Origin: Microthyrium microscopicum
Lineage: Eukaryota
Reading direction: 5' to 3'
DNA length: 64,000 nucleotides
NCBI GenBank assembly: GCA_010405405.1
Contig: MU004244.1
Location: forward strand, 995,895-1,059,894
Shown: one piece after another, positions 1 to 64,000 of the stretch
Position numbering within the stretch: position 1 is the first letter of the stretch
Layout of the letters: every line of letters starts with the position of its first letter
Program-made: the position numbers and the translations under genes
The notes under the pieces: generated by a model
The model's input: only the letters and a program-made list of their open reading frames with translations
Told to the model about the DNA's origin: nothing
Databases searched by the model: none

Positions 1-1967
1 GATCCCGACCTTCAAGCATATCCTCTTTTCTCTTCGTCGGCGCATGATCGTCATTGAAGCGTAGCTGAATCAAATCAAGCAATTGTTGTCGTCGTTCCTC
101 TGACAAGGCCATCTGATGCATATTGGTGTCTATTAGATTATTGACAGCCATTGGATGCTGTGGGGGGAGTGGCTGTGTGAAATAGCCACTGACCATGGGG
201 TCGTGAGAGAAATAAGGAGCTTGACCAAAACTGAATTGACCACCACCACTTGCTCCTGGAGGAATTGCGCTGGGTCCCCCAGGATATGCCATAGGAGAAG
301 CATTGGGACCAAATGCTGCGTCATTAAATAGCCAAGCCGCGAAATCATCTGCCATGGCAAATGGAGAACGCTCGATGCCTTGACCACCAAATATTGGCAT
401 TGCATACGTTGGTGTCATGCCCTCGAGCATTGGGGTATCAGATGATGAACTCATGTGTACATCTGTAGAGCCTTGCGTTTTTTCCGAGTTGGAATTGTAG
501 TTGTGATTTTCATTCGTAGGAGCTTGGCTGATGGTGTTATAGCCTGGAGGTGGTAGAGTGGTAAGAGTCTGGAATGATTGCTGTGACTGGTAACCGGATG
601 GGGACGGAGGGGGGTGGTTACCGCCAGCTTGTTGTGGTAGGGGTCGTGAATAGTTTTGAGCTGATTGATACGCAGAGTTAGAAGAATAATTCTGCGGATT
701 TGAGGTCACTGAAGACGTTGGTCTTCCATAACCATCAACACCAGGTCTGCCCGGAAAACCAGGAGTATTAGGGGCATTAGGGAAGGTTGATGATCGAGAA
801 AACTCTGTCTTTGCTGAATCTGGCGTCCGATAGCTATCGTCGCTACGAGTACGACTTAACGATACGTCCATTGAGCCAGATCGCATATTGGGGTCGATCG
901 GAGGCACGCTTTCTGATTTTACAGTACTACTATTTGCAGCGGGAGACATTGACGAGGAAAGTGGCCTAGCTCCATTATAAGGTCCGTTTTGATATCCAGT
1001 TGGGCCCTGGGCAGCTGCAATCTTAGCCTTTTGCGCTTGAAGAACAATAGGATTAGGATGGTGCATAAAATTATCTCGTCGCAATAACTGGGATCCTCGC
1101 GCGGTGTGTCGCTCCTTGTGGCGTGCACATAGATCTTGACGCACGAATGATCGGTGGCAGTCTGGAAAATCGCAGTGATATATCTGTTTTGGATTGTCTA
1201 ATACAGTCAGTATGCCGACCATGATGAGCTAGAGAAATATGATTGGAGTTTTGCAATCAACTTGAACGAATCCATAGCTATTGACAAAATAGTAAATCAA
1301 TTCATCCGAGTTGCGGATTAGAAGGTGATAAGCCAAGAGACAGGATTTTTGTATGTACTATAGCATCGGTGCCGCAAAGCTTGTTACAACAATTTATATC
1401 ATGATGTATGATAGTTGAGTGAACTGGTGGTCCAAGCTGAAGTGACACCGAGGCTGGGTAAGAGATGTATTCGAAACATAGCGTGGGAAGTGTCCCACAA
1501 AGCTAGCTCTCTGACCAAGTGTCTGGGCTTCAAAGGTATGCTGAAATGTCTCAGGGAACTCGACAATGCAAGCATAAATGCAGACATGGCCAAAATCGCG
1601 CATAACCATGATCGCGAAAGAAGGGGGACTCACGATTCAACTGATGTCGATAAAGATGCTCAGCTCTTGAGTAACTTTTACCGCATCCTTCATGAGGACA
1701 TGGAAATTTCTTGTCCATCCCTTTTCTACTTCTTCGCCGCTTCTTTGAAGATCCAGGAGCTGTATTGCTATCGCCGCCTTCGCCTTGATCATCCGGGTCA
1801 TCGGTCTCGTCTTCGCGTGTTCTTCGTCGACCGCGATACGCGTCTTCTGAGCCGCCGGTAGGTGAGGCTAAAGGTTTTTCCATTTCTTCTCGCGTGGAAG
1901 CGTATGTATCGTGCGGTTGCCCAAGGTTCGAAATCACCGCCGGGCGCGTAAGAACTTGTGCCGACAT
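1..1967 (-). CDS. C2H2 zinc-finger transcription factor (two fingers; 3' part runs off the window start)
   Basis: Exon 1 (1967-1634) ends ...FPCPHEGCGKSYSRAEHLYRHQLN. A GTGAGT...CTGAC...TAG intron spans 1633-1198. Exon 2 starts HNPKQIYHCDFPDCHRSFVRQDLCARHKERH, and the window edge reads ...LSEERRQQLLDLIQLRF... Confidence 0.88.
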
Positions 1968-4900
1968 GTCATGCCCCCTGTAGGGTCGCGATTGAGGTGG
2001 TGAGTTGGCGGGACAGCAGTATAGCTATTAGAGGAAGGGGACGTGAAGTAGGATATCAAGCAATGAGATGAAGTATGGGGAAACAGACCATCCGGATCTG
2101 GGGCTCGGGTTGGTGCAAAGTCCGCAGCGATGGGTCGGAGGCTGCCGCGCTTGGAGGATTTAATAGTTTAGGCTGGGAAAGCCTCGGGGCGATGGCGATG
2201 GGGCAAACTGGATGTGGCGTAAGAGAGGAGGGGATTCGAAAGGAATTGAGTTTTGATCAGACTAGCCGAAAGAGTTTTTGTGTAATGGTGAATGAGGTCA
2301 AGGGAAGAAGTAGGCGGCAAACACCAAGCGGCGAAGAAGTAGTCAGACTTCTAAGATGCAAGATGGATGTAGAGTTAGAGAGATTCGAGGTCGGAAGCAA
2401 GACCTCAGACCTGGAATAATGTGGCGAGGGGGGTAAGGTACGCTTTGACCTGTAGAGTAATGCCGCTGCAAGACAGAGTGAACCTCTGAAGAACTAATCT
2501 CTGTGCAAAACCAGCTTGAACCTTCAACCTTGAACCTTCGAGGTCACGGTCGTGTCGCCGTGTTCTTTCTGTTGTTAAGGATTGAATCTTCACGTTGAGC
2601 GTCTCCAGACTGCAGCAACTCAAGAAAGACGTATGAGGGACAAGACTGAATGTTGGGATGGTTGGACCAAAGCCAAGGCCTGCAGAACAGTGCAGATGCT
2701 GGGATCAAGATGCCACGATGATGCTGGTCTGTTCAATACTGCGTGAGTGCCTGCTTTCAAAGCACATCAGGCTGGGGTCCTCGCGTCTGCTAGGTGCTCA
2801 ATCCGCTGCTTTGCTTCTTTCTGCCTCCAAGAGATGCGCCTCGCTGCAGTCAATGTGACTGGCTGTTGCACTAACAAGACTGCCGTCTGCTGTTGGAGGG
2901 TCTGGCAGACAGATTGAATTCGGGGAGGAGGCGGGTGAAGAGTGGAGCAAGCTAGCTACGCAACTAATCCTTTACAGCGTACACGGCCTCGTGAGTCGTG
3001 AGTCGTAGGAAGTAAGCCTGTCCAGCGAGATTTGCGTTTTAACAACAACTCAAAGATGCTCTGCGTGCAATTTAAATGTCTGGATATCCCTCAATCCACC
3101 AGGCAATGGTCTACTGTCGAGTCTCGATTAGGCACGAGGCTAGACGCGAACGCTTTGAAGAGGCGTTGTAGCCAGTGGGTACCGCTTGAGGCCTGCGAGC
3201 CTGAGACAGAGTGCGGGAGCCGATGAGATGCGAAAACCGTATCCGTGAACGATTTGTTCAACTTGACAATACAGTATTCCAGGAGGCGCGATTCCAAGAC
3301 CTGGGGAAGACCGTACCAACCTGGCAAGCTCAAATTGACAGGGCCGTAGAATGTAGTAGTATGTAGCAGCGGAGCGGAAACAATAGAGAATCCCCCACAG
3401 AGGTAAGAATAAACCACCAACGGGTGCGGAGTTGTGGGTAAAAGGTCTCAGTTACGAGGGCTGGATGCAGTGGAAAGTAGTGGGGGGATCAAGAGCGGGA
3501 TGGATAGGATAAACGTGGGGATAGGGCCAGTTATGAGAAAACAACAGCATGTCTGGCAGTCTGAGACTCTCGACAAAACGTCAACCGCTCGCATACCAAC
3601 GGTTAAACTTGCAAGCGCACGCGCAGTGTAAGGGTATGCTTTACGATGGCAACATGCTTAACCGACCGGATCGGTCAAGGAATAGATTGGCTCAAATGAT
3701 GCATCTAGCTCATTAGAAAAGCACAAGATGTCTGTGAGTCTGACCCATACTAAACCACCATCATAAAAACGCAAGACCGTATTATCTGGTAAGTACATAT
3801 GTGAGGCACTGATCCTGATATTAACTAGTCACAGTTCTCTTATATTATCAGCTTGCTAGATGGGTCAAGGCCCATTTTGTTCTTTCTAGTTTCTACATAG
3901 TACAGGTAAGACTTGGGCTGATGCTAATGTTCCTAGAGGTAGTCCATGATTTCATGAACACAGTTACATCTCTATTCTCATTACCCACCTCCCAGCTGGT
4001 CCAGTTAATCTTAAATCATGTGAGCAGTCATCCCAATTATTGAATATCATGAAAATTCGGGCGACGTGGTTGGTCTTTCGAGAGCCATTGTTATAAGGTA
4101 CGGAACTTCCCGTCTCAACGTATCGCCCATATATCAGGCCCCGAATCAGGTACATACAGTAGAGACTTTCACATTTCGCCAAATCTCTTCCTCCTACTAC
4201 CTAGAAAATGATCTTACAACAAATGAGACGCCTTCGTGGTGTACTTAAGCGGTCCTTTTCGACAAATTTATATTGGCTGACTCCATAAGTTTACGACCTT
4301 CCGAGTTAGTGACCGTGTCCTATATATTGTGGTTATATCAAGTCATTCTATTTTCACCCAGGAAAACGCGCTTGACCAGGTTTCAATGCAGATTGGTCCT
4401 TGCCGCATGGTCCCTGCCAGCCTTGAACGCAGATTCTCGGCTCTTGGCACAGGCCTCTCTGGCCTGAAGATCCAATGTTGAAGAGCCTTTTCTCCCTGCT
4501 GACCTTGTCTCTGCCTGCCCCGCATTCTTGAGGCTGTTTGATTCGACCCACCACCTGTTCTCAGCAAGTAGTGTGATGATCGAATTTTGAATGGAAAGGA
4601 TCAGACTTTCTGCATAATGCCTAATCAGTTCGACTTCTAAACATTGAGAGCAGGATGGCAGCTACGAATACTGGTGGTCGCAGATATTGGGCTACCAAAA
4701 AACTGGAGATTTACTGGGTCTGCAGATTGCAGAAGAGTAATTCTTCTAAGCGCATGGACCAGGCCGAGGGCGCCCGCGGCGGAGTCGGCCCGCGGAGAAA
4801 TGGGGGTTCCTTCGTGGGGGGTCATTCGCTTGTGAAAATCTGATTCAGACTTTACATCAGAAAGCTTTGCGTATAAAGGATCGTACGACATGGAGAAATA

Positions 4901-5315
4901 TACTCCACCCAAGTTAAAGAACGGCTAGAAAGTACATTGGACCTGTTTTACTTTCTCCCGCACCAGTAACCAGAAATCCGGTTCAATTTAGCCCACCCAA
5001 CAGAGAGGTAGCCAGTCTTATAGGACTTAGTTGCCGCATCAAAAAGAGAAGCAAATATAAGATACAAATAGTGATGTAGCAGTGTGGCAACGAAGCGCCA
5101 GGAGAAGGTGAACACTCGCTACTCCATGCGACGATCGCAAACTTGGCTTAGCTGAATCTTTTCGTCGGGACCAGTAACCACCCACTCCAAAGTACGCAAT
5201 TCATGCCACGCAGTTCCAAGACCTGGGGATTTCTTAGCTCATGCGGATTGGATTTCTGCGGAGAACATATTTTAGTACCTTCGTCGCACGACTTTGGATT
5301 TTCGTTTGAATAATA

Positions 5316-5540
5316 CCTCTGGTGTGCATTCTGTCCCTTAGGGGCAACCTCCAAAGAAAATTCAATCAACTTTTATTTCAGCCAATCAGGGATCCGCATT
5401 AGGAAGATTCACGTGATGGCTGCACGCAAAAGCCAAAAAGCCCTAAGCCAACCAGCCATTCACCCAATCAGAGCGCAAGCTAAAAGCTCGAAAATAAATT
5501 TTGAAAGCTTGCCCCTAAGGGACAGAATGCACACCAGAGG
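5316..5540. mobile_element. MITE-like non-autonomous DNA transposon (Tc1/mariner-type TA flanks)
   Basis: Perfect 32-bp inverted repeats CCTCTGGTGTGCATTCTGTCCCTTAGGGGCAA (5316-5347, reverse complement at 5509-5540). TA at 5314-5315 and 5541-5542. 225 bp long, no transposase. Confidence 0.8.
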
Positions 5541-7957
5541 TATGCTTCCTTGTATGAAGGACAAGAGTCAGGAAATTTAAATGATGTCCCGCCGCTGCAA
5601 GCGACAGAGATTACGATGCTGATGTTCCCTTGGGTTCTAGTCTCGTAATATCATTACATGTTCTGATGTGTCGGAAGATGAACCATCGCGCGGCTTTTCG
5701 CTTGCCAGCCACTCGTTAGGAGACCCTGAATTGTCCGAGCTTTCAGAAATTTGCGTGCCGTGGTGGCGTTTAGCCACTGTTCAATGCGCCGCCAATGCAC
5801 AGATCCGATGTCCATCCTTCGCTTCAACTTCCTCTCGTCTCTGTGCAGTCAATTGTCTAAAAACCTCGACATCGATTGGTTGCCGCCGAATATATCAAAT
5901 GGTTGGACAATCAGTGTCACATTGGAATACGAAGTTACGAACTGCCAATAAGCAGATCTTGGCCCAATGCACGAGGCAATGGCAGTAGTCGAGATTGTGG
6001 ACGATGAAGATATTTGTGTCGATTCACTTGGTCTTGATCTCACGGTATTCATTGCTTACAGTCAAGCTCTGTTCTCTAAGCTTCCGGAATTTGCAGCTCG
6101 TCTGAGGTTAGAATTAAGTTAGAAACGTGGTCGATAGCGTGCCTCCAACGTGGGTTGTACGGTAGCTTGGGGAAGGCGCGAACCCGTCAATGTTCTTTCC
6201 ATATTGCAACAAGGAAGTTTCATATTTCAAACGACATGATTCAACATCGATTCTGATCACTAACATATGCCAGTGATATTCCTCTCGACCAGACTTGTCA
6301 ACCTCCCCAGAATATGACATTTTCCTATTACGCAGAGTGGCCAGAGGTTTTCAGCCCCATATGATTTGGCGAGCCAATGCATGAGAACAGACTTTTTATC
6401 AAGGACTTGCAGAATCGTGCAGCTCCAAAGGTGCGGACGGCTCAGTGAGTTTTGGTTTTTCCAACCACATTATTTGTCGGCAATAAAACTTTGGTTGGAG
6501 ATTGGTCCAACTATGCTTCTTCCTGGAAATCAACGGGCGAAAACGGTCCAGCCTCAGGCATTATTGGCCGTTTGAGTATGGATTATCTGACCATGTGGTT
6601 GTGAAGGTTGCAGCTGTCTTACCACGATGGATTCTAGAAGCACTCTGGAAGCACTAGTCTTGATTCCATATCCTTTCCATTCGAGTCTTTCCCACTAAAG
6701 GACCAGCATAACTTTTTCCTTCTTTTGATTATACTGTTCTAAAGCTGATACTGGTTACACGCGCAGTTGGTAGGAGGAAAAATCGGAAGGCTGTGACTGG
6801 TTTGAAGGAGAACATCAGTTCCCGGACGCAGAACCAATGTCCAAGTCACTACGCGAAACACTCCTACTTGCGTTTGTCACATCTTATCAATACTAGCGGT
6901 AATTCTCCAGAGGCTCCAAACGAATCCTCTTGAAAACAGCGGTTGAATGCATTGATGAATTTGCCCGCCGAATCCTACAAGGAAAATCAAACATGAAGAA
7001 TGTCCCCTATGAACCGAATAACAAATGTATTATGCAAAATATAGAAGAAGCAAGGACATTGAAAACCGCAGCTACTGATCGTGTTATGTATTCGGTATGC
7101 AGTCCTCTGCTGTATTTTTCTGTCGCACCTTCTAACTCCGGCACCTCGATCACTACAGTAAGCTATAACTGTCCAAGTTCGATTTGACGAGGATATTGGA
7201 GTTAATATGGCTACTCGGTTGGCGTGGGTACAGTTGAAGAGACACACAATGTAGTCAGCTTCCACAGTAATTGATGATAAGCCAGGGCTGTACAGATTTC
7301 CGCATCCAACAAGCCAAATGGCCCATACCTAGGGGAAGGCACGTTTCGGTCTTTGACCCGAACCAAAGCAAAGTTCAAACCATGCGAATCGCTCATTAAA
7401 GGTCTTCAAAATTGTCATTCGATGCGACCTAAATGGAACTCGACGTGGCCTGGCGATGTAACACCATAATCAAAAGTTTTTGTTTCTCCTTCATTGTGTG
7501 CGATACGTTGCAATCGATGCTCAAGTATCTTTGTTCTTTTGTTCTTGACTGTATAAAGCTGTTGTCTTGCTATTGAGTCCGATGGGAACGTCACTATAGT
7601 CTAACCATACGCTACGGAAGGCACTGTCGGCCACAGTCGTCGAAGCCTCCCAGGAGTTGTGTTGTGTTATTCAAAGTTCACAATCTAGTGAGGATGTCCT
7701 TGTCGGTAACTGCATACCTGGCACGCTCAACAATGACCTTGGGAGCTGCCGACAGCGGGAGCCGCAGAGATGGAAAGTCATGGAACATGAGATAATGAAG
7801 TCAGGACACGATAGGAAGGCGCGACTCGATTCTGCCCACATAAACCAACACGCCTCGACTTCCAAATCATTCGTCCCAACCTAGAGAAAGCTTCTTCACT
7901 CGACATCAAATCCTCACCTCTACCTCAAGGCCAACTCTCTTGAAACCAACACCAATT

Positions 7958-9075
7958 ATGTCTTCACGATTCTCTGGTCAGACGTACTTATACCAAAGTC
8001 AACACTACTACAATCTTGGCGACAAATTGTCGAAAGCTGTTCGCCCCAAAAGTCGCCAGACCCAAGAGACGGCAAAGCATGGCCTGGGTGCCATGAGCAT
8101 CCTTCCTGTTGAGGTTATCCAGATGACACTTCTTGAAGTCGATTTGAAGGCTCTCCTCCAATTTCGGGCAGTCAACAGACACGCTCAACAACTTGTTGAA
8201 GGCCTTCATGAGTACAAGGCTGTGATTACTCATGCGCAGCTAGCCTTGCGCGGTAGTCTTCGTATCGGAGCTCAAATCACTCTCAGAGCTCTAAATGATA
8301 AACTCTGTACTACCAAATGTGATGGATGCGGAGATTTCGGAGGGTAAGATTCCACATGAGTCCTTACCCACAAAAGCCCCTGTAGCAGGGTTTTCATTAT
8401 ATCTTAATGCTAACAGCGTCCAGATATCTCTATCTCATCACCTGCCAACGTGTTTGCTTTCGTTGTATATGCGAGAATCCCCAATTCCTTCCACTCACAG
8501 AGTGGGATGCGCGTGAAATACTTGGATTGAAAGGCGTCAAATTTGCCAAGTTTGCTGCTCAGATCACGGTGGTCGCCGGCTTATATGGGTATGACTCTAC
8601 GCTATATTCAGTGAAAAGTCGGTTTCGCTTGCTGGATTACGAGTCTGCTCGTGACTTCGCACTGGCACGCCATGGGTACTCTGAAGCAATGAAGCAATCT
8701 GTTTCTGATCGGCAGGCGGAGGACCTTCGACGAGCAAATGAGGCTATCAGAGTCAAGAACCTCCAAATCTCGGATTCCAGCCGTCACCGACCTCAGCTTA
8801 CACGCTTGAGGAAGTGGGATATTTCCCGGGATGAGGGGCGGGAAGATTGGCGTCGCTTCGCGGCCATCGTCGTTCAGCCACCACTTAACAAGGCATCAGG
8901 TCTTGTCGAGCTTGGATTCTATTGTGTGGGCTGCAGAGATATGGAAGCCCAGGATGAGTATTTTGGACCGAGTCCTAATGCTCAGTCTATGCGCCAGTTC
9001 ACTGAAAGTACATTTGCGACTCATTTGCAAATATACGGCGATATCCAAAACGACAAGCATGTAATGCCACACTGA
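7958..9075 (+). CDS. F-box domain protein with Cys-rich motif
   Basis: F-box-like LGAMSILPVEVIQMTLLEVDLKALLQFRAVNR. Intron 8344-8423 (GTAAGA...GCTAAC...CAG) joins CDGCGDFG to GYLYLITCQRVCFRC. Confidence 0.82.
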
Positions 9076-10084
9076 AGACATTGCTCCGGAAATCGACAAA
9101 CTTCCAACTACTTCGTTGGTTACCATCGAAATTTCTGTGGTATGGAGTGCTCTCTTGCCCATGGCATACTCAAAATTATGTCCAACATGACATGGGAAGT
9201 AAGCACCACATCTTTACGAACGATGATAGCGGCCTTCGAAGTTGATAGGAGCATGCCCTCTCTAGGACCATTATTACTTTTCCCAGACCATTTCGGATAA
9301 AAAGGACAAATTACTTTCAAAGTAAGAGGCGGAACTCCAGTGTCATGCGTGGTGGTGCCTTCAGAGCGAGTGGTATTTATTCAAAGGGGGGAAAGCTAGA
9401 GAAAAGGTTCACATTGTTGTGGTAATTACAGGCTTTGCTATCACTTGGTCTTTTCAAGATGCTTGATATTCAGCTGCTGCTCACTCTAAACTCTGTCTCA
9501 TTCACGATGAAGACCAGAAATGCACCCCAATCCCCCTGTAACCAATAGGAAATAAAGCAGTATTACTTCTTCAAATGACTGCCCAAACCTACCTATTGCA
9601 GAGTTGGTATTCAATGCATGGTGATGTTACTATTCGCCCCAAGCAGTCCCGGATCATGTATACTACAGCCTTACCACACTTAACCACCACGTCGGGTAGC
9701 ACAAAGCCGTGGACCTGTCGATCCTTATCTGCATTAAGGCGCGGTGAAAAACGTATTTCTGCAAGTGACATAAACTTTAATCCTTTCGATTCAAGTTTTC
9801 TGTAAAATTTAATTCCAGCATCCGACGAAATACCCACGTCGGATACCGCACCACGACCATGCCAATGTACACAACATTGCGGATCATGAACAAACTTGTT
9901 TCAATTATGAACCGATGACAAGATCTTTTCCAGTGATTGAAGTTGAACAGGGCATCCTGGAAACTGGTGGTCATAAACCCCACAACTTGAAAAGGGGAAA
10001 GATAGGTATATTTGCAAATGGATAACTCGATATGCATATCCTCTCATAGGGGAAATATCCCTATCAGTCCACAACATCAGATTC

Positions 10085-12376
10085 CTAAGCCTTTTTATCC
10101 CCAAATAAGTCCTTCTCCACCATAGCCCGACAAATAGGGTGGTAGAAATTCTTGTTCTTCTCAAACACCTCAATCGCGTATTTGCGATCACACTTTTCCA
10201 ACAACCTAAACAGCGGTCTCACAAACTTCATCCGACCCACCGTCCCTAGCAACTCGCCCGTCGGCTTATACACGCTCTCCTCTTTTGCCATCAAGCCTAC
10301 CGCGAAGTAGCGTGATACGAGCTCGACATTGGAGCTCTTCGCATAGCCATACGTATCGCCGAGCAGCACCACGTCCTCCTTGGGGATTGGTGGGGCAGGG
10401 TAGGACTGGATTTTCTCGAGGAACACAACAGACTGGTTGGCGGTCCAGCCGTCAATGTCGCTGGAGTTGGGTGTGAATGACTGCGAAGAGCGTGCGTGCC
10501 ATTTCTCGGCAAGCGCGTAGCAGCCTTTGACGAGGGTGTCGTCGTAGTTTGGCTTGGGTGGAAAGCCGGGCTTGTAGAACCAGTCGTCCCAGGCTACTGA
10601 GTTGAGAAGGTTGGTTGCTTCGCTGTCTGAGGCGAAGAAGTCTAAGAGCGTAGCCTTGAACTCGAATGAGTCGAGGGACTTGAGCTTCCAGGTTCCGAAG
10701 TACTGTGGTCGGTTTGTTAGTGTTTGATTGTGAAATCTTGAAATGCACTTACGTGTGGTATAAACTTGTCCCATTTTTCTCGACTAACAAGTTTCTCGAG
10801 ATAGTCTATGAAGACGTATCCCTTCTCGTACGGTATGCTTGAAAATGCATCGTCTGGATCTTTGCTATCTAGGTTGAGAACCAATTTGGTATACTCATGA
10901 TCTTCTCCATATCCCTTGATTGAATCCTCCAGAGCTTTCCAGCCAATGATGGCTGAAAAGTCACGATGAGGCTCTCCGTGCAGTCTGTCTCGCATTAGTA
11001 AACAACCTCTCTCATCAAAGAAATATAGCCTACCTTGCTTGAATTCGTCGTTCCAGATACGTTGTCCAACCTTCATTCAGCCAGAAGTGCTCCCAAGAGG
11101 CATTCGACACCAAGTTTCCTGACCAACTGTGGGATAATTCATGGGCAATAACATCGATGTTGGCTCTATCCTTGCTAACAACAGTTGGAGTCGCGAACGT
11201 GACCACCGGATTCTCCATACCACCGTATGGAAATGAGTTTGGCAGCACAAGGACGTTGTAAGTCTTCCAAGCATACTCAAAAACTATGCTTTCAGCGATC
11301 TTGATATAGTTCTCCGTGTCATCTTCGAATTCCCATTGACAGCCTTTGACCTCATCAGGGCCGGAGTAGACCTGGCTTCGTGGTCCAATTGGAAGAGATT
11401 TGATATCACCACTGGCGAACGCAATCAGGTAGCTGGGAATGGGTATTGGTTGCTCATAAGTGTACTTGTTTGCTGCCTCATCGTGAGTAGTAAGGTGTCC
11501 ACTTGCCAAGGTGAAATGTGGAGATCGAAGTGTGTATGTCACTGGCGCTTTTACGTCTGGCTATTAGAGTATCAATAATAAACGCAGGATCATGCTAATC
11601 TGGAATATGGGATGCTTACTGTATCTTGACATGGCAACACTGACTGTATACTGGTCAGTATTGATTCCTGCGTTAAACATATTGTACAAGGCTCCACTTA
11701 CACGTGCGTGAATTGCTTGACACTGACTGACTATGTTGGAAATGAGTAATCTGTTCCCCCAATATCTCGCGGAGATTTAGCTTACACATATATGGATGCT
11801 TCTTGTTCGGGGTCTGCGCCGGATCTAGCCACTGCAACGCCGTACACTCATTGGTAGTCGCAAGCGCAACGTCAATCTGGACTTCCTTGCCTTTTGATAT
11901 TCCTTCGGCGAGGGTGATGACCAAGGGGCTTCCATAAGGTTCCTTTCGATCTTTCAAAGTCCACTCGCTTTTAGCATCCTCCACAATGACGCTCTTGATG
12001 TCAAGGAAACTATAGCATATTAACAACATTTACCACAACAGATCCCCTCGGCGCGTTCAACTGGCGAACAGGTGCAAATATATCCCCTTTCCATTCAAAC
12101 TGACCTAGTATCCAGCACAATATCCTTGACCCCATCCACCAAAGCCTTCATAGAAAGCACTACATTCCCCTCCAATCTCTTCTTCCCAAAGTCAATATCA
12201 TAGTTAACAGCAATCTTTGACGTGACAATCTTCTCGTAGTTTGAATTGGTATTTGGATCGCGTCGAGGTCGAGAAGCTCGGTTGGCTGCCATGCTTGCCT
12301 TGCTTGATTGACGTCGCGATGATGCAATGGTGAAAGGGGCTTTCGCTGCTTGGAAAAGGTAACGAGCAAAGAACAT
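10085..12376 (-). CDS. LAP2: Leukotriene A4 hydrolase / M1 aminopeptidase
   Basis: GGMEN motif, HELSHSW zinc motif, WLNEGW, PYEKG and GRMKFVRP. Spliced microexons [10 protein letters not shown] (11730-11702) and SVLPCQDT (11643-11620). In-frame ATGs at 12376 and 12292. Confidence 0.95.
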
Positions 12377-13204
12377 GAAAGTTTACAAAAGTTTTGACAA
12401 GGTTAACAGAGTCTGAGGGAGTTTGATGCTTATGGGCGATGAAAGAGCTCTGGCGAGTTGGAGAGCTTCGTGATGGGGACCTTCCGAAAACGGCATGGTC
12501 AATCTCGAACTCAATTCCATCAAATCTATCACGAAAATCATAGTTACGTGGACGGGAAATATTCCGGCATTCTTGGCAGTATTGTATTATCTAAGAGGTA
12601 ATCTTTTTGAGGCTATTGAAGTTATGAAGAATTCAAAAAGGAGCTGGCTATCTGGCTATACGGTTGCCATGCACAGTTGTACTCTACTAGTATGACAAGC
12701 AAAGCCCTGAATATCGCGATCCCTCCAGTGACTTCAGTTCCATCGAACAGTATTCTCAAGTCTATCGCTAAGCAGGGTCCAAATCATATTCATATAGTTT
12801 GATGTCAACTGAGAACAATTGCTTGCTCTAGTAATTGATAGCAGCGGAAAGTTCTGGGACTGAGTTCCATCAAGATGAAGCTATCTACCGTACTCAGCTA
12901 TGTATCTCATGAGCGTTCACATGATCACAAGTATCTGCATATCAGAGGCCTGTGAAGATTGCTTTTCTTTTTTGCGGGGTAGAGCCTTGATTTCTTCCGG
13001 AATCCCACAATATGCTCATCCTTCTCAGGACCGATGTGAAACCAGTCAGCCAGAGCCATTCCGAGCCACGCGGGAAAACCGGAGAATTCCAAGAATAGCC
13101 ATGACAGCAATGGTCGACTAGACCGTAGTTTTTGACATCGCTTCCATAGACGAAGCCGCGAATTGGCCGGTGTATAGCCCCATATCACACTTCACGAAGT
13201 GCTT

Positions 13205-14209
13205 TCAGTCTCGGAGTATGCCAACATGAACAACAAATCCCGAATTCTCGCTCAAATCCTTTGACAAAAGCTCAACTTCTAGACGCCAGACTTGGAACTT
13301 GGCATGAAAGGCTTTGAGCCAACACTCAAAAACGTCCGGTGATCGTAATTGCTGAGCAAAAATGCAGATTGTGGGTGAATCTGCTGGGGCAAGCTTGCAA
13401 ATATCGGCACATGTATCTACAAGTGGGTCGACCAGCGCTTCGTTGTAGATGCAGTCACAAGCAACCACAAGCTGAACATGTTTTGCGGCTTGGGTCAGAT
13501 TCAAACCAGAGAGAAAGCCATTTATGGAGTCGGTCTCCCAGTCAAGTGCCTTGATGGTAACATTGCCAATACTGTCAGTGGTTGGCACATCAGCTGTGCG
13601 TTTCCGAGAAACCTTTGGTACTGATTTGGGTTTGCTGGATTGAATATTGTCTGTAATGTTTTGCTTCAGTTGTTTGAGAACATAGGCTTGATCAGTGCAG
13701 ATATATGTGCCTATCTTTGGGCTCAATGCAAGGGCGATGATACCAGATATCCCGCAGCCAAGTTCAAGGACCACAGAACTGTCGTTGAGAACACCATGGG
13801 TGAAAAGAAAGTTTGACGGTGCAGATACCCACTCCGCAAACCTTGGAGAAACTTGCCATAGAACTTTGGTCGATGATTAGAGACTTGGCAAGTGAGAAAA
13901 GTCAGAGCGACAAGGCTGACCTGCTCCAGTAGTTCCCTGTTTGCGATTCGAATTTAGAACGCCGGGAGATTGCTTGATGACGAAATCTTTGCCGGAGATG
14001 CTAATGTCCAGCTCGGAAGACTTGCTGTCGACAAATCCGAGAGAGTTTGAGGGAATGTCTTGAGAGAAAACTAAAAAGGCTTCTACACTTTCAGCCTTAT
14101 GGTTAGGTATATGAGATCAACACTGGGAATATTGAGGGGAGGGATGTGGTTGGCTACCTTGGTCAGTATCGTCAATGGCAGTGCCGAGGGTAGGAAGCAA
14201 TTTATCCAT
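13205..14209 (-). CDS. RKM5: Rkm5-like seven-beta-strand protein lysine methyltransferase
   Basis: Spliced N-terminus MDKLLPTLG...EAFLVFSQDIPSNSLGFVD...IKQSPGVLNSNRKQGTTGAVLWQVSPRFAEW. SAM motif VLELGCGISG, plus ALDWE, ACDCIYN and QQLRSPDVF. Confidence 0.8.
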
Positions 14210-15186
14210 GACTGCCGGTGCAATGATATTGGCTAGGGGTTGATGTCAATTACTTTTCGAAGTCTTTGGAGATTCAATTGCCCCTCTGATGCTGTACAAG
14301 GAATAAATAATGATGGATGTTGTGTTGAACTTGACTGAAGCAACTGCTGCGAGGAGCTACTTGGGGTAACGATGCATAGAACCAATTGATTAATCTGGTG
14401 AATATGAAGCTAGGAAATAACTTACGAGGAGCGAAAGCTAGGAATTAGAGACCAAATAGCAGCTACGTACGATATACCTGGCTGGGCAGATGTTCGGTTA
14501 CTGTTAATTCCAATTGATCCGTGGACTAGGTACCAGTCGTTGAAGATGCTGGGTAGCGGCAAGACGAAAAGTCAAAGTTGTGGAAGCAATCGTTTTCTTT
14601 TGGTCATGGAGATGACAGTAACGCAAATGCCATTAGTATTTGGCGGTTGTGCATCAGGCTGATAGTTATTGAGGCGATGTAAAAGGTTTGGAGGAGCAGT
14701 CAAAAAGAAGGAGGATATGGAGGATGGCCAACCCCAGAGCCTCAGCTATATGGCCCCTGTCTGGTAGCTCTTGCCTGCAGCTTCAGTAGTCGCTGCCAGC
14801 TGGGGAAAGAGCAGAAGTGCATGGGACTCTGACCACCTAAGGCCTTGGGATCTTAATCCAAACCCTCATCTCTCAACTTCAACCTCTTTCATGATTCCAT
14901 CTCTTCTCCTACAACCTACTATCTTAAATTGTTATCTCCGCCTCTATCCTCTACCTCTTAGCCGCACTTTGCTATTTTCTGGTTGATACAGAACCAGCCT
15001 CCCAGGCCACCAGCCCACTAGTGCTCTGCAGCTCAACGTCACTTGGTCCCCATAACCAGTAGTACGTAGAGAGTCCATACAAACTACCATCTGTAGTCTA
15101 CCATCTTCTTCATCTAACAATATATCAAAAATCCAGCTCCATCCATTTCCCCGCCCCGCGCAAACTTTACTTCCACATCCGCAATC

Positions 15187-17500
15187 ATGCCTATCCCAAA
15201 CACAGATCTCAAGAAGCTCTACCCGCTTCCCAAGCTCTACAACTCGGACATAGCTACCACCGAAGTCACCGACCAGAAGGCTGTAGCAGGCGAAACAGTC
15301 CCTAGACGTAATCACAAGACACCCAAAGAGCTCAAATGGCAACCCGCTCCAGAAATTTCTACTGTTCACGATATCATGCGCTATGCCTCCAAGAAATTCG
15401 GCAACGCCAAGGCTCTCGGCTCTCGCAAGCTCATCAAGATGCATAACGACTCCAAAATGGTCAAAAAGGTCATTGATGGCAAGGAGACCGAAGTCGAGAA
15501 GAAGTGGCAGTACTTTGAGCTTGGTCCTTATACACATATCAGCTTCGTAGAGTTTGAAAAGCTTGCTCTTCAGGTTGGTGCCGGTTTGAGAAAGCTTGGC
15601 TTAGAGCCTGGCGACAAACTTCATCTCTTTGCCGCGACACAGTATGCTTCCTAAACATGATTTGTATTCATCTAACGGTTTCTAGTCCTCATTGGCTAGC
15701 TTCAGCGCATGCGGCTATGTCTCAGTCGATTCCGATCGTTACCGCCTATGACACACTCGGAGAAGAAGCCGTTACACACTCTATGCTTCAAACTAACGCC
15801 AAAGCCATCTACCTGGACCCACATCTACTCAAGACTCTCATCAACCCGTTGAAAAAGGCCAAAGATATCACCAAAGTCATTTACAACACTTCGGATCCTG
15901 TCAAAGAAGAGGACATCGCGGCTCTTAAAGAAGCCCATCCACACTTGGAAATTCTAAGCTTCGAAGACGTCCGAAAACTGGGCGAGGAGAATCCAATCGA
16001 CACTGTTCCGCCAAAAGCCGATGATTTGGCCTGCATCATGTATACTTCCGGTTCGACGGGTACTCCCAAAGGTGTCAAGATTACCCACAAGAACATAGTG
16101 GCATCAGGTATTTAGTTTCGCCTACTTGTATTCTCGTCATCGCTAATTTGTTTGCTTAGTATGCGGTATCTGCGTTATTGTCGGAGTTTACCTTGGACCA
16201 GGCGATGGTCTACTTGCCTATCTCCCACTGGCACATATCCTAGAATTCGTCTTCGAGAACACTGTCATGTTTGTAGGTGGAACTCTGGGCTATGGCAACT
16301 TTCGCACGCTGTCGGACACCAACTGCCGTAACTGTGTTGGTGACATCAAGGAGTTCAAACCAACCATCCTTGTTGGTGTCCCTGCAGTCTGGGAGCAAGT
16401 CAAGAAAGGTATCATCACCAAGGTTCAGGGCGGCAGCGCCATTACCAAGAGCATGTTCTGGGGCGCAATGTCTACCAAGGAATTCCTTCTCGGTAGAGGG
16501 CTCCCTGGTGTTGGAATCATTGATTCAATCGTTTTCAGCAAGGTTCGAGAAGCCACTGGTGGAAAACTACGTATTGCGTTCAACGGCGGTGGACCTATTT
16601 CCAAAGAAACCCTCAAGTTCATCTCGATGGCCATTTGTCCTCTTATTAGCGGGTATGGTTTGACCGAGACTGTTGCTGCTGGAGCCATTCAAGATCCTTT
16701 GAAATGGTACCCAGATGCACTTGGTGAGGTTCCCGGATCTGTGGAAATGAAACTTGTCGATTATGAAGATGCTGGATACAAGTCTACCAACAACCCGCCC
16801 CAAGGTGAAATCTGGATTCGCGGCCATTCCATCACTCAAGGTTACTTGGACAATGAAGAGGAAACTAAAGCAGCTTACACTGATGATGGATGGTTCAAAA
16901 CCGGTGATATTGGCGAATGGGACAAGAATGGTCAGATCAAGATTATTGACCGCAAGAAGAATCTGGTCAAGACCGTCAACGGCGAATACATTGCTCTAGA
17001 GAAGGTATGCGCTTACCCCGTCAAACTCGTAAGCCACAGAACAGTACGGCTAACATATACCATAGCTTGAATCAGTCTACCGCTCAGATTCAGTCGTGGC
17101 GAATATTTGCGTCTACGCTGATCAGAGCAAGTCCAAGCCAATTGCAATCATTTTCCCAGCTGAGCCTGCACTCAAAAAGATGGCCCAGGAAAATGGCATC
17201 TCGGGCGATCATCTCGAAGAGCTTATTCATGACGCGAAGTTGCAGAATCTTGTTCACAATGCGCTTTTGGCTACTGGCCGTAAGGGTGGGCTGAAGGGTA
17301 TTGAACTCATCGATGGAGTTGTACTCGCCGATGAAGAATGGACACCGCAAAACGTAAGACTCCTCATCATTCTCTTACCTGGATCTATTGCTAATCATAC
17401 ACAGGGCTTCACTACTTCAGCACAGAAATTGAACCGAAAGAAGATCCTAGAACACTACAAGAAGGAAGTCGATGCCGCCTACAAAAAGGCTGGTCAATAA
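15187..17500 (+). CDS. FAA1: Long-chain fatty acid-CoA ligase (Faa1/FaaA-like)
   Basis: AMP-binding motif [13 protein letters not shown], plus [16 protein letters not shown] and GWFKTGDIG...[10 protein letters not shown]...GEYIALEK. Four canonical introns. Confidence 0.95.
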
Positions 17501-18183
17501 AGAAAAGCATGCTCTATTAGTTTTTGCTTATTCCTATTGAAGAGATTTACATATTTCTCGTTGACATTGTGTGTTTGTTCATGTTTTCTTAGTTCTATAT
17601 CTCCCCCCTCGTGTACTAGTTTGGATGCCTGGCATGTGCTTGGTGGGCGTGTGCGTGGTGTCTTGGAGTACTTCGTTTTCAACAGAGCTCCAGATGGCAT
17701 TGTGGCTTAGTTCTGATGCCGTTGGACTATTGAAAAGTCTTTCATTCCTGTGGAGTAGTGGTTTGGGTGGTTCTCGCTTCCTAGCTTGGCAGAGGATGGA
17801 GGGTCTGCGCAGATTGGTATTATGTGATATGATTGTACAAGTTTGGGTCGTCTACTTGGTAGTTATCGTAAATTCAAGGCTTTAATCATTGTAATCCATT
17901 CCTCCTCTACTGTTCTACTCGATCCTATTACCTTCCTCGCCATCTTTAACCTGCCTGACCTCCTCTCATCCAGGGCGAGCAGAGCCTCAAGAGATAGAGT
18001 ATCTCAACCTACACGACGATCGAAAAGTCAACACCAAAACCAAGCTTCTGAAAAGCCAATAACCTTCCAACTCTAACAATTGCCGCTAGTTCCTCGCCAC
18101 AAGAAAATACATCTCCTTCCCTAGGAACATACCTATCAACCGAGATATTCACCCACCACAGACAGGAAATAAGATCAAAAACA

Positions 18184-18570
18184 TACCAATCTCCGTCCAC
18201 ACCACATCCGTGCCTCAGAGTAAACCCCAGAACAAGAAAAGGGCGAGCCGCAAGGGCCCGGCATGGCTGGTGCGGCAAAAGTAATATATTCACATCAACT
18301 AGCTTGCTTTGCCCTTGCATGACCATCAGGCTCGCTACCGTAATGAACCTTGCCTACGGAGTCCGGGCGGAAAGAAAATGTACACTCACTAGTAGTACTT
18401 AGTGATCACGAACGCCGGTTTGTGCTACAGACGGTTTTGCTGAGGAGATACACAACTTCCAGACGGTTCAGAGCTTCGTGAATGCCGAGGGTGGAACAAT
18501 GTTCCTCCCAACGCGTGGTTGGCAGTGTTATGGGGACGCGGTGAAGCTGAAGAGGAGGCACGGAATGGTT
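18184..18570 (-). ncRNA. Candidate structured non-coding RNA (unassigned family)
   Basis: TATATATAA at 18633-18625 (minus) followed by a CT-rich tract. A 10-bp end-closing stem (18207-18216/18555-18564) encloses several nested stems. No credible ORF. Confidence 0.5.
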
Positions 18571-19564
18571 AATGAGCTACCCGTAACCGTGCGAGTGTGC
18601 GAGGGTAGAGAGGGTCTCCATGGGTTATATATACTGGTACTGAAGCTTCTAGAAACAATGGTGTATCTAACAGGGGACTAGCGATGCGCACAGTGTACAC
18701 TTGGGAGGGATGGTTAAGTAATATTATAGAACTGTTATGTTCCGCTTTCTATTCGCTGCTTGATGCTAGTTCTAAATGCTCCAAGTAGCAAGTGCTACTT
18801 CCGCACATCATTGGCAATCATACATTACTAGACTGCTCGCGATCGTCGTTGGCTCAATTCTGTTCTGTGCGACCACACTTTCACAGACGCCGTTGCAGAC
18901 AATTGTGTGCGACGAGCGTTGAGGCCGTATGCTCCGTGAATGAAGACGATATTTTGCAAGTAAAAGACGGACCAGATGAGTGTCTGTGAGCTCGGAGAAC
19001 AACGGGATATCAGAACGAGCGTGCAGGCTGGCCATGTGCAGTGAGTGAACTCTTCCCATTCCTATTTTTGTCTCGTCGACACAGGAAAAAAGGGGTGCAG
19101 TGTCAATATCGCTAGCAGAGTTTTCTGATAGTGTTGTTCGCAACACTTTCTAGGATGTGCCACACGGATTTGGTGTGACGGGACAGTTTGCGTTCCTCCG
19201 GCGCAAAAGTGAAGATTTGAATTGCGTTATCAACCTGGTTCGTAATATAATGTTACGGCGCTTTGGCCAGGAGATATGACATGGGAATGACATGACGCCT
19301 TGTATGCCATCGAGATACGAGAAGGAATTTTTGAATTTTTGGGGTGCTACCCGGTAGAAGGAGCCGAATGCGTTACGCGAGTTGGTGGATTGATGTATTG
19401 TGATCACCTGGTTTATATCATGAGGCGAACTACTCAAGTGCTCTGGCTGGGGATTTCCTCGTTTTATGTCGTTATCAAGGTCTGTGTGATAAAGGTGTGC
19501 TGCATATAACGAGCACATTCTTCATTACTTTCGCCTTTACAGAATTTGCGGTCCTGGAAACAGA

Positions 19565-20288
19565 TCATAGTTGAGTAGTGTCGTAGCCAGGCTTGTTGAC
19601 GGTGAGCATGTCCGCTGTCGACGATCGCTTGCTCGCCTTTCCTTGTGGTGCTTTTCCCTGCGGCGAGCCGTCAATCTCCGCTTTGTAGGGGTTTGTGGTG
19701 ACTGTGGTGGTTGACTTTCCCATGAAGGGTTCTTTGCTTTCGCTGACATGAACTTCTCCTGTGCTCTTGTCTTCCACGCGTTCATAGAATTTAGAAGTAT
19801 CGCTTTGGAAGCTGGATTGGAACTGAATCCTCTTCTCATTCGTCATTGTGTAATACGTTTGTTGAGTACAGGTAATGTTGAAGGATGAAGACCTTGCAAG
19901 ATCTAGGTTGGCTTAAGACTGCCATGTGAAGTCGATCACCCAGTGTCGTCATCAACTTCCATGTGGTGGCGCCAGAAACCTTGCTTCGCCTGTCCATTTT
20001 AGGAAGTATGTTGCATATCAGGAGTATGAGGAGTAAGGTACATCGTACTATGACTTCAAGAGCCTCATGAACTAATAAAAGAAAACCATTGAATTCTGCA
20101 AATATAAGATAAAAAGATATCGATCGTGTACGGAGAATCCAGCTCCGTTCACCTGTATCAGCCAGGATATTCGCAATAGACACAAAATCCAAAGCCATGG
20201 ATACAACTGCTATAAGCAACCACGAACTACTGATAAAGTATACAAGTACGACATTTTGACGGTCTGTGGTCCAGAAAATTTCTGGTAC
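19565..20288 (-). CDS. Possible 3' exons of a hypothetical membrane protein (may be degenerate)
   Basis: Hydrophobic segments (VVLVYFISSSWLLIAVVSMALDFV; VIVRCTLLLILLICNIL), intron-like signals and a charged C-terminal ORF at 19846-19565. No clean full model was found. Confidence 0.3.
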
Positions 20289-23200
20289 CTGCAGTACACG
20301 ACGAGTCCTGGTCGTCGATCAATTAATGTCTACCTTATTTCCAAATCTAACCAATTTCAAGCCTCTATGTAGAGGCGTGTGGGTGCAATTTTCTCTCCAT
20401 GGCATTGCCTGATTTGCCACTATTTCAGGTGTTTCCGTGCCAGAATAGGAAATGGTACTCATCATCATCTTGGCAAATTGTTTGTGCGTGTGGTATCGTG
20501 AAGTTCTACCAGGTAGCCATGAGTGAGCTGTGGTCGCTCTGCAGAAGTGCGTTGATAGATCGCGATGCGATATGAACTAATGGCATTGCGAGCTTTGGAT
20601 GCGTGCGTATGCGGATGACACGTTTAGTACCATGTATAAACTGGAAAGGAACGGTTTTGTGTGAAGCTTGCGTCTTTGACTATGGTTTTTTTGTGCGCTC
20701 AAATAGTGAAGAAATACCTAGTGTCCAAAGTCTCAGATAGTCATATAGAACAGTTACCTAAGCTTGAAATGTATTATCTTCTAGATTCGTCATTTCTTTC
20801 CTCGTTGGATGAGGCACATCTTAGCATCAAGTCCTGTACTTGGATATGTTTATGAAAGTGAAGGATCCAGTGGAAGATAACACAGACCACTGGAAATATT
20901 GACACCAATTTACCCGGCAAGCCATTCCGGATTGGGCGGGAAAGGAGCCTATTTTGTAGCAATTACCTTACCAAAATATCAACATGCCCGTGTCGAATCA
21001 CTCTTACAAGGTCCCATTGAAGAAATGGTCTGCTTAGAGAGTCAGACTACCTGGGTTATTGACAAATGATATAGTCCTCACGACTGATGTCTGGAAACGA
21101 GCGCATCAGACTGATGACTTGCATGGCCTGTGATGATAGATTAGATTGAGTCAACATATACGCCAATGGTGGCAAGAACTGTGAAAGGGCGAAAAAATCA
21201 TTGCTCCAGGTAGATCATCGTTGATCATATGAGAAACGTAAAACATTTACTGAAGGCAGGATCCTAGATGTCGACCAGTTATCAGCAATTCTAGGTGTCT
21301 TCTTTGAATAGTTTGAAGAGCATGCCATATCCGTTTCGAGCTCTCTGGATCTTTGACCAACAAGAGGTCGAGGGTATAATCCATGGCCAGGGTACGATCA
21401 GATCGAAGATAGTCCCAATTTATGCTCTGGAGGGCGGGGCTGCCACGAGGTAAGCAATAGCTTTCCCCAGACTGATTGTCGTTTTGAAACGAAAGCGATG
21501 GATGCGGGTGATGAGCTGGGCAAATCAGCACCATAGGACTCGAGTGGCGCTGTAAACATATGAAACCAACTAGGCGAGTGCTCGTCCGGGTATACAGCTT
21601 AATTGGTAACTGACAGCCCTCGCAGAAATCATAAATAGTGAGGGATGGGGTAAGTTTGGCACATGTCACAGTACAAGAAGTAAAGCCCGCATGCAGGGCA
21701 TGGCCCAGGTACAAATACTCGTGGCGCATCTGTAGATCTGTTGGCAACCTACCACGGCACTGGTGAAACACTTTCTCTAGGATGCGTGGTCGGTTTGAAC
21801 TGGCTGGAGATTGTTTGATGGTAAGGTGTACACTCTCGAAGGTCACGAGCCTTGTCGGGCCGCTGGCAAGGCTGAAGTTTTTATACTGGGAATGGCAAAG
21901 ACGCGAGAAAAAGATGTCGTAAGCAGTATGATGTGTTGCATGATGCTGTAAATTGAAGATGCTGATTTCCAGAAGCGGTGGTGGTGATCTAGACCTAGTA
22001 TCTGGAGTGGTGGGTTTATCCATGTTACAGACTGGGGCATGCACAAGGCTTCCTGGGTATAGCTGATGGATGTTATTCCTTCTGTCCGTGTGGGAAGCAC
22101 ATCAGCTTCTTTGGATATAGTGGTCCCAAGACATTGATGCCTGCACTTGATGGGCGCATGGGTAGTAGGGTCGAGTCGCAGTGTTGCTGGTTAATAGAGC
22201 CGACGCGTTAAGAGGTGGAAGGAAGAGAGAAAGAATAGAACATTGATAAGTCAAGCTTGTTAAGGAGATAATAAACTAAAGGATAGTACATAAAGCACAT
22301 AATGAAATCCTTTTGAGGGTTGGTAATGGTAGAAGAACATAGGATAGAAGTTAGGTTGGAGAAGGTTGATAACCCTTTTAAGCGAGTAACAGCCCAGCCA
22401 AAAGAAATTATATGGCGTGTATGGTAACGGCTAACAACGGCAACGATACGGAGGTAATAAACAGGCTATAAAAATCTTGCAAACTTGTCAAAGCATCAAA
22501 TGAGCGCGGTCATACTGAACTTCTGATTTGTTATGAACGCCGTAAGCTTATTGTATCAGCCTTCTTTGGTGTTTACCCCGACGGTCCATATCTTCATATC
22601 GCTGGCTTGGAGTTGTAAGCACCTCAGATGTTCAAAGGGTATATCATGCAGGTTTAAGTGTTTATTGTCGTCCAACTACTAGTACTTTCTTCAACATTTG
22701 ATGCAATGCAATCTAGTGTTTGGTGTAACCTTGCACTGGTAAAGTCTGGTATAGGCTCAAAGCTTCAAAAGCAGCACCTACCATTTACCATTACCATTTA
22801 CCGCCAATATCTCGTATCATACATGGCATCTATCGTGTAGTGAGCCCGTTCCCTGGGGTTTTGTTCTACTTGTCAATGTCACACTCTATCCGCTTTCCAT
22901 CTTTCTAACCACTCCAGACATTCTGTACTACCTATTAATTGGCCCAGTCACAGCGCCATCTTGAACTGTCTTACTCTACCTAGGGTAATCCTCTTGGATC
23001 TAGTCTCCTCTGTACATTAGACCCATCTAGCGTATTCTCTCCAAGACTCAAACTACTTGCTGGTCGGTTGATCGCTCAGAGCATGTTAGCATCTCAGCAA
23101 TTCCAGGTATTATCCCGGCTCTAATTCACCTATCCGCCGCTCCCCCAGACTCTCGCTCTCATCAAAATGTGCATCCACGCATCCATTATTATCTGCCGTT

Positions 23201-23710
23201 GCTCATCCGTCCCTGCATCCCACATCCCTTCCCTTCTTCAAGGTTGAAGGAACCCAAAGGAACCATCAAGGGCTGTCGCTGTCGCCTGCATGATTTCTGC
23301 ACCCTCTGCACCCACCACCCGCATGTTCAAAGCACCCTTTCTACTGCCGTACTCTGACTTTGTTACTACTGTGGCGTCTTGGTTTTGCTCTTGAGTCTTA
23401 GCTTCTTTGCCGGTCTTGTTTCCATTTCCAGACCTTCTCCAGACCCTCTCTATCCCCACATTTTGCTAGCTACCAGTGTCATCTCTCCGCCTGGCTTGAC
23501 TTTCAACGCCCGAGTCCGCTTCAGCTCACCCTCATATTTCCAGAAACTCTACTCCCACTTGCCAACCCTCCCGCCACTTTTTCTCTCTATTCCTGCCTCC
23601 ACCTGTTTTTACTCCACCATTTCCCCTGGCACTCAACCACCACCCGCCGCTTACCGCAGTGTCTCGTCAGTTCTCCACGCTGGACTGCTCCCGAAAGTTC
23701 TGCGCCCGCC

Positions 23711-26700
23711 ATGAGTGAAAGCGCATTCATGTCTGTGTCAGCAGACACCCCGCCGGCTAATTCTGCTGCTGCTGCTGCACAACATGCTGCGAACGCGGCG
23801 AATCCATCACATCCGAGTTTTCGCAGGTAAAACCCCTCTGAAAATCATCTATATTGAAACCACAAAAAAACTGACCGGGGCCTTGCATACAAGTAGGCAA
23901 CGAGCTTCAAGAGCCTGCGAGGTATGTTCAAACTCCATCTGCGCCTGCCTCGGCACCGAGGTCGTGCAAGAGAAAACAAGTGGGCTAACTCAACTTCAAT
24001 CCTTTAGACATGCCATGCACGAAAAGTATGCCACCCCATCCAATCCATCGCTCCAAGACTTGTCCACTCACCGTTCTTTTAGGTTCGCTGTGATGCCGCC
24101 TCTCTGGGCGTGCCATGCACGAATTGCACTGCTTTTGGTATCGAATGTCGAATCCCCACACCAAAACGCAAAAAGGCCCAGTCAAAAGCCAAAGATGGCG
24201 AGGAGTAAGTCTACGCAATGCAATGCTGCCCACTACGCGTGCTGACGGATCTTGTCTACAGTGAACAGTCCCGATCGCCTGGTACCGCCACCGAATCACC
24301 CTCTGAACTGACTCCCCGCGAGGCAGCGACTTCTATGTTTGGTCAGCTCGATGGCACGCCAACAGCCTCCATGTCAGAGGCCTATGCAACGCATCAATCA
24401 ACTCATAATGGTACATTGACACAGTTCATGAAGCCCAAGTTTGCTCGAGCTCCGATTAAAGAAGCTGGACGAGTGGCATACCTAGGCGAATCCTCCAATC
24501 TCTCGCTCCTCGTACATGATCGATATGGCGCGTCAGACGTCGTCCATTATCCATTACCAGAAAATGTTCGAGGAGCAAAGGCAAGAGTGAATGAGCTTGA
24601 TAACATGGAGATTGAGATTCTTCATCAAAGAGGAGCTTTCTTATTACCCCCACGAGCTTTATGTGACGAGCTTGTTGAGGCGTACTTCAAATGGGTCGCT
24701 CCTGTTGTCCCAGTCATCAACCGCAGTCGATTTATGCGACAGTATCGAGATCCAAAGAACCCTCCGTCACTTCTACTATTGCAAGCTATTCTCCTTGCAG
24801 GCTCTCGTGTCTGTATGAATCCACAATTGATGGACTCAAGTGGATCAACGACTCCAGCTGCAATGACATTCTACAAGCGAGCCAAGGCGTTGTTTGATGC
24901 CAATTACGAAGATGATCGTGTTACCATTGTTCAAGCCTTGCTTTTACTGGCCTGGTATTGGGAAGGACCAGAGGGTGAGTGTTTTGAAACCTAAATCGGA
25001 TCTGCACGTGTGCTGACTTTATGGTTCCAGATGTAACGAAAAATGTTTTCTACTGGACACGAGTGGCAATCGTAGTGGCACAAGGCTCGGGCATGCATAG
25101 AAGGTCGGTTTCGAAACAATCGTGATTAAGTCAAGCACTAACAACCTCGCAGCGTGGAAGGTTCGCAATTAAGCAGATCTGACAAACGACTCTGGAAACG
25201 AATCTGGTGGACGTTATTTTCGCGTGATCGATCTGTCGCTGTTGCTCTTGGTCGTCCAGTGGGCATCAACCCGGAAGACACCGATGTCGAGATGATCCAT
25301 GAAGACGATTTCATAGAAGATGAGCCGGACCGACAAGCGGAGTTCCCGCCTGATCCCATTCACGTTCGTTTTTTTATCAGCTATGTTAAGCTATGCGAAA
25401 TTATGGGATTGGTCTTGTCGCAACAATATTCTGTCGCATCAAAGCTGCAACGAACCAATGCTATGGATCTTACCCATAGTGATATGGCATTGGCAGATTG
25501 GTTTCAGCATTGCCCGAAAGAGGTTTCTTATGACAAAAACAATCACAACTTCTGGGCCGCGCTATTGCATTCGAATTACTAGTATGTTCAGTTTTTGTTC
25601 CCGAAAACACCTTGCTAACTTTACAAGCACAACGCTATGCTTACTTCATCGCGCACATATGCCACCAGCAGGATCACCACGGACTACGGCAAACGAAGAG
25701 GCTGCTTACCCCTCAAGAAACATTGCATATCAAGCTGCAGGCATGATCACATCCATTGTTGAAAACCTGCAAAATCACGGCGAACTGCGTTATACCCCGG
25801 CATTCATTGTCTATAGTCTCTTCTCGGCACTTATTATGCATGTCTATCAAATGCGCTCATCCAACAAGATCGTTGTTGCTCAGACTGAACAACGATTACA
25901 GGTCTGCATGATTGCGTTGAAAGAGGTATCAAAGGTGTGGCTTGTCGCCAAAATGGTGCACACTCTTTTCGAATCAATTCTCGGAAACAAATCATTAGAA
26001 GAGCGTCTTCAAAAGGCTGCCGGCAAACGACATAAGAAACCACACCCAATAAACGTCAAAACACAGCGAGAAGAGGCACAAAAGCGCAAGTTTGACGAAA
26101 TGGACTTGAACTTTACCAATGGCCCTCCCGCTCCACCAGTATCTTACGAACGATCCAGACCCCAAACACCAGCTCTGACACCTTCTCAGGATACTTCGCA
26201 ACCGCAAACAAATGGTAATCATCTTGTGCCACATTCTCCTCAAATGGCACGACAACAACTGGGAGATGGTTTCCCGACTGGCCAGTCGCGCGGTAACACC
26301 CGCCCAACCACGCCGTTCAATGCAAACTTTTCATACCCAGGGACACCGCCAGAGCTTTTCCTAGTGACCCGGAATTCGCCTAACATCCCGTCAGATCTAT
26401 GGCAGAATTTCCAACCGGATCAGCTATTTCCCGCAGAAACAAACCTCAGCGTGCCGTTCGTGAGCCTGTCCCCAATCCAGCAGCAAACTCTGGTAGACCC
26501 TCAACTATCAGGTGGTCCACAGCAGTCGATGATGCAGGCGACGGGTACTTCAATGAACATGCAACCCAACGGCATGATGACTACGACATTAGGCCATGAA
26601 CCAAATGCCTGGGCGCACATGGATGGATCGAATCAACAGAACAGTACTAATGACGATTCGTGGAGCAACAGTAGTAAAGGTGGTGGACCCATAGTACCAC

Positions 26701-26819
26701 AAACTCTCAATGTCGAGGACTGGTAAAGAATCTCATCGTCGTTCAAATTCACATTGGCTAATATTTTCAGGTTCAATTTCTTTGGCATTCAGGGTGAAAC
26801 TGGTCTTAGCGGTTTCTAG
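23711..26819 (+). CDS. farA: Zn2Cys6 transcription factor FarA / cutinase transcription factor 1 alpha
   Basis: Spliced zinc cluster HPSFRRQRASRACE|TCHARK|VRCDAASLGVPCTNCTAFGIEC (microexons 23897-23921 and 24008-24025). FARAPIKEAGRVAYLGESSNL, a fungal TF domain (KRIWWTLFSRDRSVAVALGRP) and C-terminal LNVEDWFNFFG. Confidence 0.92.
23948..23961. promoter_or_regulatory. Inverted pair of FarA/FarB core motifs (CCTCGG-CA-CCGAGG) in farA intron 2
   Basis: Exact sequence lies in intron 23922-24007. CCTCGG is the established FarA/FarB core element. Confidence 0.45.
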
Positions 26820-27284
26820 AGTCACCGTGACTCCAGTTCATTCCCCACGCCTAACAGAGCGATTTCACTATCCTCAATCATACGACATGATTTCGATGTT
26901 ATGGTCTTGAGGCTATATTCTCTATCCATCATACGTTTGTTCGCCATCTTGCGAGATTGGCAACTCTGGCGCTTAATTATCCTATTCCATTGGCGTAGGG
27001 AAATATCAATGATAATTGACAAATGTTACGGGCGGCATCAGAATATGACTTTTATTTTGCGTTCTTATGTTCTTCACAACATAAATAATGAAAAATCAGC
27101 GTGGAGTGGTTGAACGGCTTACTGAGGAAGGCAGAATGAGCATGAAGTAGCATCAATTGATCAGTCGATAGTACTTTATATATCAAAATATACTCTACAA
27201 ACTATCCAAAATTCACGACCTCCGAGAAACAAACAATATTCGAAATTTGCAAATAAGAACCAGAAGTGACGTATAAATCCTGAA

Positions 27285-27564
27285 AATCGATCTACCAATG
27301 AACCACCCATCCGTGCATATTTTCATAAAACGAACGACACCACGTTTTGGGAACGTTTCCAGGTACCAGGTAAATGTGGCTGAACGGCTTCCCGCAGCGG
27401 GCCGTACCTGCATGATCAGTTTTACCCCAGAAAGATGAGAGAACGAACGGCATGCATCTATCCACTTGTTTGAGATGCTTGGTAAAAAGACCGAGGCGGC
27501 CGAGGCGTTGGGATGCGCCTCGGTGCGTTGGTGAGTTTGACCGGGTTCCGGTTAGCGATCGATT
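27285..27564 (-). ncRNA. Second candidate structured non-coding RNA (unassigned family)
   Basis: Lies between convergent farA and histidine kinase genes. TATA-like element at 27685-27691 with a C/A/T-rich leader on the minus strand. Closing stem 27285-27292/27557-27564 encloses four hairpins. Confidence 0.45.
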
Positions 27565-28152
27565 AGCTGGGAAGCAAGCGAGTTCTGGTTTTAAATACTT
27601 ATGACTGGGTAGAATGAGATAGTGAGAAGGGAATGTGGGTTTTGCTTGATAATGTCGTTTTGGGTTTTGGGTGATGGCTGTTTGTATATAAGTTTTAGAG
27701 GGGGGAGGCGATGGGGATAGATACGGTGGTTAGTGGGTGAGTTAGAAATGATAGAAGAATCTCGCCAAAGAAAGCGATTTAAGGAGACAAAAGGCCAAGA
27801 ATGTTAATGGCATGCTCATCGAGTGCGATTTCTTCCATTGCATATTATGGGAAGAAGGAGCATGCGCTCTAACCCATCGACATCCTATAACCATATCATC
27901 ATACTCCTTAAAGCATAATTTAGGAAGTAAGAGAGTGTAGCAAAGGACTTTAGGATGTACGCCATTTACTTTATCCATCATTCGAAAGTCAAGGATGCAA
28001 TGTCTCAGAATATTTATATTTCATGGGCTAATCATGGCATCATACTTCTCGTAGTCTAAAACATCTACCAATGTTTAGCATCTATTCTTACCCCTTCAGG
28101 TCACGCAAAAATGCGTTCCTCGCTATATATACAATGGGCTGATGAATGATGA

Positions 28153-31100
28153 TCAACGATGCTGTGCAACGTGCGATTTCCTGTACGCCGTTTTCATTTC
28201 CGTGACTAGTTCCTCCATCCGGTACGGCTTGGTCGTTACGCCATCCATGCCTGCTTCCATTGCAGCGCGCACATGCTCGATTCGAACATTTGCGGTGACG
28301 GCGACTACGGCATGATGGCCCTTGAGGGAACCTGCTGCTTCCAGTTTCCTTATGTGACGAACACATGAGAGACCATCCATATGTGGCATCTCGATGTCCA
28401 TCAGTATGACATGGAAGGAATCCTCTGTGCCCCCGTCCACATAGGACGTCGTCTGATATAAGCGCTCCAAGGCCTCGCCTCCGTGGTTCGCCGTGACGAC
28501 ACAATACCCTCTCTTGATAAGCTGTTTCGCTAGCACCTTCTGATTAACCAGATTATCTTCCACGACAAGAATCTTGGCTATCTGCGAGGCATCTGCGCCA
28601 CCTGTCGTCGCGTCGGCGCCGTTGTTAATGATCAAGGAGCTGAGTCTACGCGTCAAATCTTTCGCTTCGAATGGATTGGCTTTCGGTGCTTCAACGACCT
28701 GCGTTTGCACGAAAAATGTGAATGTGGAACCCCGCCCTTCTTCGCTTGCGACGCCGATTTCGCCGCCCATCATCTCTGTGATCTGGCGCGATATGAAGAG
28801 GCCGAGCCCACTGCCGCCATACTGGACATGTGTTTTTGGCGATCCTTGGGCAAAGCGTTGAAATAGGCGGACTTTTTCATCAGGGCTGAGTCCTTTGCCG
28901 GTGTCAGTGACCGACACGGAGAGATATATAGTATTCTTATTAGTTTCGAGATGTTGGGTCCTGGCGGGCTGTTTTCGATTGATGTGTTGAGGGAAATAGT
29001 CAACAGTGGAATTCACGGTAGGGCGGGTGGTGGAAGCGGCAATTTTCAAAGTAATGTGTCTTGTTTTGCGGTCGCGGGTGAATTTTATGGCGTTGGTAAT
29101 CAAGTTGATTAGGACTTGGAGGAGCCGACTTGGATCGAGTAGAATCCAGTCGACATTGAGTTGTTGAAGAGATTCATCCAAAATGACGGATGTTTCTATT
29201 TGGGCGGTTTTGAGCTCGCCTTCGAAGAGTTTGAAAGCTTCTTTGGCGGTGTTGGCGGGTTGGAGAGGGACGGGAGATATGGTCAAAAGGTCTGAATCCA
29301 GTTTTGAGAGAGTCAGAACGTCGTCTACAACGCGTTTTTGGTGCTGGACGCAGTGGACAATGGTTTGTGAAGCATCAATAGCACTTTCTAGTAGGCTATT
29401 GAGTGAAGGCTGAAAGGTTTGTTGAAAGTTTGGTGATGCGATGGCGGTGAGACTTTCAGCCATGGATCTATCGATCTCTTCTGCGCAGTGAAGTACAGCG
29501 GACAACGGGTTGCGTATCTCATGCGATATCATCTGAGCTTTGTCAGTATTCAATGTGCGAAGCTCCTCGAAGTAACATACATCAATAAAGTTTTCCTGTT
29601 GGCGTTTTAGTTCGAGGGCTTCCTTCATTTTCGTGTTAAGGCCTTTAGCCACCGCTTTTTGCATGGAAATTTCCGTTATCCAACATACAACGTTCTTTAG
29701 TTCACCGGCCCTATTCAGTTCACCATACCCTGACGCAAGTATCCAGGCCGTGTCGTGGTTCAATCCGGGCTTCTGGCCAGGCATATCCCATGGCCGCTTC
29801 AATCTAGCTTCAACAGTAAGAGGACCCTTACCACTAACAATATCATCAAAAAATTGTTCCATTTTGACATAATCGTCAGGGTGAACAGCTTGAAGCCATG
29901 GTCGAGGAGTCTCCCAGTCAGCTTCTTGATCAAGTATATTGAGCCTTTGAAATATCAGTAAATGTTTTGTAACATATGGAGTTTAGCACCTACCATGCTG
30001 GATTGGTATATTCTATCATGCCAATCGAACTGATGAGAGCGACGCCAATCGGTGCATGATCTGCAAAGGTTCGATACTTGACCTCACTTTGCTCTAGTTC
30101 CCGCGATCGTAACCGGACTTCGTTCTCGATCCATTTAAGCTCACTGATATCCATGGAAAGAGCTGTAGCTCCCACGAGTTTGCCGTCGTCGTCTAGTTGT
30201 GGATAGGCTGTGCAAAGACCGGTTTTGTAGTCGGCTTCCATGAGGCCATGCTCAACATTGTGCATACTGAAAGGTAGTTTTGTTCTAATTTGAAAGGTAT
30301 TTGCTGGTTTCAGAGCCAAAACTCTTGCCCATTCCTCACGTATGATATCTTCATCTTCGGGTACGACGCTATCCAGCATTGTTAAATAGTCAGAAACGCC
30401 AGGTATGTGCCCAGTGAAGGCTGTCCAAGCCGAGTTAGCGTATATTACCCGACCATCCAAGTCAGAGGTAGCGACTCCCACGTTCGCTAAGCTGGCAAAT
30501 TGCGCAAATCGATCTTCGCTTTCTTCGAACTCCTTCGTCCGTTGGCGTAGTTGATTCGATAGCTCGGCACGTTGAAGAGCAGAAGCTCTTGCATTGTGTT
30601 CACTTTGCTTGACCTCTTCAGCAAGTATCAGTTCCGAAAGGTGGCTAGTGATGTGCTTGGTGAGGAGATGGACATAATCCTGATAGTCGGAGTCATATTT
30701 TCTCCTGGGGTTCAAGCCTACCAGCATAAAACGAACAAGTGTGCCATTCCTAGTGCGAATGGGGTATAGGAGGAATTGTTCGCTTGGGACGCCAAATCCT
30801 CGCCAATTGGTGCTGCTGAATAGATTTGGCGGGAGCTCTTTTCGCTCCACCAATGTAGGCGAGTATTTGACACTTTCAATACACCCCTTATATATTGATC
30901 CAATTCCTGACTGATCATTGTGAAGATCAATCTTGGACAAAGACGCAATATCTTCATCGGAGACCCCCATCCATTGCTCGAGTATGCATGAGTCCACGCT
31001 ATCTGGTGACCCAGAGTCACCGGCCCTCTTGGTCACTGAATACATCATGAGAAGCGGGATATCTTTATCGTTCGGCTCCAGTCCCTTGAAAAGATTGGGC

Positions 31101-31732
31101 CAGAAGGTATCCATGCTCTTTGTGGCGGCCATCTGTGCTTCCAACTCATGTAAAGATGCCAAACGCCTGTTGCCAATCATTTCTTTCGAGACTTCAACGA
31201 CCGTCGCATAAGATGCTACAACGTATCCTTCGTTGCCAATCATTGGAACAAACTTCCAGGTGTAGTACGTCTCCTCGAGAAATCCAAAGCGATGGAACAA
31301 CAACATTTGGCGATCGCCAACATGCGTCAGACCGGTCTCTTGCCCGTCGCGAATGATCTTAGCAAAGGTGTCCCAGACTTCTGCAAATCCAATCTTGGGG
31401 TCCTGGCCTTGTAAATCAGGGTGCTTTTGGCCGATTAAAGGCACATAGGCTTCATTATAAACAATGGTGGTTTCGTCACCCCAGTAGACGACGGCAGGAA
31501 GCGGATCTGCCATGATAAGCAAGACCATTTGGCGCAACTGGGCGGGCCATTCCTCCATTGGGCCCAAAGGTGAGTTTGCCCAGTCGACATTGCGCGTAAA
31601 TTCTTGGAAGGGAGTAAGATTCGCGGGAGGAGGATTGCGAGTCCAGTCGAATCGAGGACGTGCCGGCGCATCGGCTGGAGAGACGGCATAGCGTTGAGGA
31701 GGGGAAGAAGGACTAATCGCCGGAGGGTTCAT
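28153..31732 (-). CDS. Hybrid sensor histidine kinase (PAS - HisKA - HATPase - receiver)
   Basis: N-terminal [15 protein letters not shown] and PAS-like repeats. H-box [12 protein letters not shown]-box [14 protein letters not shown] boxes DTGKG and [10 protein letters not shown], receiver [12 protein letters not shown]...[12 protein letters not shown]...KP. Introns 29993-29945 and 29580-29533. Confidence 0.95.
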
Positions 31733-32723
31733 GCTGTATTATGCGCATAGTTGTACCATGCAACTAGTAAACATAATATCGAAGGGAGAGAAGTAGCATG
31801 TTGTTGTACGTTGTAGTTTTTTGAGATGCTTTGGGAGGTTTTGCTGGGAAGTGAATAGCAGGGTCTAGATTTCTGGGTCCAGATTTCTGGGTACGTTGAG
31901 CCAGGTTTTCGGGATGATCCTTATTTAAAGTCAAACATATATCTCAATTTTTCAAAGGTCTAGATCGCTCTCAAAATTTAATATTGAAAAGAAAACAAAG
32001 AACTTGAAGACGCAAGTCTGGAGTACTCTAAGGGAAAATCAAGACAAAAATGGTAAAAATGAAAGAAGAATTGTGAAGAAATGTATTATGACGCGTTCCA
32101 ATAATGTGAAGGAACGTTACTCTATGTCTACGATATCCACACCTGGTGCTTCTTTCGTTTTCTGTGCCATCTTCAAATCTACTTACTCTTCAAGTTAGGT
32201 AGGTAAGAGTAGAGTATTCTAACTGCTTATACCGTAGAAACATTCCACAGCTTTTCCTTTTCTACTCTTATCATTGCACACAAATCCTAGGTCATCAAGT
32301 TCCAAAATGCAGCCAAAAGAGACTTGGCTCCTCTTTTACTTGACCCCGAGCAGTGAACACAATAGAGTAACACAAAGATATTTCTAAAATCCTTCTTCAT
32401 GGATGCCAGTGTTCGGTACATATATTAGGTACCTACCTAACCTATTCGAGTAGCTGCTCATATTTTTGGGCTTGCTCTCAGGCCTTCGAATCTGCAATAT
32501 CTTGTGCCTCCTCATGGTATCAATACTTCTACTAGTTGGCAGGCCTATGATATTGCGTGACAAGTCAATTGCTCGCGCAAGATTGCATGCAGTTTTCATG
32601 GTGATAATTTAGACCAGATCAAGTCCTCATCCGCTCTCGCATAAGCTTCACTGACAACCGCCCTCCCCACTTTGAGTATATGAGAAATAAAGAAAACATC
32701 TTATACTTAACAACTTCGAGAAA

Positions 32724-34648
32724 ATGGAACGCCCTTCATCATCCGGTCAAACTGAGGATTATGAGCTATCCATTCCCATTGAAGCTAGAACCGGATTACG
32801 ACAAGGTTTAACATCATATGGCGACGCCCACTTCTCGCTGTTTCTCCGAAAAGTGTTAATCAAGGCTCTCGGATACTCGGAAGATGCTCTCTCCAGACCA
32901 ATTATTGGAATTATCAACACCTACTCAAGTTTCAATCCATGCCATGCCAACGTTCCACAACTCATTGAAGCCGCAAAGCGTGGAGTACATCTCAATGGGG
33001 GAATTGCAATAGATTTCCCTACCATTAGTGTGCATGAGTCATTTGCACATCCGACGAGCATGTTTTTGAGGAATTTGATGAGTATGGATACAGAGGAAAT
33101 GATTAAAGCTCAGCCGGTTGACGCTTGTATCATGATTGGCGGTATATATCTTTATCACAACCTTTTTTCCCATATAGTACTAACATTGAAAAGGTTGTGA
33201 TAAAACAGTGCCAGCTCAGTTGATGGGTGCTCTATCTGCAGACAAGCCTGTGCTTCCACTGATAACTGGTCCAATGATGCCAGGCAGTCATCGAGGAAAG
33301 CGAATAGGGGCATGCACAGATTGCCGCAACAACTGGGCTGCTTTCAGAGCGGGCGATATTGATATCGAAGAGATATCAGAACTCAATGAAGAACTCGCGC
33401 CAACTGTACGCTTCACCACACGCATCTTTCTTGTGTGCGCTTTTTTAACCTATTCTTCAGGCAGGGACTTGTGGTGTCATGGGAACTGCATCTACTATGG
33501 CATGCATAACAGCAGCTTTGGGTTTAATGCCCTTAAGAGGCGCTTCTGCACCGGCTGTGTCATCTTCTCGACTTCGCATTGCTGAAGAGACGGGAGCTCG
33601 GGCTGTTCAGATGCTTCAATCCGATTCACCGAAAACCTTACAGTCAATCCTTAGCAAAGAGTCATTTTTAAATGCAATTACCGTGCTTCAAGCTATTGGA
33701 GGTTCGACAAATGTCATTGTCCATTTAATGGCGATCATAAATCGACACCCTTTACTTCAAGGAGAGATCACTTTGGATACATTCGATGAAATCGGCCGCC
33801 AAACACCTCTATTGGTAGACTTGAAACCAAGCGGCGACAACTACATGACTGATTTTCATAATGCTGGAGGCATGTTGGCACTTCTCCAAAACTTGCGCCC
33901 TCTGCTTCATCTGTCTGCTAAAACAATCACTGGAGAAACATTAGGAGACCTTTTGGATGCGACTCCCCATCGCTCATTTGAATCAACGATAATACGACCT
34001 CTAACCAACCCTCTATATGTTGCCTCGTCTCTAGTGGTGCTACGCGGTAATCTAGCACCAAATGGCTGTGTAGCGAAGGCATCTGCGTCCAAAGATCGCA
34101 CTCTTCTAAACCATCGAGGCCAGGCAGTGGTATTCGAAAACTCTACAGATATGGCGCTGAGACTCGATAGTCCAGATCTACCAGTCACACGAGACTCCGT
34201 ACTAATACTGAAGGGAATTGGACCTATTGGTAACCCGGGGATGCCAGAATCCGGGCTAATACCGATTCCTCGCAAACTAGCATCACAAGGTGTGACCGAC
34301 ATGTTGCGGATATCTGATGGTCGAATGTCGGGAACGGCTGGTGGAACCATAGTACTACATGTATCTCCCGAGGCTGCTATCCCGGACAGTCCGTTTGGAA
34401 TCGTCATGGATGGCGACTGGATTCGACTTGATGTCGATAAGCGAGAGCTTGTCCTGGAAGTCGAGGAAGCGGAAATCAAAAGACGAATACAAAGGAGGGT
34501 CCAGCAAATCGAGGGTTCTACTGGTCCCAATGCTCCAACTTGGGTTGCTCGAAAGAGTCGACGCGGCTATCGAGGACTTTATGAGAGAACGGTAAATCAG
34601 GCTCACGAGGGAGCTGATTTTGACTTTTTGACTGCACATGGCCCATGA
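32724..34648 (+). CDS. IlvD/Edd-family dehydratase (not an Ilv3-like mitochondrial form)
   Basis: NPCH, GGCDKT (across intron 33142-33193), GTCGVMGTASTM (after intron 33407-33460), IGGSTN, ISDGRMSGT and LHVSPE. Confidence 0.92.
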
Positions 34649-34989
34649 AATCTTCAATGCGATAAGCGTTATTTTTTGTATCCAATTATAACCGACAAGA
34701 AATGTGTGGGAACTTTGTTGCGCATCATTATGTCTTTCATAGCGTCTAGGCCCTGGAGTCATACTATAATGGCATCATTAGCATGTATGCTGTACGCGTC
34801 GATGACTTTCCGAGAGCGACTAATTCAGTTATGAGAGAAATTAGCGATTGAATACCGGTGCCGAGATCCCTTGAGACGTCGCCGAACTCATATACAAGGG
34901 ATTTTGTAAATAAATAGAACCTATGCATGGCAGACCTTATGTTCCCTCTTTCTATCAACATCAACAAGCTGAACACCCGACCTCTAAGT

Positions 34990-35243
34990 TCAGCGACTCA
35001 TCTTGTCTATTCCTGGCTTGACCATGTGCATGAAGCACATGTGAGTAGACTCAGGGAAAGACTCCTTTGTCGTTGGACTGCATCTCACATTCGTCCCAGC
35101 CCTTGCGTCGCATTGCTTGAATTCTTCGTTCTTCGTGCACCCGCAACTGTATTTGTGGATAAGGATCTCACAACTTATAGCATGCGCATGAGAACAAGCA
35201 CCTGACAAAAAGTATTGGCAACTTCGAATGCTGCCAACCCCAT
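34990..35243 (-). CDS. Small Cys/His-rich protein (about 62 aa)
   Basis: ATGGG|GTTGGC...ATAAG| splice gives MGCEILIHKYSCGCTKNEEFKQCDARAGTNVRC...HMCFMH. The first exon is tentative. Confidence 0.55.
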
Positions 35244-35380
35244 AGTCACCATCAGGCTGAAACAGTTCATTGTGAGGCACGCTAAACATTTCGCTTGATC
35301 ACTTCGCACTAGGCTCTTTCTGGATTAGTATCACGTTGAATCTCGACATCAATTCTCGAGCAATCCTGTCTTGCCTGTTC

Positions 35381-37137
35381 ATGATCCAACAACCTACAAA
35401 GATCATGGGGCTGCATGCCAACTGGACACAAAGTTCCAGTTCTCTTCTCAGAGCGCTGAGACTGGGATGGAAGCCCAGTTCGTGCCAAAAGCGCGCAAAG
35501 GGAACTTTTATGAGACCTCTTCCACCACCTCGGCCTGAACCGCCTGAAGTCGAATTCATCTATTTCCGTGGTGTGCGACGCGCTGTTAAGGAGCCGTCTA
35601 AAAACCCTGGACATTTCAATGGAATTCAACGTCTGATAGGAGGACACAAAGGGCTATCGCCAATTCATACAGCGATCGTAGCTTTCGGTAGTAATCTTGG
35701 GGACCGCGTTGCAACCATTGAAAATGCATGTCGCAAGATCAACGGCTTGCCTACTACCAAGTTGGTACGATCGTCGTGTATTTATGAGACCAAGGCTATG
35801 TATGTGACTGATCAAGCAGATTTCTTGAACGGTGTATGCGAAGTGGGTAATATCCTGATGCTGGTTTTATGTAGTAGGTTATCTTGCTAAGTGGGAATAG
35901 GTTAAAACCAGATTGAGTCCTCTTGGACTACTTGACGGTCTGCAGTCCATAGAGAAGGAACTCAAACGAGTGAAAGTTATTGACAAGGGGCCGAGGACCA
36001 TTGATCTTGATATTCTGCTTTATGGTGATTCAGTATTCCATCATGAACGGTTGGATATTCCACATAAGCTTATGCTGGAACGAGAATTCGTCCTCCGACC
36101 ACTTTGCGAGTATGTCATCATTTCTTTTCATTGTAAGAGCACTTCACTAATCTTGCCGGTTTAGTTTGATTCCAGAGAAAAGTCACCCACTTCATCAAGA
36201 CAACACTTTTCTTTCCCACCTAAACACCCTCTCATCAAACTCCCTTGCGCCCCTAACTTTCCTAAGCTCTGAACTACCCATCCCCAACGCAGTCTCCCCA
36301 GGACGCCCTCCTGTGGTTATGGGCATTCTAAACGTCACACCCGACTCCTTCTCAGACGGTGGCATACACGACCCAACCGACCAAGACCAACTTCAGCAAA
36401 CGATATCCAACATGCTCGACTCTGGCGCCACCATCATCGACATTGGCGGTGAATCAACCCGACCCGGCAGTGAACCCATAGACGAAGACGAAGAAACCCG
36501 TCGCATTCTCCCCGCCGTCCGTACAGCTGTCGCCCTGTGCTTCAACCGCAAAGCTATCGTATCTGTAGATACCTACCGCGCAACTGTAGCCAACGCTGCT
36601 CTGATCGCAGGCGCACACATGATCAACGACGTAACCTGCGCGCGCAATGACTATCTATTGAAAGCGGTGGCAGAACACGATGCTTCATATGTGCTGATGC
36701 ACTCGCGGGGGACAGCGAAGACCATGTTCTCGGAGAAGCATACAGACTATGGAGATGATATAGTCGCTACTGTGGGAGCGGAGCTTTTGAAGGGCGTGGA
36801 GAAGGCGCAGAGGCTAGGGGTTAGAAGGTGGCGCATCGTGTTGGATCCGGGATTTGGGTTTGCAAAGACTGCTGAGCAGAATGTGGAGTTGCTGGAGAGG
36901 TTTGATGAGCTCAAGGCGTACCCGGGACTGGAGTCGTTTCCGTGGCTGGTGGGGATTAGTCGCAAGAAATTTGTTAGGGGACTGGCGGGCTTGAATGAGG
37001 AAAAGTGGGATAATGACGGTGCGGATGAAGGGACGATGCAGGTACTAGATAAGTATCTCAGTGGGAAGGTGGACATTCACAGGGTTCATGGACCGCTGGT
37101 GGCCAAATTGGCTCAATCCTCAGTGGAGGCATCGTGA
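35381..37137 (+). CDS. FOL1: Folic acid synthesis protein, HPPK-DHPS fusion
   Basis: HPPK motifs AFGSNLGDR, FLNG and KGPRTIDLDILLY. DHPS motifs MGILNVTPDSFSDGG, DIGGESTRPGS, DPGFGFAK and SRK. Two introns; the start codon is uncertain. Confidence 0.93.
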
Positions 37138-37223
37138 TATGCTAGAATAGCTAAGATCAGTGAGCGCTTGGCAGAGAGACACTTGGATGCTCGTGTGTAT
37201 ATATAGTTGTGTATCAATTAGGC

Positions 37224-39014
37224 TTAGCCATAGACAAGCACCGAGCCGCTCTCCTTTCGTCGATGTGACAGACCATCATCTGGAAGAGGTGATATAGAAC
37301 CAACTCTTTCAAGTTCGTTCTCGTCTCCTTTCTCTTCAAGGCCTTCGAAGAGCATAAACTTCTCGCCTTTTGCCTCTGTTCCCCATGGAACAATATACCC
37401 ACCTTGCACTTCGCAATCATCCAGCTCGCTCTTCTCATCTCCCTTCCGTGGCCCACCCTCTACTTTGCAGCGGGGACCAAGTACGCAGTTGGTGAGCGTG
37501 ACGTTGTCGCCAATCATAGCGTTGTCCATGATCAAGCATTTAGTCAACCGTACGCCTTCACCAATGGTGCATCCGACTCCAATGACAGATTCCTTGATAC
37601 CACACTTCTCGCCGATTGTGACGTTTTCGGCTAGTAGACAGGTATCTGCCTCAACTCGAGTGATTCTGGGAACGCTGTCGGGATGTGCGATTTTGAGAGG
37701 ATGGGCGAGTGGTGATGGAGTAGCACCTTTTTCAAGTGTGCTTGTGGCCGGTAGCCGGGCAATCCGGAGAGATGTTGCCAGTAATGAGGCTTTAGTGTCA
37801 ACGCGTTTGATGACTGGTGCGGAAGGAAGGGCCTCATGGATATATGCCATGATGGGAGGTATTGAAAGGGACTTTTGGGTTTTGGAGACGTTAGGTACTT
37901 TGCTGTAAGAGACTGTGCTGCTATACTCAGCAACATCGAGATCGTCTTCTTCTTCGCTTGGCCCGGGGGAGCCTTCATCTGACCCGCTGTTCTTCTCAGA
38001 GCCTTGGTTATCAGTAAAACCTAGAATATCTCTAAATCCAAGCTTCTCTGCTAAACCGGGCTGCCAGGTTGCTTTTGCCCACCATCCTAGGACATCCTCG
38101 CTGATGCTCTCGAACCGTTCATCCTGCATCAACTCAAGTGACCAGAAAGGAAAGAGATATACATGCGAATCCCGTACTGAGGACCGCACGTTTATTCGTC
38201 CAAATTCGCGGAGTAGGGAATGTCGAACAGCATACAGCTTCTTCTCTTCCAACACATCATTTAACGAGTCTTTTGGCATCGCAGACACTAATTTCGACAC
38301 CTTTGATCTTATGGAGTTGTTGGGTAGTGGGACAACCGGTTTTGTCGGGGGTACAGTAATAATGAAGTCAGTTTCTTCGCCTTTGAGCGCGGCCTCGCCT
38401 TTAGTATCATACCACATGCCCATAGCACCTCGCCGAGCTATGCTTTCTCCCCCACATTCCATAGGGACTGGTAGGTTTGTATCACGATCTAAACCACCGG
38501 TTGCGCCTCCTAGTCCAGCTTGAAGCACCATCCATTCCTGTAAAAGTGCTGTGCCGTCTAATTCTGAGACTAAATCGCATGGCAATACGATAAAATCTTC
38601 CTTGATCGCATCTTTTACTTCTTTTTGTCGGAACACGTCGCCAGTTCCACTCGTATTTGTGAGTTCTGTTGGGGCTAAGATGGTCGGCCGAGGTGATGGG
38701 AGGCTTGTGAGGTGTGGGTTTTGCTGAAGGGCCGCCTCCAACGCAGGCTTTGATTCAGGCGGTGTGATTATGAATATGTCTATGATAATGTTAGCATAAG
38801 ATCAACAGAAATGGTGAAAGGCGCATGGACGCATACCTGATATCCCCATCCGGTAGCACCAGTCGAGCGGATACCATACCATAGGCCGGTTGGCTATGGG
38901 TACGATTGCTTTTGGAAATTCGACAGGATCGGATGTGAAGGTATCCAGTGAGGCCCCCGGTCCACACAGAATAAAGGCCTGAAAGCCCGGTGAGGGTAGA
39001 GTTGCGTGTGGCAT
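37224..39014 (-). CDS. GCD1: Translation initiation factor eIF2B gamma subunit
   Basis: GFQAFILCGPG...PKAIVPIANRPMVWYPLDWC, DFIVLPCDL, RDSHVYLFP and C-terminal hexapeptide beta-helix repeats. Intron 38836-38780. Confidence 0.9.
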
Positions 39015-39484
39015 GATGACGGACAGTACGTCAAGGCAACTTCTGAGATGGAGTTGGTGGGAGGAAGTTGGGGTTATGAGTGTCGAGATGGCATATTAAA
39101 GGGTGTGTGAATAGGAGGAGAAAGTGAACTATGGTACGATATATATTATGACTGTGATGTGACTTCGAAGTTCAAAGTCAAGAGAATATGGCAGGTTTAG
39201 GGCAACCAATCAAAGCCAGAACATGTCAGCTAGCGTATTTTGGCCAGCTTCCCTTCCCTGCTCAATCAACATTGAACAGAACAACAAACCATACAGCCCA
39301 GCCCAGCAACAAACAACTCCTTTGTATAAGCTTCTTGTTTGCCCGTTTGCCAAACAGAAGCCCCAGTAAACAATAAAGTCACCACTTCAGAGCTACTCGA
39401 GCACCACAAACACAACTCGAGCCACCCTTGGACAGCACCCCCTCCCAGCCACCGCGCTTCATACATAAATACCTCCATGTGAAT

Positions 39485-40767
39485 ATGGCCGGCTTCTCCT
39501 ACGATCGCTACGATTCGCGCCGGCGCGTCGCCTCTTCCCGCCGCTCCTCTCACACCATTCTCGGATTCTGGGTTCCCGTTCTCGTCACCACCACTCTCGC
39601 TGCCGGCGCTATCACCGCCTGGGTTTTCCGCGCGCGCGACGATCACGACTCGACTTCCAATTCGGAGGATGACGAACATTTGAGCTATGGCGGCGATACG
39701 GACCGCGAAGAACACAGGGGTGGTATCCGCCCACCTAGCTATGGTGTCAGTGAGGGTGTGGTGAGAGAGGATAGCAGTTTATTGGGAAGAGTGCAGTCGA
39801 CGATTCGAAGAAGTCCGAGTCCGCAGCAGCTGTACGATGGCGCGACCAAACGTGTGGCTGCGGGCGTCGCGGCGGTGGGCGCTGTTGCGGGAAGTGCATT
39901 GAGTGCGATTCGTGAGGATCGGGAAGATGATTTTGCGGACCATGAACGGTGGGGAGAGGCGAGGGGGCAGGCGGGAAAGAGGGCTGTAGGGAGCGCGGGT
40001 GGGAAGAGGAGGAACATTGCGATTGTAGTGAGTGCGGAGGAGGGTATGATGCCAATGGAGGAGGAAGAAGATCGTGGGTGGAAGAGTGAGCATGCGGTAT
40101 GTTTTACCTTGACATACAATGGTGGCCTTTTGCTAATCTGTTTTAGTCGCTTTTGTCGCATATCCCACAGATGGACCCAGCGACAACGAATCTGTTGATC
40201 CTGATTTATGCGCCGCGTTATCAACCACATGCATCAACTGGCGCACAGGGTGCAAAGCCATTAAGTTCGTTGGCTTCGTCATACAGCGCAATAAACACTC
40301 CGGCTGTCACACCTGGTGAGGAGTTGCATTCTATCGACCCAATGCCAGTCACTCCGGCACTCAGTGCGCGGTCTTCAGGATCGTCTTTTTACGACATGCT
40401 ACACAAACAAGCGTCTCGTCTTGTCAGCGACCAAGTCAATATCATGCCATTCAGCACTCCTTCCGGGCACGTTCATATGCTCAAACATCTGAGTCCTGCC
40501 GTAGTCTACATCGCAGACTCGCTTGCGGGTCCAAGCGGTAAATACATTGAGGACATTCGTGGCTGGGTAGGCCAGATTGTTGTCGTAGTCGGTGGAGATG
40601 GTGCAGGACTTGTTGATGACACTGAAGACGAAGGTCCTGGAGCTGAAGGAAAGGGCAAGCAATGGTGGGAGACAAGTCAGAGCGTCGGTCTAGGGAAGGG
40701 AATTGAGGTTGTCGAGGCCGTCAGAGTCGGCGATGACTGGGAGCGCAGAGTTGGCGGTAGAGACTAA
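39485..40767 (+). CDS. Pex22-like peroxisomal membrane protein of filamentous fungi
   Basis: Arg-rich N-terminus followed by a single TM segment (LGFWVPVLVTTTLAAGAITAWVF). GHVHMLKHLSP and WW...VGLGKGIEVV...DDWERRV. Intron 40097-40146. Confidence 0.7.
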
Positions 40768-40969
40768 TTTGATCATGTGTCATGCTATTGGATGTGCCTG
40801 CAAGAATGGACAGTTCGACTAAAGAATTTCTCTACGTGTTAGCTCCCTGGTAATGGGCAAGAATATTGAAACGGGTTCTGTATATACCACGCTCATAATC
40901 ATACATTTCTGAAGCGCCGAACTAAGGAATAGTTGTACAAGAAACTTCTCTTATCAATTGAAGATATAA

Positions 40970-41624
40970 TCAGGATAACAACGGCACCGCCTTCTCCAAA
41001 CTCGTCCTCATCGGCTCCCACATCAACCAATCACTCGTCGTAGTCGGCAACAACCCCATCGCATTAACCTTCCAAATCCCCAGCGCCAACGACAACATAT
41101 TACACAGAATAAACGCGATCTTGGCCAGCAGTATCTTGTCCCGTGTACCTTCCGTCTCGAACCGTGAAAATGTGTTTTGTATCGCGATGACGGATGTTAT
41201 AGGTGTTTTGAACAGCATGAAGACCATCATTATTGAGAAAATTTGTAGAGTGTTGCCCGTCATGTACATGCCTGCAAAGATAATTAGCAGTGATTTATAG
41301 AGCGTAATCTAATGCGACAAACCGATGGCGCTCATGGGTAGTTGTTTGGCGGGCGCGATGGCCACTTCCCAGGCTTTCTTGATCTTGAGGGTGTCGGTCT
41401 CTTCGGTGGTGGGGAGTTTGCGCGCGGGTTGCTTGTCTTTGGGACCTTTCTGTGAAAGTTATTAGATGTATCCTGATGGTACGAGGAATTCTGGATGAGA
41501 TAGATACCTTCGTTGTGTTTGGGGTGTATCCGGGCGGGTCTACAATGTTGCTGTTGTTCTTGCTGCGCTTTGGTGTTGACTGAAGACGAGCGACCCATTC
41601 GGGAGTGGAAGGTTTCGAAGACAT
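40970..41624 (-). CDS. EMC4: ER membrane protein complex subunit 4
   Basis: DPPGY, LKIKKAWEVAIAPAKQLPMSAIG|MYMTGNTLQIFSIMMV and KVNAMGLLPTTTSDWL. Two introns. Confidence 0.92.
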
Positions 41625-41950
41625 GCTACAGGTTCTGAGTACGATCGGACGCGTGGAGTTGTAGGGGATGCAGATGTTGTAAGTTGTTGTGAGATGGCAT
41701 CTATACATTTGACGTCTTGAGCTTTGACAACCGCCAAGACTTGCCGCTACAGCCTTGTGCAAACTCATATCCAAAGAGAATTATTTTATGGCCTCTATTT
41801 CTAGGATAAGGACTACCCCAATAGTGATACCAAAATTGCGGAAGCAAAGCGCTATAAATTTTGAGCGATATCTACCGCTCCATGAGCGCCGGTATGCATT
41901 TCGGACCTTCAATCCCTTTTATACTAGAGTAATCCAACACCCACAGTTCA

Positions 41951-44900
41951 TTACAACGAGCCTTCCGCAGCTCTCGCCAGCACCTCAAATACACCTTGGC
42001 GGAGTTTATAACGTACTAAGCCAGCGAAGATACCCAAGTCCTCGATCGCGGTTTTCAAATACTGCACTGTACCCTGGCGACTATCTGTCTCCCAGCCAGA
42101 GCTCATGAGCTTCTCCTTCTCCTTTGTACACGCCAATACCATCCAGATCAGTACATCTCCAATGCAGCGCGCGATCACCTGGCTGAGCTCTGAAAAGTCC
42201 TGTGCTGACTGGCGAATGCGAGTAACGTCGCCTCGGAAATCGACTGGAAGGAGCTTGAGGTTGCCAATGGTTTCGATACACTCGACGTAATAGCGACCAA
42301 GAAGCAGCTCTTTCGCTCGGGCGAGCTGCAGAAGGACTTCAGCTGTCTTTCGTGTGTTTGGCTTGATTTTGTTGTATTCGTGCTGGCTGCTGGCCTGACT
42401 ATAGAGGCTGAGCATGTTGCGTGCGAGAACCACAGGATCGTCCACCGCTGTCAAGCTAAGGGTCGAGTTCTCTGAGAATGCCGGTCCAGACTCAACCTTG
42501 CGTGCCTTCAATGGCTCGAGACGCATTGCACTCTGTCCAAGCTCGACGGTAAGAGCTTCAGATAAGGTGCGGTTGACTATTGTCAAGACATTTTCGTACT
42601 CGCCAGCGAGATGGTAGAGAAGAACTGAGTCAGTGGTGCGTCCACCTTCATCTGCTGTTTGAGCGGCTTGTATGGTGAGTTTTTGGACAAAGTTATCCAT
42701 GTCACGTAGTGAGCCGGACACCGAGCCTCGCTTGATTAAATCGGTACGAAGTTGAATTGCGCCTGGAATGCGCTGCCCATCATTGCGAACATCACCTAGG
42801 AGTTGTGCAAATTCACGAGTTTCCAAGACAAGCTCTCGGAGCGCCTCGAGACATAGCTGCCCTTGTTGACGTCCAGCTTCCCCGGATAGGTCGGCATTAA
42901 GAGCCAACAAAATGAGATAATCAGCAGCTGCGTCCGGTTTAGCAGCTCGAAACTCGGACGTGTAATAGCCAACGATGAGAGCAAATTGCAATTGAGGCTC
43001 TTGTCTGGTGGTGAACGATACTACTTTTGTTAGCGTTGGCAATAAACCAAAGGAATTGATACTTACGCAAGTTAGTCTGAGAGAAATCTGATACTCGTAA
43101 CAGACCGTAGTATGCAAGGGCGATAGAAAAATGAACGGCTGCTATATAGTTGTAGTCGTAGAGCCATTTGATCGCGCTCTCATACATTCCTGCAAGAATC
43201 TGGAGGTAAAAGTAGATACCATAGCTGCCGCTGCTTTCAGAAGTGGGACCAAAGTGTCGTTGTCCGATATCTGTAACAATGCTACGAAGATCTTTCAAGC
43301 TGAAAGCATCTCCTGCAACCTCATCTGCCTTGTTGACCTCGCGAGCAAGAACAAATTGTAGCCAAATCCAATCTTCTTCATCGGATGGAATTCGATCAAA
43401 GTTCTTGCGCGACATTTCGCAACGACCAATCACTTTGTAACAGGCAATTTTGTAGGGATCAGTTTGAGATGCATCGTGAGCTCGAGATTTGCCTACATAC
43501 TCGCGCGCGATCGCTGTGCGAAGATCCTGTGGAAGTCTGCGGTCTGGATCTGCCGCATATGCTTCCATGTATCTGGAAAAGTTGCGGTCTAGACTTCGAA
43601 TTGCTCGCTGATTGTCTGCAACATATCTTGCAGCTTCTTCGACTAGGCCACAACGAAGAGCATAATAGATCAGTGCCCAGCAGTAGTCTGTTCCAGAAGG
43701 AGTGGTTATTTTCTGTATAGCTTGCATTTCAACATCCTGGTTCTCTGGCCCCACAAGATCTTTGCGCTGAGCCAAAACTCGAATGTACGCTCGAACCTTG
43801 TTGACTGGTTGGGGAACACCGCCCAAATTGGCCACCTTGGGATCTTTCGCAATGACGGTTTCGACCTTGCGCCAGAAGATGCCTTCGAGACATTTTTGTG
43901 CACCTCGCGTGATCCGTTTGCGCATGTTCTCTGCACGTTGAGCATTATCATTGTAGTTGAGATATTCGTTGACGAAAGAGCGTTCCCAGCTTTTGACATT
44001 TGGATCAGAACGAGCCAGTGTAGTACTGCTTTCCTCAGCAACTTCAATCAGTGCTTTGTACGCATTAGAGATCTGATCGGCACTCTGGTCCCCAACGGCA
44101 AGTTCGATTTCAGCCAATTGGTGCGCAATTGGAAATACCAGGTCCATATTTCTAGCTTCATTGAATTCTTGAATCTTTTTGGCATAGAGTTCTTGACGTT
44201 CGCGATTTGTGCGATCTTCCAGGCGCATACGTGGCTGGGATTTCGAATCACTTTCAGCTGCTTCACCAGGGGCACCTAGTACAGATGTTCGCAAATTGGC
44301 ATTGCCAATGATCGACTTTTGCATACCAGAAACTCGCATACCAGAAGCGGACGCTCGGAACCCTCGAGAGGAGCGGCCAAATGCCCCAGTGTTGGCTTTC
44401 GTTTGTGTAGCATCGTCATCCGCTGCATTTCCTGTAGGGGTTTTGAGACCGAAATGCTCGTAGACCTTTCTCCGTTGAGCATTCCAATTCATCTGGACTG
44501 TCTCTTCAAGGAAGTTGTCAAAGTCGCGTTTCGATTGTTCCAGTCCCTCTTGAATCATTTCCATCGTAGATTGTGTGCGCAAGTTCGAGACGAAGGTGTC
44601 AAGATCTGGATCTGGAGCAGCCTGGCCTGCAGCACCTGTTGTAGCTCCTGCTTGAGCTGCGAAATTGTTGAGATCACGGAGAGCATTGACAGTAGATACA
44701 CCAGATGATGCAAGCATGTAATGAGCTCTAGCATCTCTGTCACCAGCTCGCGCTTGTGCTGCACTGGGACCTCCAGTCCCTAGGTTTCTTGCTTTTCGAG
44801 CAATGTCCGCAAGACCAAGCTGTAGCGTAGGAATATCACCCAAGCCTCCATTGTCCAGATGATTTCTTTTCTTTCCTCGCTCTAGCATTTGATCAAAGTA

Positions 44901-45365
44901 AGCAGAGCTCCCTGGAGCTGCGGCGGCGGCTTCTGCCTGCGCTGGTTGTGCATTTGACTGATTTGCTTGTGCCGGACCCTGCGAAGCAAAGAGACTTCCG
45001 CCAAGCGCAGGTGCTTGCTGAGGTTGAGTAGACATGTTGAATAGAGAAGGGGCCGCATTCGTATTGGTATTTGGAGTAGAACCTAGGAAACCAGGCTTGT
45101 TTGTGGTCGACGCGAAAAGAGACGGGGCCGCTGCGGGTTTTGGCGTGCCTAACCCGCCAAAAAGAGACGTACTAGGAGCAGAGGAAGCAGGGTTATTGTT
45201 GAAAAGAGACGATGCAGGAGCGGCGGCGGCAGTGGTGTTGAGTTGGGGGAAAAGGCTCGATCGCGATGTTGAGGTATCTGCTCCTAGCGGAAGTGTAGAG
45301 GAGCGTTTTAATGGAGCGCCAAAAGCACCGCTGCCAGCTGCAGCACCGGTATTGCTGCCGAACAT
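41951..45365 (-). CDS. NIC96: Nucleoporin Nic96/Nup93
   Basis: PTLQLGLADIA, ANLGGVP, WALIYYALRCG, DPYKIACYKVIGRC, EDWIWLQF, AVHFSIALAYYGLL and LRELVLETREFAQLLGD. Intron 43066-43021. Confidence 0.93.
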
Positions 45366-45831
45366 GACGAGACCAAAATTACAGACGCTGAATTAAGAGC
45401 CGCCGGAATGCAAAGGTTGTGGTTGCTGGGTAAATGTTCTACACATTGGAAAGCGCGCTCTAATGTTTTGCTGGACAAGGATGTTATCTTGGCAGGGGCC
45501 CAAGCTCTAGTTTCCACCCCATCCCATGTCTCATCCGTTCCGCTCCGCTGCAAATGCTTCCTTCCGAGATTCTCCATCCGAGACTCAACATCAAGAGCTT
45601 TGTAACTTGCGTGCCAACTCAAGAACCTCAATTACAGCCTGTCTGACCTCTGACCGCTTGTATACTGGCAATTGACCTCAATGTGAGTCTGCCTACCCTC
45701 TGATACCACAAATAACTCACCTTACACAGCAAACGCTCGACAGTCACCCGCCGCAACTTGCCATCCGCAACAGTCAGTTCCAACAACAGCTATACCTCCG
45801 GTCCCCATTCCTCTGACAAAGCCCCAGAATC

Positions 45832-46211
45832 ATGTCTATGTCGGCCCGCGTCCTCCGCCCGCTCATGCGGACCTCAGTTCCTGCCATGTCGGTGCGAGCA
45901 CTGAGCACCAAAACCGCCGCAGCACGCTTCCAGTCTAAAAGCAAACCGCAAACCGCTGTACCAGAGAGCCGGATGCCATCCAAGGTACTACATCTCCTGA
46001 CTACCGACGGCTGCAGCTCCAAGCTAATTGCCTGTTTCTTAACTAGACTGTCTTGATGGCCGCCATGCCTCAGCTCGTGCCATTCTACTTCGTCAACGAG
46101 GTTGTTGGAGCTTTCATCGTTATTCCAACTCTCATCTATCTGATGTCGAAATACTGGCTGCCACAGATTGTACGCACCAAGTTGGCTCGTCTGTTTATCT
46201 CCAAGCTTTAA
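45832..46211 (+). CDS. ATP8: Nuclear-encoded mitochondrial ATP synthase subunit 8 precursor (105 aa: 57-aa leader plus 48-aa Atp8)
   Basis: Exon 1 45832-45984; phase-0 intron 45985-46046 (GTACTA...GCTAAT...TAG); exon 2 46047-46211 encodes TVLMAA-MPQLVPFYFVNEVVGAFIVIPTLIYLMSKYWLPQIVRTKLARLFISKL*. The MPQLVPFYF start and RLFISKL end match fungal Atp8. Confidence 0.93.
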
Positions 46212-46831
46212 GGGGTTGTGCTGTGGGTCTGAGAGGATGTGATGGAGGGTTTTGTCTGCACCTGGATGTATGTAAAGTTAAGATCTGACATTCCGGGGCT
46301 ACAAATCGACTCATTTCGGCTTTAAAATTTGTCTTTCACATGGTATTGGCGACATCGTTTGCTGCCATTTGTACCGGATGACGAAACAGGTTCCGCACGT
46401 ATGAAAGAGAAAACAGCACAATCAGAGATGCGATCAATTAGACACCATCACCGGAAGCAAAGGAGCATGTATCCATCAACCAGTTTACGAATTCCCATAC
46501 CAAGCGTCAGTGGCAGGTATCGCGTTTGTAGAGCTAAAGAGCAATTAGAGCGCAACCCACCATCCATTGCGTAGATGAGCAGATGGTACGTTGCTTGCAA
46601 ACGAAATATCTCATGTCATCGTAAGTAGCCTACAAACGGGCATTTATAATCAGATTTGTAGCCGTTCCATTCTTGCTCAGCTCTAACACCAGGTACTGTC
46701 TCGGCAAAATACTCGAAAGACCTAGAGCATTTCTACAATACAATCTAACCTTTCTGCACTTCGACACATTTTTCAAACCTCGTTCAAACATCGTCAGTCG
46801 ACATCAGCACACTTCATCAGATACAGCTGCT

Positions 46832-47335
46832 ATGCCATATTATCCACTGCATCCCTTTTTCGCACCGCCAGTTAGACTAAACCGCCCGCCCCTTCCCCTT
46901 GAGAAGAAACGCCGAGCCTTCGTCTGGCCAAAAGATGGAAGACGCGACAGAACCAAATTTGGCCGTTTCATGGATATCATGCAAGGCAAAGGGCCAGACA
47001 TATTCGTCAGTGAATACGGCAGAAAGGATCAACCAACTCGAGGTCGTTGGACGAACCGCAACTGGCTGGATCGTGATGCATGGGGCCGGGAACATCTGGA
47101 CCTCAGCACTCCATCAATGCCATGGGCCAAAAGGAGGAGGAATGAAGCCTATAACTTTAGGACAAGCAAGTACGAGCGCGAAAGGACTGGTGAAGATCCA
47201 TGGGGCAGAATGTATGTCCGGAACCCCTTTGTTTTGACCGATGCCCGCTGGCTCCCTGGAGCAGATGCAGATGCTATGCCATTTGGATACAGGTGTGCCC
47301 ATGGCGATTATCACAAATGGGTCCACTATCCATGA
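46832..47335 (+). CDS. Hypothetical Arg/Trp/Pro-rich protein
   Basis: Single-exon ORF from ATG 46832 (MPYYPLHPFF...), preceded by a TATAA at about 46646. No recognisable domain. Confidence 0.6.
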   Translation: MPYYPLHPFFAPPVRLNRPPLPLEKKRRAFVWPKDGRRDRTKFGRFMDIMQGKGPDIFVSEYGRKDQPTRGRWTNRNWLDRDAWGREHLDLSTPSMPWAKRRRNEAYNFRTSKYERERTGEDPWGRMYVRNPFVLTDARWLPGADADAMPFGYRCAHGDYHKWVHYP

Positions 47336-47465
47336 GGTGCTATGAGAAGTCTTCATTGTCTCATACATAGTCGATTATTGTTTGCATGGCTGGCGTTGGC
47401 GTAGATGGAATAGTTCTACAAAAGCATCATTCGACGCAAAATCCAGAGTCCAGTAACCAAATCAG

Positions 47466-48369
47466 TCATAAACAGCTCTCGTGTAGTGCAACCCAAGTGA
47501 TTCGATCTTGGCCTTTGCGTTTGTCAGAGGCAATTCTCTGCTTGCGTCGTGAAAATGGTTTCGAGCCTCCAAGGCCAAAGTACTGTCCACACTTTGCACA
47601 ATCCGCCTTCGCCAGGTCGTTGTCTCCATATGCCACTAGCATTTCCAGTGTAGCAAATATATCCTGTGGTGACGGACGTCTCCACATGGTTGTTGAAATG
47701 GCCTCACTTTCGTAGTTTCCACCCACCGATGTGACATCATATACGACACCATCTTTCGTGCCTCGTTTGCGAATCTCAAATCTGTACGCTGTACCTGCGC
47801 GGTCGACTTCGACATTGATTCTAGTTTTGTCTTCGTCGTCCCAAGCACAGGTCTTGAACTTTGGCGCATATTCGGCTAAGGCGGCGGTTTCGTCTTCCTC
47901 AGTATTGCGGATTTTTTCCTGCTCAAAGTCCTTCTGCTTTGCCGCACTCAGGGCTTCTTCACGACTGACCCAGCCCCAGAGACCAATCTCGTACTGTCTA
48001 ACCAAATCAATATGTTTGTTCTTCTCTTGCCCGAATTGCTGGATCATGCGCCAGGTCGCAGCATCTTCCCAGCTTTTCTTGAGGTCGTCGATCGTGGCTA
48101 TAGATTGCTTGGCTGTTCGCATGTAGGATCGTTGTATATCCTGGGGATTGGAGTAGGAGCGACGGGTGAGCGTGTTAACAATGTTTCCTGGAATCGCACG
48201 CGCGCGATCAATCTGTGATATTATGAGCGTTGTGTGCTATGCGCAGAACGTTCTGTGAGGAGCATACCCGGCGCTGTATTCTCTCTAGCTCTGCTAATGC
48301 TGCGACAAACTCTTCTTCTGCCCAGTCTTCGGTCTGTAGTATTGGCGCTGAATGCGCGGGTTGCGCCAT
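47466..48369 (-). CDS. Mediator subunit Med27-like protein
   Basis: Exon 1 MAQP...WAEEEFVAALAELERIQRR, intron 48267-48213, and a C-terminal CAKC...WVALHESC zinc-binding pattern typical of Med27. Confidence 0.65.
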
Positions 48370-48947
48370 GTCTTGTTCAAAGGAGGCAGTTGTGAAGTGT
48401 TGAGATCGTCAGTTATGCGGTTAGCGAAGATGGGTGTAGCTGGCAAAGATAAAAAAAAATGGAAACGCTGACGACGACCACAACAGTCAGGATGGTTAGA
48501 AATTCTGCTGCATTATTGGCGGCCTATTGATTGTATTGATCGCTGAATGGGCGAGGTGAATGTTGCAGTGAATGTTGAATGCAGAGCCCCATTATTCAAA
48601 GGTCATAGCGCCCTCTATATTGGCATGTGATGTGTTTGATGGCGTCTCCCAAAGAATTGAAGTCCCGCAGACGAATAATCAACTAGTTGGAACCACTTGA
48701 ATAGCAAATAATTTGTAGTTTTTGACGTTTTTGAAGAGTCTTTTGATACTCGAAAGAAAGCGTGATTGCTTGCAGGAAGCGGAGTCGATGGGAGCACTAC
48801 AGGTGTTCTGCACCATCCATACGAGTGTACTCTGGCTTCCAACATATCAAACGCATAAGAAATCAATTGCATTATGAAGGACCACCTATGCTACATAATA
48901 ATTCTCAAAGGGTATTCGATGTTGTTTTCCCGCTTCCACAGATCCTC

Positions 48948-50070
48948 CTAACGACGATATTCCGAGTAACCGCCCTGAGGTATCATGCTATCACTGGCCA
49001 GTCGTCCACCACGATGCGGTCTACGCTCCTGCTGTCCACGACCTCGCTGGCCCTCGTAACGGCCCACATAGCGATCAGTCTCAAATCCGTACCTGCCATC
49101 CTGAACGCTAGGTTGTGCTCTTCGAGGCTGCTGAGGCGGGCGTTGTGGAGAATAGTTTTGTTTACGCTGGTCTTGGTCGCTGTAGTATGGTTGATTTGTG
49201 TCCTGCTGAGCCTGGTCCACGTCCATGCCATTCTGGTCATCGTACTGTTGATCATAAGATTGGTCATCATAGCCAGCAGTTGTGTGGACCTTGGTCTCTT
49301 TCTCTTGCTCGGCCATGTAGTTGCGTATAGCGTGAGTCTGGTTGGGAAGATATACGTGGAGCAAACGTCCATCAGCCTGAAAGCTTATTAGTTCAAAGCT
49401 TCAGTAAACAAGAGTTCCAACGATCTTACCTTTTTTCCATTGAACTTGTTTGCAATTGTGTGGGCCAGATCCACGTTGGTGCACACAATCTCTGCTATAA
49501 CTGTAGGCTTATGGACCTTGATGCTGCAGGATACTATTCCTGCTTCTGGAGCCATGACTGCCTCAATGTCCGCAGCCGTTGTGCCTGGCGCAAAGTTCTC
49601 TGCATGAACAATGGCAATACCTGAACCCATGCCTTTGATGTTCAACTCCTTTGAAGCAGGCCATGTCTTCTGATCATTATCGGAATTCGTGACTGGTCGA
49701 CGGGCGAGAGGATGGACATTGTTGCGGCGCGGTTGTCGGCCGGTAGAGGAGGAAACAGCACGAGTCAGTACGGGCTTTGCGCTTTGCGATCGCTGATTGA
49801 ATATTAGCATCGTTGAGCTGCGAGAACTAAAGTGTAACGCGACTTGAACCTTTTGGACACCGGCACGACTGGCCATGTTAGCGCCACCATTTCGCGAATT
49901 TGGTGTGGTTGATCGGCCGAATATTTTTGCTGCTAAGGCTTCGTTCTTTTTCTTTTCGCGTGCTAACGCTTGTCAGTCCCTTCGCCCGCCATACTTCAGC
50001 GCAGATTGATCTTACCATCCTTGATCATTGCCTCCAAGGACGAGGCTGAAGACTCCTTTTTGGGTGCCAT
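48948..50070 (-). CDS. RRM-containing hypothetical protein
   Basis: Four exons: MAPKK...LEAMIKD|ARKEKKNEALAAKIFG; RRM-like IVHAENFAPGTTAADIEAVM...KFNGKK|ADGRLLHVY; Q/D/R/G-rich tail. Confidence 0.75.
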
Positions 50071-50380
50071 TTTGCGGTTTGATCGAGAGCAATGTAAATG
50101 AGCTGAGAGAGGGCTGACAGGTCGATATATTGGAAAGAGGAATTGATGAGGTGTGGAAGGTGTAGCAAAATATAGGAGCTGTTGAAGGGGTAGCTCACAA
50201 GCTGTTACGTGAGGGAGGTTGACGCGGTAACCCTAGCCCTTGAAAGCGCGACAAGATCACTGGCAGTTTGAACGCATGTGATAATATTCACTCGAGGGAT
50301 CAGATTGTGAAATTGACACCTCGAGAGATGATAGATTTGGTTTCATTATGTCGAGACCGGTGGTAAGCAAGTCTCCTCCA

Positions 50381-52073
50381 TCAAGCTGAAGCCTTGGTTC
50401 CACTTTTGGTGCCTGACCATTGCACAGCTTTCATCCCACCACCATAGTATTTGCTCATGTTTTTATACGACATGGCAAGATTTGGATCCCATAGTTTGCC
50501 TTCTACTTGCAATTTACTTCCCTCGTATTTGGGCGCATTAGTAAGACCGAGTTGCTCCAATAGGCCTGAAGCCTCAAGCACAAGACTGTCCGTCCCGTAT
50601 TGCCCAATCAGTTGCATTCCAATGCTACTTTTCGAGTCCCTTTGCTTCAGAGGAATGCTGATTGCTGGCAGACCTGCCAAGCTGGCTGGGACTGTAAAGA
50701 CATCTGTGGTGTAACCTTCAACTGGCGTCTGTGCCTCAACTGCAGCGAGCTCTGGTGCCGAACAAGGAGCAGTCGGGCAAAGTAAAAGGTCGACTCCGTC
50801 TTCTGTGCCAACAGATCCTTCTTCTAGAACATTTCTTGTCTGAAAGACACGATTGAAATCTCGCTGGACCAGTCTGCGCACTCTTTGTGACTGCATAAAG
50901 TAGTTGTCCATCGCCTCAGAGCTTAGCGTGTATGTTCCTAGAAGGATGCGCCTTTTTACTTCCTCGCCAAAGCTTATATCTCGCGTCCTGGAGAACAGAG
51001 TTCCAGCGTTCATGTCGCTTCCCTCAGGACGAGTCCCATATCGGATGCCATCATACCTCGCTAGATTTGATGAAGCTTCCGCAGGTGCCAGGACGTAGTA
51101 TGTTGAGAGCGCGTACTTAGTGCTTGGAATCGATACTGCGGAAATTGAGATGTTATGATCCTGAAGAGTTTCTAGCAGTTCCACCCACGCATGACGAACG
51201 TCTTGATCCAACTCTTCAATGTTATATTCGCCCGGGATTCCAATTCTCAAAGGTCGTCCTAGCATGCGAAGGTTTGGAGTCACCTTTAAAATGTTCTTTC
51301 GAGTGCTTGGTGTTACGCTTGTTGGATCTTTATGGTCGAACTTGGATATTGCGCTGAACGTTTGCTGTATCTTGTGGGTGGAGTTCGCAAGTATTCCAAC
51401 AGTATCCAGAGAATTAGCATATGCAACGACTCCGTTCCTTGAAATCAGTCCATATGAAGGTTTGAAACCAAAAGTGCCTGTGAATGCTGCAGGTAGTCTA
51501 ATGGATCCACCAGTGTCCGTCCCCAGTGCTCTTATAAACAGTCAGTATTTTGCCATAAAGCTGAGAAACTATCACTTACGCCCAGCTTTGATCAGTTGTA
51601 ACGGCCATTGCACTACCACCAGAGCTGCCACCTGCAGAGTACAATTTCCCGTCTCCACCCTGATTGACAACTGGGCCATGGGCAGAGTTGATGGAGTGAG
51701 ACCCCATACCGAATTCGTCCATATTCGTCTTTCCTTGAATCAAAGCTCCAGCTTCACGAAGCAGCCGGACGACAGTACTGTCTAGGGGACTGCGAAAGCC
51801 CGCCAAGGTAGAGGAAGCACATGTTGTATCATAACCCGCGGTACAAATATTGTCCTTCACGGCAATTTTGCGACCTTCAAGAGGCCCTCTTACAGCTTTG
51901 AAAAGAGTTAGGGTCTAACATCATGTATTCATGCTAAGCATACCTTGGGTACTGATGCCATCGAGCTCGGCTGTGTGTTGGGTGATGAACGCGTTGCTAG
52001 CTGCGCCATGACTATATGCACGCGTGTACCGGCCATGTCGAGATACTACATTTCTCAAGCCAAATCGGTGCAT
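50381..52073 (-). CDS. HER2: Mitochondrial glutamyl-tRNA(Gln) amidotransferase subunit A
   Basis: Amidase signature [26 protein letters not shown] and [21 protein letters not shown] and [12 protein letters not shown]. Arg-rich presequence. Confidence 0.93.
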
Positions 52074-52347
52074 TGAATAGCCACGCCTACTAGATCGCTC
52101 AGATGAGTCTGCAGAATAGTCTTGATGCTGTCTGCTCATCCAGGATGGATATAAATACATGTAGAAAGCCCAGTCGATGCTGGACGGGCCGAGATAATCC
52201 CCGGCTCGGCTGTTGCAGATCGCCTCTTCGGACCGAGCCAAACTGCATCAACATTTGATCAAGTATGGAATCAACCGCGTTGTTCGCATATTCACGAGAG
52301 AATGAGACAAGAGCCTGGAAATCACTAGCGGTAATATAGCCTCAGTC

Positions 52348-54033
52348 ATGAAAGCAACGAATATCACTTCTAATGATGAGCACACGCCACTTCTTGAGTC
52401 GTCCAGCTCCTCTATAATCACCCCGGACACCATCAAACCACCAGCGGAGGAGTCGGACATCATCGAAGAAGATGACAAAACCTTCAACAAGACGCAGGTG
52501 CTGCTGTTGGCCCTCTGCCGCATGGTAGATCCGATTGCTTTTTTCTGTATCGTGCCATTCATCAACCAGATGATCTTCGACATCACGAACATAGAAGAGG
52601 AAGACGTCGGCTTTTATAGTGGTATGATTGTATGTGGGACAGTCTTAGGTACTATCGTATGGAGTTGATGGGCTGACAATTCCAAGGAATCGCTCTTCTC
52701 GGTCGTCGCCATGATCACCATGGTGCCTTACGGACGGCTTGCCGATCGCTTTGGTCGAAAACCAGTGCTGGTATGGTCTTTGGCTGGTGTCTCTGTAACA
52801 TGCACGCTTTTCGGCTTCAGCAAAACTCTTTGGCAGATGATTGTACTTCGCTGCTTGGCTGGATTCTTTTCTGGCTCCGTTGTTTCCATAAGAACAATGA
52901 TCAGTGAGAACAGTACGCCTACTACACAGGCTGCTGCATTTAGCTGGTTTGCATTTTTCGGCAATATTGGAATATTCGTAGGAACTCTTATTGGAGGGCT
53001 GGCAGATCCAGCAGCCCAATATAAGGGCATCTTTGCAGAAGTCCGCTTCTTCAGAGCATTTCCATATGCGCTACCAACAATCATATCCGGCTCATTTGTA
53101 CTGATCGCCCTGTTGATAGCGATCTTCTTCGTCAACGAGGTAAGTGCTTCTTATATATCGATTTGTAGCTTACTAACTTAATAAGACCAGAGACGTGGAG
53201 AAGTCCAGGAAACGAGGTCCAGAGCCTTCTACTTGGGAAGTCATACGGTCTCCAGGCGTTCCCAACGTGCTAATAGTCTGGTGTCTGTGTTCAATGCTAG
53301 GCTTCGCCTTCACAGCCGGTAGGTCCTCCAAAGAAGACATTGCGATCATTATGTTTGGAGCTAACAATGCTTCTTCTAGTGGCCCCGGTCTTCTGGTTTA
53401 CTTCTGTAGAAGCAGGAGGCTTCGCACTGACACCTCAATACATCTCTTACTTCCTCGCCGTGGCTGGAATTTCGCAAGCCATGTGGATGTTGCTAGTATT
53501 CCCCAGATTACAGCCTAGAATTGGTACCGGTGCATTGTTGAGATACTGTGCGATTCTGTGGCCATTCCTCTTTGCCTTGAATCCAGTTGCAAACATGGTA
53601 TTACGGGCCCACCATGACACTGTTTTCTGGGTTGTCGCTCCCATAGCCACTGGTCTAGGATCTGGCTGTGCAATGGCATTCAGTAAGTCTAAACTACTTA
53701 ACATGGATCATTTGCTAACTAGATATAGCTGCTTCACAAATTGCAGTGAACGACATTGCACCTTCTCCAGGCGCTCTCGGTACGATCAATGGAATAGCGC
53801 TAAGTCTCAGCAGTGGAATGAGATCATTCACACCTGCTCTATTTACAAGTATATTTGCTATCGGTGTAAAAGACCAGATTTTCGGAGGATACTTGGTATG
53901 GATTGTTATGATTGGCGTTACACTCCTTTTGGGCCTTGCGTTATATTGGCTCCCTGCAAAGATAAACGAGATACCTATGAAAAAGGCATCAGAGCAGCCT
54001 AGTGACGACGAAGAAGCAACAATTGGATCATAA
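52348..54033 (+). CDS. Major facilitator superfamily transporter
   Basis: MFS motif A GRLADRFGRKPVL and multiple TM segments across five exons. Confidence 0.9.
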
Positions 54034-54670
54034 CTGTACAGAATGGGCGAACACCAGACTGGAGTCAGGGGTTCATACTCTCAACACTCCAATATCAACA
54101 TGAGAACATGCATATAAAAGCAATCCCCGCTTTATCACGAGATAAATGTACATAGACACACAAAACACGATAGATATAATCACTTTCCACTCGAATGTGT
54201 TAATAAGACACTTTGTACAAGTTTCTTCGGGATCATGTTATCCGTATTTGAGACTTCTGAGCAGCATTTGATATTCCAAACTGGTCACTACACCAGACAT
54301 TACTTTGACTAACGTATCACTAGCATACTCTACTACTGCACCCCACAAATTGTGAAACCAATTACTGTCATTCCGTCTCCACATTCTAGTTCCTGTGATC
54401 GACGTCTGGCGGAAAAGAGGCACCGGAATGTGTTCCGGGATTATACAATGCTGTGATGATACTAATGAACGATAAGTATATATAAAATCAAAATTGTAGG
54501 TAGTGCATGCTTGAATAAAAGCTTGAAGTAATTAGTTGATTGATCAGAAGTGAGCTTCATTGACATATCGATAACTTCAACTTCAACATTTATACACATT
54601 ACTATAGTTGAACCAAATAAGCCAACAATTATCACAACTTCCTATCACAACTTCCTATCACAACGCTATC

Positions 54671-55445
54671 ATGGGTTCAGCACCATCCGACCACTTCTCA
54701 AACTCCCTTCTCGTCTTCGCAAACGTAAACTTCCTCCCCGGAAAGTACGATGCTGTATGTCCCCTATCCCATCTCATCCCAACGCAAACTAACACTCAAC
54801 AAGTGGCAAGCCGCCTTTGACGACCTCGCCGTCTACGTCAAAGCAGACGAACCAACCACAAAGACATACTACTTCGGCATCCCCTTCGACTACGCACACA
54901 ACTACTCAGACACAAATCTAATGTTCGCCTTTGAGATCTACGCTGACAACTCCGTAGTCCTTCCCCCCCTAAATCTTGCAAGTCCCTGACTAACATACTC
55001 ACACCAGGCACTAAACGACATTCACCTAACATCCCCCGCCATGCAAAAATTCCTCCCCCACGTCCTCCCCACCATGTCCACCGGCCTCGACCTCATGCAC
55101 TATTCGCCTGCCGGCGGGTTTCTCGATGCGCCGGGTGACTTGTCCGAGTGTGAGATCATGACTGACACGCGCATTTGGTGCGTTGATGCCGTCTCACGCA
55201 GCTCCGTGGTGGCGAAACTGGACAATGTCGCGGGAAAAGCGGCGAGTGGTGTTTATACGTTTTTGGTGGCAGCGAGTTTGGACGATGAGACGGAGGTGAG
55301 GATTTTGTCGAGGTTTAGGGATCGTATGGCGATGGAGGAGCAGGAGAGGGCGATGGTGGGCTTTTGGCAGGGGTCGAAGGGGGAGGTTAGGAGGATGGAG
55401 TCGAGAGGGTATTTGCCGAATGGAAAGGGGTGGTTGCATCGGTGA
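54671..55445 (+). CDS. ABM-like dimeric alpha/beta-barrel protein
   Basis: Spliced LLVFANVNFLPGKYDA|WQAAFDDLAVYVKADEPTTKTYYFG...AFEIYADNS|ALNDIHLTSPAM, an ABM-type pattern. Confidence 0.7.
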
Positions 55446-55590
55446 GATGGAGCTGGAGGTTGTTAGGACGTTGGTGGGATAGATTTGGGGGGTGGGACTT
55501 ACTGCTGGGCGTGGGGAGATGGGTTTAGGTTCTGATATTTGAATATTACAGTTTGGGTTTGTTGATATGACCCATAGTGTGTGTCTGTGT

Positions 55591-56670
55591 TCAGCGCATT
55601 GTCCAGACAGTTGTTGATAACAGTGCGATGACTAACGAAAGTGTCTTGACCATAAGTTGAGGACCTGAAGAGACTTGAGTCGTAGGGATCCAGTTTGCGC
55701 CACAGTAGGAGTCAATCAGTTGTGCCGCTTGGGCATATTGTGTCTTAAACACACCGCCATTTGACGAGAACACGTCCATGGTGTTTTTGATACAGCTGGA
55801 ACAAGAGGTACGAGTTCCGTTAGGCAGTGACAAACCAAGCGGTAGGAAATAAGGCCAACTGTCCATGCTTGAAGTTGTACCGTTGCTGATGGCTTTGGCA
55901 AAGCAATATGATCCATCCGTGTCCTTGAGACATCCTGCCTTGTAAAGCGGAACATAGCTTGTCAGGCCCATGTAGGCTTGTACAACAAGCGGATTGGAAG
56001 CTCGGTAGTCCGCTCCGCAGTTTTCATCCAGTGTTATTTTGCTGGCATAGCTGGAGATGGTTTTGGAACACTTGGCAACGTCGACGTTGCAGGTCGAATC
56101 CAATACTTGAGTTGTTCTGAAAAATGATCCCTCAGCTGTGAAGAAGCCGTTTGAAGTCTGGTTTGAAATGTTAGTATTATATCAACGTTGGATGCAGTTG
56201 AATCTTGAGCTACATACCTCTAGTAAGAGACTGAAAGGATTGCATTGAGTGAAAGAGCTATCACTGAGCCAGTTGCGCAAGAATTGAGGACATGTAGTGG
56301 TGGTGAAATTACTACCAATTCCTAGATCAAAGGGTTGTGGTATTGCCGTGGATGATGGGTTGGACGAAGGGTTTGTGGCAGTCGCAATGTCACTGACTGC
56401 TGTGGATGTCACCAAGGTCGTTGTAGCCACTGCACTTGGGTTTCTTCGTTGGATATATGCTATGGCTGAAGTAGAAGGGGGAGGTATTGTTGCTCCATGA
56501 ACGACTGGCATCAATGATAGCACGCCAATGAGGAAGGTGAACCAGTAGATGTGCAGTCGAGATCGTCGAATTGGGGCTCCGGGGAATTTAAGATCTTCAT
56601 GTCGATGGTGTTGTACATAGTGGGCTGATCGGCGTTGAAGATCCATGTCGAGCCGACTTGACGGATCCAT
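55591..56670 (-). CDS. Cys-rich secreted / GPI-anchor-like protein
   Basis: Hydrophobic signal-like segment, S/T-rich linker, Cys-rich domain (PQPFD...CPQFL...CNPFSLLLE|TSNGFF...CLKD...YCF) and hydrophobic C-terminus. Intron 56217-56158; start codon uncertain. Confidence 0.78.
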
Positions 56671-59005
56671 TCCTAGACGATAAGTGGTGCAAAGATCTTC
56701 CTTCACGATAGCGCGAGTAGTTGTGAGATGTTGTCTAAGGCTGATAAAGAAATCCCATGTTGAATCCAGAAAGAAATATAGCCAGGTTCTTTGAAATGAG
56801 TGAAGTAGATCGGACAGAGATTGAGCATTGAAAACCAAATCGCCAATGAAGACGTCCGGTCAAGAGGCTATGATAATAGCACGGCGGTTGCTGGTTGTAG
56901 AGATCTGAAGGTTGTCGCTGAACTGTTCAAATGATCAACTACGATATTACCGGGTCGAGCGAATGGTGGTTATAAGAACGGTCTGTGGCGTGGGGTGCCG
57001 GTATTCTAGAAGATGGATATCACGGTACGGCGAGGCAGTTGTTCAAACCACACGTTGGCAAAGTGGATTGCAGAAAAGAAAGTAGGAGATTTTACACAGA
57101 AGTGGCTTATGGGCGCACTGCGAACACATGGTTAAAATTGACAGCTTAGGCCGAGAGGCCAAAATAGGTATATTAGAAGGATTAAGTCCATGGCCTAACA
57201 TGAAGGCTTGCCAATAGTTTAAAAAAAAGTCCTTTGCAATGATGTGGTGCCAGGAGGGGAAGCAAGAGCGCTCAGACAGTCCACGCAACCACGGAGTAGA
57301 ATGCGAGATCCCATATTTCCAATGCAGTGGCTCTTGGTCAAGATTCGGTTTAGTAGTGACCAGTCCTAATTGTGAGGAAGAAGGGTGACGGTAAGGCTGC
57401 AAAGAGTCGGGAGCTCCCGCAATAATGCGCAGTGTCAGCGAGGGAGTTGCAGCGAAATTACTTATCGAGACTCGAGAGGAACAAATCCAATTGATTTCGC
57501 AACAAGTATTGTAGGCATTATTGGTTAAGATTGGGTGGAGTTCAAGCATTCTGCAAGTGGAAGATGGGTTGACGGGGGAGCTTAGTAGGCCGAGTCTTAG
57601 TCGCGGGACGGTACCAAAAAAGATATATAGCTTCAGGGGTCGGCCAATTGGAGATTTTAGGCAAATCCACGTCCAATAATCCAATTTGAGACTCGTGATG
57701 GTTCGCGGAAGAATGTATAATCAGTCTAGATCATCGCCTGTATTTCGGCGCAACGAGATAACTATGATCGAAATAAGTGGTAGAAATGGAAATGGTTGTG
57801 TTTAATTAGTAGTCAGCATATTGGGTACGATATAACCAGTTAGGGACATATTTGAAGTTGATGCGAATGGTGGTTGGCGTTAGCAGAGACATGGCGTGAA
57901 CGTTGAGGCAGAGGAATGGCGCGCATGACGGACAACGGCGCTACTATTGACTGTTACGAAAGAGGTCATCTCGGAGCGAGACCAGTAATTGAATGCGCCA
58001 GTAGTAGTAATAAGAGGAGATAGTAAGCAGATAGAACTGGGTATTGCCTTGTCAACTTGTTGATGATTTAAAGAGTAGAACCGGGGTCGTGGTTTGCTGA
58101 AGCGCCACGTGGGAGATTATTCGAGAAGGATTAATAGAGACTAGAGTGCATGGATTAAAGGATGGAGTGATTAAGTTCTGGAACAATTGAATCAGAATCT
58201 CAGAGAGGGGCATGTTTTCTAGGTTTATGTACTTTTGTAGTGTTGACTGAAAAATCATTTTAAACTATGAGAGATCGTATCAAGATCCATCCGTATGTGC
58301 CTGATGTTAATACTCTAGAAGTTGGTCGCGTTCGAGTACATGAGGTGAATTTATGCATGTGAGGCTGCCATGAATCCTGTATGGACGCGGTTGCCGAGCT
58401 TAAATCTTTTAGTATCACAATGTTAACGTGGTAACTCCATTGGTCTCACACATCTCATTCTCCGTCAAGAATCAAGATAGCAGGAATGATCAGCTCGCTT
58501 TTACTCCAACAATGGCCAATACACGCGATATCTTGCGAAAATGGAAGGAACAATGCGGGAACGATCGGATAGGGTAGTGGCTACTGCCATTTGCCGCATC
58601 TAAACTTTTCATGACACTTGACAACCGCGTTAGTCCGTTGCCGCGGGATCTTTAATTATCTCCAACACACTCTAGATTCACCCCAATCTATCTCCTCAAT
58701 TCACCACCATCGACACATTACCTTTACCTCTCCATCCCTGTGTCTCTCCGCACTTCCATATTCAGCTGGACCCTCAAATACTGCCCTCCACCTAACACGC
58801 GACCTATTTCTCTCCTTCTCATCTCTCTCCTATTACCTGATCTTGCTCAGCTGAATTGCCTCGGTGACGTACGACATACCATGATACGCTCTGCTAGTTG
58901 ATACAGCCGCATTTCTTCCTTGTATATTATTCATTCCTCTTTTTCTGCGATAATATTCTTGTCGCCACCTGCTAGTCATGACCTCAGGTCTATAATCATA
59001 TCACC

Positions 59006-60518
59006 ATGGAATCCTACGAAGAGCCGGCCATCAGCACTTCTTCCCGGCGCTATCCCTCTTCTGCCCACCTTAGACGTCGTAGACACTCATCATGTCATTC
59101 TTTAGCATGGCATGGAGAATCAGACGATCTCCAGTTACTGGTATGGTCTATTCATTCCTTTGAAAAGCTCGGCCTAATCCTGCCTTTTCCAGATTGATAG
59201 ATTCCTAGTCGAACTAAGCCGACGATTGGATTTTCTCGAATCATACGGAGCCTTAAATCTCGACACTAGTATAGACGGCGCTTGGTCCACCCTACACGCT
59301 GTTCGCGATGCGTGCTCTCGAGTCTCCGATGGTTTCCTTGATGTTGGTCGACGAAAGGCAAGAATACTGGTGGAAACCCTAGAGGGTAGCTATAATGAGG
59401 CGCTGGCGCAGAAAGAGACTCTGGAACAAAAGGTTCACGAAGGCGTTGCTCTAATGGAGTCACTATTGGCAGATTTTGAGGCCCGCGCATACGATCTCAA
59501 AGAAAACGCCATGGGATTGAGTCCGTACGACCTACTAGACGGAGGGCGGCGCAAAGTAGACGAGGGTCTCGAACGAGCAAAGGAGGTTGTGGATGCTGGA
59601 ATTGACATGGCGTGGGGCGCTGCTGAGACAATTGAGATTGCCGTCGAACGAGCACTTGATAAAGCACGGCAACAAGGCCTTCTCAAAGTTCACGAGCTTC
59701 CTATTCCATGGCGTACAAACGAGCACATCATCCGCGGATATCGATTTCACGATACTTTGACTGGATGTCTGCGCTCCACGGTCAACCTTTCCAACGAGCT
59801 TTTCAACATCTGGTCGCACGCCATTGGATTACTTATCGTTCTCTCCATTGCATTCTACTTTTATCCTGCATCAGATCATTTCACCATTGCCACCAAAACA
59901 GATGTCTTTATTGCTGGCATTTTCTTCTTTGCGGCATGTAAATGTTTGATATGCAGCACGATATGGCATACATTCAATGCAATCTCCGAAAAGCATCTTA
60001 TAGAACGATTCGCTTGCGTCGATTATTCGGGCATTTCGTTTCTAATTGCAGCCTCTATAATCACGACCGAGTATACGGCTTTTTATTGCGAACCGTTTTG
60101 GCGGTGGTCGTGGGTTCTCACCACAGCTGGCTTCGGACTCACTGGCATATATCTGACCTGGCATCCAACGTTTAATCGACACGACATGGCCTGGCTTCGT
60201 CTTACCTTTTACTGTTCTCTTGCCGCGACTGGCTTTCTACCAGCAGTCCAAGTTATGTATGTCCATGGACTGCATTGGGCCGCAGTATTCTATGCTCCCA
60301 TTCTGAAAAGTCTGGCAGTCTACTTTTTTGGGGCAATACTGTACACTCTCAAAATCCCGGAGCGATGGTGTCCAGGCATGTTTGATTATGTAGGGGGAAG
60401 CCACAACCTTTGGCACGTCGCAGTGCTGGGAGGCATATTGTTCCACTACATGGCGATGCAAGAGTTTTTCGCCAAGGCATTTTTGCGAGCTGTTTCTCAG
60501 CAATGTTCTGTTTATTGA
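59006..60518 (+). CDS. PAQR / hemolysin-III family membrane protein (Izh-like)
   Basis: NELFNIWSH, STIWH, DYSGI, IPERWCPGMFDYVGGSHNLWHV and seven TM segments. Intron 59141-59192. Confidence 0.93.
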
Positions 60519-62356
60519 AGAAAAAAAGCATTTAGTATTTCCTTGAGTCTTTGCATATTGCATGAGTGTTTGTATCTGTATATAGTACATACTTGTTCCA
60601 CGACTAGATAACTGAAAGCTTCAACAAGCTCAAATAGACATATTAGATCTGAGGAAAGTTGTGATGGGGCTGGGGACGACTGAATAAGATAGCGCATTGG
60701 GAATGAGATCATCGATATTCGATACCACCTGACGTTGTACATGTGGAACGGTGGAACTGATCAGTGAAGATATACAACCTCCACACCAGTCCTAAGAGAC
60801 ATCTTTGATTTGGACAAATACCAAGCACGTGGAAGAGCTTGCAGAAACAGCTGTTGTCTGCAGACATGTGAGACATTTGTAGAGATATGCAACGAGCTAC
60901 TGCTCCGTCACCAGTACTAGTTCACCGATTGTAGTCGGTACAAGTCGCCGGTCGGTACAAATAATGGCATTGCGTCTTTTCTCCGAGAATGCGGAAGATT
61001 TACTAGCCAGCGCTAACGTATAGCTAACCGTAAGTGGTCGGGTCCTCAGTCATAGACATATAAAATAGTCTTGTCCTTAGTCTTGTCTTAAGTCATAGAC
61101 ATACAAATAGAGTATGACCCAATTACCAACAACCGCTAGATAGTCACAATGAAGTAAGTGGCAGAGTTTGAGAAATGGTGTTGCAGGTGAGAGTACAAGA
61201 ATAATCTAGTATGAATGGTGTTTCTCACCATGGTTTTACAAATTGTAGACGACTCGTAGCCTTGCAGGTACAAGCACGGGTGGCCAATCTGGTGGCTGGC
61301 TGGCGACCTGATCAGATACAGACCTCAAGCAAGGCCCGACAGCTGCGCTGCAGATGGCGTTTATGTTTGGCCCTCTTTGGTCCATTGAGGTCTTGTTCGC
61401 CGCCTCTTTTTGATCCTCTTGACGAGCCTTTGCGGGTTTCTGGTGAAAGGTTTCGTTAAGGCTGGCAGGGTCCAATCCTAATTGAGAGCACATCAGTGAT
61501 CTGCGATTTCCCTTGAACTCGTTTAGGAATTCGATCGTCCCGATTGTAGCTAAATCCATCCGAGCTTTCAGACCATCTCACACCCGCTGCCTCTCGATCC
61601 TACTTGTCTTGCCGTCTTTCTGCACCTGGCGAGCTCGAAGAGAATCTGGGCGTGCTTTCCGGGCCAGTTTGAGATCTTTGAGTTTTGGGTTTGGCAACAA
61701 AGTCCATCGACCACAGCTCACAAGCTTCTCAAGAGGCGCAACGCGGGAGGAACCTTGATTCCGCTCTTTACTACTTCTCAGCCATCTGTTGACCAGTGTG
61801 GTGTTCTGAATTAATTTCTTACTTCCCTTTAACTTAGTACACACCTCGTTGCTGTTTTCTTCCTCGCTTCCAGCACACTGCATTTCCTGCTACATATCGG
61901 CTCCTCACTCTTCTCCGTCTTTACCATTCAACCAACCAGCAACTTGTATCGCGTGTCCCTCGCATGCACCTCTGTTCTTATCCTGTTCATGATCTGGTTC
62001 ATCCAGCTGATAACCCGCTGATCTTCCAGTCCTAAACCGGTAACTGTCAAGGTACTATCAACGCTTCCGTCTCTTAAGGCTGCAGAACTGCTTGCATTAC
62101 AGCCAGCCTCTCTTGCCTCTCTTTTCGAATTTTCAACGTCAACACCTCAGCTGAGCGCGATAAACATCTAATTTCAAAAAGAGGCATCATAAAACAGTCT
62201 TAAGGTGCACATTTTGGCCATTTCCTCTTCGATTACTTATCTTCATGCTTGTTTTCCACATGTCAAGGAGGTAGATACTGGGGTATTGGCTCACAAGAAG
62301 AGAGTGTTGTTTCGGGCGCCTGGTCCAGCGTATAGGACGCAATATCCATAACAAGT

Positions 62357-64000
62357 ATGGAGCCATGGAATCACCGCGATGAAGCTCGTTCGCTGTCCAG
62401 GCCATCGGAGCTTCTCCCTGCCAAACGCTGGGATGGGATAAGCAGACTATCAACCGATTGGGATAATCTGCGCAGGGTAAAGAACCAAGATCACTCAACC
62501 CCATGAACGTCTTGCTAACATAGTTGCTGCATATAGGACCCTGAGCTCTGGCTAGAAGATGGAGACTGCCTCATACATCTCCATGCGCCTGGACAATCCC
62601 GTCGAGGACCTTCGTTCTACGTTCCATTCTCTACTCTCAAAGGCACATATCTTGCCCAGTCTGCGGTCACAGTCGAAGTAAACGTACGGCAACCTTGGGA
62701 TTATGCGGGCACATTCTTGCGCAAAGAGCGTTATTCGCCGTCGATAAATCGGATTGTACGGCAAATCTTCATTCCCAGTCCTGAGAATTGCTCCAGAGAA
62801 GCAGCATTCAACTGGCATCTCACCACGCGCAACTACTTTGCCTTTGTTTGTAACAGAGCAATCGTTGGTCGGAGTCTTGGAGAGGCTTTGATTAGCTTGT
62901 ATGCCAGACTTTCGATATGGCGTCCTCAACATGATAACAATCTGAACTATCTGATCGAATATGCAGAGGACATGGGATATTGCCAGTTTGCGCATTGTCC
63001 AGATTACGCTCTTGCAATGCTACAATTTGCGGAACATTTCTTTCTGGACGAGCTTTGGGTCGATTCATTTGCTCATTGCGTCGGGATGCATGAGATGTTA
63101 TCCATTAGTAGCGAGCGACTGGTCAGTTTTTGAAGGATCTTGGCTCTTTTCTTGACACTAATCACATTTCAGGGTCTGTCAACAAGCACCAAGTCGCTGA
63201 TTGAAAACTACGCCAATTTCATGAACATTCATCTAAAGAGTATAACCAAATCTCTGAGCACATTCCTGGAAGAAGACTTGTCATCCGCAAGACTAGGCCT
63301 TACTTCTGCATCACGCAACCATTTAAATCGATTTCGCAAATTTCTACATGGCTTTTATATCAAGAAGTTTGGATACTGGCCTCCACCGTCCGTGTTCTCC
63401 AAATCATTGTTCCAATCCATGCACTCTGACTTTCGCAATCTCTACGACTTTCTGGTTGACCTGGATTCTACAGCATCCTTGGCGGATCAAAAGCTTGCCT
63501 CTGGTGGTATTTGTGTGCTTCAGAACGTTGAAGAGTTTGACCGGAGGAATGGTTACGATTCATTACCCCATCCTTTACCTCGACTACCCGGCGAGATTCC
63601 TCCTTATAGAAGAGTTAGCTCTCAGAGAACTCTATCTCTACGATTTGGCCAAAGGGTAGACTCGAGTGAAGAGTTGCTTACCCTCAGTGCACTCACAATG
63701 GCAACCAACACTGAGGATAACAAAGTCCTGAATTCTCCCTTGGTCAAGGCATACAGGACTTTCGAACATCAACTATCATCTGAAAAGGTGGAAAAGCTGT
63801 CTGTATCGGACGCTCGAAAGGTGCGATGGATATTGGTATACTGCACTCTGCAAATGCTCGTGTCTGTCACAAGAGCACCACTACAAGTCAGAGACGTAGA
63901 CGGTCCAACATATCCGCTATGTTTCGATGCTTCGATGCTCCCTCCATGGCGTATGATGCCAGAGACTCCTGGCGATTTCGATCCCGTCTCGCCTGCAGAG
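62357..64000 (+). CDS. Fungal hypothetical protein (3' end outside the window)
   Basis: KRWDG...WDNLRR|DPELWLEDGDCLIHL...RRGPSF, WHLTTRNYFAF, LWVDSFAHCVGM and FGYWPP. Two canonical introns; start codon uncertain. Confidence 0.75.

Follow-up and report, generated by a model that had tools for sequence, protein, structure and literature searches.

Downstream of a fungal FAA1 gene, a long closing stem encloses a series of smaller stems, and this raises the question of whether the spacer encodes a standalone structured RNA or contains these stems incidentally. We examined the locus within a 64-kb stretch (G000:C15:995895-1059894) of a 37-Mb fungal assembly, hereafter the window, whose own numbering is used for all positions. 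A sequence-only reading had proposed a multibranch Pol II transcript of about 370 nt, read from the minus strand and outside the known families. We favour, with a probability of roughly 55%, incidental stems in a non-coding spacer that follows the FAA1 terminator in a Dothideomycete-type fungus; a real standalone structured RNA at this position is a serious but less probable outcome. These odds, and those given in words for the other readings below, are judgements and were not computed.

The FAA1/FAA4-type long-chain acyl-CoA synthetase gene lies on the plus strand (15187-17500) and was recognized by its open reading frames, ATG, TAA and PF00501 homologues; its largest exon matches a protein labelled Microthyrium microscopicum at 99% identity and the other relatives listed at 50-76%, with the best non-self relatives of similar length at 69-76%. 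In contigs from run X1, two FAA1 introns are spliced out and the FAA1 transcript contigs end near 17849; the next contig covers 18764-19883, and the candidate sits in the 915-nt gap between them. No X1 contig covers any part of 17850-18763, a result that we count neither for nor against a transcript; the contigs are unstranded and the run is not recorded as RNA. Run X2, likewise not recorded as RNA, gave a single 212-nt piece within the FAA1 3′ region. The contig at 18764-19883 is unspliced, of low depth and undefined in strand, and the open reading frames 19565-19912, 19836-20318 and 21247-22101 (minus strand) have no Pfam match above the cut-off and no match in the atlas.

Upstream of FAA1, a Methyltransf_16 gene (13205-13876, minus strand) lies in divergent orientation. 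The same gene stands upstream of FAA1 in 11 metagenome loci (L007, L009, L010, L012, L018, L021, L022, L024, L030, L031 and L044), and this pairing is deep microsynteny. In several other fungi an intron-containing tRNA gene lies 0.6-1.3 kb 3′ of FAA1 (L007:7911-8018, L013:2779-2884 and a similar one in L017); the window contains no tRNA genes. A repeat search returned nothing of note, and a literature search of partial coverage returned no publication on an RNA at the FAA1 3′ spacer locus.

Stems and predicted fold

All six stems named in the sequence-only reading are perfect reverse complements, letter for letter, and the two smaller hairpins that accompanied them, GGAAC/GTTCC (18493/18501) and CCAAC/GTTGG (18508/18518), are both present in the sequence. 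The nested drawing built from these elements survived in part. The listed stems are mutually compatible, but as a set they are not the favoured structure, and forcing them costs 13.0 kcal/mol on the plus strand (-115.0 versus -128.0) and 7.4 kcal/mol on the minus strand (-104.3 versus -111.7). Of the eight stems listed, three reach pairing probabilities of at most 0.17 on both strands: AGCTTC/GAAGCT (0.00/0.01, given here and below as plus/minus), CCGTA/TACGG (0.01/0.12) and CCAAC/GTTGG (0.10/0.17). For the others the values are 1.0/0.96 for GCAAGGGC, 0.69/0.94 for GCGAGCC, 0.37/0.85 for TCACTA and 0.99/0.76 for GGAAC. The region of small hairpins (18489-18522, both strands) hence combines a supported GGAAC/GTTCC hairpin with a poorly populated CCAAC/GTTGG one.

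The closing stem, P1, is a perfect 10-bp helix on both strands between 18207-18216 and 18555-18564 (p 0.96/0.96), and a local hairpin at 18557-18592 (z -1.84) competes for its right arm. Inside P1, a second long-range helix that was absent from the earlier list joins 18225-18234 to 18526-18535 on both strands through 9 of 10 pairs, and its CCCCA/TGGGG part has probabilities of 0.98/0.96. This helix crosses AGCTTC/GAAGCT (18472-18477 with 18543-18548), which is unformed in the nested ensemble of either strand, so that a pseudoknot is the only arrangement in which both helices could be present. The most stable element is a 95-nt bulged hairpin at 18242-18336, present on both strands and made up of 8+8+4+7 bp on the plus strand. 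In these models, P1, the second long-range helix, the 95-nt hairpin and the GGAAC/GTTCC hairpin are predicted to form a robust core on either strand.

Fold stability relative to shuffled and ordinary DNA

When the 450-nt interval first outlined is compared with shuffled sequence, it has z-scores of -1.41 on the plus strand and +0.41 on the minus strand. Trimmed to the closing stem, a choice that favours the candidate, it has z-scores of -2.25 (3/100 shuffles) and -0.86 (17/100), and block shuffling keeps these values at -2.3 to -2.65 and -0.6 to -1.0, respectively. A fold better than its shuffled controls is thereby found, modestly, on the plus strand; the minus strand, the one proposed to be transcribed, folds like its shuffles. 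The 95-nt hairpin alone has z-scores of -3.28 on the plus strand (1/200 shuffles) and -2.28 on the minus strand (5/200), and it ranks second of 112 shorter local folds between 10 and 30 kb.

Over the same 10-30 kb, both strands included, the plus-strand fold of the candidate is 12th among the 40 best listed non-overlapping folds of at least 250 nt, and several of the folds ranked ahead of it overlap long open reading frames. More stable local folds, with z-scores of -3.9 to -4.65, lie at 20161-20475 and 27419-27710 on the plus strand and at 29086-29463 and 14607-14939 on the minus strand; the strongest short fold of the region is at 27464-27584. Structured RNAs of the same genome, with 30 shuffles each, gave sense/antisense z-scores of -3.6/+0.05 (RNase MRP), -3.1/-1.2 (SRP), -1.5/-0.4 (U3) and -1.0/-2.1 (RNase P). 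For yeast, the available part of one study reports that 5-10.5% of control sequence passes a z-score of -3.5 (PMC2603021). The fold of the candidate thus stands out to a modest degree, which neither proves nor refutes an RNA.

We also compared sets of stems by a nested-stem score, in which perfect stems are counted. The candidate is the best of the nine closing stems of at least 10 bp in the 64 kb, and of 2000 shuffled versions of the 915-nt spacer, 8 attained its score; as the window holds about 70 spacer-sized stretches, our arithmetic gives roughly 0.3 such scores expected per window. Among unrelated loci from the same genome, 54,436 nt in total, two of five long closing stems equal or beat this score, at a span limit of 480 versus 460. 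Stems of at least 10, 8 and 7 bp are found together in 19 of 1273 overlapping 358-nt windows, a count in which nesting is not required. The genome's own RNase P RNA scores like the candidate (13/54/3 versus 10/53/3), and its MRP, SRP, U3 and Afu_309 RNAs score lower.

For the incidental reading, the minus strand that folds like its shuffles, the 12th rank of the plus-strand fold and the comparable stem sets in ordinary DNA are all favourable. It has to accommodate the low count of 8 in 2000 shuffles, the like score of RNase P RNA, the strong 95-nt hairpin and a plus-strand signal that survives block shuffling. On balance, we infer that selection does not act on the fold; it would represent the upper tail of ordinary DNA of this genome and would have been picked out as the top case in 64 kb.

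Promoter-like signals and strand

The minus-strand TATA and CT sequences named in the sequence-only reading are present. The TATA element TATATATAA (18625-18633, running from 18633 to 18625 on the minus strand) is followed by a CT tract and lies 60 nt from the closing stem. It is palindromic and gives a TATA match on the plus strand too, at 18626, from where it could serve a transcript toward the contig at 18764; the pattern TATA[AT]A[AT]A has 14 matches on the two strands of the 64 kb. The CT tract (18601-18614, minus strand) is 14 nt long and lies downstream of the TATA element, 36 nt away from P1. On the far side of the fold, a T5 run at 18181-18177 on the minus strand begins 25 nt past the closing stem, within a flank (18001-18200, minus strand) that has a G+T fraction of 0.71 and also holds GTATGT at 18186. 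This flank is the second-highest G+T 200-nt window of the 64 kb (mean 0.51, sd 0.064) and is equally C+A-rich on the plus strand; by its composition, it looks like the 3′ flank of a minus-strand transcript or the 5′ leader of a plus-strand one. Read in order, TATA element, CT tract, T5 run and G+T-rich flank would make up a coherent minus-strand unit.

Genes of the same genome provide a measure of these signals. The G+T fraction is 0.67 in the 3′ flank of FAA1 itself, 0.68 on the other strand of the FAA1 5′ region (15151-15350) and only 0.52-0.65 in the 3′ flanks of control ncRNA genes. In 2 of 10 controls, U4a and U2b, a TATAAA lies ahead of the gene, at 51 and 45 nt, respectively (two start points were set by eye). 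In seven of eight control ncRNA genes, the 25 nt abutting the 5′ end have a pyrimidine fraction of at least 0.84; the same 25-nt measure at the closing stem of the candidate gives 0.52 on the minus strand and 0.64 on the plus strand. The best pyrimidine window before the stem on the minus strand reaches 0.76, or 0.80 if the start is set at 18543-18539, a position that would leave the P1 arm untranscribed. On the plus strand, a pyrimidine-rich tract at 17900-17974, 240 nt upstream of the fold, has 25-nt windows of up to 0.84 and is a possible promoter tract or the 3′ part of a weak intron; the plus-strand 3′ flank is not T-rich (0.23).

The strands are thus in conflict, with fold stability pointing to plus and promoter signals to minus. 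Neither this conflict nor the modest z-scores exclude a real RNA, because real RNAs of this genome have z-scores from -1.0 to -3.6 and RNase P RNA folds better on its antisense strand. We consider unlikely a corrected form of the sequence-only model: a Pol II RNA of about 370-410 nt from the minus strand, outside all described families, that would act as an RNP scaffold restricted to this lineage. With the TATA element at 18633, it would start near 18590-18573, end past P1 near the T5 run and the G+T-rich flank, and fold around a core of P1, the second helix and the long hairpin. Such an RNA is consistent with the correct order of all four flanking signals, with probabilities of 0.94-0.96 for P1, the second helix and the hairpin on the minus strand, with the RNase P-like nested-stem score and with the single copy of the DNA, and the family-less RNAs of Aspergillus fumigatus offer a precedent (PMC2377427, in its available part). 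It fits poorly with an overall z-score of -0.86, with a CT tract that is short and 36 nt from P1, with a 5′ hairpin that competes with P1, with the lower G+T of control 3′ flanks, and with a sequence in which we find no known box, Sm site or guide.

The same flank can be read differently. The leader-like bias at 18001-18200 resembles that of the FAA1 5′ region and there are candidate splice signals on both strands, as would be expected of a small peptide gene, or of a spliced non-coding host gene whose exons fold by chance. This we regard as hardly plausible. The best introns score 13.1 and 13.0 versus 16.4 and 14.2 for the verified FAA1 introns (with rough matrices), none of four open reading frames in the interval has a Pfam match above the cut-off, and tblastn of these gave no match in the orthologous loci (3 tested).

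The incidental reading takes the opposite strand preferences of folding and promoter signals, and the weak 5′ pyrimidine content, as evidence in its favour. It is challenged by a TATA element near the distance seen at U4a and U2b that aligns with a CT tract, a T5 run and a G+T-rich flank in a spacer needing no promoter. Under the incidental reading, the palindromic TATA element and the biased flank may point to a Pol II transcript that is weak or conditional, running either on the minus strand toward the FAA1 3′ end or on the plus strand toward 18764-19883, and this transcript would act, if at all, through being transcribed and not through its fold. In its TATA element and pyrimidine tract, its G+T-rich 3′ flank, its single copy and its lack of an open reading frame with relatives, the candidate is like the intergenic lncRNAs or cryptic transcripts of convergent spacers; unlike these, its fold is somewhat stronger than that of most such DNA.

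Comparison with known RNAs and related loci

The candidate fits no known family in an Rfam check, in which no model matched at gathering level in the window, and the exclusions of the named RNAs hold. With E-values up to 10, the region 17500-19500 gave six chance matches only (E 2-8.5), and alignments of the candidate to nine of the genome's own ncRNAs stayed at null level (best 15/200). RNase MRP, RNase P, SRP, U2, U3, U4, U6, Afu_182 and Afu_309 RNAs were all located elsewhere in the genome; U3, U6 and one U2 copy have apparent introns near their 5′ ends. A TPP riboswitch matches at gathering level at L179:1592-1715. A scan for viral patterns returned 120 chance matches, none of the 120 with a partner arm or extension.

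The predicted architecture of the candidate is like that of RNase P and MRP RNAs (RF00009 and RF00030) in its size (358 nt versus 419 and 472 nt here), long closing stem, second long-range helix, long hairpin and possible crossing helix near the 3′ end, and on the minus strand the word TGGGG-TTA, close to the 3′ end, looks by eye like the MRP 3′ conserved region. In RNase MRP RNA, CR-I (GAAAGUC...) directly follows the P3 hairpin and pairs with CR-V as P4; nuclear RNase P RNA carries CR-I to CR-V and the P4 pseudoknot. On the plus strand of the candidate, the predicted helix order resembles P1-P2-P3 and the putative P4-like pairing is short, consisting of 6 bp (18336-18341/18538-18543) that include two G-U pairs and would arise by chance roughly once in 10 by a hand estimate. 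Unlike these RNAs, the candidate has no CR-I, model match or sequence similarity, and both true genes lie elsewhere. Specifically, identity with RNase MRP was rejected as CR-I is missing on both strands yet found in the genome's own MRP RNA and there is no RF00030 match, even a local one, and identity with nuclear RNase P as CR-I is missing yet found in the genome's own RNase P RNA (L002) and no RNaseP_nuc match appears even locally. The RNase MRP RNA gene (L001, G000:C15:964846-965317) is on the same contig, about 31 kb before the window start; the RNase P RNA (L002, G000:C14:440374-440792) has clear conserved regions and scores 27.3 bits versus the Rfam cut-off of 28.

These comparisons bear on a plus-strand structured RNA, started at the 17900-17974 tract or processed from a longer leader, that would keep the P/MRP helix order without the catalytic motifs. 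Its predicted order would be P1, P2, long hairpin, inner domain, P2′ and P1′, with a possible pseudoknot. The better fold of the plus strand (z -2.25, and -3.28 for the hairpin) and the 6-bp pairing where P4 would be speak for it; we nevertheless hold it to be distinctly unlikely, given the absence of CR-I and of any P/MRP model match, the presence of both genes elsewhere, alignments at null level, the 1-in-10 chance of the pairing and the 3′ flank that is not T-rich (0.23). The specific version in which a non-catalytic scaffold would preserve P1-P2-P3-(P4), with the true P and MRP RNAs elsewhere, is in our judgement highly improbable.

Other named RNAs were rejected as well. For SRP RNA, U2, U3, U4 and U6 there is no family-model match at the candidate, and the genes are elsewhere. 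For U1 and U5, the characteristic motifs (the U1 5′ splice-site arm and loop II, U5 loop 1 and the Sm site) are absent on both strands; a 9-nt word at 18404-18412 resembles U1 loop I and its stem is missing. Rfam models and motif patterns found neither U1 nor U5 in the whole genome, so that at the candidate the exclusion is one by motifs, and both genes may be split by introns or missing from the assembly. Telomerase RNA carries a template for TTAGGG repeats and is about 2 kb long; no TAACCCTA, AACCCTAA or CCCTAA occurs in 17500-20000, and genome searches did not locate its gene.

We next consider snoRNAs. On the plus strand, 18373-18454 has an H/ACA-like arrangement of an ANANNA box, a weak hairpin (z -0.98) and ACA; the H box at 18373 and the ACA at 18452-18454 are found on this strand only, and no ACA follows P1 on the minus strand. 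Against the genome's own LSU, SSU, 5.8S, U2, U4 and U6 RNAs, the best plus-strand H/ACA guides score 11.0 and 12.5, which is null level (11.0 was reached by 28 of 40 shuffled target sets, with a null mean of 11.4, and 12.5 by 5 of 10), and the minus strand gave none; the guides sought were bipartite and placed 14-16 nt ahead of a box. No C box (RUGAUGA) occurs in 17500-20000, and the best C/D guide before CUGA is 9 nt, with none of at least 10 nt. A loose match of 18563-18578 to LSU is likewise at null level (25 of 60 random 25-mers were equally good). Separately, 18223-18211 on the minus strand has 13 nt of complementarity to the U2a 3′ stem-loop region (0/60 null windows, in one of 14 tests); the match contains CUGA itself and, by eye, U2b differs, and it is probably chance.

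Among yeast RNAs, snR86, which we take to adjoin FAA4, raised the idea of synteny. This was rejected: there is no snR86 match (the control of one of the searches was silent), and beyond the closing stem we find no ending of the H/ACA type. In the available parts of the sources, the conservation of snR86 is confined to its 3′ hairpin (PMC2551606) and the corresponding RNA of Pezizomycotina measures about 180 nt (PMC5824354). The candidate is like the long yeast H/ACA snoRNAs snR86 and snR30 in having a large folded domain in what would be an independent gene; unlike them, it has no H box, 3′ hairpin and ACA after the large domain, and no target. The snR30 m1 and m2 words are absent from both strands of the candidate. 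They are present in the Afu_309 orthologue (L168, G000:C9:952455-952724), where m1-like and m2-like words near the 3′ end are followed by ACA and are complementary to the two snR30 sites of the genome's own 18S; judged from these words, Afu-309 may correspond to snR30 in filamentous ascomycetes. A match of the m1/m2 pattern at L169 was rejected as snR30, being probably chance, with about one expected by estimate and no ACA after it.

An orphan or diverged snoRNA, whether an H/ACA unit within a folded plus-strand precursor or a long snR86-like H/ACA RNA, would account for the box-hairpin-ACA spacing and would agree with Neurospora crassa, in which H/ACA genes are mostly independent and intergenic (PMC2780460, in its available part). 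We nonetheless think it very unlikely: no pocket or target rises above null, the hairpin has a z-score of -0.98, no ACA follows P1 on the minus strand, there is neither a C box in 17500-20000 nor an snR86 match, and the Pezizomycotina counterpart of snR86 differs from the candidate in size. The available parts of the N. crassa snoRNA tables (PMC2780460) and of a fungal motif survey (PMC5640933) contain no counterpart by size, boxes or context.

By description, the candidate is also like RNAs of A. fumigatus, for which verified intergenic RNAs of 225-600 nt with no family are reported in the available part of one study (PMC2377427). Afu-182, -202, -254, -309 and -448 (Jöchl et al. 2008, PMC2377427) are, like the candidate, intergenic, 270-420 nt long and of predicted structure, with no class when described; unlike it, the Afu RNAs, so far as that part of the study goes, have northern signals and several are conserved, and in this genome other contigs carry the orthologues of Afu_182 and Afu_309.

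A DNA search found the candidate to be single copy in the genome. For comparison we used 39 metagenome loci with FAA1, most of them 53-70% identical, and none of the 39 has a homologue beside FAA1 (best blastn E 0.68; none by nhmmer). The window likewise has no match in the downstream regions of the 36 FAA1 loci with a mapped stop. A covariance model of the hairpin, searched against the window together with 31 of these loci (the other eight of the 39 being near-duplicates or lacking downstream DNA), returned itself and one partial match at E 0.057. These missing homologues are uninformative because the loci are distant; the upstream methyltransferase gene is kept in 11 of them and the downstream neighbours differ. 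In our judgement, a standalone RNA of about 360-400 nt and of no known family, on either strand and lineage-restricted in a little-sampled Dothideomycete, is doubtful. The incidental reading agrees with the lack of a family, of similarity to the genome's own ncRNAs and of any guide above null.

Because the candidate matched none of the families tried, it would, if real, be new, and filamentous ascomycetes would then have a further class of mid-sized structured RNA. Nearly all of the known set (P, MRP, SRP, telomerase, U RNAs, snoRNAs and a few Afu RNAs) can be accounted for at other places of this genome, and a P/MRP-like scaffold without catalytic motifs would, if true, be a real surprise. 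As it stands, the locus is a target for testing and not a finding, and it shows how frequently good single-sequence stem sets occur in ordinary fungal DNA.

Follow-up and report, generated by a model that had tools for sequence, protein, structure and literature searches.

Short words shared by two intergenic loci of Microthyrium microscopicum, one of them apparently crossed by a spliced transcript

In the window, that is, the whole 64,000-nt stretch of Microthyrium microscopicum DNA analyzed here (on contig C15 of a genome of 37.1 Mb and 58 contigs), two loci named A and B share a set of short words on the minus strand. They had been proposed in a first-pass annotation as one RNA family, either divergent paralogues or RNAs with a common protein partner or 3'-end signal. 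Our results lean against this family, without refuting it. The best explanation is a chance likeness between unrelated spacers, with B being a spliced transcript, and we give it about an even chance of being correct.

The proteins of the window are fungal by protein comparison, and of 19 contig starts scanned in the genome, 5 carry TTAGGG telomere arrays. The gene between A and B encodes a FarA/CTF1-alpha-like zinc-cluster factor. Its identity to a Pyrenophora protein is 58%, and to any listed match at most 69%, so that we take the fungus to be a filamentous ascomycete, probably a Dothideomycete, with no close relative among the sequences compared. Locus A is inside a 915-nt gap between two RNA contigs, one from an AMP-binding-enzyme gene (plus strand, contig end 17849) and the other at 18764-19883, containing a 93-codon minus-strand frame. 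Locus B is placed between the FarA-like gene (plus strand) and a hybrid histidine kinase gene (minus strand, contig end 28008). Both are probably spacers between convergent genes, for which we infer the strand of contig 18764-19883. In the chance explanation, A and B would be unrelated spacers of some 850-900 nt, each flanked by the 3' ends of two convergent genes, and their likeness would be a set of short coincidental words. The features of both loci are as follows:

18177..18610, minus strand: candidate unit of locus A, some 430 nt, lying between two transcripts that converge on it; its stability is not above that of shuffles
18625..18633, minus strand: TATA-like box of A, read directly
18408..18414, minus strand: CGTTCGT of A, which would be a donor site if 18413-18299 were an intron
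18215..18232, minus strand: motif 1 of A, by pattern scan
18184..18213, minus strand: motif 2 of A, by pattern scan
18177..18186, minus strand: donor-like GTATGT of A, overlapping a five-T run directly after the predicted helix
27283..27568, minus strand: candidate unit of locus B, which a spliced RNA contig crosses; it occupies the spacer where the FarA-like and histidine-kinase genes converge
27589..27597, minus strand: TATA-like box of B, read directly, 29 nt upstream of where the predicted closing helix begins
27416..27432, minus strand: motif 1 of B, inside the intron, its CTGA being the branch site
27293..27316, minus strand: motif 2 of B, with a run of four T after it (27286-27283)

The shared words are present where the first-pass annotation had placed them. 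On the minus strand, a pattern scan finds motif 1 at 18232-18215 in A and 27432-27416 in B, and motif 2 at 18213-18184 and 27316-27293, while CGTTCGT occurs as an exact word at 18414-18408 in A and at both 27449-27443 and 27336-27330 in B. Word order and strand agree between the two loci, and in both layouts motif 2 directly precedes a T run, at a corresponding position, an observation that runs counter to chance. On the other hand, a clear excess over chance was not obtained, since the single words are weak. TTCTGGGGT is seen twice, and 4 of 100 shuffles reach two copies; for GCACGGATG, also seen twice, 9 of 100 shuffles do. CGTTCGT is at background in the window (8 seen, 4.9 expected). ATTGGTA, with 15 copies seen against 7.1 expected (as many in 2 of 100 shuffles), is a common word here, and it is also found in the 3' ends of both neighboring mRNAs, at 17813 (plus strand) and 28066 (minus strand).

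None of 100 shuffles reaches two matches of the composite motif patterns, a test that is circular because these patterns were written from both copies. For a motif-2 pattern drawn in the same way, uniqueness is expected, and it has only two genome occurrences at one mismatch or less. By hand estimate, stretches of 430 and 290 nt have an average of about 0.45 exact 9-mers in common, and at least two in about 8 cases of 100. The joint match of A and B, taken as a pair fixed in advance and together with the nearby 7-mer and 4-mers, has a hand-estimated p of about 0.001-0.02; such an improbable pre-chosen pair is a point counter to chance. If the whole window is searched for a partner, the hand-estimated chance is near 0.05-1.

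B is transcribed on the minus strand, as an RNA contig reveals, and this is the strand that the first-pass annotation had named. Within an RNA-like sequencing run, the tenth splice joint is at 27405-27447, with CT..AC ends at cut +2. We guess this run to be RNA, as the 9 GT..AG joints that it shows in neighboring plus-strand genes suggest. The joint delimits two features:

27408..27448, minus strand: spliceosomal intron of B, 41 nt, with GTTCGT donor, CTGAT branch site and CAG acceptor
27449..27568, minus strand: exon 1 of B, with predicted GC-rich hairpins including an 8-bp stem at 27523-27500, and three CCTCGG/CCGAGG words

The support comes from one contig with 28 letters on the short side and a depth of 3.92, which is below the level at which error is warned of, and it fits all three signals exactly. 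The only window match of the intron-signal pattern is 27448-27408; with 1.16 matches expected, the sequence by itself would be no proof of the intron. With its donor, a CTRAY branch site, a YAG acceptor and removal in the RNA, this segment is a U2-type spliceosomal intron. The first CGTTCGT of B (27449-27443) overlaps the donor and the CTGA of motif 1 is the branch site, which is simply what these two words would be in the chance explanation. Since both fall in or at the intron, they are absent from the spliced RNA, and the intronic position of motif 1 counts against a shared protein-binding motif in mature RNAs.

We infer that the RNA of B is either a stand-alone transcript or read-through from the histidine-kinase gene, two forms that the contigs do not separate. 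In the former case, a small independent transcript would start about 29 nt after the TATA-like box at 27597; in the latter, the histidine-kinase gene, which lies upstream on this strand, would be transcribed beyond the 3' end of its mRNA. In both, the spliceosome would remove the 41-nt intron from a minus-strand RNA crossing B, as the one contig suggests. That RNA supports the predicted strand for B is another observation counter to chance. Locus A is uncovered by contigs of the same run, which show presence only (we did not take contig depth as an expression ranking), and no positive sign of a transcript was found for it in that run. For A, a putative intron starting at 18413 or 18389 and ending at 18299 was discarded, being at chance level (2 seen and 1.99 expected for the 18413 start), and the GTATGT of A has no canonical branch site and acceptor downstream among the 5 window pattern matches.

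The layout of a TATA box and a closing stem, also claimed for both loci, stands in part. The boxes (18633 and 27597) are there, and a helix from the start to motif 2 appears in both predicted folds. The intervals are not structured beyond shuffles: A has whole-interval z values of +0.17 and +0.58, and unspliced B has one of +0.18. The SRP RNA, the MRP RNA and the RNase P candidate of the same genome reach -2.96, -3.35 and -3.21, with no shuffle as good. The helix of B starts 29 nt from its TATA-like box, as in the SRP gene of this genome, which is counter to chance. The box of A is near-palindromic and thus gives no direction. In the chance explanation, a shared composition, C/T-rich after the TATA-like box and G/T-rich further on, would favor coincidental words and would also allow a closing helix to be drawn. 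Two more pieces of A come from the folding:

18558..18567, minus strand: strand of A pairing with motif 2 in the whole-interval fold
18177..18298, minus strand: 3' domain of A, 122 nt, a predicted local three-way junction with the hairpin block, motif 1 and motif 2

The 3' domain of A has a z of -2.09, with 8 of 200 shuffles as good (one of six pieces folded in that round), and exon 1 of B has a z of -2.1; these two sub-pieces at about -2.1 came from 13 pieces folded. At both loci an upstream strand could form a helix with GCACGGATG that contains a one-base bulge (window count 3, against 1.47 expected). In A there are two alternative strands for this motif-2 helix, 18567-18558 and 18265-18259, appearing in different folds, which indicates that such pairings are found easily; the strand 18567-18558 also has a local partner. 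The bulged pairing at both loci and the sub-domains at about -2.1 are counter to chance. The z values for whole B belong to its unspliced form.

A third block was noticed after the fact in both loci:

18242..18265, minus strand: small hairpin block of A, found after the fact and also in B
27386..27414, minus strand: hairpin block of B, resembling A 18265-18242 and spanning the intron acceptor

One G-C to C-G swap separates the two hairpins, and their pattern is unique to A and B in the genome, but it was drawn after the fact. By hand estimate, two stretches of such size should contain several cases of 12 matches in 18 positions, so the block adds little. The order of blocks is hairpin, motif 1, motif 2 in A, and motif 1, hairpin, motif 2 in B. 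Short of rearrangement, this means that one block of such size is chance; the conflict indicates either that, in which case chance does produce such blocks here, or an internal duplication in B with the first copy turned into an intron. The blocks are thus not collinear, hairpin and motif 1 having swapped places, and motif 1 is intronic in B rather than present in a mature RNA.

Models built from one locus did not find the other above background. With a sequence model of the last 85 nt of A, the motif-1 block of B was 6th of 16 non-self window hits (E 2.9), behind unrelated sites, and motif 2 of B was not listed at E<=10 in the 64-kb window. A sequence model of 175 nt of B gave 12 non-self window hits, with A absent. 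A structure model of the 122-nt 3' domain of A, in the register suiting B, listed 2 other window sites and missed B, which scored 7.9 bits (E 0.16) when the target was restricted to 601 bases. No useful register was found in an alignment of the whole intervals. Since single-sequence models cope poorly with an insertion of 90-100 nt, these misses are weak evidence that weakens the family claim without killing it. Significance against background, on which the first-pass annotation had let its proposal hang, is therefore borderline: the one-sided models miss the partner, while the pre-chosen pair is improbable by hand estimate.

The further members that the annotation had looked forward to did not appear in this genome or in public collections, by pattern and DNA searches in which no close relative was reachable. 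The genome itself was covered by patterns and by DNA searches, and the latter, run with A or B, return only the query itself at E<=10. There are 5 extra hits of the motif-1 pattern, none with motif 2; 3 extra hits of the motif-2 pattern at two mismatches, none with the other motifs; 3 extra hits of the layout pattern of A against 2 in the control, judged from the listing; and no extra hit of the hairpin-block pattern. The public collections were searched by exact patterns. Viral contigs contain neither an exact-pattern hit nor relatives of the two flanking proteins. In 596 billion bases of prokaryote genomes, 11 exact-pattern hits were found, which we take as the chance rate, with no homologue. 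Metagenomes gave 47 hits of a 19-base pattern, none containing motif 1, and none of the 47 aligned flanks resembles A or B. The two nearest (L051 and L064), read fully around the match, are unrelated to them.

We consider it possible, although doubtful, that A and B go back, as old paralogues, to a single small non-coding RNA gene that is so far undescribed. Such an RNA would start about 29 nt after the TATA box and end in the T run after ATTGGTA, in an RNA polymerase III-like manner, or, in A, be cut at the GTATGT donor. Its conserved core would consist of the closing helix and the bulged helix of CATGCCG and CGGATG carrying the small hairpin, with a variable interior, and may be a protein-binding site. 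B would have gained its spliceosomal intron, perhaps by internal duplication of the stretch before motif 2; a duplicated stretch turned intron would account for the intronic position of motif 1 in B, although this step was devised to fit the data. A published study (PMC3596301) reports that snoRNA genes of fungi have gained introns. In favor of paralogy, the three blocks occur together at only these two places in 37 Mb (by after-the-fact patterns), and an ungapped 32-nt stretch has about 21 identities between the region 18249-18218 of A and 27452-27421 of B (hand count; E 2.9). The single G-C to C-G swap in the hairpin block, the TATA spacing and T run matching the SRP gene layout, and the splicing of B on the predicted strand point the same way. 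Against it stand the one-sided models, which fail to single out the partner, the lack of a third copy or homologue in genome patterns and public collections, whole-interval z values near 0 for A and B, the two different strands that A offers for one helix (18567-18558 and 18265-18259), and the absence of a B box in either locus (28 window matches). Four T make a weak terminator, and B ends in four T only. If paralogy were true, the pair would record the birth of an intron inside an RNA gene and show directly how one can originate from exon sequence, a question that has long been open; a true family would also mean that filamentous fungi have a stand-alone structured RNA class outside Rfam. If the likeness is due to chance, one unannotated spliced transcript at B remains, and so does a lesson in method, as patterns built from both copies look genome-unique yet prove nothing.

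The words could also be cis-signals shared without common ancestry, which we find unlikely: an element for 3'-end formation or termination in the spacers of convergent genes (ATTGGTA and the T run after it), or DNA sites for binding factors. The twofold enrichment of ATTGGTA (2 of 100 shuffles) and its position 30 and 58 nt ahead of the contig ends of two neighboring mRNAs fit the former, but for most of its other copies no nearness to a 3' end was established. As for factors, we take CTGGGG to fit the CreA/Mig1 consensus SYGGRG and CCTCGG to be the FarA site. Three of the 17 CCTCGG words of the window are within 33 nt in B, adjoining the FarA-like gene, and A has one, adjoining the AMP-binding-enzyme gene; FarA and CCTCGG are named together in the literature. 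However, both words are at chance in the window (SYGGRG 194 seen, 190 expected; CCTCGG 17 and 21.5), two of the three in B are the arms of one hairpin, and the sites are behind the lipid genes rather than before them. We also take GCACGGATG to resemble a Rap1 site, and found no reason to apply this to the present fungus. The 9-mer occurs once in a paper on yeast Rap1 (PMC6510891).

That B is a small protein-coding gene, with A unrelated or a decayed copy, seems very improbable. It would begin with an ATG 9 nt before the intron, in a 67-codon spliced frame running through motif 2 to 27213, and both the splicing of the intron and the 64 open codons in exon 2 agree with it. Yet the frame has no Pfam hit, no matching frame exists in A, and such open frames are common, as 23 of at least 20 aa overlap this 600-nt stretch; the best atlas score of its 64-aa exon-2 part is 0.78, a low recognition at which a blank shows nothing firm. 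We give least credit of all to a known RNA (snoRNA, snRNA, RNase P/MRP, SRP, telomerase RNA or tRNA) disguised by introns in A, B or both. Telomerase RNAs carry CTGA before a helix and end at a donor-like GTATGT, features that A has as well. Against a known RNA, Rfam gave no hit at the gathering score in the window, and only 3 (A) and 1 (B) unrelated hits at E<=10; ARAGORN found no tRNA in the window, and the MRP gene, the SRP gene and an RNase P candidate were found elsewhere in the genome.

RNase P and MRP RNA have no Rfam match at A or B and have their genes elsewhere, and fungal SRP RNA has no RF01502 match there and has its gene on contig C8. For telomerase RNA, no TTAGGG template is near A or B (3 one-mismatch hits in the window, none in either locus), and the telomerase family search had no match anywhere, its control included. 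As box C/D snoRNAs, motif 1 has no sense-strand rRNA target and motif 2 has one one-mismatch 9-mer, at chance level. The only CTGA of B is the branch site, with no C box in B, and its TCGTTCGTT is antisense to small-subunit rRNA over the 7 letters tested (2 seen against 0.81), also with no C box. For box H/ACA snoRNAs, ANANNA and ACA words occur in both loci, and the predicted folds (B unspliced) do not show the hairpin-H-hairpin-ACA layout, whose pockets are 14-15 nt from the boxes. There is no tRNA cloverleaf, only a D-arm-like word in B by eye (27310-27291) with no T arm after it. Regarding RNA polymerase III signals, none of the 28 window matches of the B box GTTCRANNC is in A or B, whereas five- and four-T runs and the TATA spacing are present.

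No description of A or B was found by full-text searches of the literature; a match in the figures and supplements of Gao et al. or in the supplements of the Neurospora and Trichophyton small-RNA surveys is possible. According to Gao, Jones and Rivas 2021 (PMC8216456), four conserved intergenic fungal structures, 1-4, rest on covariation across many species, their function is not known, and three of them carry an H box and one hairpin. Like these, A and B are stand-alone candidate RNAs between genes in Pezizomycotina, but neither a homologue nor covariation supports them; the comparison is by description alone, so that identity with structure 2 or 3 is possible. The last 122 nt of A, a predicted three-way junction followed by the donor-like GTATGT, resemble the 3' region of Pezizomycotina telomerase RNA (Qi et al. 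2013, PMC3592445), although A lacks the TTAGGG template and has a quarter of the usual length. The SRP RNA gene of this genome (G000:C8:576698-576955; RF01502) is similar in having a TATA box about 30 nt before the RNA, paired 5' and 3' ends and a final T run; it differs in its B box, seven T and z of -2.96, whereas in A and B the B box is missing, the T runs are of five and four, and z is around 0. Finally, intron-containing non-coding RNA genes are found in filamentous ascomycetes, as snoRNA clusters (Luo et al. 2013, PMC3596301) and U3 (PMC5832005). Compared with these genes, B lacks a C box, an exonic D box, the H/ACA layout (in its predicted unspliced fold), the U3 boxes (by eye) and an Rfam match, but like them it is a transcript with no recognizable protein, a short U2-type intron and ordinary fungal splicing signals.

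Directly behind the FarA-like gene, which flanks locus B, three CCTCGG/CCGAGG words are found in the window at 27491-27523, and two further ones, mutually facing, lie at 23948-23961 in the second intron region of the gene. This word corresponds to the FarA site, and the FarA-like gene may regulate itself. The RNA contig of this gene (the RNA contigs come from one run guessed as RNA) extends 3 kb upstream without a joint (window 20787-23824), corresponding either to a very long leader or to overlapping transcripts. It covers a 265-codon minus-strand frame (21247-22044), for which no Pfam family was found.

The start of B exon 2, the part of the B transcript 3' of its intron, has a 40-nt copy with 70% identity 270 nt further on (window 27104-27145, minus strand), close to where the FarA-like transcript ends; this match is at chance level (E 1.5). 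In the histidine-kinase 3' UTR, CATTGGTAGAT followed by a T run (window 28056-28072, minus strand) closely resembles the end of B. On the side of A, the GGATG...AGATTGGTAT stretch recurs in loose form for a third time, at window 17794-17820 (plus strand), where the AMP-binding-enzyme gene has its 3' UTR. This copy forms with motif 2 of A, a stretch shared with B, an inverted repeat of 27 nt with 74% identity and a spacing of 362 nt. A 93-codon minus-strand frame (window 19565-19846), inside a 1120-nt RNA contig (18764-19883), gave no usable match in the Atlas search.

Outside the window, in stretches of the same genome designated by L-numbers, 19-bp tandem repeats adjoin the telomere arrays of contigs C9 (L011:84-197) and C11 (L013:163-397), and the following structural RNA genes, one of them a candidate, were located:

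L094:3204-7172, large-subunit rRNA gene, about 570 nt longer than the model
L094:7648-9610, small-subunit rRNA gene, about 130 nt longer than the model
L091:1495-1925 (G000:C14:440374-440792), plus strand, candidate nuclear RNase P RNA
L043:1501-1972 (G000:C15:964846-965317), plus strand, RNase MRP RNA

No intron families at gathering score were reported for the two rRNA genes. At 27.3 bits, the RNase P RNA candidate falls slightly short of the 28 bits that Rfam requires; it has a folding z of -3.21 and a donor-like GTATGT about 25 nt after it. The RNase MRP RNA gene lies 31 kb before the window and, at 472 nt, its RNA is far longer than the 266-position model.

Follow-up and report, generated by a model that had tools for sequence, protein, structure and literature searches.

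The window, by which we mean the whole 64,000-nt stretch of DNA analysed here, carries what is most probably (at a probability of about 0.9) a nuclear, expressed gene that encodes subunit 8 (A6L) of the mitochondrial F1Fo ATP synthase and is orthologous to the nuclear atp8 of the Pleosporales. The relocation of atp8 is not in itself new, having been published in 2017 (PMC5626475) and being annotated in several other Dothideomycete orders. The locus described here adds a lineage and a body of detail, namely an intron at the seam between leader and transferred frame, two introns in the 5' untranslated region (5'UTR) and a neighbourhood that includes a Nic96 gene, rather than a new phenomenon.

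Identification of the gene product

The spliced reading frame is 105 amino acids long and consists of a 57-aa basic leader followed by a 48-aa ATP8. The peptide encoded by the second coding exon matched the Pfam family PF05933 (Fun_ATP-synt_8) over profile positions 1-48 of 48, with 73.8 bits (cut-off 26.1) and an E-value of 1.2e-20; this is not a chance event. The end-to-end match bears out the identity proposed in a preliminary description of the locus, which had named a search with the family profile as one way to check it. No Pfam family matched the first coding exon. The mature part begins MPQLVPFYF, its most hydrophobic 19-residue stretch has a mean of 1.91 on the Kyte-Doolittle scale, and its tail is basic (R, K, R, K).

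A HMMER search over 1.84 billion representatives returned 130 proteins at E<=0.001, 21 of them at E<=1e-10. The hit ranked second, P0013 (7571 aa, 21 matched stretches), is a repeat protein without the MPQ or PF(Y/F)F motif and was rejected as spurious. No match of 96-2000 aa was identical to the window's protein, so the searched collection lacks a model of that length for this gene. Of 20 candidates of 96-2000 aa, nine, all longer homologues, matched at E<=0.001, and in all nine PF05933 lay at the very C-terminus, behind extensions of 52-88 aa, with 72-77% identity in the ATP8 part. When the window and 22 relatives were aligned (23 rows, including the suspect models P0068 from Pyrenophora teres and P0072 from Aureobasidium), 14 columns of the 54-aa query were invariant. 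On the full-length Pfam match and these invariant columns, the gene product is identified at the sequence level as ATP8.

Transcript structure and splicing

Contig sets from three public runs, X1, X2 and X3, were compared with the window; the RNA nature of the runs is a guess read from three GT..AG joints, and the sets give neither strand, expression level nor exact transcript ends. In the pieces listed, X1 contigs had no letter other than the window's. Three clean GT..AG joints in window-identical sequence are best explained by cDNA, and with the nature of the runs guessed in this way, the contigs show transcription of the gene starting at about 45615 and the removal of three GT..AG introns. 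The resulting transcript model lies on the plus strand throughout and comprises four exons; two of its three introns interrupt the 5'UTR and the third interrupts the coding region.

The first 5'UTR exon (45615-45682, plus strand) has an approximate 5' end: X1 depth is absent over 45394-45581 and starts in the bin 45582-45628, and one contig carries adapter-like loose letters just before 45615. The joints leave this exon at 45682. The first 5'UTR intron (45683-45729, plus strand; 47 nt, GTGAGT..CAG) is skipped by the joint 45682>45730 in both X1 and X2, and X1 also shows alternative acceptors at 45731, 45744 and 45747 reached from 45682. The second 5'UTR exon (45730-45772, plus strand) has a 5'UTR joint on either side, as contigs of X1 and X2 show. 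It is followed by an intron of 55 nt (45773-45827, plus strand; GTCAGT..CAG) that ends 4 nt before the start codon, the joint 45772>45828 being present in two X1 contigs and one X2 contig.

The third exon (45828-45984, plus strand) contains the start codon at 45832, and translation of 45832-45984 gives 51 codons opening with ATG, which correspond to leader residues 1-51. The coding-region intron (45985-46046, plus strand) is 62 nt long and of phase 0, begins GTACTA, has a branch-like CTAAT site 21 nt from its 3' end and closes with TAG. It lies six codons 5' of the ATP8 methionine. The coding part of the last exon (46047-46211, plus strand) opens with those six codons, the linker TVLMAA (46047-46064), which fits the pattern x-x-L-x-A/S-A/G conserved in the alignment with homologues. 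The mature 48-aa subunit (46065-46208, MPQLVPFYF...ISKL) and the stop codon TAA (46209-46211) follow, and the 3'UTR begins after the stop, with X1 contig 7 extending beyond 46700.

Removal of the coding intron was seen in a 5,784-nt X1 contig, which covers 45894-45982, skips 62 bases bounded by GT..AG and resumes at 46045. The joint 45982>46045 has a 2-base ambiguity, and a cut shifted by +2 places it at 45984/46047; its depth is 1109, with 89 letters on the shorter side. The same 45984/46047 joint was found in X3, which comes from a relative (4 other letters in 151), with 33 letters on the shorter side. Within the coding intron X1 has no contig, the depth in both intron bins coming from the exon parts of contig 7 alone. 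The preliminary description had drawn a canonical 62-nt intron that joins a leader to a complete 48-aa peptide, and had pointed to 45984/46047 as the place to look for spliced reads; the intron proved exact to the base, and the joint is there in X1 and X3 contigs whose RNA nature is guessed.

Translation start

A plain list of open reading frames divides the gene into a frame of 74 aa that begins in the first coding exon and runs into the intron, and a frame of 51 aa in the second that opens at ATG 46056; on this point it differs from the preliminary description, in which the track showed the first coding exon only. The shorter frame suggests a different product, namely a functional 51-aa form (MAAMPQ...) with no cleavable leader, the first coding exon then being untranslated or regulatory. 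In its favour, ATG 46056 opens this frame by itself, and ATP8 is a small protein of only moderate hydrophobicity. Against it, no ATG of any frame precedes ATG 45832, itself in frame, in the spliced mRNA modelled with its start at 45615, and an in-frame stop lies upstream of ATG 45832. In 13 homologues the leader is conserved in its start motif, its basic composition and its length class, and several aligned homologues have L, Q, K or Y in place of the methionine at 46056. A leaderless product is considered very improbable.

The putative import leader

The 57-aa leader contains 10 K+R, nine S, nine A and a single E, which, as the first acidic residue, stands at position 45; its net charge is +9 and S+T+A make up 40%. 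This is the basic leader with one acidic residue that had been described from the letters. The leaders of 13 homologues have 7-14 K+R and 0-3 D+E, and most open with an MSSAR(L/I)(L/F)RP-like sequence that resembles the start of the window's leader. The middle part of the leader was not alignable with the annotated Dothideomycete orthologues. A crude measure of amphipathic helix formation was reached by 257 of 1000 shuffles of the leader; it was not above chance and carries no weight for or against targeting. The arginine motifs of the processing peptidase are of the R-2, R-3 or R-10 type; by eye, no arginine motif before MPQ kept a consistent spacing across the homologues. TargetP support for a targeting peptide comes from the Stemphylium orthologue only (PMC5626475).

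From what is established for mitochondrial import, the precursor would be made on cytosolic ribosomes, and the leader would direct it via TOM/TIM23 to the matrix and be cleaved somewhere before MPQ. The 48-aa single-helix protein would then integrate into the inner membrane, its N-terminus facing outward, and may there join subunit a and the peripheral stalk.

Nuclear setting

Upstream of the ATP8 gene, and divergent from it, lies an ORF for a Nic96/Nup93 nucleoporin (42939-45365, minus strand; Pfam E 1.7e-96). Elsewhere the window contains a fragment of an amidase and an ORF that resembles eIF2B-epsilon. The ATP8 coding sequence has a GC content of 0.54 and a GC3 of 0.64 against 0.47 for the window, and its only tryptophan codon is TGG, in line with the GC-rich codons and the TGG noted before. 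With nuclear-gene neighbours, a GC-rich composition, spliceosomal-type introns and orthologues on contigs of 0.8-4.8 Mb, the gene is nuclear, as the preliminary description had held.

The nucleoporin was also used in a search, which gave 163 proteins; the best named ones were all from Dothideomycetes. Identity was 51% with Trichodelitschia, 46% with Venturia, Trypethelium and Cryomyces, and 39-44% with Pleosporales, and the best matches overall reached 61-62%. By this comparison the window's fungus is Dothideomycete-like, without a close annotated relative in the searched collection and not close to the Pleosporales. In Venturia inaequalis, Nic96 (BLS_001320) and ATP8 (BLS_001321) have adjacent locus tags, as in the neighbourhood seen in the window. 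For Trichodelitschia (829,405) and Aulographum (590,980), the same longest-contig size was recorded for Nic96 and for ATP8, which fits a single contig in each and does not imply adjacency.

Orthologues in other fungi

The contigs that carry named orthologues are 0.2-4.8 Mb in size. They are 119 aa long in Venturia inaequalis, V. effusa and V. nashicola (contigs of 1.9-2.9 Mb), 122 aa in Eremomyces bilateralis, 113 aa in Trichodelitschia bisporula, 107 aa in Macrophomina phaseolina and Lasiodiplodia theobromae, 141 aa in Pleosporales sp. CAS-2024a and 116 aa in Vermiconidia calcicola, with further homologues in Aulographum hederae, Bathelium mastoideum and Extremus antarcticus. The suspect models are those of Pyrenophora teres (P0068, 132 aa) and Aureobasidium sp. 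(P0072, 143 aa). In P0072, the end of cox3 seemingly continues as atp8, a gene arrangement of the mitochondrial kind. According to the taxonomy, the hosts of the homologues span both Dothideomycete subclasses and several unplaced orders. A protein of 131 aa with the same type of leader came from a genome bin labelled Pyrenula ochraceoflavens; Pyrenula belongs to the Eurotiomycetes in the taxonomy, and unless the bin is mislabelled, this is a hint that the transfer, or its spread, may extend beyond the class.

It had been suggested that gene callers would easily miss this gene. That holds for some models, as P0014, P0015, P0024 and P0068 are exon-2-only, over-extended or mis-spliced, but many genomes annotate the gene correctly. 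Where a nuclear atp8 is missed or mis-modelled, the causes are its small size and its division at the seam, and mitogenome papers may then wrongly report atp8 as simply 'missing'.

The seam intron in relatives

A scan of metagenomes gave 579 matched stretches, 537 of which were confirmed, and the best 80 of the 537 were analysed. Seventy-two of these 80 loci are AT-rich (GC 0.22-0.38), with non-coding sequence directly before MPQ, and read LPRFV. The other eight (L001-L006, L009 and L012) are GC-rich (0.46-0.61) and have a hexapeptide T/H-x-L-x-A/S-A/G before MPQ, with a stop or CAG just ahead of the hexapeptide. A phase-0 GT..AG intron of 52-67 nt could be placed six codons before MPQ (seven in L004) in 7/8 of the GC-rich loci, these models being placements of our own for which other donor/acceptor pairs also keep the frame. 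In those seven loci the upstream exon opens MN/MS..R.LRP. No intron model was made for L012, which has 160 nt upstream only, with GT and AG at the expected places. The joins predicted for L002 and L005 match the junctions in the spliced proteins P0024 and P0026. A seam between leader and transferred frame thus appears to be common to the window, to Pleosporales-type loci and to other lineages. The leader may have been gained as a separate exon, and a seam intron is the layout expected from that.

These loci also bear on the suggestion that the window holds a dead NUMT, with leader and intron there by chance. The mitochondrial descent of the peptide is the sole point for it. The coding sequence has a GC content far from the 0.22-0.38 of the 72 mitochondrial-type loci, the frame is intact and matches the Pfam profile at full length, the intron behind the leader exon is spliced in contigs of two runs, and both leader and intron position are conserved across orders. 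The suggestion was rejected, its likelihood being close to nil, in favour of an expressed nuclear gene.

Nuclear and mitochondrial forms

The two forms were compared using distinct 48-aa sequences without stops, taken from the 80 loci, the window and 14 proteins, which gave 23 nuclear-type and 60 mitochondrial-type rows; P0068 and P0072 were excluded from the tree and the hydrophobicity counts as faulty or mitochondrial read-through models. Mean GRAVY was 0.86 for the nuclear and 1.19 for the mitochondrial rows (Mann-Whitney p about 1e-10), and the best 19-residue stretch averaged 1.75 and 2.13, respectively (p about 4e-9). The lower hydrophobicity of the nuclear form fits the idea of a relocated subunit, with the AT bias of mtDNA and shared descent as confounding factors.

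A maximum-likelihood tree placed all 23 nuclear rows on one side of a branch with support of 100/95, opposite the 60 mitochondrial rows, although with 48 columns and opposite base compositions (GC versus AT) this split could be inflated. The mitochondrial rows nearest to the nuclear side were L017 and L037, which mostly read like the ATP8 part of P0072. The tree is in keeping with the seam and the leader start that the nuclear forms have in common; it does not prove a single origin.

Origin of the nuclear gene and fate of the mitochondrial copy

The conserved seam, the start of the leader (M-S/N-x-x-R-x-L-R-P) and LPQxV in place of LPRFV point to what may be one old transfer across the Dothideomycetes. 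The nuclear type is found in the Pleosporomycetidae, in several unplaced orders and in the Extremaceae (Dothideomycetidae), and the mitochondrial gene is kept by the Mycosphaerellaceae and, apparently, the Dothideales. Under a single transfer, this distribution implies that the two copies coexisted for a very long time and were then differentially lost. The full scenario, a single transfer before the split of the two subclasses with the leader as a separately gained exon, a seam intron in every lineage, long coexistence of the copies and differential loss, is put forward tentatively, at slightly less than even odds. Franco et al. (2017) suggested that atp8 was lost after the two subclasses had diverged (PMC5626475); if the scenario is true, the single transfer predates the post-split loss proposed there.

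For the window's fungus itself, the transfer could be incomplete, with a mitochondrial atp8 that persists and a nuclear copy that is redundant, condition-specific or newly dominant. Some lineages of the class do keep the mitochondrial gene: atp8 is retained in the mitogenomes of all members of the Mycosphaerellaceae (PMC7999263), and the model P0072 from Aureobasidium resembles a cox3 that continues into atp8. The Extremaceae, of the same order as the Mycosphaerellaceae, nevertheless have the nuclear form; a single transfer would also require both copies to have coexisted for some time. In the relatives that have the nuclear form and for which both data sets exist (Pleosporales and Macrophomina), however, the mitogenome is without atp8, the gene list of the Macrophomina mitogenome containing atp6 and atp9 and no atp8 (PMC8451660). 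The strong conservation of the nuclear protein, with its 14 invariant columns, and the high depth of X1 contigs at the locus also speak against this possibility. An incomplete transfer is considered unlikely, and relatives with atp8-less mitogenomes make loss of the mitochondrial copy in this fungus likely.

Published background

The mitogenome of Stemphylium lycopersici is without atp8 and atp9, and a nuclear atp8 homologue of this species, TW65_04673, is longer at its N-terminus and has, by TargetP prediction, a mitochondrial targeting peptide (Franco et al. 2017, PMC5626475). Both genes are likewise reported as absent from Pleosporales mitogenomes (PMC4366305; PMC6221350), and these three papers uphold the statement in the preliminary description that several mitogenomes of this order lack atp8. 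In another study, atp8 was absent in 9/20 mitogenomes analysed (PMC7225605). Natural transfers of atp8 are described as rare in a 2024 review, with fewer than six across eukaryotes, and the same review reports that experimental relocation of atp8 succeeds in yeast (PMC10809612). Allotopic ATP8 has been studied in yeast and human cells (PMC5449143, PMC5100594), and ATP9 has also been relocated experimentally (PMC3420929). The main text of PMC5626475 nowhere uses the term 'spliceosomal', and no paper with a class-wide map of nuclear atp8 or of the seam intron was found in a search that had subscription journals outside its scope.

As a natural, expressed gene that carries an intron and a conserved leader, a nuclear atp8 of this kind is a useful model for what a relocated Fo subunit needs, namely a leader, possibly a lower hydrophobicity, and a processing site. 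It is also relevant to work on the allotopic expression of ATP8.

Comparison with known systems

The closest published counterpart is TW65_04673 of Stemphylium, which like the window's gene is nuclear and has an N-terminal extension. The Pleosporales-type sequences L001-L005 and P0024 are built like the window's gene, with a leader exon, an intron at the seam and six codons ahead of MPQ; the ATP8 part of the window's gene product is 69% identical to P0024. The proteins annotated as 'ATP synthase protein 8' in Venturia, Macrophomina/Lasiodiplodia, Trichodelitschia, Eremomyces, Aulographum, Bathelium, Extremus and Vermiconidia resemble the window's product in having 100-125 aa with ATP8 at the C-terminus, and differ from it in sequence, with 65-77% identity in the ATP8 part. 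The mitochondrial atp8 of fungi shares with the window's gene the PF05933 domain, the length of 48 aa, the start MPQL(V/I)PF(Y/F) and a basic C-terminus, but it lies in AT-rich DNA, has neither leader nor intron, and shows LPRFV in place of the LPQxV of the nuclear forms. With the nuclear atp9 of filamentous ascomycetes and with allotopic ATP8, the window's gene shares the principle of an Fo subunit that is made in the cytosol and imported by means of an N-terminal presequence. Those systems concern another subunit or are man-made, whereas the gene in the window is natural and intron-bearing and has a conserved leader of its own.

The 5' untranslated region and neighbourhood of the ATP8 gene

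The 5' untranslated region of the ATP8 gene occupies positions 45615-45831 of the window and is interrupted by two short introns on the forward strand, both with GT..AG boundaries: intron 1 at 45683-45729 and intron 2 at 45773-45827, the latter ending 4 nt upstream of the ATP8 start codon. At least three alternative acceptors are used for intron 1 in run X1, a public set of contigs identical to the window and guessed to derive from RNA. An ATG at 45681-45683 spans the donor of intron 1 and is therefore present in unspliced RNA only.

Downstream of the gene, contig 7 of run X1 (5,784 nt) continues from the ATP8 exons through 46045-46700 and beyond, extending for approximately 5 kb more. This length reflects either overlap of neighbouring transcripts or their merging by the assembler. 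The open reading frame at 46832-47335 (167 aa) had no match in Pfam.

Upstream of the ATP8 gene is a Nic96/Nup93 nucleoporin gene (42939-45365, reverse strand), in head-to-head orientation to it. The Nic96 and ATP8 genes of Venturia inaequalis have adjacent locus tags, and the pair may therefore represent an old neighbourhood.

Nuclear and mitochondrial ATP8 in other data sets

Nuclear ATP8 genes are often wrongly modelled elsewhere, as seen for the homologues P0014, P0015, P0024, P0030, P0009 and P0068. Some are 56-aa open reading frames that comprise only the ATP8-encoding second exon and start inside the intron, others have over-extended N-termini giving proteins of 141-242 aa, and the Pyrenophora teres model is without the MPQL start of the ATP8 part.

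A further nuclear ATP8, P0025, was located on a 334-kb contig of a genome bin labelled Pyrenula ochraceoflavens. Its leader begins MSSARLLQPL..., which is of the Dothideomycete type, and the bin is assigned to Eurotiomycetes; this points either to a labelling error for the bin or to occurrence of the nuclear gene outside Dothideomycetes.

The read-derived P0012 (178 aa) contains a tandem array of three identical ATP8 copies of the mitochondrial type, with the same 17-aa linker between successive copies, and may represent a tandem duplication or rolling read-through of a small circle. In P0039 (201 aa), a mitochondrial-type ATP8 is preceded in frame by approximately 130 unrelated residues, which may represent a homing-endonuclease fragment. 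On a 23-kb contig of Aureobasidium sp., the gene model P0072 (143 aa) resembles the end of cox3 continuing into ATP8; the contig is probably mitochondrial and annotated using the nuclear code, which fits with the apparent retention of mitochondrial atp8 in Dothideales.
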